A stretch of DNA of 64,000 bases from Podarcis filfolensis (Eukaryota). Shown here piece by piece: positions 1-64,000 of this stretch. The notes under the pieces are model-generated. The model was not told the DNA's origin. It was given only the letters and a program-made list of their open reading frames with translations, and ran no database searches. The DNA is taken from assembly GCA_964270895.1 (NCBI GenBank), contig OZ185437.1; one strand, written 5' to 3'. How positions within the stretch are numbered: position 1 is the first letter of the stretch; each line of letters opens with the position of its first letter. Both the position numbers and the translations under genes were made by a program.

Positions 1-148
1 TTGCTAAACGTGTTTTATGATTTTCTAGTGAGCCACTGTTGATGCTATCACTTGGTTTTGTACATTCAGCTTTCTTGGTATGCTGTGTGTAAGTACATTC
101 TGGATTGTAAGAATAAAATTGACTTGCACATTATATTGTGTTTCTCAG

Positions 149-301
149 GTATATCCTAATAAACAAATATGCTACTTAAACATTGGAAGAGCCTGGTTAA
201 AGTTAACGAAGACTGCTCATTGTGATAGTTTGGCTGAAGCTGAGAAATTGAGTCCCAGAGAATGCAAAACTATAGGAACTTTAAGGGACAAAACGGAAAA
301 A
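149..301 (+). CDS. Candidate internal coding exon of an unidentified plus-strand gene (153 nt, phase 0-0)
   Basis: Acceptor tgtgtttctcag|G and donor AAA|gtaaga. Only one frame is open: VYPNKQICYLNIGRAWLKLTKTAHCDSLAEAEKLSPRECKTIGTLRDKTEK. No homology recognised. Confidence 0.35.
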
Positions 302-1008
302 GTAAGATAAAATAACACTCTTTGGGGATTATGCCTGTGATGTTGCTTTGAGAGCATCATTTAATCAGGCAGGGCAGCTTGCCAAAGAAAGGAATTTGCA
401 ATAATTTATTAAATACTCAGCAGCATTCCACATTGTCAAAGGTTACCTGCTGTCAGCTGAATAACCCATAAAGGCAAGAAGATTTATGCAGCTGTATCTT
501 TTTAAAATGTTGAATATTTATCCCCTCTTAATAATTGCTAGAGGCCACTTACAAGGGAACTCATAAAACAGACCATCAGAATAAAGATTGTCAACAAAAC
601 TAACAGTAAATGTCTACCTACGAAGTAGCACCACATGATGATTTAGATGTCACATCAGATAGTAATAAGGCTCCCAGCGGTTTACAGAAACTTGCAAAAA
701 GAGGATTTCCAGAGCTTTCTAAATCTCTGTTGAGGAAGCACATTATGCCTTACATTAAGGCTATTTCATTCATTTATTTGTCATTTAACTTCTCTGGGTG
801 AAAGTTTAAAATAATTTAAAAGCATAAATGGTATGCTCCATTATGAAACAGGCTGGAAACTGCCAAATAACGGAGTATAAATCTCTAGAAATGCAGCAAC
901 ACCCCCCTACTTGGCTGATCATCCTTCACTAAATCCTGTAAGGCCTACAGTATGAATTTTTCAACTTAGCAGCTCAACATACTCTGTGGTGTTGTTTTTT
1001 TTTTGTAG

Positions 1009-1045
1009 CCAGAATGCGCAAGAGGGCAGTTCTGGCACCTCTCAG
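1009..1045 (+). CDS. Candidate 37-nt exon (phase 0-1)
   Basis: T-rich acceptor ...ttttgtag|C and donor CAG|gtgggt. Encodes PECARGQFWHLS. Confidence 0.25.
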
Positions 1046-1250
1046 GTGGGTGCCATTGTGTGCTGGCTTGCCTCTGCCTGCTTCTTGCCTTTACCCACTT
1101 CTGAGAAGTGCAAAACAAACATTTCAGGTTAAAATGGCCAGCATGTGCGAGTCTACACTTTTTTTTAGATCTATGCACCTAGCTCAGCTGCAATTGGTCA
1201 AGCTACGGGACAGGGTCAATTCATATTTCTTCAATCCATCCTTTGTGTAG

Positions 1251-1421
1251 CTGCAGGAGTAGGCTTTAAGCTTTCCAGCCAGGCCTCTACCGTTGCACAC
1301 ACTGATGTTTGTGCAAGGGCCCTTCTGAGCTGCCCTAGCCACCCACCTGAATCTGAAAGATCGAGGGAGGTGGGAGCGCATTTATTTGATGTGCACCAGA
1401 ATCGGGTGACCCACAAACCAG
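1251..1421 (+). CDS. Candidate 171-nt exon (phase 1-1)
   Basis: Acceptor tttcttcaatccatcctttgtgtag| and donor CAG|gtaggg. Open frame AGVGFKLSSQ...HQNRVTHKP, phase-compatible with 1009-1045. Confidence 0.3.
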
Positions 1422-2541
1422 GTAGGGAGACAGCTTGCCTGAAACCCTTCTAATTCCTGGATCCAGCACGGATTCAACCTTCTAAGTATGGGCCATCAAA
1501 GTAACAAAGGAAGTAGCTCTGTGCCAGATAACAAATGGGTAGTTAGAAAGACAAAAGACAGGGTTCAAAGTTGAGTGTGTACGAGCTAGAAGTTAGGATA
1601 AAGGGCCGCTGGCAAAGTTTGCTTCATACGCCCTCCCGGTTCCACCCTTGGCAAAGTGAGCCGACGGCAGAGGATAGTGGCATGCCTGAAGGAGCTGAGG
1701 CGGCAGCAGAGATGCCGCTGGTCCCACTGCTGTTGCTGCAACCACGACTGCTACCCCTCTTCTTGGGCTTTTTCTGCGACTACGATGCATTCATTTTCCA
1801 AGGGCAATGAGGTATGCGATGATGATTATGATGATTGCAATTATGTGTTTCCATTAATTTAGCTCAGTGAAGCTTTCTAGGTATGTTGCTAAACTAATAA
1901 ATGCATGCTTCTTTTTCGACCTTTAAATGTCACAGAGAAATCCTGGTGCTTCTTAGTTGCCTAGATGAGCTTGAAGAAGCTTGTGTAGTGATGCATTCAA
2001 GCTTGTCTGCCTTAGCCATTTTGACAGATGAAGTTTAAAGGTCAAATTGAAAATCTTACCTGCTCAGTCCTGAGTTCTGCAATGTATTGACCACTTGAGA
2101 TGTGTCACCAACCATTTTCAATCTTGCCTTGTGCTTTTATAGTGAGATGTTCATTCCAGCAAAAACCACCAAGAGCTTGTAATGTATTAAAATCATTTTC
2201 AGTCTTGAACACAAAACTCGGTTTGTTTATAACAGTGAACCTCTTGAGCACCTGAGATGTGCAGAAACACTGTACTGTGTTCTCTTAACATAGTTTTTAT
2301 AAAAATTGCATAAAGGTGCCTAGATAATCCTTTCTTGGAGACACAGTAAAGTTTTCTAACATTTCTGAACTAAAATCTGTTAGACTATATACTTAAACTG
2401 GAAGAATTCCATAGGCCATGAAAATTTTAAAAAGACCTTTGTGATCCTGCTTGTTAAGCTATGATGCTGCATATGATCTCTCTTGCAGACTAATTTCGAT
2501 TGCTTAATAATTAGAGTATTATCAAATGTTACTTTATAAAC

Positions 2542-2903
2542 GGACACGGGTGGCGCTGTGGGTAAAACCTCAGCGCCTAGGACTTGCCGATCGCATGGTC
2601 GGCGGTTCGAATCCCCGCAGCGGGGTGCGCTCCCGTTGCTCGGTCGCAGCGCCTGCCAACCTAGCAGTTCAAAAGCACCCCCAGGTGCAAGTAGATAAAT
2701 AGGGACCGCTTTATAGCGAGAAGGTAAACGGCGTTCCGTGTGCTGCTCTGGCGCCGGTTCGCTGGAGCAGCTTCGTCACGCTGGCCACGTGACCCGGAAG
2801 TGTCTGCGGACAGCGCTGGCTCCCGGCCTCTAGAGTGAGATGAGCGCACAACCCTAGAGTCTGTCAAGACTGGCCTGTACGGGCAGGGGTACCTTTTACC
2901 TTT
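2542..2903 (+). mobile_element. Sauria SINE (lacertid type), full length
   Basis: tRNA-like head with A/B boxes (TGGCGCTGTGG, GGTTCGAATCC), typical body, (ACCTTT)n tail, and a 13-bp TSD TTACTTTATAAAC at 2529-2541 and 2902-2914. Confidence 0.92.
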
Positions 2904-3212
2904 ACTTTATAAACACAATAGTTTAAATTGCATTCCTGCTTTAGAAACTGTTTTCCATGTCAATATGCCTCAATATGAGAGAGGCACAGGCAACATCCCT
3001 GGTAGCTCTGTGAAAATTCCTGTGGAACCTCTTGTAGGACATGATATCCAATGGCAGTCATACTCTGAGTAGACCCATTGAAACCAACAGCTTTAATTTA
3101 GTTAATAATAATAATAATAATAATAATTTATTATTTGTACCCCGCCCATCTGGCTGGGTTTCCCCAGCCACTCTGGGCGGCTTCCACAGAAAACCAAAAA
3201 TACACTAAAATA

Positions 3213-6200
3213 TCACAGATTAAAAACTTCCCTGAACAGGGCTGCCTTAAGATGTCTTCTGAATGTCAGGTAGTTATTTATCGCTTTGACATCCGATGGG
3301 AGGGCGTTCCACAGGGCAGGCGCCACTACCGAGAAGGCCCTCTGCCTGGTTCCCTGTAGCTTTGCTTCTCGCAATGAGGGAACCGCCAGAAGGCCCTCGG
3401 CGCTGGACCTCAGCATCCGGGCAGAACGATGGGGGTGGAGACGCTCCTTCAGGTATACTGGGCCGAGGCCGTTTAGGGCTTTAAAGGTCAACACCAGCAC
3501 TTTGAATTGTGCTCGGAAACGTACTGGGAGCCAATGTAGGTCTTTCAAGACCGGTGTTATGTGGTCTCGGCGGCCGCCCCCAGTCACCAGTCTAGCTGCC
3601 GCATTCTGGATTAGTTGTAGTTTCCGAGTCACCTTCAAAGGTAGCCCCACGTAGAGCGCATTGCAGTAGTCCAAGCGGGAGATAACCAGAGCATGCACCA
3701 CTCTGGCGAGACAGTCCGCGGGCAGGTAGGGTCTCAGCCTGCGTACCAGGTGGAGCTGGTAGACAGCTGCCCTGGACACAGAATTGACCTGCGCCTCCAT
3801 GGACAGCTGTGAGTCCAAAATGACTCCCAGGCTGCGCACCTGGTCCTTCAGGGGCACAGTTACCCTATTCAGGACCAGGGAGTCCTCCACACCAGCCCGC
3901 CCCCTGTCCCCCAAAAACAGTACTTCTGTCTTGTCAGGATTCAACCTCAATCCATTAGCCGCCATCCATCCTCCAACTGCCTCCAGGCACTCACACAGGA
4001 CCTTCACCGCCTTCACTGGTTCTGATTTGAAAGAGAGGTAGAGCTGGGTATCATCTGCATATTGATGGACACCCAGTCCAAACCCCCTGATGATCTCTCC
4101 CAGTGGCTTCATATAGATGTTAAAAAGCATGGGGGAGAGGACGGAACCCTGAGGCACCCCACAAGTGAGGGCCCAGGGGTCTGAGCACTCATCCCCCACC
4201 ACCACTTTCTGAACACGGCCCAGGAGGAAGGAGCGAAACCACTGCATAACAGTGCCCCCAGCTCCCAGCCCCTCTAGACGGTCCAGAAGGATGTTATGGT
4301 CGATTGTATCAAAGGCCGCTGAGAGATCCAGCAGAACTAGGAAACAACTCTCACCTTTGTCCCTAGCTCGCCGGAGATCATCAACCAGCGCGACCAAGGC
4401 AGTTTCAGTCCCATGATGAGGCCTGAATCCTGATTGGAAGGGATCCAAATGGTCCGCATCCTCCAGGCGTGCCTGGAGTTGTTCAGCAACCACGCGCTCA
4501 ATCACCTTGCCCAAGAATGGAAGATTTGAGACTGGGCGATAGTTGGCCATACTGGCCGGGTCTAAAGATGGTTTTTTAAGAAGCGGTTTAATGACCGCCT
4601 CTTTCAGCGGATCTGGGAATGTTCCCTCACAGAGGGAAGCATTCACCACCCCGCAGAGCCCATCGCCCAGCCCTTCCCGGCTTGCTTTTATTAGCCAGGA
4701 TGGGCAAGGATCAAGGAGACAGGTGGTTGGTTTCACGCGTCCAAGCAGCCTGTCCACATCCTCGGGGGTAACGGATTGAAATTGATTCCATGCAACTTGA
4801 CCAGACAGAGCTCTAGCACTCTCCCGCCCCAGCCCTGCTCCCACGGTGGTGTCTAGCTCCCTCCGAATATGAGTGATTTTATCTGCAAAAAACTTTGCAA
4901 AATCGTTGCAGGAGATCTTGGGGTCTTTACAAGGCCCCGGTGGTAAAGGTGGTTCCGTTAAATTGCGAACCACCTGAAAGAGTCTCCTGCTACTATTTTC
5001 TGCAGATGCAATAGAGGCGGTGAAGAAAGTCTTCTTCGCCGTCGCTATCGCCACTTGGTAGGCTCGAAGTTGAGCTCTAACCTGTGTCCGGTCAGATTCG
5101 GAGTGAGTTTTCCGCCACCGACGCTCTAGCCGTCTCAGCGATTGTTTCATCGCCCTCAGCTCCGAAGAAAACCACGGGGCTGTCCGGGCTCCATGCAATC
5201 GGAGAGGGCGCTTCGGAGCCAGACAGTCGATAGCCCTGGTTAACTCCGCATTCCAGCGGGCCACCAGGGAATCAGCTGAAAGGCCATCAACATGGGATAA
5301 AGCATCCCCTACCACTCTCTGGAAACCATTTGGATCCATTAAGTGGCGGGGGCGGACCATCCGAATTGGTCCCACCTCCCTGCAGAGGGGAAGGGTCGCG
5401 GAGAAGTCCAGTTGCACCAGGAAGTGATCTGACCATGGCACTTCTTTTGTTTCACTTTTACTTAGTGTCAGATCACCCACGTCACTAGAGGTGAACACCA
5501 GGTCTAAGGCATGTCCATGACTATGAGTTGGGCCAAACTTATTCAGGGACAGCCCCATGGAGGCCATGCTTTCCACGAAGTCCCGAGCGGCCCCTTGTAA
5601 GGTCGTGTCGGCATGGATGTTAAAATCCCCTAGGACAACCAAACTAGGTGTCTCCAGGAGAAAATCCGCCACGACCTGAAGCAGCTCAGACAGGGAATCC
5701 TTGGTGCAGCGGGGAGGCCGGTACACCAATAGGAATCCTGTACTGCCCCTATTGCCCAACTTCCAGAACATGCACTCAGAAAACTGGGTCTTCCCAGTAG
5801 GACGCCTGGTGCAAGCTAGTGACTTCCTAAAAATCACTGCAACCCCCCCTCCCCGCCCACATGACCTGGGTTGCTGTGCGTAAGAGAAACCTGGTGGGCA
5901 AGCAGCGGCAAGGACAGGCCCATCTGCTTCCTCCAACCAGGTCTCTGTCACACATGCCAGGTCAAATCCTCCATCCACAATCAGGTCGTGGATGGCAGTG
6001 GTTTTATTCATCATTGACCTGGCATTACACAGCAACACCTTCAGGTCATGTAGGTTTCCCCTGTTGATTCCAGTATCCATCCGGTCAAGGCCAGACCCGG
6101 AGGCAGGGATAGTCCTCAAACAACGACTAAACCTGCCTCCTCGGTAATGACATGGTCTGGTCTTAGCGTAACTCCGCCTCCTGCCCATGATCACCGAGAT

Positions 6201-6245
6201 CGGATGTCCCAGTGCTTCCCCCCCTGTGGAAGTTGTCCCAGCCAT
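3213..6245 (-). CDS. L2 ORF: AP-endonuclease plus reverse transcriptase, 1010 aa
   Basis: APE motifs (CNARS, TETWL, GGGVA, LGDFN, DLVF, SDH), RT motifs (QSGFR, LDLSAAFDT, GVPQGSVLSP, YADD) and the L2-type C-terminus HITPVLKDLHWLPV...FKVLVLTFKAL. No internal stops. Confidence 0.95.
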   Translation of the reverse strand: MAGTTSTGGEALGHPISVIMGRRRSYAKTRPCHYRGGRFSRCLRTIPASGSGLDRMDTGINRGNLHDLKVLLCNARSMMNKTTAIHDLIVDGGFDLACVTETWLEEADGPVLAAACPPGFSYAQQPRSCGRGGGVAVIFRKSLACTRRPTGKTQFSECMFWKLGNRGSTGFLLVYRPPRCTKDSLSELLQVVADFLLETPSLVVLGDFNIHADTTLQGAARDFVESMASMGLSLNKFGPTHSHGHALDLVFTSSDVGDLTLSKSETKEVPWSDHFLVQLDFSATLPLCREVGPIRMVRPRHLMDPNGFQRVVGDALSHVDGLSADSLVARWNAELTRAIDCLAPKRPLRLHGARTAPWFSSELRAMKQSLRRLERRWRKTHSESDRTQVRAQLRAYQVAIATAKKTFFTASIASAENSSRRLFQVVRNLTEPPLPPGPCKDPKISCNDFAKFFADKITHIRRELDTTVGAGLGRESARALSGQVAWNQFQSVTPEDVDRLLGRVKPTTCLLDPCPSWLIKASREGLGDGLCGVVNASLCEGTFPDPLKEAVIKPLLKKPSLDPASMANYRPVSNLPFLGKVIERVVAEQLQARLEDADHLDPFQSGFRPHHGTETALVALVDDLRRARDKGESCFLVLLDLSAAFDTIDHNILLDRLEGLGAGGTVMQWFRSFLLGRVQKVVVGDECSDPWALTCGVPQGSVLSPMLFNIYMKPLGEIIRGFGLGVHQYADDTQLYLSFKSEPVKAVKVLCECLEAVGGWMAANGLRLNPDKTEVLFLGDRGRAGVEDSLVLNRVTVPLKDQVRSLGVILDSQLSMEAQVNSVSRAAVYQLHLVRRLRPYLPADCLARVVHALVISRLDYCNALYVGLPLKVTRKLQLIQNAAARLVTGGGRRDHITPVLKDLHWLPVRFRAQFKVLVLTFKALNGLGPVYLKERLHPHRSARMLRSSAEGLLAVPSLREAKLQGTRQRAFSVVAPALWNALPSDVKAINNYLTFRRHLKAALFREVFNL

Positions 6246-6545
6246 CGTGTTGGCTGGGGCCCCACTCCCAGGCAGCCCTGATCCCGCCCCTTAAAAACAA
6301 AACGCAAACTATACAGAACCAATAAAACAACAACAACAGAAAAGAACAGAACAATTATAATAAAATTAATCCCCAACCAAATATCCATTCCCCCCACCCC
6401 CAACAAAGGAAAAAAGGAAAAAAAGAAATAAAAATTTAAATTGCCACCGACTGCTTGAGGACATTTTAAAGCACATTAACCCCCTGGAACAGGGAAGCAA
6501 TGGCAGAACACTTCCCACCCTTCCCAAAAAGTTTGTTCCAGAAAT

Positions 6546-6872
6546 GGCCTGGGCCACGCCCCCTGGGCCAGTTGGAAAAGGCCCTGGAATGGAGCAGGCC
6601 CTGCAGTCCTCACCCAGCCGATGGTCCGAGGCCTCACTGCAGCAGGAGTCCCTTTATAGCTGGGAGAGAGGGCCTGGGCCACGCCCCCTGGGCCAGTTGG
6701 AAAAGGCCCTGGAAGGGAGCAGGCCCTGCAGTCCTCACCCAGCCGATGGTCCGAGGCTTCACTGCAGCAGGAGTCCCTTTATAGCTGGGAGAGAGGGCCT
6801 GGGCCACGCCCCCTGGGCCAGTTGGAAAAGGCCCTGGAAGGGAGCAGGCCCTGCAGTCCTCACCCAGCCGAT
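6546..6872 (-). promoter_or_regulatory. 125-bp tandem monomers (2.6 copies) forming the L2 5' UTR; putative internal Pol II promoter
   Basis: Units start at 6546, 6671 and 6796, with 2 mismatches between the full units. The minus strand shows GGGGCGTGGC (Sp/KLF box) about 20 nt upstream of TATAAA (6778-6783 and 6653-6658). Confidence 0.7.
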
Positions 6873-7630
6873 TGATTTCACTGCATCTAATCTGATTAAC
6901 ATTGGGTCTCACCCAGGATATTCAGTTTGGGTAAATGTTCAGTAAGTGAGTGAGTTTAATCAATGTTATTCCTAATATAACCAACATTGGGCATCCTGAT
7001 AAGGAAAAAGGTAAGAACCTTGTAGGTCCCTGACTTTCCTTAGAGGGTGACATAAACAAGTGACTGATTAGCAATAACACACACACATGCCTGTAAGCCA
7101 AAAAAGTAGATGTTTTTACTTGAGAGGAGTCTTGATGGTAAAAGTGTACAGTACACTGTTTAGATTTGCAATTTACACTTAAATAGATAATTTTACAATA
7201 TTGTATATATTTACAAACTGAAACAAAAATATTAACATGGTCCATCGTTTCTGTAATTGGAACGCAGATGTGCTCTAAAATTCCTCTTCCCATCATAGCG
7301 ACACTGTTACAATATTCTGTACTTTAAAAATGCCTATCACGTATTGTCTTTTGAAATAAAAGCATTTGTCACTTTGCAAATTTTCATTCCTCCCTCTCCC
7401 CACTTTTTATTGTTTTGATTGACCATGATGGCCATTTTGAGGCCTGATGAAACTGACAGTTCAGCAGAGATTTCGACTTAGGTCTCAGTATAATAAATCG
7501 GAGAGTGCATTGTGTGAATTTCATGTAACAGGAGTATCGAACAGTCTCTATTGTCACATTTTCCTGATGGACATTAATTTCATACAGTTAACACATGTCC
7601 CACCCACATGGAAACTGGCTAAAGAAATAA

Positions 7631-7921
7631 CTATGAAAAAATGGACCAGTATATCAGGTTAAATAAAATGTATGCACCTGGAAATATTATTCTGGAATAC
7701 TTGTCAATGGCATGTGTATCAATCCTCATGCTGCTGTATCTCTGGTTTTTCCTCCTGCTTGAATTCCTTTCTGAGCCAAGTGCCAGCTGAACCATCATTC
7801 GGTCTTGTTTATCTCCATTTTCAGACACATACTGTCCCAGTTCATTCACCTCCCCGTCACTATAGCTGCCATCCATCCCCATCAGTTGCCTTGACTGAGG
7901 TAGTGTACAAGTGCAAGGAAG
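7631..7921 (-). CDS. GABRR1: rho1 coding exon 10 (intracellular loop, TM4, stop), 291 nt
   Basis: Encodes LPCTCTLPQSRQ...MRIDTHAIDKYSRIIFPGAYILFNLIYWSIFS*, ending in TAG. Acceptor ctctacag|. Confidence 0.98.
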   Translation of the reverse strand, partial: LPCTCTLPQSRQLMGMDGSYSDGEVNELGQYVSENGDKQDRMMVQLALGSERNSSRRKNQRYSSMRIDTHAIDKYSRIIFPGAYILFNLIYWSIFS

Positions 7922-8554
7922 CTGTAGAGGAAAGAAGGAAGATAGTTGTACTCGGGGAAAACTGACAGTTGACATATTGGAGTGGAGCAATAATGCAGCC
8001 TTAAGCTGTTGCTTCTGTCACAAATCCATAGGTGAGGACTCATCTCATCTAACCACAGTTTCTCTTATCTGGCTATGATTTCCTGCATTATTAGTAGCCA
8101 GGATAGCTGATATAAAGGTAAATTTGTGAAAATACACTATACTAGATTTTCAGTTGGCTCTTCCAAATGGTGAGCAGATACATGCTCGCAGAATGGGACC
8201 CTCTATTATTATTATTATTAGAATTAGAATTAGAATTAATATACCGCCCTATACTCTAATGCAGCTGAGGAAAGGGTGGAAATTGGGGCACCTCCCCACT
8301 TTTGCAAGTGCTTTTCTGTTAATAGAGGGCACCATGGAACCAAGCCACATTCAGGCTCATTCTATCCAATATGAGATAGTGTGCTTGTGTAGGCTGTATA
8401 GCATGAGCATTAAAATTCATGTGAAGAAACTAATGGTTTTTCCAGACCCTCCTTCCTATAGTGAGTGCAGTGTTCATCGCTGTGCCAAGACAGCTGTGAA
8501 AAATGTGATTTCCATACTAGGAAATGAATTGAAAACTAGTGGGAGCCCACCAAA

Positions 8555-8790
8555 TTGAATGAGTTTAAAAGAAGATTAGACAAATTCTATAAACAGCTAC
8601 CAGCCACAATGGCTATGTTCCACCTCCACTGTCAGAGGCAACATGCCTCTGAATGCCAGCTGCTGGTAATCACTAGTGGGGAGTGTGCTGTTGCAGTCAG
8701 GTTCTGTTTTGGGGCTTTCCACAGGCATCTCGGCCACTGTGATAACAGGGTGCTGGCTATTAACCTGATCTAGCAGGCTGCTCTTAACAT
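8555..8790 (+). mobile_element. Degenerate CR1-type 3' fragment in GABRR1 intron 9
   Basis: FKRRLDKF end of ORF plus a 3' UTR shared with the 35530 and 39690 copies. Boundaries approximate. Confidence 0.65.
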
Positions 8791-9204
8791 GGAAACATTC
8801 AGAGGTGGCATAGTGAGCTGCACCATTTCTACCTTTTTTTTAAAAAAAGTTAATATTTGGGCATCTCATGTTGCATGTGTAGATCCAACCCGAGTAAAAA
8901 AAACAAAAACTGGTTTGAACATACCCTTGGGTAGAACACAGTTTTACTGTTAGACCCCCATTGTGTGTGTGTGTCTGTCTGTCTGTCTGTCTGATTCATC
9001 TTTAGAATCTACACAGCCAGTGCTGGTTTTCCAGGGGGTACTCAAGGGTACGCAGCACAGACACCTCTTTTTTTGTTGTTAAAAAGTGTGGCACTTACTG
9101 TAATAACTTCATGGTGAGTACCAGCACCTAGTTTTCTAGGGGGGGGGGGGAAGCACCGTACAGAGCCATTTTATCTGCACAGCACCAAATGACGTTACAT
9201 TTAC

Positions 9205-9401
9205 CTTGTCTCGCAGCTTCCGTTCCTTTCGCTCTTGCACTGTAGTCAAGTAGTTTACTGCTGCGTACTCTAACACCGAAAGGAAGACGAACACAAAACT
9301 GACCCAGAGGTAAATGTCCACAGCTTTGATGTAGGAAACCCGAGGCATGGAGGCATTGACGCCCGTGATGATGGTAGACATGGTCAGCACCGTCGTGATC
9401 C
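9205..9401 (-). CDS. GABRR1: rho1 coding exon 9 (TM2-TM3), 197 nt
   Basis: Encodes (G)[65 protein letters not shown]. Acceptor tctccag|, donor AAG|GTAAAT. Confidence 0.98.
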
Positions 9402-9719
9402 CTGGAGACATACAATAATCCGTTTGGAGATGTCATTTTGGTGACAACTTGGCTTTGTTTACCCTAAACAGAGGGCCAAGTGTTTCATTAAGAAATGAAA
9501 TGCTAGCTTGAGGTGGGCTGCTCTACCTTCTTTGAATGGTGAGCTATCATCTTCCATGCTGTCACCTTTCTCTGGTTGTGGCCTGGTGCAAATTGTGTGC
9601 TGGATTGCATGAGCTGATGCATGGATGACCTGTGGGCTGATGGTACAGCCCTTGGACACAGATTTAGACCAAGGCTGCAGTCCTAAACATATTCACTAGG
9701 GAGTAAACTGCACTGAAAA

Positions 9720-9983
9720 TGTTAAGTTGTGGGGGAACATATCAGACGACACAACGATTCTTCAAACAGCTCTTGTTTATTCACAAGCCAGAACAGAACT
9801 GAGCTGAAGGGTTCAGCCAGTCTGCTTATATAGAGCTCCACTGCAATGCAACAGTAACCACTTTCTGTAACTATCCAATCACTGAATGTCACTTTCAATC
9901 CCTTATTTGCATATGTGGACCTGAGTGAAAACTATCTAGAGTATCCCCCTGCTGGCCCATGGTGAGAACTTCAGTACATAACA
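9720..9983 (-). mobile_element. Solo LTR (264 bp, Gypsy/BEL-like), in GABRR1 intron 8
   Basis: TGTTA...TAACA ends, octamer ATGCAAAT, ATTGG, TATATAA and AATAAA in LTR order. Near-TSD GAAAA/GAAAG. About 93% identical to the copy at 43740. Confidence 0.82.
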
Positions 9984-11189
9984 GAAAGCGCTGAGGTTTA
10001 CTTCTGGGTTGGATTGCAGTGCAGACCAGGAATCCAAAGCACAATTACCTAGAGGCCTCATTTAACTTAGAATCAGTTCTCTGCAGATTGTGCTGTAAAC
10101 TATTCAGTCTCGCAAGGAAGGATGGATAAATCTGACTTTCCAGTTTGTTTCACACGTTTTAAATCTAAGCTATGATTACATTCTGTGCCACTTCCGCATT
10201 CCATTTGAAAAGTATCAATAATTATCTAAAGGACAGGACATTCCTACATATTTAAGTTATGGATCGAAATAGCGGTGATGCACGACAAGAAGGTAAATAG
10301 GCAGATGACCACAAAATGTGACAATCTGAAGTCACAGTAGTGCATAATCACCCCTTAGCCAGGGGCCACAACCCTGTATTCGTTACCAATCAATTAATAT
10401 TGGTCAGAACCAAATAGCTTTGCATATGCAGTTTAATCACTGCTGAAAGTGTGAATGCAGTGACCACTTTATATCCTATCCCTTTGAGTGAAGACTTTTC
10501 TCTCATCATTTACATCAGCAAAGAAAGATTTCCCTGCTTGGGCTTTGACAGAATCCTGCTTTGTGAGAGAAAGAGCAAAAGGTCCCGGAGCTAATACCGT
10601 CTCCTTTGGAGTCTATGATGTCACATGCAGTGCTGCAAATATACACTACTCAAACTCTCTCAAGATACTACACCATAAACCCCTGCCTATTTCCTAATGG
10701 GCATGAATTCATTGGACTCTGTCTAGGCTAGAGAATACAACTGTAACATCAGAAGCAATGAATTGGGAAGGGAAGAGAACTAGGAGATCCAAATGCAAAT
10801 TTAATAAATAGATAATCACAGCTATGCCTACTGATGGAGCCCCTGAAATGTTAAAATATAATTTTCCACTCAATGCTTCATACTCTGCAAATATTACTGA
10901 TATTATTTCTCTATTTTACATTGCTTTCTGAACATTTAGCTCAGAAAAGTGACTAATAAATAAGCAATTCTTAGCCTATTTCTACAGTGCCATCCATGAA
11001 TGTGGATGCATCCAGGCCTCCACCTGCCATAGACCCCCATGGCCAGCTAATACTCCCCCAACAAATAGGAGAAGGGAGTGAGAAACAGTCTCAGACATTG
11101 CAACGTCACCTGCTGTTCAGAGAGACCCTCCTGGATTGGCATTGCTATAAAAAGAGCAGGTCAGACACAGCGAGGTTTGGTTTGTTTAC

Positions 11190-11342
11190 CTAAGGGAACT
11201 CTTGCAGGCACAGCTCTGCGGTCTATCCAAAAGGACACCCAGGACAGCATGACCATCAGAGTGGCAGGGAAATAGGTCTGGAGTAAGAAGAAGAAGATAT
11301 GCCGGCGTAAAGTGAAGTTGATGTAGAGGCGGTTGTACCAGC
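11190..11342 (-). CDS. GABRR1: rho1 coding exon 8 (TM1 and start of TM2), 153 nt
   Basis: Encodes (G)WYNRLYINFTLRRHIFFFLLQTYFPATLMVMLSWVSFWIDRRAVPARVPL(G). The 2' Pro is diagnostic of rho1. Confidence 0.98.
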
Positions 11343-11967
11343 CTACAGGAGACAAAGAAGGTAGAAGTCAATCACAAAAGCCCACATCCACACCGTACAT
11401 TTAAAGTGATCTTGTACCACTTTAACAGTCATTGCATTTTCCCAAAAAATCCTGGGAACTGTAGTTTATGAAGGGTGCTGACCTCGTATAACTACAACTA
11501 TCCAAACGTTTTGCACACCTTAGATGTACTCCTCAATAACAGAGACTTCAAAACAGCAGTCCCCAAAGATGACTACCATGTTGTTTGCATGGTGGTGGTA
11601 ATCATCACTTGGTAGCAATAGTACTTTGAAGCTTTTACTGTACAGCAACTCCTTTCTAAACAGCCTTTTCGAAAAGCAGTTGCTACAGGATGAGATTATC
11701 ACCCTGTTAATAATAAGCTCTTTGAATTAACCCCATACCAAAGATACTGGGTTACAGCATTGTGCACAAACCCAAATTTGGGGTTCAGCAGCACAATCTG
11801 GCATCGGCTGCCGAGCCCTTTGCAGGGAAGACAACGTGTGACATGATGCCACAGCAGCCTCTCTGGCAAGTCCAAAGACAGTTTCTCTAAGTAGCGATCA
11901 AACCTATTTCCATAAAAATCGACAATAATTGAGCCTTGTCCAGGCTTTATTGTCAAAATTCACTCAC

Positions 11968-12108
11968 CTGTGCTGCTATAAAAGGCAAGTTTGGTGGTAG
12001 TGTGAAACTCTTGTATGAGGAACTGGGATAGCGATATCCTCTCATCTGTTTTCAGGGAGTCGTTGCCATTCTTCCAGTACAGCATGAGATCATCTTCAGT
12101 GTAAGCAT
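11968..12108 (-). CDS. GABRR1: rho1 coding exon 7, 141 nt
   Basis: Encodes (Y)AYTEDDLMLYWKNGNDSLKTDERISLSQFLIQEFHTTTKLAFYSST(G). Acceptor ctctctag|, donor G|GTGAGT. Confidence 0.98.
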
Positions 12109-12635
12109 CTAGAGAGGGAGGACATATTAACTCATTTATTGTAATGAAACCAGTTGGCACTGTGGCCTAAGTCGCGTACCAAATGCTATCTTACTGTCAA
12201 CAGATATACACCATATAGTCCAGTGACAGGATTTTATTTTCTATTTAATATGAGCTCTTATTTACTTTTCTCTCATTTAAGTGAATAGCTGCTGTTGACA
12301 TATATGAGAATAAGGAAAGGACCTGAGAGCAGACTCTTTAACATCAATGTTGGGGGGTGGAGGACATGTATTGCCTCTGCTTCTCCGCAATTCCCAGTTT
12401 CACCTCTGAAAATATCATCCACTTCTTTTTTAATCAAGTGAAAGCAAAAGGTGGGCAGCTGTTAATTTACAAATTTTTACATTAATAATTTTACTTACTA
12501 CTTTTTTTGCACAATGCTTTATGAACCCAGTAATTAGCCACAACAACAGATAAGAAAACAAGGGACACTGTACTGTCTGTAGATTGTTTGCTGGAGTATA
12601 AGCAACATTTTTTTTTAAAAACCCAATATAATTAT

Positions 12636-12695
12636 TATTTTAGGCCCTCATCATCCAATCTAGTCTATTTTAGGCCCTCGTCATCCAATCTAGTC
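12636..12695. repeat. 30-bp tandem duplication
   Basis: TATTTTAGGCCCTC(A/G)TCATCCAATCTAGTC twice. Confidence 0.9.
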
Positions 12696-13065
12696 ACAGA
12701 CCTGCAAGGGCCATGACTAGCAGGGGCAATAGAGGAGGGAGTTTGTACTCGGTCTCCTTTTGCAAGAGGGCTTTACTGAAATTAAAGTAGTCACAGAGAA
12801 GAAGCAGGGTGTTTGTTCCTATATCTTTGTAAGCAAAAGAAAAAAGAATTGTTGGACAATTCATTGTGAGCTGTGCTCACTCTTCTTAGGGCAGCAGTAC
12901 CAATTATGTGCGCACAGCACTCATGCTGAGGTTGCATAATTTCTCCAGCACACAGCTATGGAAAGCACAGGAACACCCTTTCAGAATAAAAGCACACAAC
13001 CCCTATTTTGAAACAAAATGTGAGGCATCAGCATTCGGCCTTCTTCAGAGATCCTGTTTACTTAC

Positions 13066-13148
13066 AGCTTTCAATTTCCAGTGAACACGTTTGTGTGTCA
13101 AGGGGAAAGCGACTAAAATCCATGTTACACATAGCTGTTACAGTAACC
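13066..13148 (-). CDS. GABRR1: rho1 coding exon 6 (Cys-loop), 83 nt
   Basis: Encodes (R)[27 protein letters not shown](Y), containing the C-x13-C Cys-loop. Acceptor tttctag|, donor T|GTAAGT. Confidence 0.98.
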
Positions 13149-13380
13149 CTAGAAACAGAATAAGCATATTTAAAATGTCTTCCTTTTACATGATTAAAAA
13201 GCCACATATTTTAAAAAGAAAACACAAAGCAGGAATAATGCACGTTAGATGCATGCCTAGTTTGTAACACTTTCACATGTTTCAAGTCCGTACAGTTCTT
13301 TATATATGGAGAAGTAATTCCTTTGCATTCAACTAGGCTCACTCCCTAAGGCTATAGTCCTCTGCACACATACCTAGGAG

Positions 13381-13560
13381 CAGGGGCGCCGGCTCCTGGG
13401 GACCAAGGCACTGTGGGGACCCCTATCTCTTTTTTGAGAGGGTGGGGTCCCCTCAATATTCAGAGGGCCCTATGCACGACGTCAGGACGTTGTATGATGT
13501 GTGTGACATCAAGATGTTGCTTTGGGCCCCCTCAATCATTTGGAGAAGCTGGCGCTTCTG
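13381..13560. mobile_element. hAT MITE in GABRR1 intron 5
   Basis: CAGGGGCGCCGGCT...AGCTGGCGCTTCTG TIRs, with flanks CCTAGGAG/CCTAGATG. Confidence 0.65.
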
Positions 13561-14350
13561 CCTAGATGTCCCAGTGATTCAGTGGAAGTACGTCTCATTC
13601 AACATGCACAAGGTAGGCTGTGTTGACTCATGGGGTCTTACTTTTGAATTAACAGGTCTGGCTTGCACTGAAAAGAAGTGAACCAGATTTGTGGTGGGAA
13701 GTACCCTGCTGACTCAGGAGCAAAAAAGGGTTGTCTTCCACAAACCAAACTTGGCACATGTGAATCCCCAAAGCAGGACAACACCCAGACAACACTGTCA
13801 GGAGACCTTTGCCATTCTTGACTTTTGTTAAAAGTTGTGAAATTGACTGATAACAAATATTATGCTTGCTTATCTCGAGTGAATCTAACCCCTGACATTC
13901 CAGCATAAGGTCCACTGCTGAGCTCTGGAGCACCCTTGCCCTGCTTCTCCTCCTTGCTGTTGCTATTGCTAAATCTGCAAGCAGTGACAAATGCAAGAGA
14001 GAAGGAACAGCAGCATCTCATTCTGGGTGGTGTGAAGAGTGGGCCCAGAGGGAGACCCAAGGGAATGGGCAGTGATGGCCGTGGCAAAGGAGAGGGTCCT
14101 CTGAGAGCGTCGTTCTCAAGGACCCCTCTAAATCTGAAGCTGACAATGGCTCCGTCCATCAGATGACTCCACATAGTCATCTGACAAAGTCATCTGTTAT
14201 TCTGAACTTGGATAATGTTAGTGGCACAAACTTGTGATACGTCTTGATCTGGGTTACACCCACTGAGAATTCATGCACACAGCTGTATAAGAAATGAAGT
14301 CAGCATGCTTGCAGAAGCTCAACCAAGCATTTTTGTGGATTTCACCTTAC

Positions 14351-14574
14351 CTCAAGCTGTAAAGCACCTTCCCATCTGGCTGGACCCGGAGCATGACGTT
14401 ATCTGTGGTGGTGTCATGGATAAAGGATCGTTTGGAATGCACAAAGAACATATCCGGCACCCAGATCTTTTTCACTAGTCTGCCATCAAAGGTCATGCTT
14501 TGGTTGTTGGTACTTGGAAACGATAGCCTTTCATCTTTCCAGTAATGTCTAAGGTAAAGTGTCATGGTGAAGTC
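14351..14574 (-). CDS. GABRR1: rho1 coding exon 5, 224 nt
   Basis: Encodes DFTMTLYLRHYWKDERLSFPSTNNQSMTFDGRLVKKIWVPDMFFVHSKRSFIHDTTTDNVMLRVQPDGKVLYSL(R). Acceptor tgctag|, donor AG|GTAAGG. Confidence 0.98.
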
Positions 14575-14620
14575 CTAGCATAAGCCAGAAATTGAGACAA
14601 GGAAAAATTAATTCACATTA

Positions 14621-14878
14621 AAAAGGTAAAGGAAAAGGACCCCTGACAGTGAAGTCCAGTCGCAAACGACTCTGGGGTTGCAGCGCTCATCTCGCTTTAC
14701 TGACCGAGGGAGCTGACGTTTGTCCACAGACAGTTTTTCCAGGTCATGTGGCCAGCATGACTAAGCTGCTTCTGGCGAAATCAGAGCAATGCACGGAAAC
14801 ACCATTTACCTTCCCGCCAAAGCGGTACCTATTTATCTACTTGCACTTTGACGTGCTTTCGAACTGCTAGGTTGGCAG
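14621..14878 (-). mobile_element. Sauria SINE, 5'-truncated, in GABRR1 intron 4
   Basis: Body and ACCTTT tail match the 2542 copy. 12-bp TSD TAATTCACATTA at 14609-14620 and 14879-14890. Confidence 0.9.
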
Positions 14879-15402
14879 TAATTCACATTACTATTTTTTA
14901 ATCCATAAATATTTCTTAGTCCAATATAATAAAGGAAATAAGTTTTACACTGCAATTGTAAGATTCAGGTAGAATGGCAAAGACATCCTACAAGTGTTCA
15001 GCTGCCCCCGTTCCATAGTTAAAGATGTGCTGTAATAAATACATTTTTGCCATTGGAATATTGGACTGGATTTGAAACTAATGTACAAATCCATGTCTTA
15101 GGTCATACCAAAACCATACATTTAAAGCATTCTTAAACCAATCTAACAGTCATGGCGCTCCCTCCCCCAAGAATCCTGGGAACTATAGTTTGTTAAGAGT
15201 GCTGGGAATTGTAGGTCAGTTACCAGGATTCTTTGGAGGAAAAAAAGTGGTTAAAGTGTGTGGTGTGCATGCAGCCTAAGTGTTTTGCACTCAGTAATCT
15301 CTTTTCCCACTCCTAACGTGAGGTCTGTTTTTCAGAGCAGCCCATTCCATAAAACCTCTTGTTCAGAAAGAACAACCATCCAAACATGGGCATGACACTT
15401 AC

Positions 15403-15470
15403 CATGTCAACCTCTGAAATACTGTCCAGGCTTTCAACTTGTACATCTACTCCGACAGGAATGGCTGGGC
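15403..15470 (-). CDS. GABRR1: rho1 coding exon 4, 68 nt
   Basis: Encodes (G)PAIPVGVDVQVESLDSISEVDM. Acceptor tttcttatag|, donor ATG|GTAAGT. Confidence 0.97.
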
Positions 15471-16203
15471 CTATAAGAAAGACAGCATGCAGCGCATCAG
15501 AATTGTTTATATGTTTTTAAAAGAGCACATATGAAGAAGTAGTTTGCAGTAGGGCTCTCACAAAGAAGGCAAGGGTGCAAAATGGTTTGCTGGCTGCCAT
15601 GTCTACAGGCAGTTACTGCACAGCAAAGGACTCCAAATCATACCTGGGTTATTTGTCATTAGCTGCCAAGAAGTAACTTAGGGCTGAGCTGAACCTTCTA
15701 ACAACGAAACATTAACATTAAAGAGAAGCACACAGTTGCTAGGTGAGATCACAGGCCATTTGCACCTCTGGACTGGTTCCCAGGCAAACTAGAGGCCTTC
15801 ACAGACTGGAGGCCTTCAGATGTGTTAGACTACACTGCAATGCTGGCTGGGGCTGATGGGATATGTAGTCAAAAACAAAGGAAGAATACCAGGTTGGCAA
15901 AGGCTGGTTTAATATGGAGCAGGTAAACTATGCATTGTGTTTTCCCTTAACTGATTACAGAGGTGGGGGAGCCTGATTATCACAGTGAAAGCAACACACA
16001 GGAGGCTTATCGTTTACTCCTCCAGCAAGAGAGGATGAAGATTGAATGTGCCACCCCTACTCACAAAGTAAGAAGCACTGGGGGTCCCTATGGGCAGACC
16101 AATATCTAAAAAGCCAGGACATCAAAAATGATAATGATATTGATATATACGCAAAACACTTATGGCCGATTCACATGTGCAGGTTCATTACTTAGCTCTC
16201 AAT

Positions 16204-16399
16204 TAGGAACATAGGAAGCTGCCTTATACCAAGTCAGACCAATGGTCCATCTAGCTCAGTATTGTCAACATAGCTGTGGCTCTCCAGGATGTTAGACAAA
16301 AAATAATATCTCCCAGCATTACCTGGAGATGGCTGAGATTGCACATGGAACCTTCTGCATCCTAAGCAGATGCTCTACCATTGAGCTACAGCCCTTCCC
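16204..16399 (-). mobile_element. tRNA-derived SINE (Squam3-like)
   Basis: Minus strand reads GCTGTAGCTCAATGGTAGAGCATCTG...CTGAGCTAGATGGACCATTGGTCTGAC...GGCAGCTTCCTATGTTCCTA. Confidence 0.78.
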
Positions 16400-17079
16400 C
16401 AAGTGCTATAACCACCTGTCTGCCTCCATCAATAAGTTCCATGTTCAAGGAGAAGCAAGGAGAATACAAAAACATGGTTTGAGACATTTGACACTTTGTA
16501 CAGTCATGATGTTGCAGACACACTTGTTTGAACTCAGCCAAATAGGTGTACCACTTTCCACTTTTTATACTTTGGAGATAAATATTAGAATTTCTATTTC
16601 AGCAAAGATTATCTTAGTAAAATGCATACACAAATCCTCCTGCACGAGTTAATAATGCAATTACAGAACATGAGATTTGCTAAAAGCATAAAGGTTGTTC
16701 ATGAGCACTGCTGGACAAAAAAACCCCAACAAAAAACCCTCAACCTTTTACAACTAATTGAACTTGTATTGTGCATATTGTGCATGTAGTAACAATAAGC
16801 TTCCCTCATCAAGGGGTAAAATAGTACCGGTAGTTTGGATTTGAATGACCATCTGTCAGCCAGGAAAGGGTAGATAAATTACAACATTCTTTAATCTGGT
16901 GGGGCATAAGAAAGCATGTTTTCCTAATCCTCTGTCCTAAAAGCTTGGATTTTGTATAGCACGCAACCACAATGCTGGAAGTAAAACATTAACCTGGAGC
17001 AATCTAAAATATTCTTTCTGTAGTGAAAATGCTAGATCAGCAAAATGGTGCATTAGTTGATGATATATTATACATATTA

Positions 17080-17455
17080 CGGCTGGGGAACCATTTTCAA
17101 TTTGATGGTTTTATTCCCTTCTGGACAACATTCAAGGGGCCACATGGTGGTGGTGAGCAGGGCTGGAGATAAAAGTGGGTGGAGCAAGAAATGTAAATTT
17201 TACTCTTGTACAGTAGGCTAGTTTCTGCAAGCACCCACATGCCCCTCTGAGTTCTCCATCCAGGCAGCAAAGAGGCATTATCAGTCTTCAAAGGCACATG
17301 CCAGCCAGGCAAAAACACTTGAGAAGGGTATGAAGCCGGGCAGGTGAGAGGTGGGCCCTGAGGAGGGAGTGGGGCATCAGGCAACTCCCAAAGGCCAGAT
17401 AGGTAAGGCTTACAGGGCTGCATTTGGCCCCAAGGCCTGAGGTTCCTCACCTCTA
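17080..17455. mobile_element. hAT (Charlie-like) non-autonomous element
   Basis: GGGGAACC...GGCCCCAAGGCCTGAGGTTCCTCACC ends. Boundaries approximate. Confidence 0.55.
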
Positions 17456-18887
17456 AAATAAATGAATGTGCACGTACACACACAGTTGCTGTGAAATAAA
17501 GCCTTGGGATTTCACTGCCATCTGCAGAGAAATATGACCCAACCAGGCAGTAAGGTTCAGCTTAATGCCATGAAATTTATTATTAATAGAAGGCATGTCC
17601 ATTTTTAGAACAGGCATGCCTAATTTTTTGTATTCTCAGGATTCTGTTTTTGTATACTCAGTATACTCTGCTCTATTCCTCAAACACTCCTCCAGTCAAA
17701 GTGTATTTTGCCAGTCATGTTTCTGGTCTTCATTTCAAATAAATGCTTATCCTGCAACTTCCTGGTGTTCGTGTAACAAATGTTATTGTGGGGTAGGGGG
17801 TTGTCCTGTTTCTGCTGCACTGTGGCTCTTTCAGACAGCAATAATATAATAGCATTGGGGAAAGAAAGCACAAAGAAAGTGGATTTAATCCAACATGTGC
17901 CACAGAATACATCCACAATAAAATACCAGTCTGCAGGGGTCCTAAGACTTCCATTTATAATTTAAGTTTATGAGGGAATTGTACTTATCTGCACATAACA
18001 TTGTACTTAAAAAAATATTCTCTGGCAATTCAGATAGGTCAATAAGCTTGCAAGAGATACGCTGCAGAAACAAACAAAAGCTCATTGTTCCTAAGCTTTT
18101 CAAAAAGGCAGCTGCCCATCAGTTAAGAGAGACGAACTAGCCAGCAAAGCCAAATAAACGTCACATTTAAACCACCATTCGTAATAACCCGCAAGCAAAG
18201 GGCAGTTCTTATGTTCTTATATGCGGAATATGATAGAGCCAAACTGAAGGCTCTTTAGCACAACAGGAACGTTTTCTGAGCTAAATAAGGTCACAGACAT
18301 ATTTGTGGCTTAATTTCAGTCAGGCGTCTGAACCCGTTTTAAAAACCAGAGCTGAGCCCTTCAATACGGAAATAAGAAAAAGCGCCACAGAAAATACTCT
18401 TCCCTGTTGCCCTCAAAATACCCTTTTCCTCCCACGTCTGGGATTAACGTAGGAGGGCACTGATTCGCTCTCTTAAAAAAATATATTACTTGAGTTTTAT
18501 CAAAATATAACCACTTCACTCAAGCAAACAAGCCACATCAGCTGCTTGTCACATTTCCGCCCCGCCCCCCCCAGCCTCTGCGACCATCTGGTTTCATCCT
18601 TAACACAAGGGGGAGGAGCCTGTGGTACTCCAGGTGCTATTGGACTCCAATTCTCTTCATCCCCAACTAGTATGTTCAATGAAGCAGGGAGTGATGGGAA
18701 CTGTAACCTGACAACATATGGACAGCCACAGGTTCTCCAACCCTGCTTTAACAGCTTAATGGCAGGCAGGAATTCAACGTACACAGCTCTTCTCAGCGTC
18801 AGGATGCAGCAAGAGAGGAAGCTGCACTTATTATATTTCTGCCTGCCCTGGTGTTAACTAAATGCACAGTGACTCTGTGAGGGTAGT

Positions 18888-19179
18888 CAGGGCCGGCCTA
18901 CTCATGAGGTTGGCTGAGGCAGCACCTCAGGTGGCAGAATGCCAAGAGGCGGCCTGCCCATCCTGCTTTCTCCACCGCTGGCAGAGAAGAGGCAGGGGCA
19001 CTGGCTTCCAGGGAGATCTCACAAGATCCCGTGCACTCCGTGTGATCTTGCCAGAACCCACCATCACTGCTGCTGCCACACGGATGCTGCCACATGACCC
19101 AGGTAAGGGAGGCTCTGGTGATGCGGAATGACACCTTCCTGTTTTGCCTCAGGCGGCAAAGTAGGACGTGCCACTCCTG
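18888..19179. mobile_element. hAT MITE in GABRR1 intron 3
   Basis: CAGGGCCGG...CTCCTG ends with an 8-bp TSD AGGGTAGT/AGGGGAGT. Confidence 0.7.
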
Positions 19180-19347
19180 AGGGGAGTGCATGAAAGCTAA
19201 ACTTCAGGGTGAAAGCAAGGGAATACCTTTACCTGTAGATATTGAGTATTCCTATAGACTTCTTTTAATTAAAAAAATCACTAAGAGGTGTTTTTAAGAA
19301 AACACAGAGAGGAAAAAAGAATATCAACAGAAGTTTACATGTCATAC

Positions 19348-19454
19348 CTCCAAAACCTGGCCGCATGCTGAAGTCATGGTCATCTATTCTCAGAAGTTGC
19401 TCTGACTTTGTAAGTGGTGATTTGGTGATATCAGGACTTCGTTTCAATATTGGA
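19348..19454 (-). CDS. GABRR1: rho1 coding exon 3, 107 nt
   Basis: Encodes (S)PILKRSPDITKSPLTKSEQLLRIDDHDFSMRPGFG(G). Acceptor catag|, donor G|GTATGA. Confidence 0.97.
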
Positions 19455-20824
19455 CTATGTGGAGAAAGAGAAAAGCACAATTGTACTACTGCACTATTCC
19501 TTAATGTGGGTTCTCCAGGGGGCTCACAGAACACCAATCTGGTGTGTGGAGACACAAATCAAGTAATTGTATTGGTTAAATGCCTAAAAAATAGTCCAGT
19601 CCCAATATTTCCTAGAGTGGTGGATAACCTCGCCGAGTTCATTGGCAGTTCAATCCTATGTCTGTTTTCTCAGAAGTAAGTTCCGCGGTGTTCAATGGAA
19701 CCTCCTCTCAGAAAAGAGCATATAAGATTACAGACTGAAAGGCATGAGGAGATGAAATGATATTTGACATGTCACTGACTTCATCTCCTCCAGCTCTGCT
19801 CAAGTAACTGGACCCACCAACAATCACGGACTAGTAGGGGAGCTATGCAAAACCTTTGAAAAATAACCCCATATGATCTGGTGTATTTTTAGACAGCTAG
19901 TGTGATAGGAGTGCTAAAGCACGTTTCAGATTATTCAGTCCCTATTGAACAAACACAACATTGTGCAGCGTATAGCACGCTGTCTAATGTATCTTTACCG
20001 TAATTGCTAAGTAAACAGGAACAGGGGCAGGGCCAGGAAGCACTGAGAAGTGAATTGTAAGCAAGTCTAAGATAGTTTTGTGACAGGCATTAAAGAAACA
20101 ATGCTGCAAAGCCAACTGGCTGCAGCCCAAGAGCAAATGTGGCAAGTTGGGAGCCCAGCCAGGCTGGAAGCAGGTTTGCAGAGAAAAGGCTTCCATACCT
20201 GCTCCAGATATCTTAGGAAAGGCAAAGAGAGCCTTAAAGAGGGGAGGGCGAAAACACAGAAGCAATTACTTCAGAACAGTCACCTCAGCTTAGGCCCACC
20301 TCCACACACCCACCCACAAGCCAAATGTAGTCCATCAGCATTGTAGGGAAGCTCACTGGCGATGTGGCAAAGCAGTTCTTCCTGTCTGTATGGGCTTGTC
20401 AAATCAGGAAGCTGCCATGCATGCGACAGGCCTCATACAGGGCTGATGTGCAGGCTGCATTTAGCTGGGTGAGTTTAAAGTTGTGCTAGTTCTGCTTGGG
20501 AAGCAAATTTGGTTGCACAGTCTAGGCGGTCTGAGCTGGATGTTTGCCTGGTTTATTTCGAAAGCAGGGCTGAGGTAATTTGCTGCTCAGGCCCACTGCT
20601 TCGATTTCAAGTTTGCAACACGCTGGTTACTTGATATGTTGACAGTGACTTGGTAGTGGTACTCGAGCCTAAATACTTTTGCTCCACTGTAACCATTGGA
20701 AATAGACTTGAAACCAAGAGCGCTGCTGGCCAGCTGCTTGTTTTCACCATCGCCAGTATCACCCAGCAGAATGGGAGGAAGAGCTAGCATCTTCCATTGG
20801 GTTTCATGCCCCTGGATTTAATTT

Positions 20825-20995
20825 TGTATAGGAAGCTGCTTTGTACTGAATCAGATCACTGGTCCACCTAACTTAATATCTTCTAACTGGCAGCAGCTCT
20901 CCAGTTTCAAACAGGGCTCCATGCCAACCCTTTCTGAAGATGCTAGGAACTTCCTGCGTGCAAAGCAAGTGCTCTACCACCTGCTATTGGTCCCA
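20825..20995 (-). mobile_element. Degenerate copy of the same tRNA-SINE family
   Basis: Partial similarity to 16204-16399 (GTGGTAGAGCACTTG head, TAGGTGGACCAGTGATCTGA). Confidence 0.55.
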
Positions 20996-21522
20996 GACAA
21001 CAATCATGCCTCCTGAAAACAGCTCAAAGTGACAGGCTTCTGGCATGACTTCTTGCCCAAAGGAGAAGTCTCTCTCTCCTTGCCTCCCCTGTGTGTATGT
21101 GTGTTGGCTGATGTAAAGCTAGCAGCATCCAGCAGCTTTGTGTGGATCTCGCCCCTTTTTGAGTCTCTTGTGCCATGTTTACTACAACCTCCTAAGCCCA
21201 GGTTATTATACTTAGTTATTAGTAGTGCATAGTTTATGATGCAACAGCATCTAACTTCATGTATATAGTGTGAATAATTGTCTTGTGACTTGAAGCACTA
21301 AAACACTTCACGTTGAACTTTGGGCAAAGAGTTTTCCTCACTGTCAAGTCTGAAATAGCTGACAATGGAAAAGAACCAAGATCTTGAAGCTCTGCTAGTT
21401 ACACTGGCATGGGTGTGATCTGAAAACTTTATCAGTACTGACTTCTGCTGAGGGTAGGGGTGGTTACAAAGGAGAGAAGGCATAGGAAAGGACGTTGGCC
21501 TGTTCCATTTTTAGTAGCATAC

Positions 21523-21576
21523 CTGCCTTGCTTGTGTGATTCTCCATGTGTTTCTCTTCTCTGTCTTTGAGGCCGA
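21523..21576 (-). CDS. GABRR1: rho1 coding exon 2, 54 nt, phase 2-2
   Basis: Encodes (S)RPQRQRRETHGESHKQG. Acceptor ttcatag|T, donor CAG|GTATGC. Confidence 0.93.
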
Positions 21577-24418
21577 CTATGAACAAAAACAAAAAATGAT
21601 AGGTTGCGTATGTTCACAATCTTCTAGAAAGTTACGTTGATATCTTCCTAGGGCAAATCACATATTTCATCCTTGACACACTATATTGACACATGAGATT
21701 AACTTTTCCTTTTTTCCATTTTATGAATATAAATTTTATTATCATAAGCACTAAATACAAAAATCCATTATTAAATTAATTTGTCTATACAGAAATGTTA
21801 TATAAATGTTGGATACTGTGCAAAGACATTCAACATTTTTCAATATAAGACAACCCAAGGTTTTATTTTAATTTATAAAATAATCATAGTTCTAAAAAGA
21901 GATTATTTTAGCCAGCCAAATTTAATGTGCAACTAGACCTCAAATATATTTAAATCTATGTCTGCTTCAATAAACTATATGCATTTGTTGCCTCCTGCAT
22001 CCTTACATTCCAATACAGTATGATATAAACAAGCCTCACATTTCAATGAATCATCTTGCTGTCAGCCTTCCCTAATCCTTATTATATTTGTAAGGTTGTG
22101 CATTTGAACCATATCTCAGAACTTGGTTAGCCAATTTTCTTTTTCTGGAGGATCTTATTCTTGCCCCACTCCACATGCTTGACATCTAGGGATGATCCAT
22201 ACCTTACATTTAATGCACATCCAACAGCACATAACTTCACCCAAAGAAACATAGAAACTGCAATTTGTTAAGGATTCTGGGAATTGTACTCCTGTGAGAT
22301 GGGAACTACAGTTCCCAGGACTTTTGGGGGGAAAGTCATGTGCTTTAAAGTCAGGGTGACATAAGAAGGTGAAGGATAATTTATTCATCTTCCTGTAACG
22401 CGACTTCCTTGATGTATCCAAACAATATTACTGCATTAGAGGATCTTGATGCAGTTCGTATTCCACCGTTTTGCTTATTTCCATTAATATTTGGTGCCAA
22501 TATGATCTGCTCTATGAAGATGACCAGAGAATATGGAAAATTTGATAGACTGACACCTCCAGCATAAGCTACTAACATTGGGGTATGTTCTATTTAATCT
22601 TTTTTGAGGGGGAATCTCACTCCCAAAATTTTTTTTAACTTGCAGTGTGAAACTTAGATGATTGGCCTGCAGAACAGGGAAAAGTAAAGTATCAGAGGCA
22701 GGAGGTTGTAAAATTACACACAACCCCTGGGTAATGCTCATGGAACAAAGGATAAACATCTGCTAGAGTCAAGTTCTCATAGCCTTTACTCAGTGTTTGA
22801 ATCCTGCAGGGATGGGAGACAGGTGAAGCTATCGTTTTCCAATTCCCTCCACCCCAGTCACTGTTTTTAGAAGGCTACAGGAGCATTTTTTTCTTGCTAA
22901 AATGGATGGGTTTTAACAAGGGTCTTAAATAGAGGGTCTTGTTAAGAGCTCCCTGCCTTTCTCCCTATAATTTGAGCTCTGCAGAACATGAGACAATAAC
23001 ATTGTGAGTGAACTCATAGTAACACTTTAGTAGCAACAACAACAGCAGTGCTCAAAATAATTCTTCAGACATTTTAAGCCACATTTTAAAACAATTTGAT
23101 TATCTTCCAGGTAGACTAGAACACCAAATGGCACAGGTTTTTCTCAGGTCAATCTCCATGGTTCAGGTGCAGACTAACAATGTCATAAGACCCTGGCCAA
23201 TAGGAGGCGTTCTCTGTTTCCACACAAGCCAAATGCATTTCAGAATGTGTCACAAAATGCAAGACAGCTTTTAACTGTTCCACTGAAAGGCACTTTCAAA
23301 ACACCAAAAGAACAATGTACCAACAATATGAAGATGACGGTGTGGGTGCACTGACCAAAAAAATGTGTCTGCAGAAGACAGTGAATGCACTTTATGGCCA
23401 TGTGTGCATACACACTCAGTGTTGTTGAAAGTGGTGTACTCAGAGTGGTGCAACATCCCATCCAGTACATTACCCTGACAATACTGAACCCACCTATTTG
23501 TGACACAGTGGCTGAAGTAGGCTCTGTCGAGCCAGGTGCTGCCATCAAAATCTAGTTAACTCAAGGGACTCCCTGGAGTCAAAGATGCACAGTGCATTCT
23601 GGGGAAATATATGACCTAGAGAGACACTTCAGGTCATTTGATGTACTCTGACAGTTGCCGACTTCTTTCAGGTCGGGCCCCTTCCAACAGAGGATCTTCT
23701 AAATTAGCACACTTGTGGGGGGCAAAGCAAGCAAAGTAAGCTTTTAAACATGTAAAATCCAGGCTTAATGAATGAAAAATGATGCATCATGTTAGCAGAC
23801 TCATTTGCTAATCTCTCCTCTTGTCTCTGCCAATTCAGGTGCACTTTGCATTGTCTTATGTAAGCACACATACACACTAAAAAAACACACTAACAAAGGA
23901 AATTCATTATCAAAATAGCTTTTGGTAATAACAGAAAGCAACTAAAAGCAGGCGAAGGCTAGTCTATATTCTTTTCTTAGGGAATTTGATGAGCTAATGC
24001 GTGAAATTTGGCTAGCAAAATAGACTCAGAAAGCAGACAAGTGTTGGGGCATGAACTTTTAACATACCCCCCCTTAGAATTAACTGTGCAGAATGTTATA
24101 ATAATCACAAAAGAAGATTTTTTAAAATGTTAAAGTCACTTTGTTATGCAAAACTAACGAAGCATTATTATCCCTCATCAAGAAACACATACTGAAACAT
24201 GCTTACAACATGCTATTTCTGCAACTTATGAGAATTGTTTTATTATTTCTGCTTTAAGTTCTGTGACATGCTTTTATATCATCTCATTTTTGTAAACCAC
24301 CCCATGTCTATTTTTGGTGGAGGGCAATATAGAAATCTCTTAATAATAAAAAATTCACAGATACACACATAGTTAGTCTGCACACATCTCTCTATGCTGT
24401 AGAGCCTATAGCCTATAG

Positions 24419-24551
24419 TGGTGGCCAAACTTGGCCCTTCAGCTGTTTTTGGACTACAACTCCCATCATCCCTAGCTAACAGGACCAGTCATCAAGGATG
24501 ATGGGAATTGTAGTCCCAAAACAGCTGGAGGGCCAAGTTTGGCCACCACTG
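24419..24551. mobile_element. Palindromic hAT MITE
   Basis: TGGTGGCCAAACTTGGCCC...GGGCCAAGTTTGGCCACCACTG, almost fully self-complementary, flanked by GCCTATAG on both sides. Related degenerate copies lie near 15770, 18604, 33870-34050 and 41245. Confidence 0.8.
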
Positions 24552-25914
24552 GCCTATAGGATTGTAAGGCTCTGAAAGCCAAGCATCATTCAATGCCAAT
24601 TCCTTTACTGAACCAGGCTCTTCATTGCCAAACATCTGTAACTCTTCAACCCATCTAATCCAGATTAATAGTGTACCATAAAAAGAAAGCAAAAAGGTTC
24701 AAAGTGTAATGTGCCAACCGATACCTTGGAGGTGAAGGGAGGTCAGTAGAACAAATATAGATGACTCAAGCAAGTGAACTAAGCTGCAGGGGAACTGAAA
24801 ACCTTCCAAATGCAGCAGTAAAAAACAAGCATTGCCTCTTGACTTCTGATACCCTTGGACAGGATACCCACTTGGACAGCCCACTGGCAGCAAAAAAATG
24901 TCCTTTACAGCATGTAACAACAAGCTGTTTTTTAAATTTCCCACAATGCCCAGGAGCAAATGTTACATTGGTTGCTCTCGGGCATCGTGGGACATTTAAA
25001 ACCATGACTCATAGTTGACTGCCATTGCCACCAGCAGGTCAGCTGTGGCTGGAAGAGGTGGGGGACCCATGTAATAATAATTAAATGTAGGAGGGGTTTC
25101 ATAGAAAGCACTTTCCTAAGGGTTCTCAAACCTGGAACTGATCCTGGATTGTCCATATTGACACCATTATTGGGTGGGATTCAATCACAGATCGGCAAAT
25201 TCAGGTTGCACTCTTGTGCAACAAACACAACCTGCCCCTCAGCAGATTTTTTTGCAATAAGGAAAGTGACAGGAAAATGTGCTGGAAAGTGTGGTAGAAC
25301 ATTTGCTTCATGCAAACAAATCAGAATGAATGCTTAATACACAGGCAACATCTAACCTCTCTGAAAATTTGTGGGAACAAATCAGGATAAATGCTCAATC
25401 AACGGAAACCCTGGAACAAAACCCTGAGTGCAAATGTAGCAACTCAGAACAGACAAGCAAAGCTATGCACCTAGTGAGCTGTCATAGTATCTAAATACTC
25501 TGTTCTTACATTTGTAGAGGAATTAATAATTTTACTACCTGGTTGTTTACAGTGTGAGGGGAAGGAACCAGTGCAGTCATGTTAAAATGGAATTCTAAAC
25601 TGCTTCCTCATACATTTTTCCTTCATTTAGCTCTCCCTGCTATTCTCTGCACTAGAAAGAAACTGAATTCTTTGATCATTCTACATTTCTTAGACGATAA
25701 AATGCAATCAGACAATTCCCAGGAACAAAACTGAAGGAGAAAACAAAAACACGAAGACAATGCCTCAGTAGTTAGAAGTCTGTGTGCAAGATGTTTCACT
25801 TCAGATTGGAGATGGAGGCCCACATACTTAACACTTCTCCAGATAAACAAATTACAATAAAATTGTCATTGCACACAGAAATCCTGCGCCTCAATGTCAC
25901 ATCTGCCCTATCCA

Positions 25915-26160
25915 TTTAAAGCAGTATCATGCCACATTAAATACGGTAGTCACTGCTTCCCCCAAAGAATCCTGGGGTGTGTAGTTTGTTAAGGGTGTTG
26001 AGAGTTGATAGGAGACCTTCACAGAGCTACAAGAGTTCCCTGGGAATAGGATTGGATTGTTAGTCTACCCAGGGAATTTGTTACAAAGTGAAGAAGTTCC
26101 TAGTTTTCATCAGGGTTGTAGTGCACAGAGAGGGGAGTTGTAACCAGTTCCTACGAAGCT
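25915..26160. repeat. Abundant palindromic lacertid repeat (AAGAATCCTGGGAACTGTAGTTTGTTAAGGGTG family)
   Basis: The same motif recurs near 11390-11500, 15110-15270, 22260-22355 and 26600-26750. Probably a MITE; superfamily not determined. Confidence 0.65.
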
Positions 26161-28255
26161 ATGATCCTGTTTAGAATTCCTCCCCCTGCCCCAGCCCCAG
26201 TGTGCAGGAGGTTGGGCGGCCAATTAGCTTTAGAAAAAGTGTCAAAGAGGGGCTTAGCAGCGGCTTAACACCTGCCAATGGTGCCTGTAGAACCTGTGAC
26301 CAAGCTGAATGCAATTCTGCAGTCAGATTTTGGCCTGCCAGGTGCCTTAAAAACTACCTTTCACGGGCTTCCCCTCCCCTGCACATCCCAGTATCCCTGC
26401 TATTATAATAGCTCTGCACCCGCATGTCTGAGTGGTGTTGGAGGGTTAGTGCTCCCATCTCTTATCCGAGTCTATTCCCACTCCTCACTCATCCTGACTA
26501 GCAAATTAAATTTTTGTCTGTTTTCCACTCAGCCACTAATATAAATTATTCCCAGAAAGGGAAATCTGGATCAGAGTCTGGGTGTGGGGTCACATCTACA
26601 CCACACATTGAAAGCACATTTAAAACATAATGCTTCTCCCAATTTATCTTGAGAACTGTAGTTTACCCCTAACAAGGCTACAGTTCCCAGCACCTGTAAC
26701 AAACTACAGTTCCCAGGATCCTTTGAGAGGAAGCCATGTATGGCATGGATATGACCAAAGAGTTAGGAGGTTTGCTGTGAGCTCTAGCCCTGATCCAAAT
26801 ACCCACAAAGTTTGTTTGATTTGTCCAAAGAAACAGGTGGTCAGGAGTTCCAGCCATGAAACTCCCATGTCCTATCTAGTATAGCTTTCATACTCGTTCT
26901 TCAGGAGGCACAATAGTGTGCTCTGCAGAAAGCAGTAGCATAAAAACCCTCCCTGAGTTTCTTAGACATAGTAAGCCTTGCTCTGTTATGCCTGAAAGGG
27001 GAATGCAAACACAAGTATGGGGCATGGCAGGGGGGTGCACATACTAGCCCTGTCCCCAACATGCTTCCCCCATGCATGTTGCGTGTAAAGGTATGAAGGG
27101 TATTTTTCATGCGTGTTCACGTGAACATGCTTTGAAGTCTCTGTGTGGTTAGGACCCCTGTTCAATATGGGAAGGTCAGGGGTGGGGGAGCAGACAGGAA
27201 CATTGGGGGCAGGGGCTACTTGTGTTTATATGCACAGTTCAGGCATAGAGTATGACATAATGTTGTGAGCTAGCTTTTTAGTTATTATGGGGTTTGCATC
27301 TTGTATTTTGCTCATCTGACAAGAGGGTAGATTGTGACTTATTTAAACAAAGACTGACCATGTGAACTCATCAAGGATTAGTGGAGCCTAGAGAAGGGAT
27401 GTACTGAAAGAAGCATTTCTTAACTGTTCTTGATTTCTCCTCACATAACAGTAAAATCAGGTTGCACAATTAAGAAATTGGACTCTCTCTTTTTGTAAGG
27501 AAAGTGACAGGAGGGTGCACTGGAGACTGTAGGATAACAATTCATTGATGTGACATCATATAATAGCGTCTTTGCAAATTAATCAGAATGAATGCTGAAT
27601 GAATTCATTCCAGAATGAATGTTGGTGTGTATAACCTCCCTGCAAACTTTGTGCAAAGTAATCAAGATGAATGCTTAATGAACAAGTTGCCTGGAAGCAG
27701 CCAAAGAAAGTAAATAGAAGTAAATAGGATACTAGTTTAGCACCTCAAGTCTAGGGATCAACTTAAGTTGTAGTGATGCAGTACTTGTGCCCAGTGGCTG
27801 CGAGGCCAGGTCTATCTGGTAAGATGTGCGGGAGCATTAGACCTGGTGTCTGGGAGAAGTAAGGCCAGATCTATCCATTAATCTTGAGCTATTGCAGATG
27901 ACATGGAAAAGGTTGACATGCCAGAAGCAAAAGGCAAACCAGATTGGTACAATGTACCATATTTGCATGTACAGCTATCCCACCAAGGACTGAGGGGTCA
28001 GTTGCTGTGCCCAGCCTTTGGTTTGTTCTCTAGAGCCATTATGAAGCAACAGTCTGCCCCCATGCACTTGGCAGAACACCACTATGTTGAGCTGTTGCTC
28101 AATACATTACTTATGAAACAGGACCATTGCAATATTGAAACAAGTGGCATCATATTGCATGTTCCAACATGGGGAACCTGAGGGGACTTCTAGATGGGGC
28201 AAGGTTACTATTGTAAAAGGATAGTTCTGCTATTGCAAACTGCTAGTTGGTAACA

Positions 28256-28257
28256 TT

Positions 28258-28315
<58 letters not shown>
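28256..28315. repeat. (TTTC)15 microsatellite
   Basis: Direct reading. Confidence 0.95.
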
Positions 28316-28316
<1 letters not shown>

Positions 28317-28473
28317 ACAGTTTTGGGGTTTTCCTGGAATGGGCAAATCTGATAAGGGTTGGGGGGGGAGAGATATGGGATGCCATTTTGATGCCAGAAA
28401 CGTCATGTAGATGCTGTAAAAAAAATATGCATGTGCGAGGTGTGCCTACCCCACAATAAACACCCATCTGGAA

Positions 28474-29081
28474 CATAGCTGTCAAGTGTCCCTTATTTGA
28501 AGGGACAGTCCCTTATTCCAGCGCCATGTCCTGCTGCTGTCCCTTATTGATGGATGTCCCTTAAATGTCCCTTAAATGATGTCCCTTAAATTTCAAAGGA
28601 AGCAGCTCCTCTCTCTCCCTCCCTGCTGGCCAGGGAGGAGGGAGGCTCCAGCTGTGTTGCTTGGCTGTGTTGCTCACCCAATAAGAAGTCTAAGAACGAC
28701 TGGGGGAGTGGAGCTTGCATGCCTTGTGTGGGGCTTGTTAATGCAAGCTGAGGGGGTTTTTGAATGCTGGATGCCATTTTGTTGCATGTGCTGCTGCAAA
28801 CTTTGCAGTGCAAAGCCAGGCTGCGGAGCCATCTTAAGTTGAGGCTGCATAGGCCTTGTGGTGCATGTGATTCAGATTCTATTCAGTTGAACCTCTGGTT
28901 ACAAAGTTGGTTGGACAGTGTTCTCGAAGCTACCCAGCATGAGTTTGACCAGACTGCAGGAGGACAGGAAGACTGGAGTGCCTGGAACAGGTGAGGCTGC
29001 AGGTCCTTTATTTTGGCTGCTAGTCCCTTATTTTCAAGGCTGCTGGTCCCTTATTTTCAAATCTGTAAGTTGACAGCTATG
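28474..29081. mobile_element. Non-autonomous hAT element, 608 bp
   Basis: 12-bp TIR CATAGCTGTCAA/TTGACAGCTATG, perfect 8-bp TSD ATCTGGAA, and subterminal GTCCCTTA repeats at both ends. Confidence 0.88.
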
Positions 29082-30230
29082 ATCTGGAAGCACCCTCAAT
29101 CGTAGGTATTTCAACCAATTAGAGAAAAACTTAGGTTTTTGTTCATGGTCCAGTTGCAGGAAAGGTAAAGGGGATCAGGTGTTTTTTTTGTTGGTTTTTT
29201 TTTACAAGTGAATAGACAGCTTTACTGCTGGGCTTTGTTCATACATGTGGGGGAAAAACACTTCCACATTAGGTTATCCTCCCCAAAACCCAACCCACCA
29301 AAAACTGTTGGATTCCCTCTCCCCAAATTTCATCTGCATTCTGCCCAATGCTGGGCATGGGCATAGCCAAGTAAATAAAATAAAGTAAATAAAAATACTT
29401 AAATAACTGACCAGTTGCATTGCGGACAGCTTAGTTGTGCCCTCCTCCCAACATAAGGCCTGTCCCCCGTAACATAAACCCTGGCCTCAGGGCGCATTCG
29501 ACTTTGAGAATTTTTGGTTTTAAGCACTGGCAATACTAGGACTGAAAAGGTCTAAAGAGGTGATGAGAAGGAAAAGAAATGTCCACAACTCCAGGATTCT
29601 GTGTTACAAGTGATAGTTACTTAATAAAGTGGAAGTTACAAGCACTTTAAGAAACAATCGTTCTTAAATCCTGGTGCAATCATCACTTCCCTATCAGGGA
29701 GAACATATTTTTTCAGTCTTCCAAAAGTGTAACTATGGTACAAATAGAACGTGAAGGTATTATTTTACTTTAATTAAATCACTACCTTAAAAGAAGTTAT
29801 TGAATAATTTCCCCACTGTTAATCAGAAATAATATTAGGGTTGCTCTTGAGGCCTTTTCTGAATTAGCAAAGGATAGCTGCACATGAAAAGGGAACTGAA
29901 ATTCTGAGGTGTGCTTCACTTTTGCACAAGGAACTGCACAATCTCTTGCAAGTTCTTTACAGTGACTCCAGTACTGCTGCCAAGCTTCTTTCTTCTGGAT
30001 CCTATCCTGTGAGCCTAACTTTCAGTTTTGCACACCACAATGAAAGGGTGTTGCAAAAGGTGCTTGATGAGCGAATAACTTCAAATAGCTCAGTCAAGCA
30101 ATGCAAGATGTACAGCAGAGGAAGGCAAAAAGTAAGCAACACAATATTGACAACTATCTTTCTGAATGACATAAAACTTTCCTCCCCCACCCACCCCAGT
30201 TCTGATAAAAGTTGATAAAAAAATCCAATC

Positions 30231-30256
30231 AGAGAGAGAGAGAGAGAGAGAGAGAG
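30231..30256. repeat. (AG)13 microsatellite
   Basis: Direct reading. Confidence 0.95.
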
Positions 30257-33200
30257 AATGTTGGCAGGAGGAAAGACAGATGGACAGGTCCTCTCACTAG
30301 AGATGGAGAGATGCATTAGGGTGAATTCAAGAAGCGGGAAGATGGTGACAGTGGAAAGATGCTTAGGTTGTGCAAGTGGTAGAAAGAAGAAATTATCATC
30401 AGCATCTTTGATTTCTCAGGGCAGTTTACATAGATGATAGTTAAAAACACAAAACAACAGGTACATTTAGAAAAAGACTGAAACCCTAACAAGAGGACAT
30501 TCATGGTAAAGACCCACTTGTCCAGCTGTGAAAGCCTGTTGGAACAAAAATGTCTTCACTTGTTTACAGAAAGTGCAGGAAGTGAGTGGTGGTAGCTTGT
30601 TGTATCTCAGCAGGAATGTCACCAAGTAGAAAATGTGGTACATAGGCTAGAGCAAGGATGGCAAAGCTGTGCCCTTCAGTTGTTATTGGGCTGCAGCTTC
30701 CATCATTCCTAACCATTTGCCATTCTGAGTGGGGCTGGTGGGAGTTCAAGTCCAACAATAATGTGTTGAAGGCTGCAGGTTTCCATTTCTGGGCTGGAGG
30801 AACAAGTAGTTTACCAAGTGCCGTCACAGAGAAAAAATCACAAGGGGAAGAAGGAGTTAATAATAAACTCAACCTACAAAAAGTAAAAGGAAATGGATAT
30901 CACTTCTCCAGTCTTTCGTAGTGTATATTTCTATTATCTTCTTGGCACCTGTTGAAGACCTTCCTTTCCCAACAATACTTTTAAGTGAAGATCATTTAAA
31001 ATAAAAAATAAAAATCCCGGTCTGTATCTGTGTTGGACTTGAAATTATTTTAAAGAAATACGTTTATTGCACATATTTTTACTGTTGAATTGCTTTGGGG
31101 TAATTCTATGAGAACCAACTCAGAAGGGAAATAATAACTATCAGCAGTAGAGCAAAGAGCTAAGGACAGGGAAGATTAGTAGGTGTGACTGCTGTTAGAA
31201 ATGATGCAGTAGGAAAATGCAGAGCAGAAAAAAAGGAAGACGATAAAACGAGAGGTAAAAATAGATTAAATCTGGGTCACAGTGGGATTCTAGTTGGCAG
31301 CACAGGAACTAAGTGGGACTGCTCTGTGGCAGTGGGAGTCCCCCCTCCCCCCCCACTTCACCTTCCTCCCCTTTGGCAGGCTTTCCAGCCTGTGCATGTA
31401 AAAGAATTCATTTCAGAACCCCTCTAGCCCTTCTTTAAGGCAAATCCCCATCCTTATTCCTATCCTAGCTTGAGCCAAGATTGTACGCAGGAAGTTGCAA
31501 TGGTGGAAAATTTTCATGATCACTGCAAAGCAGCCTCCGTTCCAGTTACACCTTAGTTGTCACCCATTAACTGTTCTGCCTCACCCAGTCATTTATATAA
31601 GATGTCCACCTGTGGGTGCAGTAAAAGAAGAAAACCCAGTCAAAAGGAGGCTCTGCTCCTGTTTGGAAATTCAGGAAGCTCTATTAGAAAAATAACTGGG
31701 TTGCCTCCAGAGCGTCAGTACTTTTTGCAATTCAAATTGCAAAAAGAAGGAATTCAACTGTATACCACAAGGTTAGATTTGAGCAAATAAAGTGGATCAG
31801 GGTGTTCTGGCACAACAAATCCATCTTTATTTAAAGGACTTTTTGCAGTTAGGCAAGTGACAAGGAAATGCAAAGTGTGGGATAGAAGACTGATCAACAG
31901 GGAGCCATATAACCATAGTGGCAAGCAAATCAGAATGAATGCTCGTTGGCATATAGCCTCCCCACAAATCAGAACAAATGCTCGATAAGGACTGTACATG
32001 GTATAACTTCCATGTAAGCTTTGTGCAAGCAGATCAGGATGTGCAAGCTCAATAAACATGTCATCTGGAGGAACTAAGGATCAGAAAATGTTTTGATCTC
32101 TCATTGGCTGTGATAGCTGGGGTTGGTGGGTATTGGAGTCCAACAAGAACTGGAAGGGTAGAGGTTCCTCCCTCCTGAGACAGACAGTGGTGTGTGGGAC
32201 ACAATTTACAGAGCAGAAAAGGTGTTTGGGCAGAGGGTGCTGAACCACTTTGTGCCCCAACACAACCTGTCTTCTGATGTCACTTTTCCATCAGCCAGGC
32301 ATGGATAATGATACTGAACCTACTTGAGAGACAACACTGTTATTTAAGTGAGAAAAAATTATATTTACTTAAGCCAAGGGTCATTAGCCTTTGTAGTAAC
32401 TTGGTTTAGTTATTTCACCACATCTATACCATTTGTACCAACTTTATCCAAGGCCAAAAAAACCCTATACCTGGGAGTAAGTCCCATTGAACTTGGGGGA
32501 AGGGGGAGTTGCTTCTGAGAAGGCAGTGCACACACAAGGAAAATAAGATATTTAAGGCCCTAGATATAATCATTGCCTTATTTCTCAGTGCTGGGAACAT
32601 ACAAACTCCAACAAAATTGGGACAGGGCAGATTAGATTCCCATAGGAGCACAGGCAGAAGGATCAACTTCAAGACTGAGCCCACAGTGGAGTCTGGAAGA
32701 AGCAGACTCCTGATTACTAGCAGTAATCCTGAGCAAGCAGCAAGAGCAAGAGACTGACAAGCAAAGGCAGTGTAATTCAAAAGGTCAATAATAGTAATCA
32801 GGAAGTAATGGTGACCAGAGATATATATATTTCAGGACCCTGGACAGGACCCCGAGATAAGATAACTCCAACAAGTGCTGTGCAGGAACTGAGCTGTTCT
32901 ATTGGCCCTGACTACCCTTCCCAGGACTCCTACAGCTTCAGCCCTCTGTCCTGGAGTCTGATACACTGCCGTCTCTCCATTCTTTTTAATTGAGCACACT
33001 ACCTTTTGTGGTGAACGTTCTCAGTGGCATTTGAGGCCCTTAAAGGCAATGATTCTGGCTTCACGATGGGGTCCAGCTTGGAAGCTGCAGTGACTGGTGG
33101 TCCTAGCTCAGGGGTCTCCAGTCCAAGCATGTCTGATTCTGAAGGTCTCTGCTTACTGGACTTGGTCTAGCACCTGTGGGTTGTGCTACTGCCTCTTCTG

Positions 33201-35529
33201 ACCCTCCTGATTCATCCCCCCTCAAAATCAGTGTCCACGTTGGTGCTGGCCATCTAGATGATGATGGCAGGCACCTCTGCACACTCAGGAACCTTGCCTT
33301 TGCATGTTTCCTTACTGCATGGTGAGCTTCCTACTCATTTACACTTGTAGGCATACACTTGTTTCAGATGTTGAAACAAATAGCCATAAGTCAGAGACAG
33401 CCTGTTGCTGAGGTGCTTCCCTACCCCTACTTAAAGGCCAACCTTATCCCACTGATGGCTTTATATTGGTTTTAGTTGTTATCTCTATGCTGGATTTTCC
33501 ATGTATTTTTTTTTTGTTTTTTTTTCTGGAATGGGCTGAAACATCTGGCAGGTACCAGGTTGGCAAAAGCTGTAAATAATAGTTGAATAGTTTTGGCGTC
33601 TTCTCATGGGAACACTAGCTAGAATGGGACAATTTAAGTACATCAAATTAGAATTAACTGAAGAAAAGCATCCTTATGGTGGGGCTGTCCATGGAACTCA
33701 TGTTTTTTCTAGAAACCAGAGGCAAAGTTGAAAAGAACTGCAAAAATAAAAATCTTTTGGGGCAAAATTATGTTGGGTGGTGATGTTTTTTAAAATGTCA
33801 CTATCAGAAAAGAAAAGGGCAAGGCCACAGTCACGATACATTGTTGTCAGTAAAATTTGTTTCAAACACAATATTGAAAGGAAACCAAAAGCAAAATTAG
33901 GAAGTATTGTACAAGCAGCTCCCATTTTGTGCACGTTCAATGTATCTACAATTGTGCATGTGCGCACAGTGTTTGGCACCAGAAATGGGGAAGGGCGGGA
34001 CAGGCTTATGCGCAATAACACTTGGAGGGCCACAGGTTTCCCATCCCTGCCCTAAGAAAATAAAAGTAGCTTTATTATATTAGGAATTGGAAAGTAGGCA
34101 CCCTGTCTCCACCCATTACCTGATCCAGTGTGAACAATCCCTTTTCCAGGGTCTGCGAGAACTTTCCAAAAGCAATGTCCTGATTTCAGTACATCAGGTA
34201 TCAGTATCAGCACCACATTGGGTCCTGGCCCCCCACCGCCGCCCACTCCAACAGAACATTCCCATTTCATGAAGGAATGCTTTTTATCAGTAAAAACAGC
34301 CTCCCTGTTGGAAGCCAAATCCTGATCTACCCTTAGTCTTCATGCATCATATTACGATGTACATATTTGGTTGATGATTTACAAATCTAGGCTTCCTAAT
34401 TTTCTTTTGATGGGCCAGGCATATTTAGCAAGTCCCATGCATGAGGTGTGGGTGTGAAACAAGTCTGCTAGAATTGTTTTAACCAGTACTTTATTCTGTG
34501 GAATATATAAGATTCTCATCTCTCTGTTTTTCTTATTTGTTTTCTTGCTCTGGACTGTTACTAGACAACCTATCTGTAATTTTTGATGTGCTCTTAGGTC
34601 CAGTTTGCCCAGTCTCCTGCAGAGCACGGGAGAAAGTACAAGCTGTCCCCTCCTGTGTCTAGTTTCTCTGCCCAGACTATATCAGGTGCATGTCATTCCA
34701 ATATGCAACCAGTTAATAGAATCTTTCAGAACTCCTGGAATAAACACAGGGCACCTGATGAGTCCTTTATGTCTTGCCAATTGGCTGTTGGGCCAACAAT
34801 TACTGCTTTCTTTCACAGACTTCTGTAGCTTTCCATTTCTTTTCTGTGCTCCCACATGCCATGGAAAACAATTTGAAATGGAAATTAGCGTGATTGAGAT
34901 CGATGTCAGCTGCAGCATACACAAAAGTATGATTATTGGAAAGCATGAACCGGATCAGGCAATTTAAGCATCAATATATCTTCCAACATTTCAGAGGAGA
35001 ACATAAGGACAGCGATTTATGTCCTTGAAGGCCTGTCCTAGGCCAGGTGGTGGTGGTGTATGTGTTTGAAAAGCAAATATTAAGCAAATAACCACTAAAT
35101 TATAACACACACCCTTTTCACATCATAGATCACTGCCTGACAGTGCAATATTAAACCTGCCTACCCAGAAGTAAGTCCTGTTGAATTCAATGAGGCTACT
35201 TCCAGGTAAGCAGCATTAGAACTGCACCCTAAGTGTCTTTGCCACACACGTTTCTGAAGGTTTGGCTCCACTCGCTTACATTAATCTATTTGGCAGTAAA
35301 TATTAGCAAAGGTCACTTTTCTTTAGTATCTGTGGCAATTTATCAATTTAATCATTCAGCTGTGAATTTTATCTCCTTTACCTATTTAGATACCAGCCCT
35401 GAAAGCATTTCATAGGCTTGGATCCGAATATAATTTATGGGAGTTCATAGAAGAATAGTTATTCCCCTGTGTAGGCCCCTGAAAAGCCTCTTCGGAGTGT
35501 CAGGGGTCCTTCCACTGCGAGATGATGGC

Positions 35530-35722
35530 TATGGCCTGCCCCCAAAGCCAGAGGTGTTACTGCTTCTGAATACCAGTTGCTAGAAGCCGCAGAAGGTGAG
35601 ACTGCTCTCCTGCTCAGACCTTGCTTGCCAGTTTCCCACAGGCGTCTGGTTGGCCATTGTGACAACAGGATGCTGGACTAGATGGGCCATTGGCCTGAAA
35701 CAGCAGGCTCTTCTTGTGTGAT
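35530..35722 (+). mobile_element. CR1-type 3' UTR fragment
   Basis: Contains GGATGCTGGACTAGATGGGCCATTGGCCTGA...CAGCAGGCTCTTCTT. Confidence 0.7.
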
Positions 35723-36997
35723 CACATGTTCAAGAGGTTGCTACAGGAGGGGGCTATTGACCCTGACATCAGGCAGAGTTCTTCATATAGGTCAATTCCC
35801 TCTACCCCAAAACCCCCAAGCCCACCCCACACTGTTCAGGTTGTGCCCTCCTGGCCTTCTGGAGAGGCTTTCCATGGGGTGTAGAGGGGACTTTCCTTTC
35901 ACAAACTTCCTTAAATTAACTTATCTTAGGATATAAATTATTAACATAAATATTGATACTGTAGTAATAGTTTTGAAACTGAACCGCTTGGCCTTCCTAA
36001 ATCAGTGGAGTTATATTGCTTTAAAAATGTTAGATTCTCCCCACCAAAAACACGCTCAACTCTTTTAATTATAATCATTTTCACAGCTTATGCTGAAATA
36101 ATATGTAAAACTGGTTTTTAAAATTAAGAGACTTATGGCTATCTTACTTAGCATATGTCTTAGATAACAGTTTTTGTAATGAAAACTACAATGTCACAGT
36201 CTCTGATCTAATCTGCACAAGCACTTAACCTGCTCGCCCACAGTAAAATGTTGAACTGGGCAACTGGCATTTAATATTAGAAATACTGAACAGATAAAAA
36301 TATATGGACCATCAGTATCCCTTCTGATCTCCAACAACTGTATGTTTTCTCATTATATCAGCCCAAGAAAAATAACACATCCTCATTGTAGAAATAAGCA
36401 GATCAGGAATCTAGAGGGAATTTTAAAACTTCTCCTATTTTTCCACAACAGTTTGCCGTCCGATTTGACTTATTTCCACTTCAAAACACTAATACAATAT
36501 AAGTAAATATTAATAATTATAATGGGCATATACATAGAAAGTTGAATGCATGACACTCAAAGAAGATTATCATGGCTGTTTTAAACAACATACCTCTTTA
36601 TGTGTTGGGTATGTATTCAAAATTTGAAACTGAAAAACATTAGAATCTGTCTGTAAATTTCTTGTAAAATATCTATATCTATATCTAGTCACAGTCCTTC
36701 AGTAACATCAATACATTGATTAAAATATTGATTAATAAATGCCAGTTAAACTCCTCCTGCTTCTCTTCCCTAAAGCTAGAAAGCCATAGTAAATTGAATT
36801 TTCATTTGTTCATCTGGTATGTTGAGTTGTAAAAATGCACAACACTAAATGAAAAGGGAGCAACACAAAGCATTAAAAGCAAAAAACAGAAGATCTCTTG
36901 TACAAATGTGAGGCAGCTAGTTTGACCCATTACGGCCGTTTTGTTCATCTGAAATACTGCATCATCTCTCGCCCTGCAGGTTGACAGTTCAACTCAC

Positions 36998-37119
36998 CTG
37001 CCTTTCTTGTAGACTTCGTGAATTTCTTTCCCTTGCCAGTGAGCTCTGCATTCTGTGGACAAAACCCATGCCCAAAACAGCAAGAAAATGCTAAACTGCA
37101 TTTTATGAACAGTCAACAT
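36998..37119 (-). CDS. GABRR1: GABA-A receptor rho1, coding exon 1 (signal peptide), 122 nt
   Basis: Translates MLTVHKMQFSIFLLFWAWVLSTECRAHWQGKEIHEVYKKG+AG, homologous to the mammalian rho1 N-terminus. Donor CAG|GTGAGT. Confidence 0.93.
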
Positions 37120-38699
37120 GATATCCTCTGGTCTTATGTCCGGAAATAGTCCACAAAAGAAGAAGAAAACCAAAATGAAGATCCTTTTTCTCTTTTTAAG
37201 ACATTATCAGTCTGTTCATTATTGAAAGGATGTTTACTCATACGAAAAATCATCCCACAGTATTTAATCTGGACAGTGGGGAAAGCAATTTCCACTAAAC
37301 CTATAAATCCCTCTACGTCAGATGGCAGGGATTTTCAAACAGTGTAGAATTCATGGATCTGCACAGAACAATTATTCTTTTTCGCTTGAAACAGGCTATT
37401 GTACAAATTGGTTTAAAGTGAAGCATTTCAGGTATTTTAGAAAATGATATTTGTCATTCCCCTCTTGGAAAGCCAGGATTGTCCGGCTGTTCAGAGGCTG
37501 TCTAGCATAGCAGTTTAAACAGAAGGGAGGGTAACAGGAGCACCTGTTGAGATGTCTTTGTGTACCAGCACTGATTTTAACTAGCAGCCATTCTGAGGTG
37601 CATGATATACCATCACTTCATTTTTGCTGCTTTACTGTATGCGTGAAATATACTATTTTGATCTGGTAGCACTCCGTCCTTGTTGTGTCTGGAGATGCCA
37701 TTATTGATGTGCTTCAAGGAACGTGCAGGGCTTGAGACTTATGCTTTATTGCTGACTGTGTGCCAGGGTGCCTGGATATAGGAAGCATCCAATTATAAGG
37801 TGATAAAAGGTCTGCACAGAGTGAATTTCAAATCATCTCCAGAGCTGGATATTTATAAGCTAATCATAGCTTACTATTCTCATCTCAACAAAGTAGGAAA
37901 TCTAATAGGAAAAGAAAGTGATAAAGAGTTTTCACAGGCTCGGGTAGTATTGTTGCCAGTATTTGGCAGTTCATGAAAAGGGTATGGATGCTAACAAAGG
38001 ATTTAGAAAACTCAGCACTATTTGGGTGGGGATTCCCTCCCTGCTGTCAGTGCTGCCCATTCACTTGCCCCTCTCCATTTGAGCCCAGTCCATGCACTGT
38101 CCAGAGGTAACAGACATGGCAAGAAGATGGTGCTGCTGCATTTCCTTGTTCCTGCTGCTGCTCACTTTGTTAAAGGGGACAAGTGAACAGACAATAACAG
38201 TAAGGAGGAGCATCAGCAGAGCCAGCGGGATCCAGGGGTTGGGAGTGGGCCTCCTTCTGGGGTGTGAACCGTGGCCCATGCCCAACAATGCTGACCTCTG
38301 ATGCTAACCCCAAGATAGCTGCACCTGTTGTTCCTTTCCCAATAAGGCACAGAAAATTCCAAACCCCGGAGATGGAATATGCAGTGGAAGGGAGATCAGC
38401 ATCCCAAACCTTACTGGTTGCATTTGCCATGGTGGAAAGGGTGTTTGCAGCAACTCCAGACTGTCACAGTTGAAGGGCCCAGGTCAGTAGCAGCTTGCCT
38501 TCAAGGTGCCAGATTTTGGAAAGACTTTAAAGGGCCAACAATATCATATTAGTATTGCAAAGGCTGACACGTTGTGTTATCAGAGAAACTGAGCCCCAAA
38601 CATCACATTTTGCATGGTCTTACAAATACAAACAACTATGCAGCAATGTAATTTGACTTCATTACACACCTTCCCCCCCCCTTTTGTTGTTGCTGCTTG

Positions 38700-38897
38700 C
38701 ATTTATATCTTACCCTTTTCTCCAAGGAACCCAAGGTGGCATACATGGTTATTCCTTCTTCATTTAATCCCCACAACAACCCTGTAAGGTAGGTTCAGCT
38801 GAGAGGCAGTGACTGGCCCAAGGTTACCTAATGAGCTTCATAGTTGAGTGGGGATTTGAACCCTGGTCTTCCAGATCCTAGTCCAACACTCAAACCG
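38700..38897 (-). mobile_element. CORE/MIR-like SINE with an L2-type tail (Squam2-like)
   Basis: tRNA head (GGGTTCAAATCCCAC), TTGGGCCAGTCAC core, and tail shared with the 62332 copy. Confidence 0.75.
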
Positions 38898-39239
38898 AAC
38901 TGGTTTTCCACATGTCATTAACAAGAACAATTGCATTGCACCTCGACACAATATAATAAGATATGGAGTGTTTAGCCCTACCATCAGATAACAGATGACA
39001 GTTACCCAAGAGGCAGACAATGTTTCATCTATTTATTTCTGCTATTTATTTTTAAAAAAATTTAAAATCTAGGTATTTGTGCAACAGTTCAGTGGATCAG
39101 TCATCCATTTTCATGGTGGTTTCTGAATGAACACAACAGTCTGATTACTGATATCACTTCCAGTCTTTCACCTTGGCTTTGGTACCATAGTCTCAATTGG
39201 TGATATTGAATTTCCAGGTACTGCTGCTGCATCTGATGA

Positions 39240-39395
39240 TTGTTGCACCAATATGCAGATGACACCCAACTCTATCTCTGTTCCATCTGGACCAGGAGAG
39301 GCAATTGAGGTGATAGACTGGTACCCAGAGGCACTGATAGACTGGATGTAGGCCAATAAATTGAAGCTGAAAAGACAGAGGTGTCATGGGTCACA
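39240..39395 (+). mobile_element. Degenerate L2 RT fragment
   Basis: Translates to LHQYADDTQLYL...DWM*ANKLKL. Confidence 0.75.
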
Positions 39396-39689
39396 AGTTC
39401 TTGAGTTCTTGAGTCCAGGAAGTGGGGAAATGTCCTGCCCTGGGTGGGCTTGCACTTCCCTGTAAGGAGCAGGTCCACAGCCCCGGGGATGCTCAAGTGT
39501 TCAACCTTAACTGGAGCCTTGTGTGTGTATGTATGTGCATGTGATGTTTCAAATGGCTGGTGGAAAGTGATTCATAAATGAAATAAAAAAACATGATCGA
39601 AATGAATAAGATTATACATGATGTGGGTAAAGAGAAAAAGAGATTTTCTGCCACTCTTGACATAATACCAAAACTTATGGACATATGGT

Positions 39690-40165
39690 GAAGCTAAATG
39701 GGAGATTCAGTACAGATAAAAGAAAACACTTTTTCACAAAGTTCATAGTTAAACAATCGAATTTGCTCCAAAAAGAAATAATGGGACTTGAATGGTTTTT
39801 AAAGGGATTTATACAAATTCATGAAGGGAAAGACTGCTAGTTATGATGACATTGTTCTATCTCATGTTATAAAGTGTGTAGCCTGCAATTCTCACATGAA
39901 CTCTGGAGTGCTTCCAGGTTTCATGCCGAGTGTCAGGTTAGCCTGTGAGAAGTGCAGGCTTGTGTGCAAACTGCACACTTCTTAACACTCCACTGTTGGA
40001 GGCAATATACCTCTGAATACCAGTCTCTGTGAATTACAGATGGAGAGAGTGCTGTTGTGCTCAGGTCCTGTTTGCAGGCTTCCCATAGGCATCTGGTTGA
40101 CCAACAGGATGCTGGACTAGATGGGCCTATGGTCTGATCCGGGCAGGGCTCTTCTTATGTTCTCA
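39690..40165 (+). mobile_element. CR1-type 3' fragment interrupted by a 123-bp insertion
   Basis: RFSTDKRKHFF-like ORF end, and a 3' UTR ending GCTGGACTAGATGGGCC...CTTCTTATGTTCT. Insertion at 39865-39987. Confidence 0.75.
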
Positions 40166-40169
40166 TGAC

Positions 40170-40303
40170 AAGCTGGCTCACTCAGCAGAGCATGAAACTC
40201 AGGGTCGTGGCCTTGATCCCCACGTTGAGCAAAAAGATTCCCATATTGCAGGCGATTGGACGAAATGACCCTCATGGTCCCTTCCAACTTGACAATTCTA
40301 TGA
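40170..40303 (+). mobile_element. Short tRNA-derived SINE with a CR1-like 3' tail
   Basis: Degenerate A/B-box head followed by TTGGACGAAATGACCC...CCCTTCCAAC...ATTCTATGA. Confidence 0.6.
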
Positions 40304-41397
40304 GTCACTCCTTTGTTTTCTTTCTTGCATAGATTGTAAATTCCCTCAGCTTCTTTAGACATGTACTATATAGCTTTGTCCCCCACATGTTAGCAATTTG
40401 AAGAGCAGTTTAGTTATAAAAGAACTAATTAAGGTCTCAAGACAGACCTCATGCATGCAGGCAGGAAGAGAGAGAGGTACTCTGTGGGCATTGGCAGATT
40501 GAACCCCATTGGGGCCTAGATTTAATGAAAAGCGTGGAGAAGCCAGAGGACCATGTCATATGGATGTGGAGGGAGTATTCTCAGCTTCAGGATTTTATGC
40601 CAGGAAATGGGAGTGATAGTATTATTTTTAATATCTCACTTAGAGCAGTCAAATGTCCAAGGCTGGCTTTCTGCTGTTGTGTAGGAATGGAGGAATGGAA
40701 AAGCATCACAGGTTCAGATCACCAACCCAATATGCTGCAGCCTTCTGAACAAGCTGCAAGTGAGAGAGAAGCCCGGTAGTAAGCCCTCCTACGAGGGAAT
40801 TACAGTACATTGAGTCTCGTAATCTTAAAGGCATGCATGGCTGATGTGTACTTGGCATGGAATATTCCTCTCCCCATACAGCCATAACAGAAGGAGAAAG
40901 AAATCCAATGTCAAGTACCGTACTTCTTATACCATAAGAATCGCAACCAGATTATCATAAATTTCACAATGAAAATGCTTCTACTACCTGAAATGCTTCT
41001 ACTACCTACTACATCTATTTCAGCCCCACAGTACTAAGTCCCCAAGCTGGGTACCTCCTGAGAAAAAACCCCTCATAAGGCTCTATCTCCTTTCCCTGAA
41101 ATGGACAATATATTTTAACATGTCACTGTTGAGATAGTCCACATTTTACATAAGTTACTATTCTTCCATTTCTATGCTCCAGGAAAATTTAATTGGAATC
41201 AGCAGTCTCTATATTCATTCTATTTGTGCCTTATTACCTACGTCAGGGATGGGGAATCTCTTACTCTTCACAGGTTGCTTTTGGACACCTATTTGCATCA
41301 TCCCTGATGCACTGGCCATGCTAGATGGGGTGGATGGGAGTTGGAGTCCAACAATCTCCAGAGGGCCACAGATTCCCCACCTCTGTGAGATTGTTGG

Positions 41398-41551
41398 ACA
41401 GGAAAGAGTTTTATCACTGTACTACTGTATCAAACAAACAAACAAACAAACAAACAAACAAACTGTACTACTGTACAGTATTATTACAGGGATATATGTT
41501 TGTTTGGTTGTTTGTTTGATACAGTAGTACAGTGATAAAACTCTTTCCTGT
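41398..41551. repeat. Long inverted repeat with (CAAA)n
   Basis: 44-bp perfect arms at 41398-41441 and 41508-41551. Confidence 0.9.
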
Positions 41552-43739
41552 TATATTTTGCATCACTTCAGCTTCCTGGTTCTAATTAATCTAAGTTGCT
41601 GAGGGAGAAAAACGGCATTATCAGCTCCACATCTTGAGTGAAATGCCATGGGATGCTCAGGTGAAAAACGATACATACGGTATTTTTATAGCCCTAAAAA
41701 TAAATAAATTCAGTAAAACAACCAGCAGATGGCATTTTTGTAGAAAGAAAATGGTTGAGAGTCTTAACCTAGGATAAGAATATGAAGCAAGCTATCATTT
41801 TGAAAATGCTGTGGTATTGTCTCGTTCTGTACTCAACCTTAGCTCCCAGCCCTGGACAGAATAATATTATACGGACAAAAGCTTACAAGGTCAGGAACAA
41901 TCAAAGCGCTTGAAATGAGGGATGCTATAACAGAGTTGATTCATTTGTTGTCCCACATGGAAATACCTTCCACATCCCCAGCCTGTCTGATACAGTTTTA
42001 CCAGATTTGTGTGGTCATGGTTTTGGTTTGTTTGTTTTTTTTACTGCTGACATCTGTATCCTGACCTTCATTTAAAGCCGCCCCCCCCCCCCCCGTTATT
42101 GGGTGAGGGATGCCATAATGATATCTGCACAGCTGCAAGCAGATTCAAAACCATTGTTGGCTGTTTGAGGGGCTTTCCAGTGGTAAATGGGGATAGTCAG
42201 AGGCTACATTAAAATAGAGTGAAACCAGGGGTATCTCTCAATATATGAGTGGTTGGAGCAGTTTTCTTCTGTTATAATTCTCCTAGCAGTTATTATAGGA
42301 GAAAATAAAATGCCACAACACTCATGACCCCAGGTCTCCTGAAACCAGAGCAAAAATAAAAACACAGGCAGAATATAGTTCATGTGCATCTAAGCCTGTG
42401 TAAATCCCTAAATGGATTGTATACTGTATAAAGAAAGGGGAATAAGCAAGGCAGAATGCAGTCAAGAAGCAGAAATCTCAAATGCTGCTCCTGAAAATTG
42501 GCCACATGCCAACATGAGCTAATGCGGCCGGATGTTGCTCAGATCTGCTCTGTTTAAAAGAACAACAGAATTCAAACCAAGATACTTCATTTACATCTCC
42601 ACACAAAACACTGACAACATTGCCCTTGCACTGCAGCTGTTGCCCATCTTGCTTTTGTCACTGTAACCTTCTGCACCCTCACAAATATTTAGCTGGGTTT
42701 ATTTGCACCCTCACAAACAACAGCAGGCCCTCTGTTTTCTCCCTTATGTTCCTCCCTCACACTCCCCTCCCTTCCTCCTTTCCCTCTCAATTTCACTTTT
42801 GTCTCTCAACTCCCACAGACCCTGTTCTGCACCTCAATACCCAAACTCCCTTTTCTCTTCAGCCCTGTTTCATTCATTCTCTCCCTCCAATAAGGACCAC
42901 CCCTTCCAGAATGCCCCATCTCCCCCTTAAGATGCTGTCTCTATCATGCTACATTCCTTCTGTCTCTTACCAGCTCTTTCATTCTCACTCCCTTTCTAAA
43001 TCTCTCAGCTCCAGGCTGCTCTTTCTCACCAGCAGCTTTCCTTTTCATGCCATCTGTCAGTTCTTCAGTTTCTCCGTCTTCAGACTGTGCTAGGAACTCT
43101 CCACTTGGGCAATAGAGTCCAGGAATTACTCTCTGAAGGAACCTGGCAAGTGAATGTACGGTAACCGTACTGGCTAATACGAGTCCTTGCTGTGTTGGGA
43201 GATGTGTTCAAGGTATTATATGTGACACCCAAGGCTGTCATCAAGAGTGCCGTCAAATCTGAGCATTTGGAAGTCCCCCACCCCGCTTTTGAGTCTTCTC
43301 TGAATAAATTTTACTTCATGAGTCTAAGTTCTCAACTTCAGCCTCAGAAAGTGCTTCCTCTGATCATTCACATGGGAGAATGGTAAATTTAAGATTAAGA
43401 GATATGATAACAGGCCACTGATACAATATGGTACTTTTAATAAATTTGGGCTTATCCACACTTGCCTATTGTCTGCTCTTTCCATGCAGAGGTCCACGGT
43501 TAAATGTTCTGTGTCCAATCTAAAGCTGAATTGGAGCAAACATTAATTCAAGTTTTCTGCAGATTGTCATTAAAGTGCAAATTTTCATGGGGAAAGCTCC
43601 AGAGCAAAAAGAGAAGGACACAGAACTTTAAATTGCAGGATATGCTTGGAAAGAGCAGAGGAAAGTTAAGTGTGGGTATGCCCTTTACTGCAAAGTTAAA
43701 GAGTTAGTCATAGTCACTGAATACTGACAGTACTGTTTC

Positions 43740-44003
43740 TGTTATGTACTGAAATTTTCACCCTGGGCCAGCAGGGGTATACTGTAGATAGTTTTCACAC
43801 AGGTCCACATATGCAAATAAGGGATTGAAAGTGACGTTCAGTGATTGGATAGTTACAGAAAATGGTTACTGTTGTGTTGTAGTGGAGCTCTATATAAGCA
43901 GGCTGGCTGAACCCTTCAGTTCAGTTCTGTTCTGGCCTGTGAATAAATAAGAGCTGTTTGAAGAATCGCTGTGTCGTCTGATATGTTCACCCACAACTTA
44001 ACA
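43740..44003 (+). mobile_element. Solo LTR (264 bp), same family as the 9720 copy
   Basis: TG...CA ends, perfect 5-bp TSD GTTTC (43735-43739 and 44004-44008), with TATA box and poly(A) signal. Confidence 0.88.
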
Positions 44004-44329
44004 GTTTCTGTGTGGAAAGCGGACAGGGTAATTAAACGCTATGCAATAGAACAAAATATCATTATATTCCCCTCCCTCTCTCCCTCCCTTCCTCTCTCTC
44101 TCCCCTCTCACTTTTCCCCCATTTGCACAATGTCTATGACAATAGTGTCTCATACCAAATGTAAACAAACTATAAGACTCTATGAATTGAAAGTGGAGAC
44201 ACTATATGTACTTTTCATTGCTTATTTGTTTGTTTTGTTGTTTTGTAACACAATAATTTTTTTTACTAAAAACTGATTTAAAAAAAACTCAGGTAAAACA
44301 AGCTACTGTACTTAACCCTCTTGATATAG

Positions 44330-44700
44330 GATACACTTTGACCAGGCACCTGAAACTCAGCAGGGACAGTGCCTGCCTAACTTCTTGTGGAAGGGAGTTC
44401 CATAGAGTTTGGCCCACCCTTGTTGGCTTGCATTGTCCTTCTGGCCCATATAGAGCCACCAATAGGCCTCCCCCTAATGATCTCAGTGACCGACTTGCAG
44501 TTTACTGGGTAGGGTGGTCCTTAAGGTGTCCTGGGCCTAAGTTAGTCAAGGCTTTGTACAGTAGTATATGAACCTTGAACTTGGTCTGGGAGCAGATGGG
44601 AAACCAGTGCTGGTCTTTAAACACCAGTGTCATGTGTTGATGATGGTAGTCTGTACCCGTCACCAGTCTAGTTGCTTCATTCTGCACTCCAGGGTCCTCT
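44330..44700 (-). mobile_element. Degenerate L2 3' ORF fragment
   Basis: Translates to QNEATRLVTG...HWFPI...FKVHILLYKALTNLGPGHLK, matching the L2 C-terminal motif. Boundaries approximate. Confidence 0.75.
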
Positions 44701-47700
44701 AGGGTTTCAGAGAGGGAACATTCCTAGCCCTACTAGAAGCTGCCAGGGGATGGATCTGGGAGTTTCTGCATCACCTCACCTTAGACACTCTATAAATATT
44801 CACTCACAGCCAAAATTATCTTTCAGCTTCACTGATTTTCAGCATTCCTTGTCTGAATCTTCTTCTGCTGAACTTAGAATATTTGATTACTTTAAATAAT
44901 ATAACGGGGTTAGCCAGTTTCTGAGAGAAGGTTTGAAACCATAAGCAAGTGTACAGATATTGTAGGCTACATAATTCCTGCTCATCCTCAACATGTTTCT
45001 GTTAATCTAGATTGGTTCTAGATCCTGCCATCCACAGAGGTGGGTGTGGCTACTTGATGTGCATTTGAAAACTCTCCCCTTGATTAGGTTTTCCAGACTT
45101 TTTCTCCCTACACATGTCCCAGGTGAATGAAGAAGTGAGTGGAAATTGCAATCTTGGTATATGCTTCTCAGGTGTGTTTCCCCCCTCTCTCATTCTCTTT
45201 TCTTTTTTGCAATTTTAAATTCTTGAACTTTGAATGTTGTGCATTGTATGTTTTACTGTTGTAAGCCACTTTGAGACATACATGGTGGAAAATGGACTAT
45301 TTTAAAATTAATTAATTAAAATGCATAAAGTGAACCTCTGCCATAACTGAAGACAGTATTGAGCCAGTATCCTATATTCTAAATGGCACATAGAGTTCAA
45401 GAAAAAAAAGCACTGTCTGTCTCTAGCTGGAGAAGTAAGAGCCACAGCTACACTGCAGACTGATGAATGCAAAAGAAAGGTGAGTTTCAGTGACAAGCAA
45501 CTATGGTTGTGTACACATTACACAGCAAGGTTGTTCGTTTTGGATCAAAGCTGGTTTACAGGGGAAACAATTTCAAAACACAGTATTTCATAAGAAATGA
45601 TAGGAGAGAGATGGATTGTTGCAGATAATGTGTGTACACTGCTTCCCAAACCAACAGTGGGAGTGCACTGGACACAGAGTAAACAGAAGTGTGTGTACAG
45701 CCTGAGTGAGGTCCAAGCTTTGTAGTGGCATGGCTGCACACAGGAGAATTTGCTTTCTGAGCAGCCTCCAAATGGTCACATATCCTTGACATTTCACTGA
45801 CTGTTAATTTTCGCATTATATTTGACCTTCCACATAAAGGTAACATAAAAACCACTCCCAGAGAACTAATGTAATGTAATGCATGTTTAGCACTTATTTC
45901 CAAGTTATTTTATTCCAGAAAAAATGCTTTTGCAGCCCCCTTCACCTGGAAAACCATGATAGTAAATTGACGGAATTTGGGGAGATATACTGGCATACAA
46001 TTCTTTCCAGCTGTTTTCATGGGGGAGCAGAACCAGAAAGCTCGGGAGAGTAATGTTGCCTCAATGATGTTGGTTGCCTTGTGAATGAAATTTAGCATGA
46101 CATGCTGACATATTGGTCAAAAAGCCACAGTTCTATAGAGGTACTGGGAATATTAGAAAATGAGGCAGAAGCTCTAACACAATATTCCCCATGTCTGAAT
46201 GCACCCATAAAGCATGGACTACTTGTTGCTTGGAGTAACCTTCTTCTTTTAAAATTAAGTATGTCACTGATTGAATTAACATGCATGTGGTTTGTTTTTT
46301 TTAAATGTAAATAGCAGTTGAGGGATGTAGGAGGCAGTTTCCTGGACCTGAGAAGCTGAGGAGGGAGAGTTTAACCCTTTCATGCCATGGTCCCAATGAA
46401 AATCTGCCACAAGCACTGGGAGGGAGGTCTCCTTTAGCATCTAGGAAAGGAGCCTTTTCCAACCCCTATGAGAGTCTGCTGATCAAGCTTGTTTTCAAGC
46501 AGGTTGAAGAATCTTTCTGCTTGATCCTTGACTTCTAAGTTTAGTCTGTAAAGATTCACCATTATACTCCATATTGCTTGCAGAGCAGACATGGTCTCCT
46601 ACGATGCGTGAGGCAGAGCAGTGCTTTCCTGAACTGATGATTCAGCAGAAGGTGGACAACTCAGCAATGTCTGAGAGATTTTTTAATCTTCGGAGGGAGA
46701 GGAGGTGGAGGGAGAGAGAGACGATATTAAAAATAGAAAGATCAGAAAAGGGAATGCAACTGCCAGATGTCGATAAGAAAGGGATTGCTGCTGCACAACT
46801 GTAACATGGGAGGTGATTCGTGCTATAGGAAAGGCAGCATTCATATTCTGCATGATTTCATCTGTTCTTATTTTCTCCTGCCAAAGAAGGTCAGGCTGAG
46901 GATCTGTGAACCTGCTTGGGTTCACTGTACAATGATCAGATTTTGCTAGCAGAGATAATTCGGAATGATAGCTTAATTTTCTTATGGAAAAATGTGCTCT
47001 GTGTGTGTTTCTGTGTGTGTGTCTGTGTCTGCGTCAGAATAGTCAGGAAATAAGAAGAGGGGGAAAGTAGGTTGCTGGGATAGCCAACAGCCCACAAAGG
47101 CAGTGGTTTTAACATAACCTGACCTCTCTGAGGAAATTCTAATAAACTGGCAATAAACCCTGGGAATAGAAGAAACATGGCCTTCAGGCAAAGCTGCCTG
47201 AAGAAGAAGCAGACCTGAGCAGCTGGCCATCTTTCAGACCAATGGTGTGCCTTGCATTGCAGCCTTTGCTAGGGGGGAATTGTTCATTTCATGCTCCATG
47301 GAATCCCCAACACAAGTTGTTAATTCCATCTTGGAGATGAACTAAGAGGACCCTGGGGCAGCCCAAGGCAATTGCTTCTGTAGTGATGAGCAGGGCAGAA
47401 TTCTAACTGCAGAGGCCATATACAAGGCAGGAATTAAAGAGAAGATCAAAGAGGAAATACTGCTTAGACTGTGTTCTATTTCATCAGTAGCTGAAAATGT
47501 TGGCAAGCAACTGTTTATGGAAAGGATGAACCTATAAAATGATGCTGTACTGTGACAATAACTATTGAAAGTAATCAATAGTCTCCAGTGGTTTAGAACT
47601 AAACGCCTAAAACCTATAGCTCCAGCTGTGGAGAGGCAGATTTGGTCTGTCCTATGCCCCCGGAGATGCCCTCCCAGAGGCCATATCGGATTTTAGTTTT

Positions 47701-49350
47701 AAAAATTCAGACTGGGGGAGGGGAAATCTTTTGAGTCGCTTACTCCCCCCCCCTCCCAACTATGCAGGGTTATGAAAGGTGGGAGAAGAAATGAACTCTT
47801 GAGCCTTGCTAGAAGATATTAAATGCATATCTAACAGAAGCGGGCTGTTTTAGTCTGGTGAAAAAATATGTGTGTATTTATTCCCCCCTGGTGGAGCAAA
47901 TGTAAAACTGCAAATTCTATCCCCCAAATTATTTTAAAATATTCCTGTGCTGTGACAGTGGCATGCAAAAATGATTTAAACTTGAGGGAGGGGAGGGGAA
48001 GCATAAAGCAGATTAATAATTATTTTTAGAGACTTTGGGCTAGATTCAAACTTAGCTGGCTGCTCCTAATTACCATTGCACTCACTGAAATTTAAGCCAT
48101 CCCCAAAGTCCCTTTGATTTCAATGGGACCTAAGTTTTATTAATGACACAATCCTATACATTTCTAGTGAGGCATAAGAATGAGTGGATTTGTCCATTTC
48201 AGTTTTTATCTGTTTCTCATTTTTCTAATCTTAAATTTGGTTTTCAACATTTCCACATTATTTTTTAAATAACCCTCATGAAAATGCACCAGCATTTTAG
48301 TGCAACTTCCCTTAACATATACACATCTTTGCAAAGCAGTTTCCCCATATATAATGCATTTTGGCACGCTGTCTTCACTAACACATGGATTTTTTTATGC
48401 ACATTTGCAGATTTTGAAGGATGGCTATGTTTTGGTGCACATATTATTTTAGAAAGAGTGAATTCAGCTTTAAATGTGAGCTGAACCAAATCCCTCCATC
48501 CCTATACAGCAGTTATAAGTGCCATAGGATTCCTTCACAGAGGGGGATTCTATGGCAAAGTCTCCTGGGATGAGATGCATGGGATACACTAGATCTCTAA
48601 TTCAGTCAGGCTCAACTAGTTTTAAGTCCCCAACCCCTGCTCAGTCAAAGATACACTTCCATAACTTACTCATCCTGATTCAACCAGGACTTGCTGAGCC
48701 AAGGCCGATGTAAATCCCCCAAAGTGGGTGCTCTGGGGACATGGCTGGAGCAGAACCAAAGAGGGGGATCCTAAACTCTGGCAGTTTGGTCACGTAACCT
48801 GGCAACCCAACATAAAATGCTATTTTAATGGTTTGCCACAGTTAAACAGAGTTTGGATCTGGTATAACTTTGTGCCAGCTTAAATTGCAGCAGCTTGTTT
48901 TATGCCAGCTTCTGGTCCATAGGATTGCTCCCTTAGTCTAGAAGAACTAACACATTATATTTGCACACACAGTTTTCCTTTCTTTATGCCTCATATTTCC
49001 TTGTCAAAAAGAGAGAGAGAGGATTGTGGCCATAAGAAAGATACTTTTACTGGGGAGAACAAGTAGGCAGGGAAGCTGTTGTGAGTTTGGAAGAAAAAAA
49101 GATGAGCCAAAAAATGAAGGAATTGGGGAGAGTTAAGCAAAATAAGGAAGTGGAGATTAGTAGGAGATGATAGATGGTATAGAGGGCATTGACAGGGCCT
49201 CCTTCTATATGCTCTATTAATTTTCTTCAGCAACTTGTGTGATGCTGACTTAAAAGCCTTGTGGCTGTTTGTTCTTCAGGCTAAATATATTTGACTCACA
49301 TTTGATTGTCAAATTTACCACATATTATCAAACATACCACAGCAGCTGCA

Positions 49351-49421
49351 GTGTGTGTGTGAGAGAGAGAGAGAGAGAGGGAGGGAGGGAGGGAGGGAGA
49401 GAGAGGGAGGGCGGGAGAGAG
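49351..49421. repeat. Compound (GT)n(GA)n(GAGG)n tract
   Basis: Direct reading. Includes GGGAGGGAGGGAGGGAGGG, which has G4 potential. Confidence 0.85.
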
Positions 49422-49986
49422 AAATGTCAAGCTTTATCATTTACGTTCATGAATTTGCAAGTATGCACATTTGAAACACATTCGGACATGCTTGTACACC
49501 AGAGATTCTTGTTGTCTCATTCTGAGATTTTGGTGAGGGAGCGTAGTCTTGAAGAATGCCATCGCTAGCAATTAACACTAACAAAAATGTCAGCAATCCT
49601 TCCCCAAAAGGCAAAAATACAAATGGTGATTTACCAGGGTCAAGTGAGAAAAATTAGGGTCGTGCTTGATAAATCAGGACAGCTGTAACGTGTGGAGGCC
49701 TTTTGCTGAACCATGGAAGCACCCCTGCCCTGCCTCCATGGGCTAGGTCATTCTCCCTTGTTACAGATTAATTTGCTGCAACACAGAGAATTAGGTCATT
49801 CTGTTTCTTATAATTGCAATGTGAATTGTGTTTTGGATTTGATCCAGTTCTCCTTTCCCATTTTTGTAGACATAGTGAGATAGCCTTGGACAGAGATTGC
49901 CGCAGGCTTAACAAAAAAGTGGTGGCCGTGCCTTGTGCTCCTTGCATTTGCGTAGTGGGGAGCTGGGGAAATGTGCCTGGGAATGC

Positions 49987-50046
49987 TGCTTTGGTTACAT
50001 ATTCTGAAGGTTGCTCTGCTTTGTTTACATATTCTGAAGGCTGCTC
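49987..50046. repeat. 30-bp tandem duplication
   Basis: TGCTTTG(G/T)TTACATATTCTGAAGG(T/C)TGCTC twice. Confidence 0.85.
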
Positions 50047-51135
50047 TTATCATTGAGTTCCTGCTGCTCCTTCAAACGGACACTGCTGTTCCAGGACTTA
50101 CATTCCCTCCACACACAAACACATTTCCTAAGACCAGCGGGCTCGTACATGATAGGTTGCCTTCATACAGTCTATTTTAAAGCGTGCCACACAGTTTCAT
50201 GTTGCTGCTGGTCAGGCTATTTTGCCCATAGCAGAAATTAAGATCCTTCCAAACTCGGCAACTTTTTTAAAAATTACAAATATTGTTCTTTATTATTCTG
50301 TCCTGTGTGATATAGGAGCCTGATTCCGTTTATGGCCCAAATCAGGCCTGGGCTTTGTCATCCTGGGCCTAATCTGAGTTGCCAAATAAGGCCCAAAACC
50401 AGATCAGGGGGTACATTCACTGCCTTAGTGTTTATTGTTCCAATACAAGGTTTTCAAAGTAAATACATTTTGCTTTGCCACTAGTATCCTTGCTGCTAAT
50501 GTCAATAAAAGCAAGTACATGCCCTCTTCCCTCAGTGGTAAAGCACAATGCTTTTGTATTTGATTTTGATATAAACTGGGCTGCTCTTATCTGATTTTTC
50601 CAGTGTACTCCCCACATTTTAAAATGCATCACTTTTGGTGTTCAGAGTTTGTGCTAATGTCCGGTTCTTAACTGTTAGGTGATTAGCCACCATCAGTTCT
50701 GTGCCACATGTGTTTTCTGGCCTTTGTCCTTGCTCTAAAAATGCAAGGGATAAGCTCTACTCTTTCTTTCGCTGATCTGAAGCTCCTATAATTTCTAATT
50801 GTAAATGCATGCAAATGGGGCGCAACCCCTCCAGCGCATCCTATATGCCCTTTTATTCATTTTGTTTCATTTCCTTTGTGTGTGTGTATTTCAGTTTCTT
50901 TTCCTCGGTGACACCTTAAGAATTTGCAGCAGTTCTCATCTTGTGCCATAGGAAGAGATTGCCAATGCTTATCTTCACACTCTTGATCATTTGTCAGGCT
51001 GACATGCTGCTCATGATTTGAGAACAGTTCATGTTATGAAATGGTCCAATAAACAACGCTCGTGCCCAATAATGGTTTTGTGTCAGCAGAAATACTACTT
51101 CTTACTTAAGACACCTGATTTTTGCTGTTCTCCAC

Positions 51136-51138
<3 letters not shown>

Positions 51139-51208
<70 letters not shown>
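51139..51208. repeat. Perfect 70-bp AT palindrome (AAT)n|(TTA)n
   Basis: 35-bp arms, no spacer, centre between 51173 and 51174. Confidence 0.9.
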
Positions 51209-51431
51209 TATACCCCGCCCATCTGGCTGGGCTTCCCCAGCCACTCTGGGCGGCCTCTAACAAAATATTAAAATACAGTAATGCATCAAACATTAAAAGC
51301 TTCCCTAAACAGGGCTGCCTTCAGATGTCTTCTAAAAGTCTGGTAGTTGTTGTTCTCTTTGACATCTGGTGGGAGGGCGTTCCACAGGGCGGGTGCCAGT
51401 ACTGAGAAGGCCCTCTGCCTGGTTCCCTGTA
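51139..51431 (-). mobile_element. 5'-truncated copy of the same L2 family (3' end only)
   Basis: Clearly similar to 3128-3359, including the 3' hairpin, with an expanded AAT/TAT tail. Confidence 0.9.
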
Positions 51432-51569
51432 TTACTATGTATTACAACCCTCTGTGTCCAAGCCTGAGGAGAATGATGTTGCACACATCCCAGTCTCTGA
51501 GTGGCTACAAACTCCAGAGGTTCCAATGCTTACCCAGAGTTCAGTTTACTTGGAAAGGTCAGTTGAGAC

Positions 51570-51951
51570 TGTGATGTCTTTAGGATATATGGTTTATTTA
51601 CACATATATACAACCTGAGCATAGGCAGTGGAAGGCCTCGCAACCCCAGCAGGTCTTGTTTCCCCATTAGGTTCTTAAGGGAATCTTAGCAGTGGTTTTG
51701 AATTCAGCACAGGGCAGGGCATCCCTCTCTGTGTCTCTTGAGCTCCCAGCATCACCCAACTCACACACAGACTATGGCTATTGTTCTTCTAACTTACAAG
51801 ATGATGTCCTCTCAGTCAGGTAAGTTGGTGTGGAAATTCCTACCCCTTCCTGGAAAGAACTGTTACTTAGTTGTCACTTTGGCAACATGGTTCACCCTTT
51901 AAGATGCTGATGTTGGAACTTAGCCCAGCCAGCTAGGACCATTATTTTACA
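51570..51951 (-). mobile_element. Possible solo LTR of a second family
   Basis: Minus strand runs TGTAAAAT...AATAAACCATATATCCTAAAGACATCACA. GAGAC flanks both sides but is offset by 2 nt, so the TSD is imperfect. Confidence 0.4.
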
Positions 51952-52189
51952 AGGAGACTAGTTTATAAGGAAACCTGTTCATCAGTGTTCACTTAGTGCA
52001 AACCTGCCATCCCACAGGCATCACTTAATGGGAATGTATATGGGGAAAGGCAGTGTCTTTTAGTAAGTAATTTGGTTCTCTCCTGTCGAATTTCAGCATT
52101 TTTTTTGGTGGATATTTGTTTGCTCTCTTGTGTTATCGGTGAACTAGTTGTTAAAATAATTGGCATTTTTCTCTGTGAAGAGTTGGGAG

Positions 52190-52611
52190 GTGTGCAGATG
52201 AAGGCAACCAACATGATAAAGGGTCTGGAAACCAAGCCTTATGACGAACAGTTGAGGGAATTGGGTATGTTTAGACTGAGATAGGATAGCCATCTTCAAA
52301 TATCTAAAGGACTGTCACATGGAAGATAGAGCGAGCTTGTTTGCTCCTACTCCAGAGGCTAAGACCTGAACCAATGAATTCAAGTTACAAGAAATGAGAT
52401 TATAACTAAATATCAGGAAGAGCTTTCTGACAGTAAGAGGTGTTTGACAGTGGAACAGACTCCCATGAGAGGGGGTAGATGTGCCTTCTTTGAATATTTT
52501 TAAGCAGAGGTTGAATGGCCATCTGTCATGTATGATATAGTTGAGATTCTGGCATTGCAGGGGGTTGGACTCGATGACCCTTGGAATACCTTCCAACTCC
52601 ACAATTCTATG
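52190..52611 (+). mobile_element. CR1 LINE 3' fragment
   Basis: ATNMIKGLETKPYDEQLRELGMF-type C-terminus and a GGACTCGATGACC...TTCCAACTC...ATTCTATG end. Confidence 0.88.
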
Positions 52612-53316
52612 TTTCTTAGCAGAATAAGCAGGAGGGTCCTCAAATGCAGCCAGGTTGCATTACAACATTTTGAAGTGAAGTGATAACACATCACCATTTA
52701 AAGACCCCATAAGACTATTAAGTGCAGAGTCTGAAGTAACCTAATTGCACCATTGTCTACCTCACTTGATTACTCCAAATATCTCTGAGTATAAAATAGC
52801 ATCACTTCTCTGGCAAAATGTAGCCTATTTATTTACAGGTCAAATTTGAATCTCCCACTCTTCTTGGTTGAAGAGTAACTTTAGATATGGGAAGATATTT
52901 TAGGGGGCTTCCCCCCCCCCCCGTGGAACAAAGCCGGATTTAAAGGTTTGCAGTGGTGAATGATTGCAACCCTTGATCCACAGCCAAAAGCATTACATTA
53001 CATAAAGAGTTTTTGTCTTCATTAGGAATTAATCTGTACTAACCAACTGTCAGTTGGTGATGACAGTTTATTGCCTTCCCTTAACAAGGCAACAGGACAT
53101 ACTTAATTTATCTATTGAGCTAGATATGAAAAGTAGAAACACACATACCTACATATTTTAAAATCAGCTATCCATCATGGATGCCCACAAATGTACCATT
53201 TTATGAGTGCATTTTGCTAACTATCTGGAAATAAGTTGATGTTGCTATCTAGGCCTGCTTTCTTTTCCTATCTCACTGTCTACATACCAAAAAGCATCTG
53301 CATCTGTGATGACCTA

Positions 53317-53557
53317 CAGTGGTACCTCAGTTTACGAACTTAATTCATTCTGGAAATCCGTTCTTAAACTGAAACCGTTCTTAAACCGAGGCGCGCTTTC
53401 CCTAATGAGGCCTCCTGCTGCCAGTGCCCTTCCACTGTTTGGCTTCCGTTCTTAGACCGAGGTAAAATTTGCAAACTGGGACACTACTTCCAGTTTTGCA
53501 GAGTTTGTAAACCGAATAGTTTGTAAACAGGGCTGTTCTTAAACTTAGATATCACTG
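53317..53557. mobile_element. Tc1/mariner (Tigger-like) MITE
   Basis: TA|CAGTGGTACC...ATCACTG|TA, i.e. TIRs with a TA TSD. Confidence 0.85.
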
Positions 53558-54771
53558 TATTTCCATACAGACAAAAATAGAATGCTCAGTGCTCTGGGAA
53601 AAGGCAGAAGAACAGCAGAGAAAATACAGGAGGGCAACATTCAGATGATGACATCAACTGATCAAACCCTTACGGGCAAATTTGCTGGGAAGTTCCGAAG
53701 CCTCCCATATTAAGCCTCCCATATATCTTTTGGAAGACAGGTCAAATGATATTACACTGGGCATGGCAAAGTTTCTTTCGGAGGTTATAAGAAACAAATA
53801 TCATTATGCCCTAGGTAAAAAAAATATGATTGCCTTGGTTTCTTCCATCTGTCTGTCTGGTCGTTTTAATTGTATCTAGTTTTGAAATTGTTTTGTGGGT
53901 CTTTGGACCGCAATAAATATGGATTGATTGATTATGACATCACGTATAAGAAAAAGTTGAGTGAACAAAGTGTGACAGTTCCACACTAAATGGCTTTTGT
54001 GGATGCATCCTAGAAATGTTTCAACTTCAGTTTAGATGAGTTTCTGTGTACACAAGAATTATGCCATTCCCCAGTCTCGTTAACGTAAGCCCACAACGGC
54101 CTGGTCTACACATGCAGTAGAAGAGGAGGTAATGGAAAGAAAGGGTCCATACATGATAGAATGCACTTTATCATTTCAGACTGTGTGTAGGGTGTGGGTG
54201 TGGGTGTCACATTTTTCAGTGCCCCTGTAAGGTTGTTTTTTTTTAAAAAAAAGTAAATAAATATGAAATTAGAAAACTAGCAACAGCAGGGAGTGAGTTT
54301 GGATACAGACTCTGTGAGGGGCTTTTTTTTTAACTTGCAGAAAGTTGCACATAGATTAGTATTTTTTTTTTTAAAGTCACATACCCCACCAGTAGTCTGA
54401 AGTATTACAGTCCACTCTACCACCTCAGGATTCTACTATCTCATTCTTTTGGATGTGTAGATCAAAACCAAGCTGTTTATTGTATCAAAAAGTGATTTAT
54501 TTAAAATAAAAAGTAACAAGCTTAACTTTTTAAGGTTATGCTGCAAAACAGTGTTTTATTCTGCCTTTCATTGCATTGCAATGAATGCTTGCCTGGTCGT
54601 GCTTTTTGTTAAGCAGACTATTGGCTAATGTCCCAGAATGGTCAGGGTGACTTCTTCTCCAACAGGCAGGAAATAGCTGGACATTTCTTAAGTGTTTTGA
54701 ATGGAAGAGAGCTATCAAGAGTTGGATATTTTCAGAGGAGTGTGGATCAGGGTCTTTAGCTACATTTTATA

Positions 54772-55003
54772 CAGTGTTACTTCTGACTACGAACTTAATT
54801 CATTCTGAAGGTCCGTTCTTAACCTGAAACCATTCTTAATCTGAGGTACCACTTTAGCTAATGGGGCCGCCATGGTGCCGCCGCGCGATTTCTGTTCTCA
54901 TCCTGAGGTAAAGTTCTTAACCCAAGGTACTACTTCTGGGTTAGCGGAGTCTGTAACCCAAAGTGCTTGTAACCCGTGGTGTTTGTAACCCGAGGTACCA
55001 CTG
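54772..55003. mobile_element. Tc1/mariner (Tigger-like) MITE
   Basis: TA|CAGTG...GAGGTACCACTG|TA. Confidence 0.85.
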
Positions 55004-57791
55004 TACTGAATTTTAATTATGAGCTACATTAGGAGCTGATTGCTGATTGGAAACTGGGATAAAAATATAATAAATTCCAAAACGTTACAAGAATACCCAT
55101 TTCCCCCCACAAACCTGTTTTGAAACAACAAATTCAGTGATAATGTCCAACCTTATGCTGCTTTTAACATGCCTTAATAGTATTTCTGTAGGCTCTTTAT
55201 CATTGGTTATATGTATCTTTCTCAAAAAAAGAGAGAAAGACTCTTCCAAAGGACTCTCAATGGCATGGCGGGGTCTGTTGTGCTCAGAGCAGGAGCAAAG
55301 TCATCTTTGACTTACTTTCGTGGATAGTAATGTGGCCTCAGCAGGGTCGCAGCTCTGCCCTTGTGATTGTCAGCTTATAGCTGAGTCACGTGAGACGGGC
55401 ATATGAGTGCGAAGTGCAAGCAGATTAGCAGGAGATGTCACAAGCTGTTCAGTAGGACTGCTGTGCCTGCCGTTTTCCTGGACCAGACACTTCCGTTTCA
55501 GAGACACTGCAGAATAATAAATGGAACCGCTCAATTTGATCAACAATGCAATAGTGTGCTTCTTTTTGCGGGATAAGTTCAAGGTGAAAGCATGAAGACA
55601 CAAATGACATTTCCTCATCCTCATATTATACCCTTATTTTACTGACCAGAAAGAAAGTGAACTCTCCTTAGGTGTCAAGGTGAATCCTTGACTGAGGCAA
55701 GATTTGAACTCAAGTCTCTCATGCCTCTTTGAGGCTGAGGGTGTTGAATTGTGATGCTACGTTTTCTAGGTTTATATGTGGCATGCACAAGAAAAATCAT
55801 CCAGTCCTGTATATTCTCTGTGGTTCTTGCATCTTTTCTTTGAACACAGAAAGTCTTCTGGTTTTTAGAACAGAAAAGTATGATAAATTTCAGAGGCATG
55901 GACGCCTTTTGTGCTCCTTTAGGACAGTGTTTTGACATGGGTAGTGACATATTTGGAAAGTGAACCTATCACAGCTCACAGCACACATTCGTGATTAAAT
56001 TTATGGCCCAGTTTTTGTTATATTAATCAATATTCATTATTGCCAAAATGTTTTTGGGGGTGTTTTTACTTTTTGAAATATGGCAACCCTAATACGTTTA
56101 CCTAGAAAAGTGTTCCAGTGATTATGAAAGGTAAATTTAAAAAATGAGGTAATAAAATGGCACTCACAACAATGTGTGATGAGCTGCAAATAGCCCTACC
56201 CAGAGCAACTATGTCATGGCCACTGTTGTGAACAGAACAGAGTGAGATGTACAGATTGGAAAAGTGCAATACTCTCATGAATATGGAAAGTCTGTTGCTA
56301 CTTCACTTGTAATTTGCAATGCAAGATCAGTGACTGGGTCATATCGCAAGGAACCTCCTGTCTAGAAACTGCCTGGGTTGATGAAAAATTGGCTGAATGA
56401 CCACAAATGCATGGAAATTAAGAGATCTTGTTCTTTATTGGTATCCACTATCGAGCTAAAATTTTGAATCAGAGACAGCAAATACAGTCTCAGAGCTGTC
56501 AAACAATACTATGCTTCTGCTCAAGACTGTCATTTCAGTAACTGACAATCCCAGACCCATACCCATGTCCAGGACACATAACTCCATCTGCTAGAAACAC
56601 TTAGTTTTATATTCTATACATGCACATGTGCATATTAAGTTACCTAAGGCTAAGCTCTTAAGAACAAAGTTCATTACATAGCATTTAAATGAGAGATCAT
56701 GTAGACAAAACAGAATGTAGCATATGAATAACTCTCACCTGCCACTAGATAGGTTAAGCAAGGGAGCTTGTAAAAATAAATAGCAATCTGTATTCAATAT
56801 AATTATTTACACAGCAAGTTAAATTAACCTGTATGCACACTATTTTATTACAGTTATCATGGAAAACATTTATCCCTGGTGCAAATCCACTGGTGTTGCT
56901 TGTGGTAAACCATGGCTAGCTTGGCCCCATTATTCCTGAAAATTCCGAATGATTCATGTATAGCAGTGGCGTCCAAACTTTTTTCAAAGAGGGCCAGATT
57001 TGATGAAGTGAAGGGCTGTAAGGGCTGACGAAAGTTGTTGACCACAGGGGCCAGATTAAACTGACCGGTGGGCTGATTAGGCCCCCCGAAATGGACTTTG
57101 TACATGCCTGATGTATAGGAAACCAGTTTTCCTGGTAGTTCTTTATACTTTGCATTAACATACTAATTAGCAGCAGGCTGCTTAGTTAAGTTACACTGAC
57201 CACATCTGCACTTCACAGTAAACCAGAACCATGGTTTACTGTGCATGAATCAATTACACCTGCTCTTCTCTCCCATAGTGCTGGGGAGAAACAAACCATG
57301 ATCTCTGGCTTAGCACTACATAAAAACCAGGGATCATTATTTGTTTCACTCAAAACCACTGCAGTCAGCAGGGCAGAACAGGATGGCTTACCAACACAGA
57401 GATTGTTGATGGTAACTGAAAAGGAGATGGGAGAAGCAGCAGGGAGGTCAGTGAGAATCAGATTTGTCCTGATGCAGAACTTGCACTGCACCAACCTGTC
57501 AGCTGTCTTGACCCTCCATGCAGTGACCTCCATGTTGGGAAGCCAGGTAAGCAGCACCAAACCACTTTGAAGGCCACTGCTGCTCTAAACAAATCATGAT
57601 GATAAGCCAGGTTTTGTACTTGGCTGGTCAAGAATAAACCACAATCCCTGGTTCAGACATAATGTTATGCCAGGGATTTAGGTTTACATCCTCTATGCAT
57701 TAGCAGGGAATGGAGCAAGACAGCCCAGATTGCTATGTTCACCACAAACCTTTAATTATGGCTTACTGTGATATGCAAACTGAGCCTGTAT

Positions 57792-57858
57792 CATAGCTGT
57801 CAACGTTTCCCCTTTTTTAAAGGAAATTCCCTTATTCCGAATAGGATTGACAGCTATG
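57792..57858. mobile_element. 67-bp minimal derivative of the same hAT family
   Basis: Same 12-bp TIRs. Flanks GCCTGTAT/GCCCTGTAT (TSD with a 1-nt indel). Confidence 0.75.
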
Positions 57859-57959
57859 GCCCTGTATATTCATTATAAAAATAACACCCTACATTTACAC
57901 TGGGCCTTAAAAAAGAATCTGAAATGTCTTAGAAATCATTCTTAGTCAGTCAAGCTTTC

Positions 57960-58030
57960 AAAACACTCCTGTGAGGTAGGCTAGTTCATCACCCCTTATT
58001 TTACAGATGGGGAAACTAAGGCACAATGTG
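57960..58030 (-). mobile_element. Ancient MIR core fragment
   Basis: CCCTTATTTTACAGATGGGGAAACTAAGGCAC matches the MIR core. Confidence 0.65.
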
Positions 58031-59561
58031 GTGCAGCTACAACCCTATACCCACTTAACTGAGAGAATGAATTACATATAGAAATGAGCTTCTGTTTGTG
58101 AATTGGACTTCTTTGTACAATCCTGCACATGTGCAAAATATTGCAGCATGGGGAGAAATCAGGACCAGCACACAAGGTTACATACACAACTGGTTGGTTA
58201 ATGTTGTCAGTTCTGACAAGCTTCTAATATCTGTTGAGGGATGTGGAGATTAATTCCAGGGTTCCCCTTTGTCCTTTCTTACTACTTCAAACAAGGATCT
58301 CTGGAGTGGGGTACCTATATATTAGCCTATTTATCTGATACTTCTCTGCTCCATTTCCTGCATGGTTCCCAGCTGTTGAAATCCCCCTCTTAATATTTAC
58401 ATGGGAGTCTTCATTATATATTTCCTCCTTTAAGAAAAGCCCAGAATTATTGTCTATAAAAAAAATTCTCTGTATGTGCTCCTATGTGTGCGTATTACAT
58501 AACTGAAGATAGCATTTCCTACATCTGACAAAAATGAGCCCCCAAAATATCATGCCGCAACAACCCTGTTCACCTTTAAGGCACCACTCTTTGCTGTTTT
58601 TGCATTCAGAATGAGCTTCAGGTTCATATTTCCAGTGTTATTTATCTCTAATTCAAATAAATAAGAAAAAACCAGAGTACCAAAATGTAGAGCTTTGTGG
58701 GCCATGCCTAAACCTGATCCTTATGTTGCAAGAAATAATCCTTTATGTTCACCTAGGCAGCCCTACTCCCCAAAAAGCCAATAGCATTTAGTCCACTGAA
58801 TGCCTAGAAGATCTATAACCCCTGACTGAATTTGTTCCCATGTACAGGGAACATTATAAAGATGTGGGGTGGGGGTGTAACTTTCCTCCTGCAACATACA
58901 GGAGTTTGTGAGGAGGGAAGAAAGATAAAAAGTGCTTGTGGAAATACACTGGGATACCCAGCTATCATGTGCAACCTCACTTGTAAAAGCAGCCGTCTTA
59001 AACAGCATCCTAAGAAAACCTGCTGTTTTCAAGACAGTTTCAGTCACCATTTGAAGCCCCTTTTTCTTATCAGGCGGATTATCTTGGGTGGTTTGTCCAT
59101 AGTAGTTGCAAAACAAACCCTACAGGTGTCAGCTTGCTACCCCTTATAATAAAAACCACCACATTCCCCTTAAGGGTGTAGCAGTTTCCCTTGATTTCAA
59201 CATTTCATAGCAAACCCCAAATCTACTCCAGATTCCTTTTAAAAGTATAGATCTGGCCACCCTATTGCCAGCATCCACTTGTAAAAGACACATGCAGTGA
59301 CTGAGATCCAAAGCCAACAGGTGGATGTTTTCAAGTATGAAAGTCAAGACTATCAAAAATTAACAAAGGAATGGGAAGCCTAAATTAACTGGCACAGGTG
59401 AACGGTCTCCAAATAGCATTGTGTGTTGCAGTGCCTCCTTTCCAACACACATTCCAAAGGTGCAACAGGACGGGGTTGCTTTATCTCTCAGAGGCCAAAA
59501 AGCCTCAAAAATCACAATAGTCTTTAAAGTATCTCCTGGGAAAATCACTGCCTTAGCATAT

Positions 59562-59870
59562 TCAGCAAAAGACAGACCAGTATATTAAATTAAAAAATAT
59601 ATAGGTGCCTGGAAATATTACTCTGGAGTATTTGTCAATGGCGTGTGTGTTTTGCATGATACGGAGGCTAACGTGTCCCTTCAGCCCTTTCTTCCTTGAT
59701 GAGTTAGACTCATTATTCAGGGCCAAATGGACCACCATCTTGTCTTGCTTATCCTCCTCAGCCACCATCTGGCCTCTTGGGTACCCTTCTAGGCTATTGG
59801 TATCCGATTCACTGTAAATACCATCCAGCATCATAGTTTTTGTAGAAGGTATTCCACACGTGCATGGGTA
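59562..59870 (-). CDS. GABRR2: rho2 last coding exon (loop, TM4, stop), 309 nt
   Basis: Encodes YPCTCGIPSTKTMMLDGIYSESD...QNTHAIDKYSRVIFPGTYIFFNLIYWSVFC*. The loop resembles mammalian rho2. Upstream rho2 exons lie beyond the window. Confidence 0.96.
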   Translation of the reverse strand, partial: YPCTCGIPSTKTMMLDGIYSESDTNSLEGYPRGQMVAEEDKQDKMVVHLALNNESNSSRKKGLKGHVSLRIMQNTHAIDKYSRVIFPGTYIFFNLIYWSVFC

Positions 59871-60450
59871 CTGAGAAAAGAGAACAATAAAAGGCAGATG
59901 AAAACTCAGGCATTGCAAAAACAGAACAGGGGACAAAAATTACACCTTGATTTTATACAGAAAATGCATTAATGTTGCAACTGAAAATCGTATTCTCTTT
60001 TTCTGCAGTTTCCCAAAGTTATTATCAAGACACACTAAACCCATACAGGTGTACTATCCATCTGCTCATGAAACCCTGTATGGGTTAAGCAAAGGTGAAT
60101 ACAGGGTGGAAAATATTATTTGTGTGACATAAGATAACAATAAGTTTTAATTCTGAAATTTTGCATCCATTTGGACTTACATTTCCTTGCAGTAAAGGTG
60201 CAATACAAAGTATTGCAGTAAAGGTGCAACACCAATACTGGAGATCCTTTAACTACCATATTTTTCTTATTTTCTGGAAGTCTGCAGCTCAAAATTTGAT
60301 TGAAAAATAGCTGAAGATAAAGACAACCTTTTTTTTCATACAGTAACACTGACTTACATAAATGACTGTAGAACTCAGAATGGTGATCACACAAATTATA
60401 CTTTTCCTTTTTCTACAATTAACAACAATATATGAGTCGCCATAAAAGCA

Positions 60451-60839
60451 AGGTAAAGGTAAAGGACCCCTGGATGGTTAAGTCCAGTCAAAGGTGACTA
60501 TGGGGTGCAGCGCTCATCTCACTTGAGGCCAAGGGAGCCAGTGTTTGTCCACAGACAGCTTTCTGGGTCATGTGGCCAGCATGACTAAACCACTTCTGGC
60601 GCAACGGAACACTGTGACGGAAGGCAGAGTGCACGAAGCCTTGTTTACCTTCCCACCGCATCAGTACCTATTTATATACTTGCACTGGTCTGCTTTCAAA
60701 CTGCTAGGTTGACAGAAGCATCTCATCCTCATCATCAAGAGGGACGCAGGTGGTGCTGTGGTCTAAACCACTGAGCCTCTTGGACTTGCCGATCGGAAGA
60801 TTGGTGGTTTGAATCAGCACAATGGGGTGAGCTCCGTTG
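60451..60839 (-). mobile_element. Sauria SINE with inverted 5' head (twin-priming type), in the last intron of GABRR2
   Basis: Body and tail on the minus strand (60451-60719), head on the plus strand (60741-60840). One 13-bp TSD, CGCCATAAAAGCA (60438-60450 and 60840-60852), encloses both parts. Confidence 0.85.
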
Positions 60840-61723
60840 CGCCATAAAAGCACAGCAGCCTGGACCCAACTCTATTCACACAAGTGGCAAACACTACAAC
60901 TAATCAGCTTCAGATGAGGATGTGTATCCCCATCGGCATTAAATGATATTTCAAGCCAGCTGACTGGGGCCCTAGGTGAACATCGTGTGGTTCAGCTGCA
61001 GATCCACCTGATCAGATTCACGTTGGCTGTATGTGTGGATCTCTGGTTTGCTTGTTTAATTGTGGGAAAGATGCATGAGCTACCCCTTTGCACTTGACAT
61101 GGAAAGTGCAAATGGGATGCATATGCCATTCATGCATCTGTTCTGGCCCCTTAATTAATAATTAATTATAAAATTATAATTAAGGTCATTTATGAGCTCT
61201 CTTCAGTAGCAGGAGTCTCAGGGCAGGGTGCAATTCAGAAGACACAATGAAAGTATAAAAGCAAAGCTACAGAGTTCACAGAAGCCACAACTTCTGTGTA
61301 ACGCAAGAGGCCCGTCTATATTTTGTATTGCAAGCGTCTAGCTCCTACTATTATATTGGCTGAATCCAGTTTTGAAATGCGCACCTGACTGGTCAGGGCT
61401 TCGTCATGATTCATCAGGAGTACCTAAAAACAATGCAGCAAACACAGGGAAATGCCATACTGAATTTCCCCCTTCTTACCCTCCCTATATTGTCTTTGCC
61501 AAAGTCCCAGGTTGCAGACTTCCCCAGTTCTGATCTTAGTTTCCTTCCCTCTGTTGTTCCTACTATCACCAACTCCTGCTTTTGTGGTGTCAGGGATTCG
61601 GAGTCAGCTTGCATGCTCTAGACAAAAATTGTTCACACACACAGACACACAAGGGTCAGTTTTCCTCATTCGCATTCACTAGCCCCTAATATATTAGTCA
61701 GGTGTGCAGGAAGTGCTTCTCAC

Positions 61724-61920
61724 CTTTTCTCGCAGCTTCCTCTGCTTTCGCTCTTGCACAGTGGTCAGGTAGTTCACGGCTGCGTACTCTATCACCGAAA
61801 GGAAGACGAACACAAAACTGACCCAGAGGTAAATGTCCACAGCCTTGATGTAGGAAACTCGAGGCATGGAGGCATTGACGCCCGTGATGATGGTAGACAT
61901 GGTCAGCACCGTCGTGATCC
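61724..61920 (-). CDS. GABRR2: rho2 penultimate exon (TM2-TM3), 197 nt
   Basis: Encodes (G)[65 protein letters not shown]. Acceptor ttttcag|, donor AAG|GTGAGA. Confidence 0.96.
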
Positions 61921-62331
61921 CTGAAAAGGCCCCACACAAGTGTTAAGAATTGGGTTTAATTTCAGCCAGGTCTCATAGCCACAGAACCTGTTTTCAAAAA
62001 AACTATTGCTCAGTGTGGTACATGTGAAGTGATAATGAACAGAATCTGCTTGAGGGTGTGCAGACATCCTCACCACTAAGCAATCACAGACAGACACCAG
62101 GCACACTGTGTTCAGTGGAAGAACTTGCAGGAAGGAACACTGGACCCCCTGGACTATTTTAGAATTAAATTACTGTCAACAAGCATCTATTATGAAGCTG
62201 AGCTTAGTTTCAGTGTTAATCATTGGGTCTTAGTCTCTCCCCATTTTAGTTTGGAGAATACAGTAATTCAAGAATGAGAAACCTTTTGACCTCCAAAAGT
62301 TACTGGACTGCAACTCCCATCCCATCAAAAG

Positions 62332-62525
62332 CCAGTGTGGTATAATGGTTAGTGTGCTGAACTACAGCCTGGGAAGCCAGGGTTCGAATCTCCTGAGTGA
62401 CTTTGGGCCAGTCATTGCCTAACCTTGGTGGGGATTAAATGAGGTGTGGGGAGAGCCATGTACACCACCTTGAAGACCTACTTGGGGGAAAAGGTGAAAT
62501 ATACTGTAAATGCAATAAACAAACA
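62332..62525 (+). mobile_element. CORE/MIR-like SINE (same family as 38700)
   Basis: CAGTGTGGTATAATGGTTAG...GGGTTCGAATC...GACTTTGGGCCAGTCA...AATAAAC. Confidence 0.75.
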
Positions 62526-62774
62526 ACCCTTACTGACCACAGGTCATGATAGTTGAAGCTGCTGAGAATTAAAGCCCAACAACAAATGGGGGGTGACAGT
62601 TTCCCTGGCCCTGCAGTAATTAGACTCTGCCTCTCACACAACTTAGGTCCATTAACTCCAATGAGTCTACTCTGAGCGTAACTTGGTTGGATATAGCTCA
62701 CAGGGACTCTGTAGTTTTCCTTCCCTTGTATCCAGCTCTGCCGTCCTTTATAAAAGTTGAGAGGAATCACTCAC

Positions 62775-62927
62775 CTAATGATACTCTAGCAGGCACAGCC
62801 CTGCGATCGATCCAGAATGACACCCAAGATAGCATGACCATGAGTGTGGCTGGAAAATATGTTTGCAGCAAAAAGAAAAAGATGTGGCGACGTAACGTGA
62901 AGTTAATGTACAAGCGATTGTACCAAC
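62775..62927 (-). CDS. GABRR2: GABA-A receptor rho2, third-last coding exon (TM1 and start of TM2), 153 nt
   Basis: Encodes (G)WYNRLYINF...IDRRAVPARVSL(G). The 2' Ser is diagnostic of rho2. GT-AG boundaries. Confidence 0.96.
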   Translation of the reverse strand, partial: VGTIACTLTSRYVATSFSFCCKHIFQPHSWSCYLGCHSGSIAGLCLLEYH

Positions 62928-63132
62928 CTGTTAGGGAGAAAATGGCAGCTATTAAAAATGTGTGGTAGGCCTCCTTATGGCAGTATGAGCAATAATTAGG
63001 TGAGACATAGTATGTAATACAGAGATAAAAGTCCAGCAAAGGGAGGACAGGGATAAAGGATGGTTCTGAAAGTACAAAAATAGAAGAACAGAAAAGTAGA
63101 CAAGGAAGAAATACTAATATTATATACTATTA

Positions 63133-63358
63133 CAATGGTACCTCAGGTTAAGTACTTAATTTGTTCTGGAGGTCCGTACTTAACCTGAAACTGTTCTTAA
63201 CCTGAAGCACCACTTTAGCTAATGGGGCCTCCTGCTGCTGCCGCGCCGCTGAAGCCCAATTTCTGTTCTCATCCTGAAGCAAAGTTCTTAACCTGAAGCA
63301 CTATTTCTGGGTTAGAGGAGTTTGCAACCTGAAGCGTATGTAACCTGAGGTACCACTG
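63133..63358. mobile_element. Tc1/mariner (Tigger-like) MITE
   Basis: TA|CAATGGTACCTC...GAGGTACCACTG|TA. Internal sequence is similar to the 54772 copy. Confidence 0.85.
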
Positions 63359-63610
63359 TATATAGATAACACTTTCTCTGTGTGATTAAATTTAAAGAAT
63401 TAATTTTGACTTCAGAACAAGTTTCTATTCTCATTTTACAAATGTGGAGTGAGACTGAGAGTGACTTTGCCAAAGGATTTACACAGTGAGGAACTTAATA
63501 CTGTTAGTATTAAACTACCATATAAAATGACACTTTTGTTCCTTAACAGCAGGTTGGGGATCATTAACATATACACAGAGTGCCTTTGTGCTTGTGGAAG
63601 TTATTATCTA

Positions 63611-63754
63611 GTGTGGTGGAGTCTCCTTCTTTGGAGGTCTTTAAGCAGAGGCTTGACAACCATATGTCAGGAGTGCTCTGATGGTGTTTCCTGCTTGGCA
63701 GGGGGTTGGACTCGATGGTCCTTGTGGTCTCTTCTAACTCTATGATTCTATGAT
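63611..63754 (+). mobile_element. CR1 3' end fragment
   Basis: GGTTGGACTCGATGG...TCTAACTCTATGATTCTATGAT tail. Confidence 0.85.
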
Positions 63755-64000
63755 CTTAGAAGATCGCACAGCTTTTGGTAAACTTAGTACCATCCACTGA
63801 TCTCCAGTATTTTCACACCTTTTTTGCATTTCCACGTTGAAGCCTACATTATATAGAACATGCGGATGATTTTAAAATGGCTTGCTCATGCTTTGATTGC
63901 ATCCACGCATGCATGGAAATAGCATGATAAAGTTTCGAAGGTGCTTATTAAGGTCAGACTAGAGAATAAAAAAAGAGACACCAGAATGCAAATATATCAG

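Follow-up and report, generated by a model that had tools for sequence, protein, structure and literature searches.

LINEs are generally said to need promoters that lie within their own transcripts (PMC6454616, PMC2377424). For mouse L1, erosion and regrowth of monomer promoters have been described (PMC10620060, PMC6454616). The mouse L1Md families A, Tf and Gf carry monomers and a tether, vary in unit number and have 5' ends at one offset (PMC6454616, PMC10620060, PMC9022269). In the passages cited, daughters are 0.6–1.8 units shorter than their donors and regrowth by duplication is proposed, while unequal crossing-over in mouse L1 lacked quantitative support according to Zhou and Smith. In HeT-A of Drosophila and in Penelope the promoter is provided by a repeat that lies upstream, a principle that resembles LTRs although no LTRs are present (PMC5537684, PMC2377424). 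Single-ORF vertebrate L2 elements (ZfL2-2, UnaL2 and Anolis L2) have one ORF with endonuclease and reverse transcriptase and a structured 3' end (PMC3880073, PMC3747384), and the part of PMC5381506 cited here describes the 5' UTRs of lizard L1 clade 1 as free of tandem duplication. No description of a monomeric TATA promoter for a vertebrate L2 was found in the literature searched.

We analyzed a window of 64,000 nucleotides from Podarcis filfolensis (contig OZ185437.1), by which we mean this stretch at its full length. Its minus strand, on which all features of the element lie, carries an intact LINE with a single open frame of 1025 codons from stop to stop (3213..6290, first ATG at 6245). 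The frame encodes an APE endonuclease and a reverse transcriptase, and no RNase H domain was among the Pfam matches. Such a one-ORF form is allowed for the L2 clade in the part of PMC3880073 used here. The closest named proteins were a lacertid (93%) and an Anolis (55%) reverse transcriptase protein (full-length), and the protein relatives came from lizard and fish, without clade names. A stem-loop in the 3' UTR (3138..3187; z −4.84, 0 of 200 shuffles as stable) is accompanied by a trinucleotide tail (TAA)n (3103..3127) in place of poly(A). A 3' stem-loop with a short-repeat tail is typical of L2. The element is probably an L2-type LINE, a label taken from this anatomy and from C-terminal motifs that we take to be those of L2.

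No target-site duplication flanks the LINE, which splits an imperfect palindromic repeat (3060–3102 and 6873–6905). None of the candidate duplications was convincing; the few of 6–9 nt overlap the AT-rich tail. The LINE lies about 760 bp downstream of the stop codon of a ligand-gated ion channel gene on the same strand. Exons of this gene lie at 7631–8017 and 9128–9463 (minus; Pfam Neur_chan_memb at E 4.7e-6, slightly short of the curated threshold), and it is presumably GABA-rho-like. A SINE-like element with a tRNA-like head, presumably a Sauria SINE, occupies 2546–2900; similar sequence flanks one other copy (L119) and interrupts a second (L152).

The 5' end of the LINE is a tandem array at 6546..6872, for which TRF gave a period of 125, 2.6 copies and 99% matches. 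Alignment resolved two full units that differ at exactly 2 positions and an outer piece of 77 nt, as a preliminary description of this locus had stated. Monomer positions count the first T of TATAAA as 1, which puts the GC box GGGGGCGTGGC at positions 96–106. It lies 19 nt ahead of the next TATA, a distance previously given as about 20 nt. Read from the 5' side, the GC box of the outer partial unit (6803..6813) precedes the outer retained TATA box, TATAAA (6778..6783), the GC box of the middle unit (6678..6688) precedes the innermost TATAAA (6653..6658), and the GC box of the innermost unit (6553..6563) has no TATA behind it. The array leads into a non-repeated tether of 255 bp (6291..6545), in which a U-rich tract terminates with an AG that resembles a splice acceptor. 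The copy begins at monomer position 37, that is 36 nt behind the first T of the missing TATA, which agrees with the earlier measurement. With a 2-nt microhomology taken into account its 5' end is at position 37–39 (6870..6872), the first two bases possibly belonging to the target. It is about 5 nt shorter than the modal start of the family at position 32.

The genome was then the basis for a comparison of copies. The TATA motif had 145 exact matches spread over the genome, and a control pattern had 0. Copies of the subfamily of the window element, here called A, were sampled via a 21-nt anchor just 3' of the array, which avoids selection on the 5' end. This anchor gave 51 exact matches, all 51 with monomer sequence upstream. 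The preliminary description had allowed that the array could be a local satellite; the genome-wide motif matches together with the monomers upstream of every anchored copy rule this out. An LTR or proviral repeat was likewise rejected, as the arrays lead into LINE body and tail. The bodies are 96.2–99.8% identical to the window copy (n=51). A frame of 1024 codons or more survives in 26 of 51, which marks the family as young. The number of units ranged from 0.35 to 12.7 (n=51), in line with the variable unit number that had been predicted.

For the phase of the 5' ends we left out one copy ending in N (L034) and three of four copies with one common junction (L067–L069), which gave 47 independent insertions. 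Their ends were strongly focused: 37 of 47 fell at positions 27–40, with the mode at position 32 (10 of 47). In 20,000 uniform simulations the fullest 14-nt window held at most 20 of 47. Further A copies found via the TATA motif or the ORF ended at 27–40 in 12 of 16 cases (P 5e-9); L086 and L090 had no usable anchor and L093 was a duplicate of L092. The expectation that 5' ends should share one monomer offset is thereby borne out. For comparison, 24 copies truncated in tether and ORF had ends scattered over 390 bp (6048–6436). The remaining 10 of the 47 A insertions do not fit this offset, and 8 of these end at positions 80–110.

Several unusual copies were observed. One insertion was duplicated four times (L066–L069), with its array joined at position 70 to an antisense fragment of LINE body, possibly by 5' inversion or nested insertion. 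Five copies (L042, L052, L065, L079 and L084) show a recurrent 14-bp deletion or duplication between short direct repeats at monomer positions of about 89–112, which removes or doubles the GC box. Three independent truncations (L105, L106 and L121) share one ORF position, equivalent to 6150 of the window, and on contig C76 at least 4 tandem copies (L103, L108) are cut at the same base, equivalent to 6259, with a distance of 4.2–4.6 kb between them.

Position 32, a G that follows a C in a pyrimidine-purine step (C|G), is 31 nt downstream of the T with which TATAAA begins. The consensus spacing places a TATA box about 30 nt upstream of the start. The A unit thus has a TATA at about this distance from a pyrimidine-purine start, where the start is read from DNA ends. 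From the focus and phase of the ends we infer that they mark transcription starts. Copying of the cap is expected to leave an extra non-templated G. Of the 11 ends at position 32, 8 had such a G ahead of them, where 3.1 were expected (P 0.003). In the truncation control it was seen in 6 of 14, a level that the position-32 ends do not clearly exceed (Fisher P 0.14). Pooled over the modal sites of the subfamilies the count was 20 of 24 vs 6 of 14 (P 0.013), with counts made by eye and sites chosen post hoc. The cap-like G is suggestive only as a sign of a capped start.

RNA reads were inspected from a related species (four runs, 6–12% of each read). The four runs contained 43 element reads with tandem units, some of them crossing unit junctions, and it is on these reads that the presence of the array across species is judged. 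No pile-up of RNA ends at the start site was seen among the 43 reads. Two further element-flank junctions were recovered, at positions 33 and 34, with 3 reads each.

Ends at one position per unit could also arise if reverse transcriptase stopped, or the RNA was cleaved, at a recurring site in each unit, because of a structure or a ribozyme. The A unit can fold as a long hairpin from about position 41 to 125, and 8 of the 10 outlying ends are inside it; moreover, in the passage cited, Gerdes et al. could not exclude truncation for single copies (PMC10620060). However, the main cluster is on the 5' side of the hairpin, at which no stall would be expected, and the fold has a z of −0.94 with 33 of 200 shuffles as stable. 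Rfam returned no family at threshold for the A unit, and neither an HDV-like descriptor nor a hammerhead core gave a match, using a home-made descriptor not validated on positives. On these fold, Rfam and descriptor results a self-cleaving ribozyme at the 5' end was rejected. Taken together with the displacement of ends in the sister subfamilies described below, we regard a stop or cleavage site as very unlikely, and read the ends as probable starts.

Related elements were searched by ORF, whereby 150 of 3305 candidates were scored and 80 regions retrieved. Three sister subfamilies were found (B, C and D), and unit lengths across the types were 106–133 bp. A, B, C and D form separate branches on a tree of 460 columns, with rough supports, and the B, C and D monomers align to A with z of 4.8–8.3 against shuffles. 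In C the site reads TATAAGG or TTTAAGG, and the spacer from TATA to GGAC is 9 nt shorter than in A. From 27 anchor matches we obtained 13 independent C insertions with ends read by eye. Starts were exactly at +30 in 5/13 and within 27–40 in 7/13, and they fall 7 nt past the motif that marks the start in A. One copy among 26 matches started behind the innermost TATA, inside the tether, at about +32, which is consistent with the other starts but too few to inform.

The D sites are weak matches to TATA. D starts were at about +30 to +36 in 6/13 (by eye) and in 3/6 new insertions (30 of 69 matches examined). Two D copies started in the tether, one at +20 and one ambiguous. One D insertion (L321) has spread with subtelomeric duplications over many chromosomes and was seen at about 20 loci near contig ends.

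Subfamily B was sampled with 73 of 122 matches (contigs C1–C17), reduced to 71 after collapsing one triplicate, and two ends were corrected by eye. B seems to have lost, by deletion, the segment with the old TATA. At the site 30 nt upstream of the ends, 129 units read CACAAGG (71), CATAAGG (36) or CACAGGG (20), and most B units have no TATA-like site. The ends were focused less sharply than in the TATAAA-bearing A, with 37/71 in the best 14 nt vs 37/47 (P 0.004). B spacers are 29–30 or 36–37 nt long, and the ends of the two classes had medians of +1 vs −6 from a common downstream landmark. This spacer effect had a one-sided P of 0.008, or P 0.056 with a wider window, for a site defined after the fact and for spacer classes that are largely different sub-lineages. 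In both classes the ends lie about +30 from the upstream site. The ends in C and B thus move against homologous local sequence, which speaks against a stop or cleavage site. The preliminary description had further proposed that the parent was transcribed from the TATA of a further upstream monomer. The phase of the ends is in agreement with this, but not every subfamily needs a canonical TATA, because the B and D sites are degenerate.

The start could instead be fixed by an internal promoter like that of mouse L1, in which factors bound downstream (at the GC box at about +65, at GTGAG or at an initiator) set the position and the TATA is incidental or a helper. The clustering in B despite mostly non-TATA sites would fit this explanation, as would a GTGAG that follows the ends by 14–23 nt in each of the four monomer types. 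In mouse L1 the ends are clustered close to a YY1 site, as described in part of PMC10620060; against this likeness, no YY1 core (CCATNTT) was present on either strand of the A array. Measured by hand across the four types, the distance from the ends to the TATA position also varies less (29–32) than that to the GC box (44–57) or to GTGAG (14–23). Furthermore, B ends follow the length of the upstream spacer, with one downstream landmark common to both spacer classes, and the modal distance equals the textbook TATA spacing. We consider such an internal promoter unlikely. An upstream cue for the end position fits these comparisons best, and a downstream contribution may exist.

We therefore return to the upstream reading. 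It is probable, judged from the arrangement of units and ends, that the array works as a relay of promoters, where each unit would be the promoter for the next, would be spent at a jump and would be regrown by duplication in DNA. Each unit would act as an ordinary upstream Pol II promoter with the GC box near −56 and the TATA at −31, and the RNA would start in the next unit at position 32. With its RNA starting there, a daughter would be without the TATA that fired and without any of the units ahead of it. In the window copy, the outer retained TATA box would start the RNA at 6752, the G at position 32 after a C, as predicted from the modal 5' end of other copies. The innermost TATA would start it at 6627, a kind of start that corresponds to 6 of the 37 clustered copies; a daughter begun at 6627 is predicted to retain no TATA.

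The number of intact TATA boxes left in the 37 clustered copies was 0 (6 copies), 1 (9), 2 (9), 3 (2), 4 (2), 5 (5) and then 6, 7, 9 and 12. Apparently any unit can fire, so that at least one TATA, and not exactly one, would be lost per jump, and one or more units, often several, would go with it. The idea that each round uses up one promoter unit is thus upheld for the loss and replaced for the amount, with one TATA as the minimum and often several. A copy with 1.66 units would have one promoter and an 82-bp direct repeat for possible expansion. A copy with 0.66 unit (about 0.6) would have no TATA and would be a promoter-poor dead end. Slippage or unequal exchange between units would refill source copies.

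A splice-donor-like GTGAG (6609..6613 in the window), which by alignment recurs in every unit and across the four monomer types, may have a role in splicing. Together with the U-rich tract and the AG at 6290–6291 it would delimit a possible 5' UTR intron in all subfamilies. A spliced retrocopy joining the donor-like site of a unit to the acceptor of the tether gave 0 matches for the one junction tried. On balance we lean, if only slightly, towards a still wider reading. It describes a lizard L2 lineage without an internal promoter, whose upstream GC box and TATA would never be in its own RNA and would form a cartridge of spare promoters that is spent and refilled. The spacing of about 30 nt would have been kept through four redesigns of the monomer, one of which lost the old TATA and appears to be evolving a new one, and the units may open a small 5' UTR intron.

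Regrowth of the array by duplication had also been predicted, and support at the DNA level was found in subfamily B. One B insertion on contig C19 has 15 segmental duplicates with one 5' junction and flank and with 3–9 units. Their region is ampliconic and may be affected by misassembly or by exceptionally frequent exchange, and the duplicates are from B rather than A. One of them has a single copy of a 3-unit block that is doubled in six others, and a 2-unit block present once in one duplicate is tripled in another. In a C insertion, 1/12 duplicates was without one unit. Because duplicates of one insertion differ at a fixed 5' junction, the unit number changes in DNA after insertion. C19 itself (43 Mb) holds 13/51 of the A copies with an anchor, along with numerous segmental duplicates from B and C, and might at a guess be a repeat-rich sex chromosome. 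Within A, private variants recur across units in two arrays (L036 and L084), and multi-unit blocks are repeated in a third (L055). One A sub-lineage forms a nested series of 1.1, 2.6, 6.1, 9.2 and 12.7 units with common inner variants and some internal differences. For the C19 duplicates, the repeated blocks suggest that units were gained, provided that the assembly is accurate there.

Arrays might alternatively regrow mainly during retrotransposition, when the cDNA at the RNA 5' end re-anneals at least one unit downstream and is recopied. In one B copy (L187) the 5' terminus carries a 30-nt duplication of itself, as a jump of the reverse transcriptase could produce, and block repeats reach the 5' end in several arrays (L036, L176). 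Both routes are discussed for mouse L1 in the part of PMC6454616 cited. The C19 duplicates, however, differ in unit number and blocks with a fixed 5' junction, which needs no retrotransposition, and internal deletions as well as expansions occur within A arrays. We judge regrowth mainly by retrotransposition to be unlikely, although it and regrowth in DNA are not mutually exclusive.

In comparison with known systems, the lizard family resembles mouse L1 in its tandem units and tether, in its variation in unit number and in having ends at one offset. In the passages cited, mouse L1 belongs to the L1 clade and has two ORFs and units of about 200 bp, whereas the lizard family is L2-type with a single ORF and units of 106–133 bp. 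Mouse Tf starts near a YY1 site with a main peak 15 bp upstream (in the passage of PMC10620060 cited), in contrast to the sharp start of lizard A at TATA +31. The lizard A unit has only 3 CpG, the lizard spacing is kept across four monomer types and there is direct paralogue evidence for gain or loss of units in DNA. The word "TATA" occurs 0 times in the main texts of PMC10620060, PMC6454616 and PMC9022269. The LTR-like logic of HeT-A and Penelope would be shared by the lizard L2, but in those elements the 3' UTR of an adjacent copy serves as the upstream unit, whereas the lizard L2 has a dedicated short array inside the element. The Penelope promoter is, in contrast to that of the lizard L2, described as internal and TATA-less in part of PMC2377424.

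In summary, the lizard array is a real feature of the whole family and probably a variation on the monomeric promoters of mouse L1, with unusually strong comparative support for upstream positioning and for turnover of units in DNA. No TATA-positioned relay in an L2 was found described in the literature searched. The family appears to replace the in-transcript promoter by expendable upstream promoters. Across its four monomer types, core-promoter spacing has been varied by nature as in a mutagenesis series, and the 15 duplicates with 3–9 units are a direct example of unit change at the DNA level. The lizard family is a simpler system in which two questions about mouse L1 become testable, namely which element fixes the start and by which route the array regrows.

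Follow-up and report, generated by a model that had tools for sequence, protein, structure and literature searches.

How two old tandem ion-channel genes, with silent sites that are elsewhere saturated, come to be almost identical over part of one exon is the question raised by the window, by which we mean the whole 64,000-nucleotide stretch of DNA analyzed here. GABRR2 (rho2) lies upstream and GABRR1 (rho1) approximately 52.5 kb downstream, both on the minus strand and thus in direct orientation, and all six exon borders have canonical AG/GT signals. The features on which the argument draws are the following.

9205–9401, minus strand: rho1 (GABRR1) exon 9, read from its translation and splice signals; 2 nt plus 65 codons
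61724–61920, minus strand: rho2 (GABRR2) homologue of exon 9, from alignment to rho1 exon 9 and its splice sites
9274–9401, minus strand: putative young conversion tract, rho1 copy; coding nt 1–128, codons 1–42; 2/128 differences, pS 0.063
61793–61920, minus strand: putative young conversion tract, rho2 copy; aligned to 9274–9401
9205–9273, minus strand: 3' remainder of rho1 exon 9 beyond the young tract; codons 43–65; 10/69 differences, pS 0.43
11190–11342, minus strand: rho1 TM1 exon (exon 8), used as the unconverted control; ends ...ARVPL, with the 2' Pro
62775–62927, minus strand: rho2 TM1 exon (exon 8), used as the unconverted control; ends ...ARVSL, with the 2' Ser
7631–7921, minus strand: rho1 last coding exon (TM3-TM4 loop, TM4 and stop), from its open reading frame and acceptor site
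59562–59870, minus strand: rho2 last coding exon, from its open reading frame and acceptor site

Rho1 exon 9 covers TM2 from its 4' position, the TM2-TM3 linker, all of TM3 and the first part of the loop between TM3 and TM4. A word search with its 65-residue translation matched 192 exon-sized open reading frames with Pfam PF02932, the Cys-loop channel transmembrane region, which is also carried by the relatives identical across exon 9; the first 42 residues are invariant, a few single changes aside, in the 120 relatives that cover them among the matches listed. On these predicted proteins the two window genes are assigned as the GABA-A receptor rho subunit genes GABRR1 and GABRR2. The low-coordinate gene is rightly called rho1 and the high-coordinate gene rho2, because the last coding exon of the window rho2 is 72% identical to that of woodchuck rho2 (locus L010) and that of the window rho1 50%, and because TM2 position 2' is Pro in the one and Ser in the other, a known difference between rho1 and rho2 (PMC6609548). 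Two types of intron flank, one rho1 and one rho2, recur across mammals, and the duplication is dated by this comparison of sequences to before the mammal–sauropsid split. A sequence-only reading of this DNA had taken the genes to be ancient tandem paralogues close to synonymous saturation, and both this age and the silent divergence outside exon 9 bear it out.

A direct count of 9205–9401 against 61724–61920 gives 12 mismatches in 197 nt (9208, 9222, 9223, 9225, 9241, 9244, 9249, 9256, 9259, 9273, 9325 and 9340). Ten of these lie within 9205–9273, the 3' end in the coding sense, and the two within 9274–9401 are both synonymous (codon 20, CGG/CGA; codon 25, AAA/AAG), exactly as the sequence-only reading had counted. 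Its estimate of about 30 differences in 153 nt with a single amino acid change for the TM1 exon pair is also accurate (30/153, ARVPL vs ARVSL). When the two halves of the window are compared by BLASTN, 9203–9404 matches 61722–61923 and the alignment does not extend beyond these coordinates; the similarity therefore ends at the splice signals, in agreement with the earlier observation that the flanking introns share nothing further.

Nei–Gojobori counts of rho1 against rho2 were made for each exon. Exon 8 has pS 0.80 and pN 0.017, and the last coding exon pS 0.73 and pN 0.27; within exon 9, codons 1–42 have pS 0.063 and pN 0, and codons 43–65 have pS 0.43 and pN 0.057. Third positions are mismatched at 2/42 in the tract and at 27/50 in exon 8, and a Fisher test on synonymous sites of the tract vs exon 8 gives p=6e-10. 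In exon 9 the two longest stretches without a mismatch measure 61 and 51 nt, whereas no such stretch in exon 8 exceeds 11 nt. Exon 8 is under the same protein constraint as the tract and has a similar GC3, and its silent sites are nonetheless saturated. The similarity of rho1 and rho2 falls abruptly at codon 43 (Leu/Ile), which is both the first protein difference in exon 9 and the 3' border of the young tract. Exon 9 thus contains a delimited segment whose divergence is far below that of the homologous coding sequence on either side.

The DNA of twelve exon 9 open reading frames from other genomes, none of them judged to be human, was compared with the window copies. One of them (L005), from a more distant relative, aligns slightly into both introns of the window rho1 and is a rho1 orthologue. 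L010 and L009 are woodchuck rho2, and L004 is a mammalian rho2 with introns that align to those of woodchuck rho2 at 73%; L001, L006 and L013, which have both introns in common, are mammalian rho1, the other paralogue. Over the 128-nt tract the window pair differs at 2 nt, the window rho1 and L005 at 9, and the window rho2 and woodchuck rho2 at 12; the window rho1 differs from mammalian rho1 at 13–16, and either window gene from the mammals at 12–16. Tract pS is 0.28–0.44 for the lizard-like sequences against other lineages, several times the value for the window pair. Because the paralogues predate these species splits, independent evolution would leave the window pair at least as far apart as the orthologues. 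The two paralogues of one genome instead resemble each other more than orthologues of different species do, and the gene tree disagrees with the paralogy; the tract is younger than the paralogy, and is younger than, or has been maintained since, the split from the more distant relative.

We take this to be very probably the product of interlocus (non-allelic) gene conversion between rho1 and rho2 within the TM2-TM3 exon. The alternative that retains most weight, although we regard it as improbable, is that there was no conversion and the exons have stayed alike since duplication through codon bias or strong synonymous purifying selection, for example on splicing enhancers, RNA structure or the speed of TM2/TM3 translation. 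Fourteen degenerate tract codons are invariant in all 11–13 sequences compared and every one ends in G or C, so part of the similarity in the tract reflects codon preference or synonymous constraint. Tract pS between species is only 0.09–0.44, below saturation, and mammalian rho1 and rho2 of different species, with GC3 ~1.0, are only 3–8/128 nt apart. But 25/42 tract codons do vary among lineages, and at these codons the window pair differs at 2 and orthologues at 9–16; the window pair (2/25) is closer than rho1 and L005 (9/25, p=0.019) and than rho2 and woodchuck rho2 (12/25, p=0.002). The two window genes also share silent states that the mammals lack, including A/T-ending and G<->C ones (TCT8, GTC14, AAT15, CCT19, GCT26, ATT29, GTC38 and CTT40), and neither the saturation of exon 8 under equal protein constraint nor the sudden drop at codon 43 is expected of such selection. 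A nucleotide-level ultraconserved exon would have very low dS between orthologues in all species; the sequence-only reading had named this as the pattern that would speak against conversion, and the orthologue values given above do not fit it.

Among eight confidently labelled sequences, 0/197 sites are fixed between the rho1 and rho2 labels and 13 sites are fixed between lizard-like and mammalian sequences; two of the 13 are G<->C changes, which base composition cannot explain. A tree that forces each paralogue into its own clade loses 30 lnL and is rejected (AU p=0.0017). With RY coding the paralogue tree is marginally worse and misses rejection at the 5% level (AU p=0.068), a result that counts on the side of synonymous constraint, and with a p value of only ~0.07 base composition is a caveat on the tree test. 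Mammalian sequences have GC3 of 0.93–1.0, and this can drive convergence among them.

We do not use the maximum likelihood tree of nt 1–128 as evidence for a clade of the window rho1 and rho2, since it joins the window rho1 to L005 instead (77% support, on two homoplasy-prone sites); CTT at codon 40 is the sole state unique to the window pair. The latest conversion event may have occurred before or after the L005 split, and if before, further events are needed, with the pair remaining at 2 differences while L005 gained ~8. Exon 8 was considered as a cross-species control for clustering by paralogue and set aside: its silent sites are saturated and driven by composition (23 mismatches to woodchuck rho2 for the window rho1 and 29 for the window rho2), which leaves the 2' codon as the one informative position.

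That recombination was the mechanism, which way the sequence was copied, and that this recurred are matters that we infer. The latest event would have copied at least 128 nt, from the 5' exon border, or a point just within it, to codon 43. Extreme amino acid constraint, together with a preference for G/C-ending codons, would keep exon 9 as the sole long stretch of near-identity between the genes and hence as their only pairing site, so that a broken copy could invade and copy the other gene only there. Because the introns lack homology, the heteroduplex would stop at the exon edge and the tract would look confined to the exon, and each event, by restoring identity, would open the way to another. 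The 2' Pro/Ser difference is encoded in the preceding exon, separated from exon 9 by an unrelated intron of ~1.8 kb in rho1 and ~0.85 kb in rho2, and would stay untouched by conversion. A tract of 128 nt (at most 197) between copies 52.5 kb apart on the same strand is inside the known range of conversion. A point against conversion is that the 5' border of the tract coincides with a splice site, as selection on the exon alone would also give; another is that neither a donor or acceptor copy nor a polymorphic allele of the conversion was seen directly. The earlier proposal of exon-confined conversion thus stands as to an ectopic tract, which is supported by the exon 8 and last-exon controls, the orthologues, the trees and the assemblies described below; it does not stand as to the whole exon, the young tract being 128 nt long.

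The coincidence of the 5' border with the acceptor site would also suit a second route, in which a processed RNA or cDNA intermediate of the other gene was the template and there was no direct pairing of DNA with DNA. We consider this quite unlikely. A template running over the exon 8/exon 9 junction would bring in exon 8 sequence and delete the intron, but the silent sites of exon 8 are saturated and the introns remain in place; the other border of the tract is inside the exon, and the missing intron homology already accounts for the edge.

A third alternative is that the near-identity arose in assembly or polishing, with the reads of one paralogue correcting the other or the exon collapsed. 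The tract is short and lies between very deep repeats (9028–9150 and 9684–9900), and contigs do not allow the two window differences in the tract, 9325 and 9340, to be assigned to one paralogue or the other. In a word search with 8700–9900, DNA assemblies of seven coded organisms hold 54–77% of the words, and we aligned to this region the contigs (Logan) of four runs, X1, X3, X7 and X13, which have four organism labels and come from four studies. X1 is conspecific with the window (0 differences across 834 intron nt) and the other three are close relatives (~1% intron divergence). In all four runs a rho1 contig coming from the intron ends at 9303, a rho2-locus contig over 9203–9303 differs at 10 letters that are the ten known differences (9259 showing one additional variant), a single shared 131-nt contig spans 9274–9404, and a rho1 intron contig begins at 9375; 9205–9273 is present as separate rho1 and rho2 contigs. 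Since this is a k=31 contig graph, it describes two genes that share a node with its ends at 9273|9274 and 9404|9405, flanked on each side by branches specific to one paralogue.

Both the near-identity and the limits of the tract are therefore present in four independent data sets and are older than the split of these taxa. Mis-assembly had been put forward as a result that would undo the conversion proposal, but four independent assemblies give the same branching and merging structure, and node haplotypes T..C and C..T both occur among them; because the introns are unrelated, mis-mapping is possible only if the exons are already nearly identical. An artefact is accordingly a highly improbable explanation. 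Weaker still, and to our minds negligible, is chance or parallel compositional drift of two independent exons in one genome: both copies lie in one isochore and have equal tract GC3 (0.76), but the binomial probability of no more than 2 of 42 third positions differing at the exon 8 rate is 8e-12.

The haplotype in the shared node is rho1-type in X3 and X7 and rho2-type in X1 and X13. Its depth is near that expected for two identical copies in X3 (285.5 observed vs 290.8 expected, rho1-type) and in X13 (52.8 vs 48.7, rho2-type), and fits a popped bubble in X1 and X7. We considered the opposite haplotypes as proof of ongoing conversion and retain them only as a lead, because in 4/4 runs the deeper paralogue supplies the retained haplotype, as bubble-popping gives.

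Several other features were seen in these data. At the rho2 site homologous to window position 9259 (~61778) there is a G in the window, X3 and X13 and an A in X1 and X7, an A/G variant common to several species labels within the group. The repeats that flank rho1 exon 9 are interspersed repeats located in its introns, with summed contig depths of 1e5-2e6 in all four runs, and there is a G-run at ~9143–9153. Six small runs from five other coded organisms (X15–X20) hold 11–15% of the 8700–9900 words, approximately the share of the exon alone. Our guess is that these are RNA, in which case further relatives express a near-identical rho1 exon 9.

Mosaic contigs that appear to carry conversion into the introns were also encountered. 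In one mammal, L003 and L011 join rho2 intron 8, the exon and rho1 intron 9; across the 578 nt common to both they match at 100%, and their exon is identical at 197/197 positions to that of the rho2 contig L004. L007 is of the same kind, and it belongs to a third lineage in which all four combinations of the introns around exon 9 are found (L008, L007, L002 and L012). We therefore rejected the mosaics as evidence of conversion reaching the introns; they are probably chimeras of de Bruijn assembly through at least 30 shared nt. Short-read assemblies thus attach exon 9 to the wrong introns, with mosaic contigs in two lineages besides that of the window.

The data suggest more than one gene conversion event over long times. 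One pointer is the nested divergence, with pS of 0.06 and then 0.43 within exon 9 vs 0.8 outside it; a second is that no silent site is diagnostic of the paralogue among five mammalian sequences, in which the cross-species tract distances of paralogues (3–8) are within the range of orthologue distances (6–9). For the mammalian part of this argument, base composition (GC3 ~1.0) is an alternative. The third pointer is the depth of the shared node, which in X3 and X13 would suit two identical copies, although bubble-popping could by itself account for the haplotypes seen. The recurrent or long-term concerted evolution that the sequence-only reading had envisaged is suggested by these patterns and falls short of proof. 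A stronger version is conceivable but on balance doubtful, namely that rho1 and rho2 have undergone concerted evolution at exon 9 for >300 million years across the amniotes, that the exon is a self-sustaining island of homology where the constrained protein permits conversion and conversion in turn preserves identity, that conversion is still running, with a rho1-type tract fixed in both genes of X3 and a rho2-type tract in both genes of X13, and that the intron border shields the 2' Pro/Ser difference.

Exon 9 contains 11 CpG in each of rho1 and rho2, and exon 8 contains 4 (rho1) and 6 (rho2), so the counts of 11 and 4 cited earlier for rho1 in favor of GC-biased conversion are right. The bias itself is not established by them, as GC3 in the tract, equal in the two copies, is only slightly above that of rho1 exon 8 (0.68; 0.54 in rho2 exon 8). 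In a single, unpolarized comparison, 7/9 of the differences between rho1 and L005 are GC->AT on the L005 side. The raised GC3 and CpG and the rho1–L005 changes are compatible with GC-biased conversion.

Concerted evolution of tandem pairs is classical in the globins, the red and green opsins, and RHD/RHCE. As in rho1 and rho2, part of the gene is there more alike between the paralogues of a single species than between the orthologues of different species. These pairs are young or are converted over kilobases together with their introns, whereas the rho segment is smaller than one exon and the pair is older than the mammal–sauropsid split. A closer parallel is provided by the salamander tandem genes Nav1.1/1.2/1.3 and a duplicated Nav1.4 exon 26, for which non-allelic gene conversion is reported with listed single-exon tracts of 93–128 bp, supported by reads across the break points (PMC8476164). 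Like rho1 and rho2, these are old tandem ion-channel genes on one chromosome with short single-exon tracts over pore-forming segments (PMC8476164). The Nav tracts carry amino acid changes that confer toxin resistance and are read as adaptive (PMC8476164), whereas the rho tract has synonymous differences only and transfers no functional change; unlike in Nav, the functional TM2 difference (2' Pro/Ser) is outside the tract. For young human duplicates Harpak et al. report a mean non-allelic conversion tract of 250 bp, using introns, and a conversion rate that drops with rising dS (10.1101/135152). Tract length of the same order, a homogenizing effect and a rate that depends on similarity are common to those duplicates and the rho genes (10.1101/135152), but rho1 and rho2 are saturated elsewhere (pS 0.7–0.8), their introns are unalignable, and conversion persists in one island of homology that is enforced by the protein.

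A full-text literature search found no paper linking GABRR1/GABRR2 or rho subunits to gene conversion. The process is well known and the mechanism is not new; rho1 and rho2 are a new case of it. They offer a natural example of the reach of conversion, in that genes with saturated silent sites and unalignable introns still exchange ~130 nt, the constraint on the protein sufficing by itself to preserve the identity that pairing needs. Exon-level trees or dS for rho subunits are misleading if exon 9 is included, and probably so for other tandem Cys-loop genes. Conversion can also carry a TM2/TM3 variant from one rho gene to the other, which bears on how variation in the rho pore is read.

Other elements in the window include an intact single-ORF LINE (L2) at 3213–6245 on the minus strand, with its 5' region reaching to ~6872, which encodes 1010 aa with endonuclease and reverse transcriptase, follows the rho1 stop codon at a distance of ~1.4 kb on its downstream side, and would suit a lizard genome. 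The 3' end of a related LINE, at 51171–51431, is 83.5% identical to 3099–3358. A repeat of ~270 nt with 69–76% identity among its copies occurs at 60450–60715 (rho2 intron), 14623–14878 (rho1 intron) and, inverted, at 2653–2908 downstream of rho1, and has no connection with the similarity of exon 9.

Among the mammalian sequences, the first two letters of rho2 intron 9 are GC in several species (gcgaga..., translated as K-A-R...; L004:785-800, P0008, P0012, P0035, P0060 and P0063) and GT in woodchuck (L010 10178), which suggests a GC-AG intron with a donor that alternates between GC and GT in mammals. Finally, two of the database matches have unusual origins. P0048, entered for Acinetobacter baumannii as a 'hypothetical protein' of 82 aa, is rho exon 9 of a vertebrate with its intron flanks, and is a eukaryotic contamination in a bacterial assembly. 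The exon 9 open reading frame P0100 from ENA ends in ...EIGRAHV, which resembles a translated Illumina adapter (AGATCGGAAGAGCACACGTC); if it is one, it represents untrimmed read-through in a public contig.
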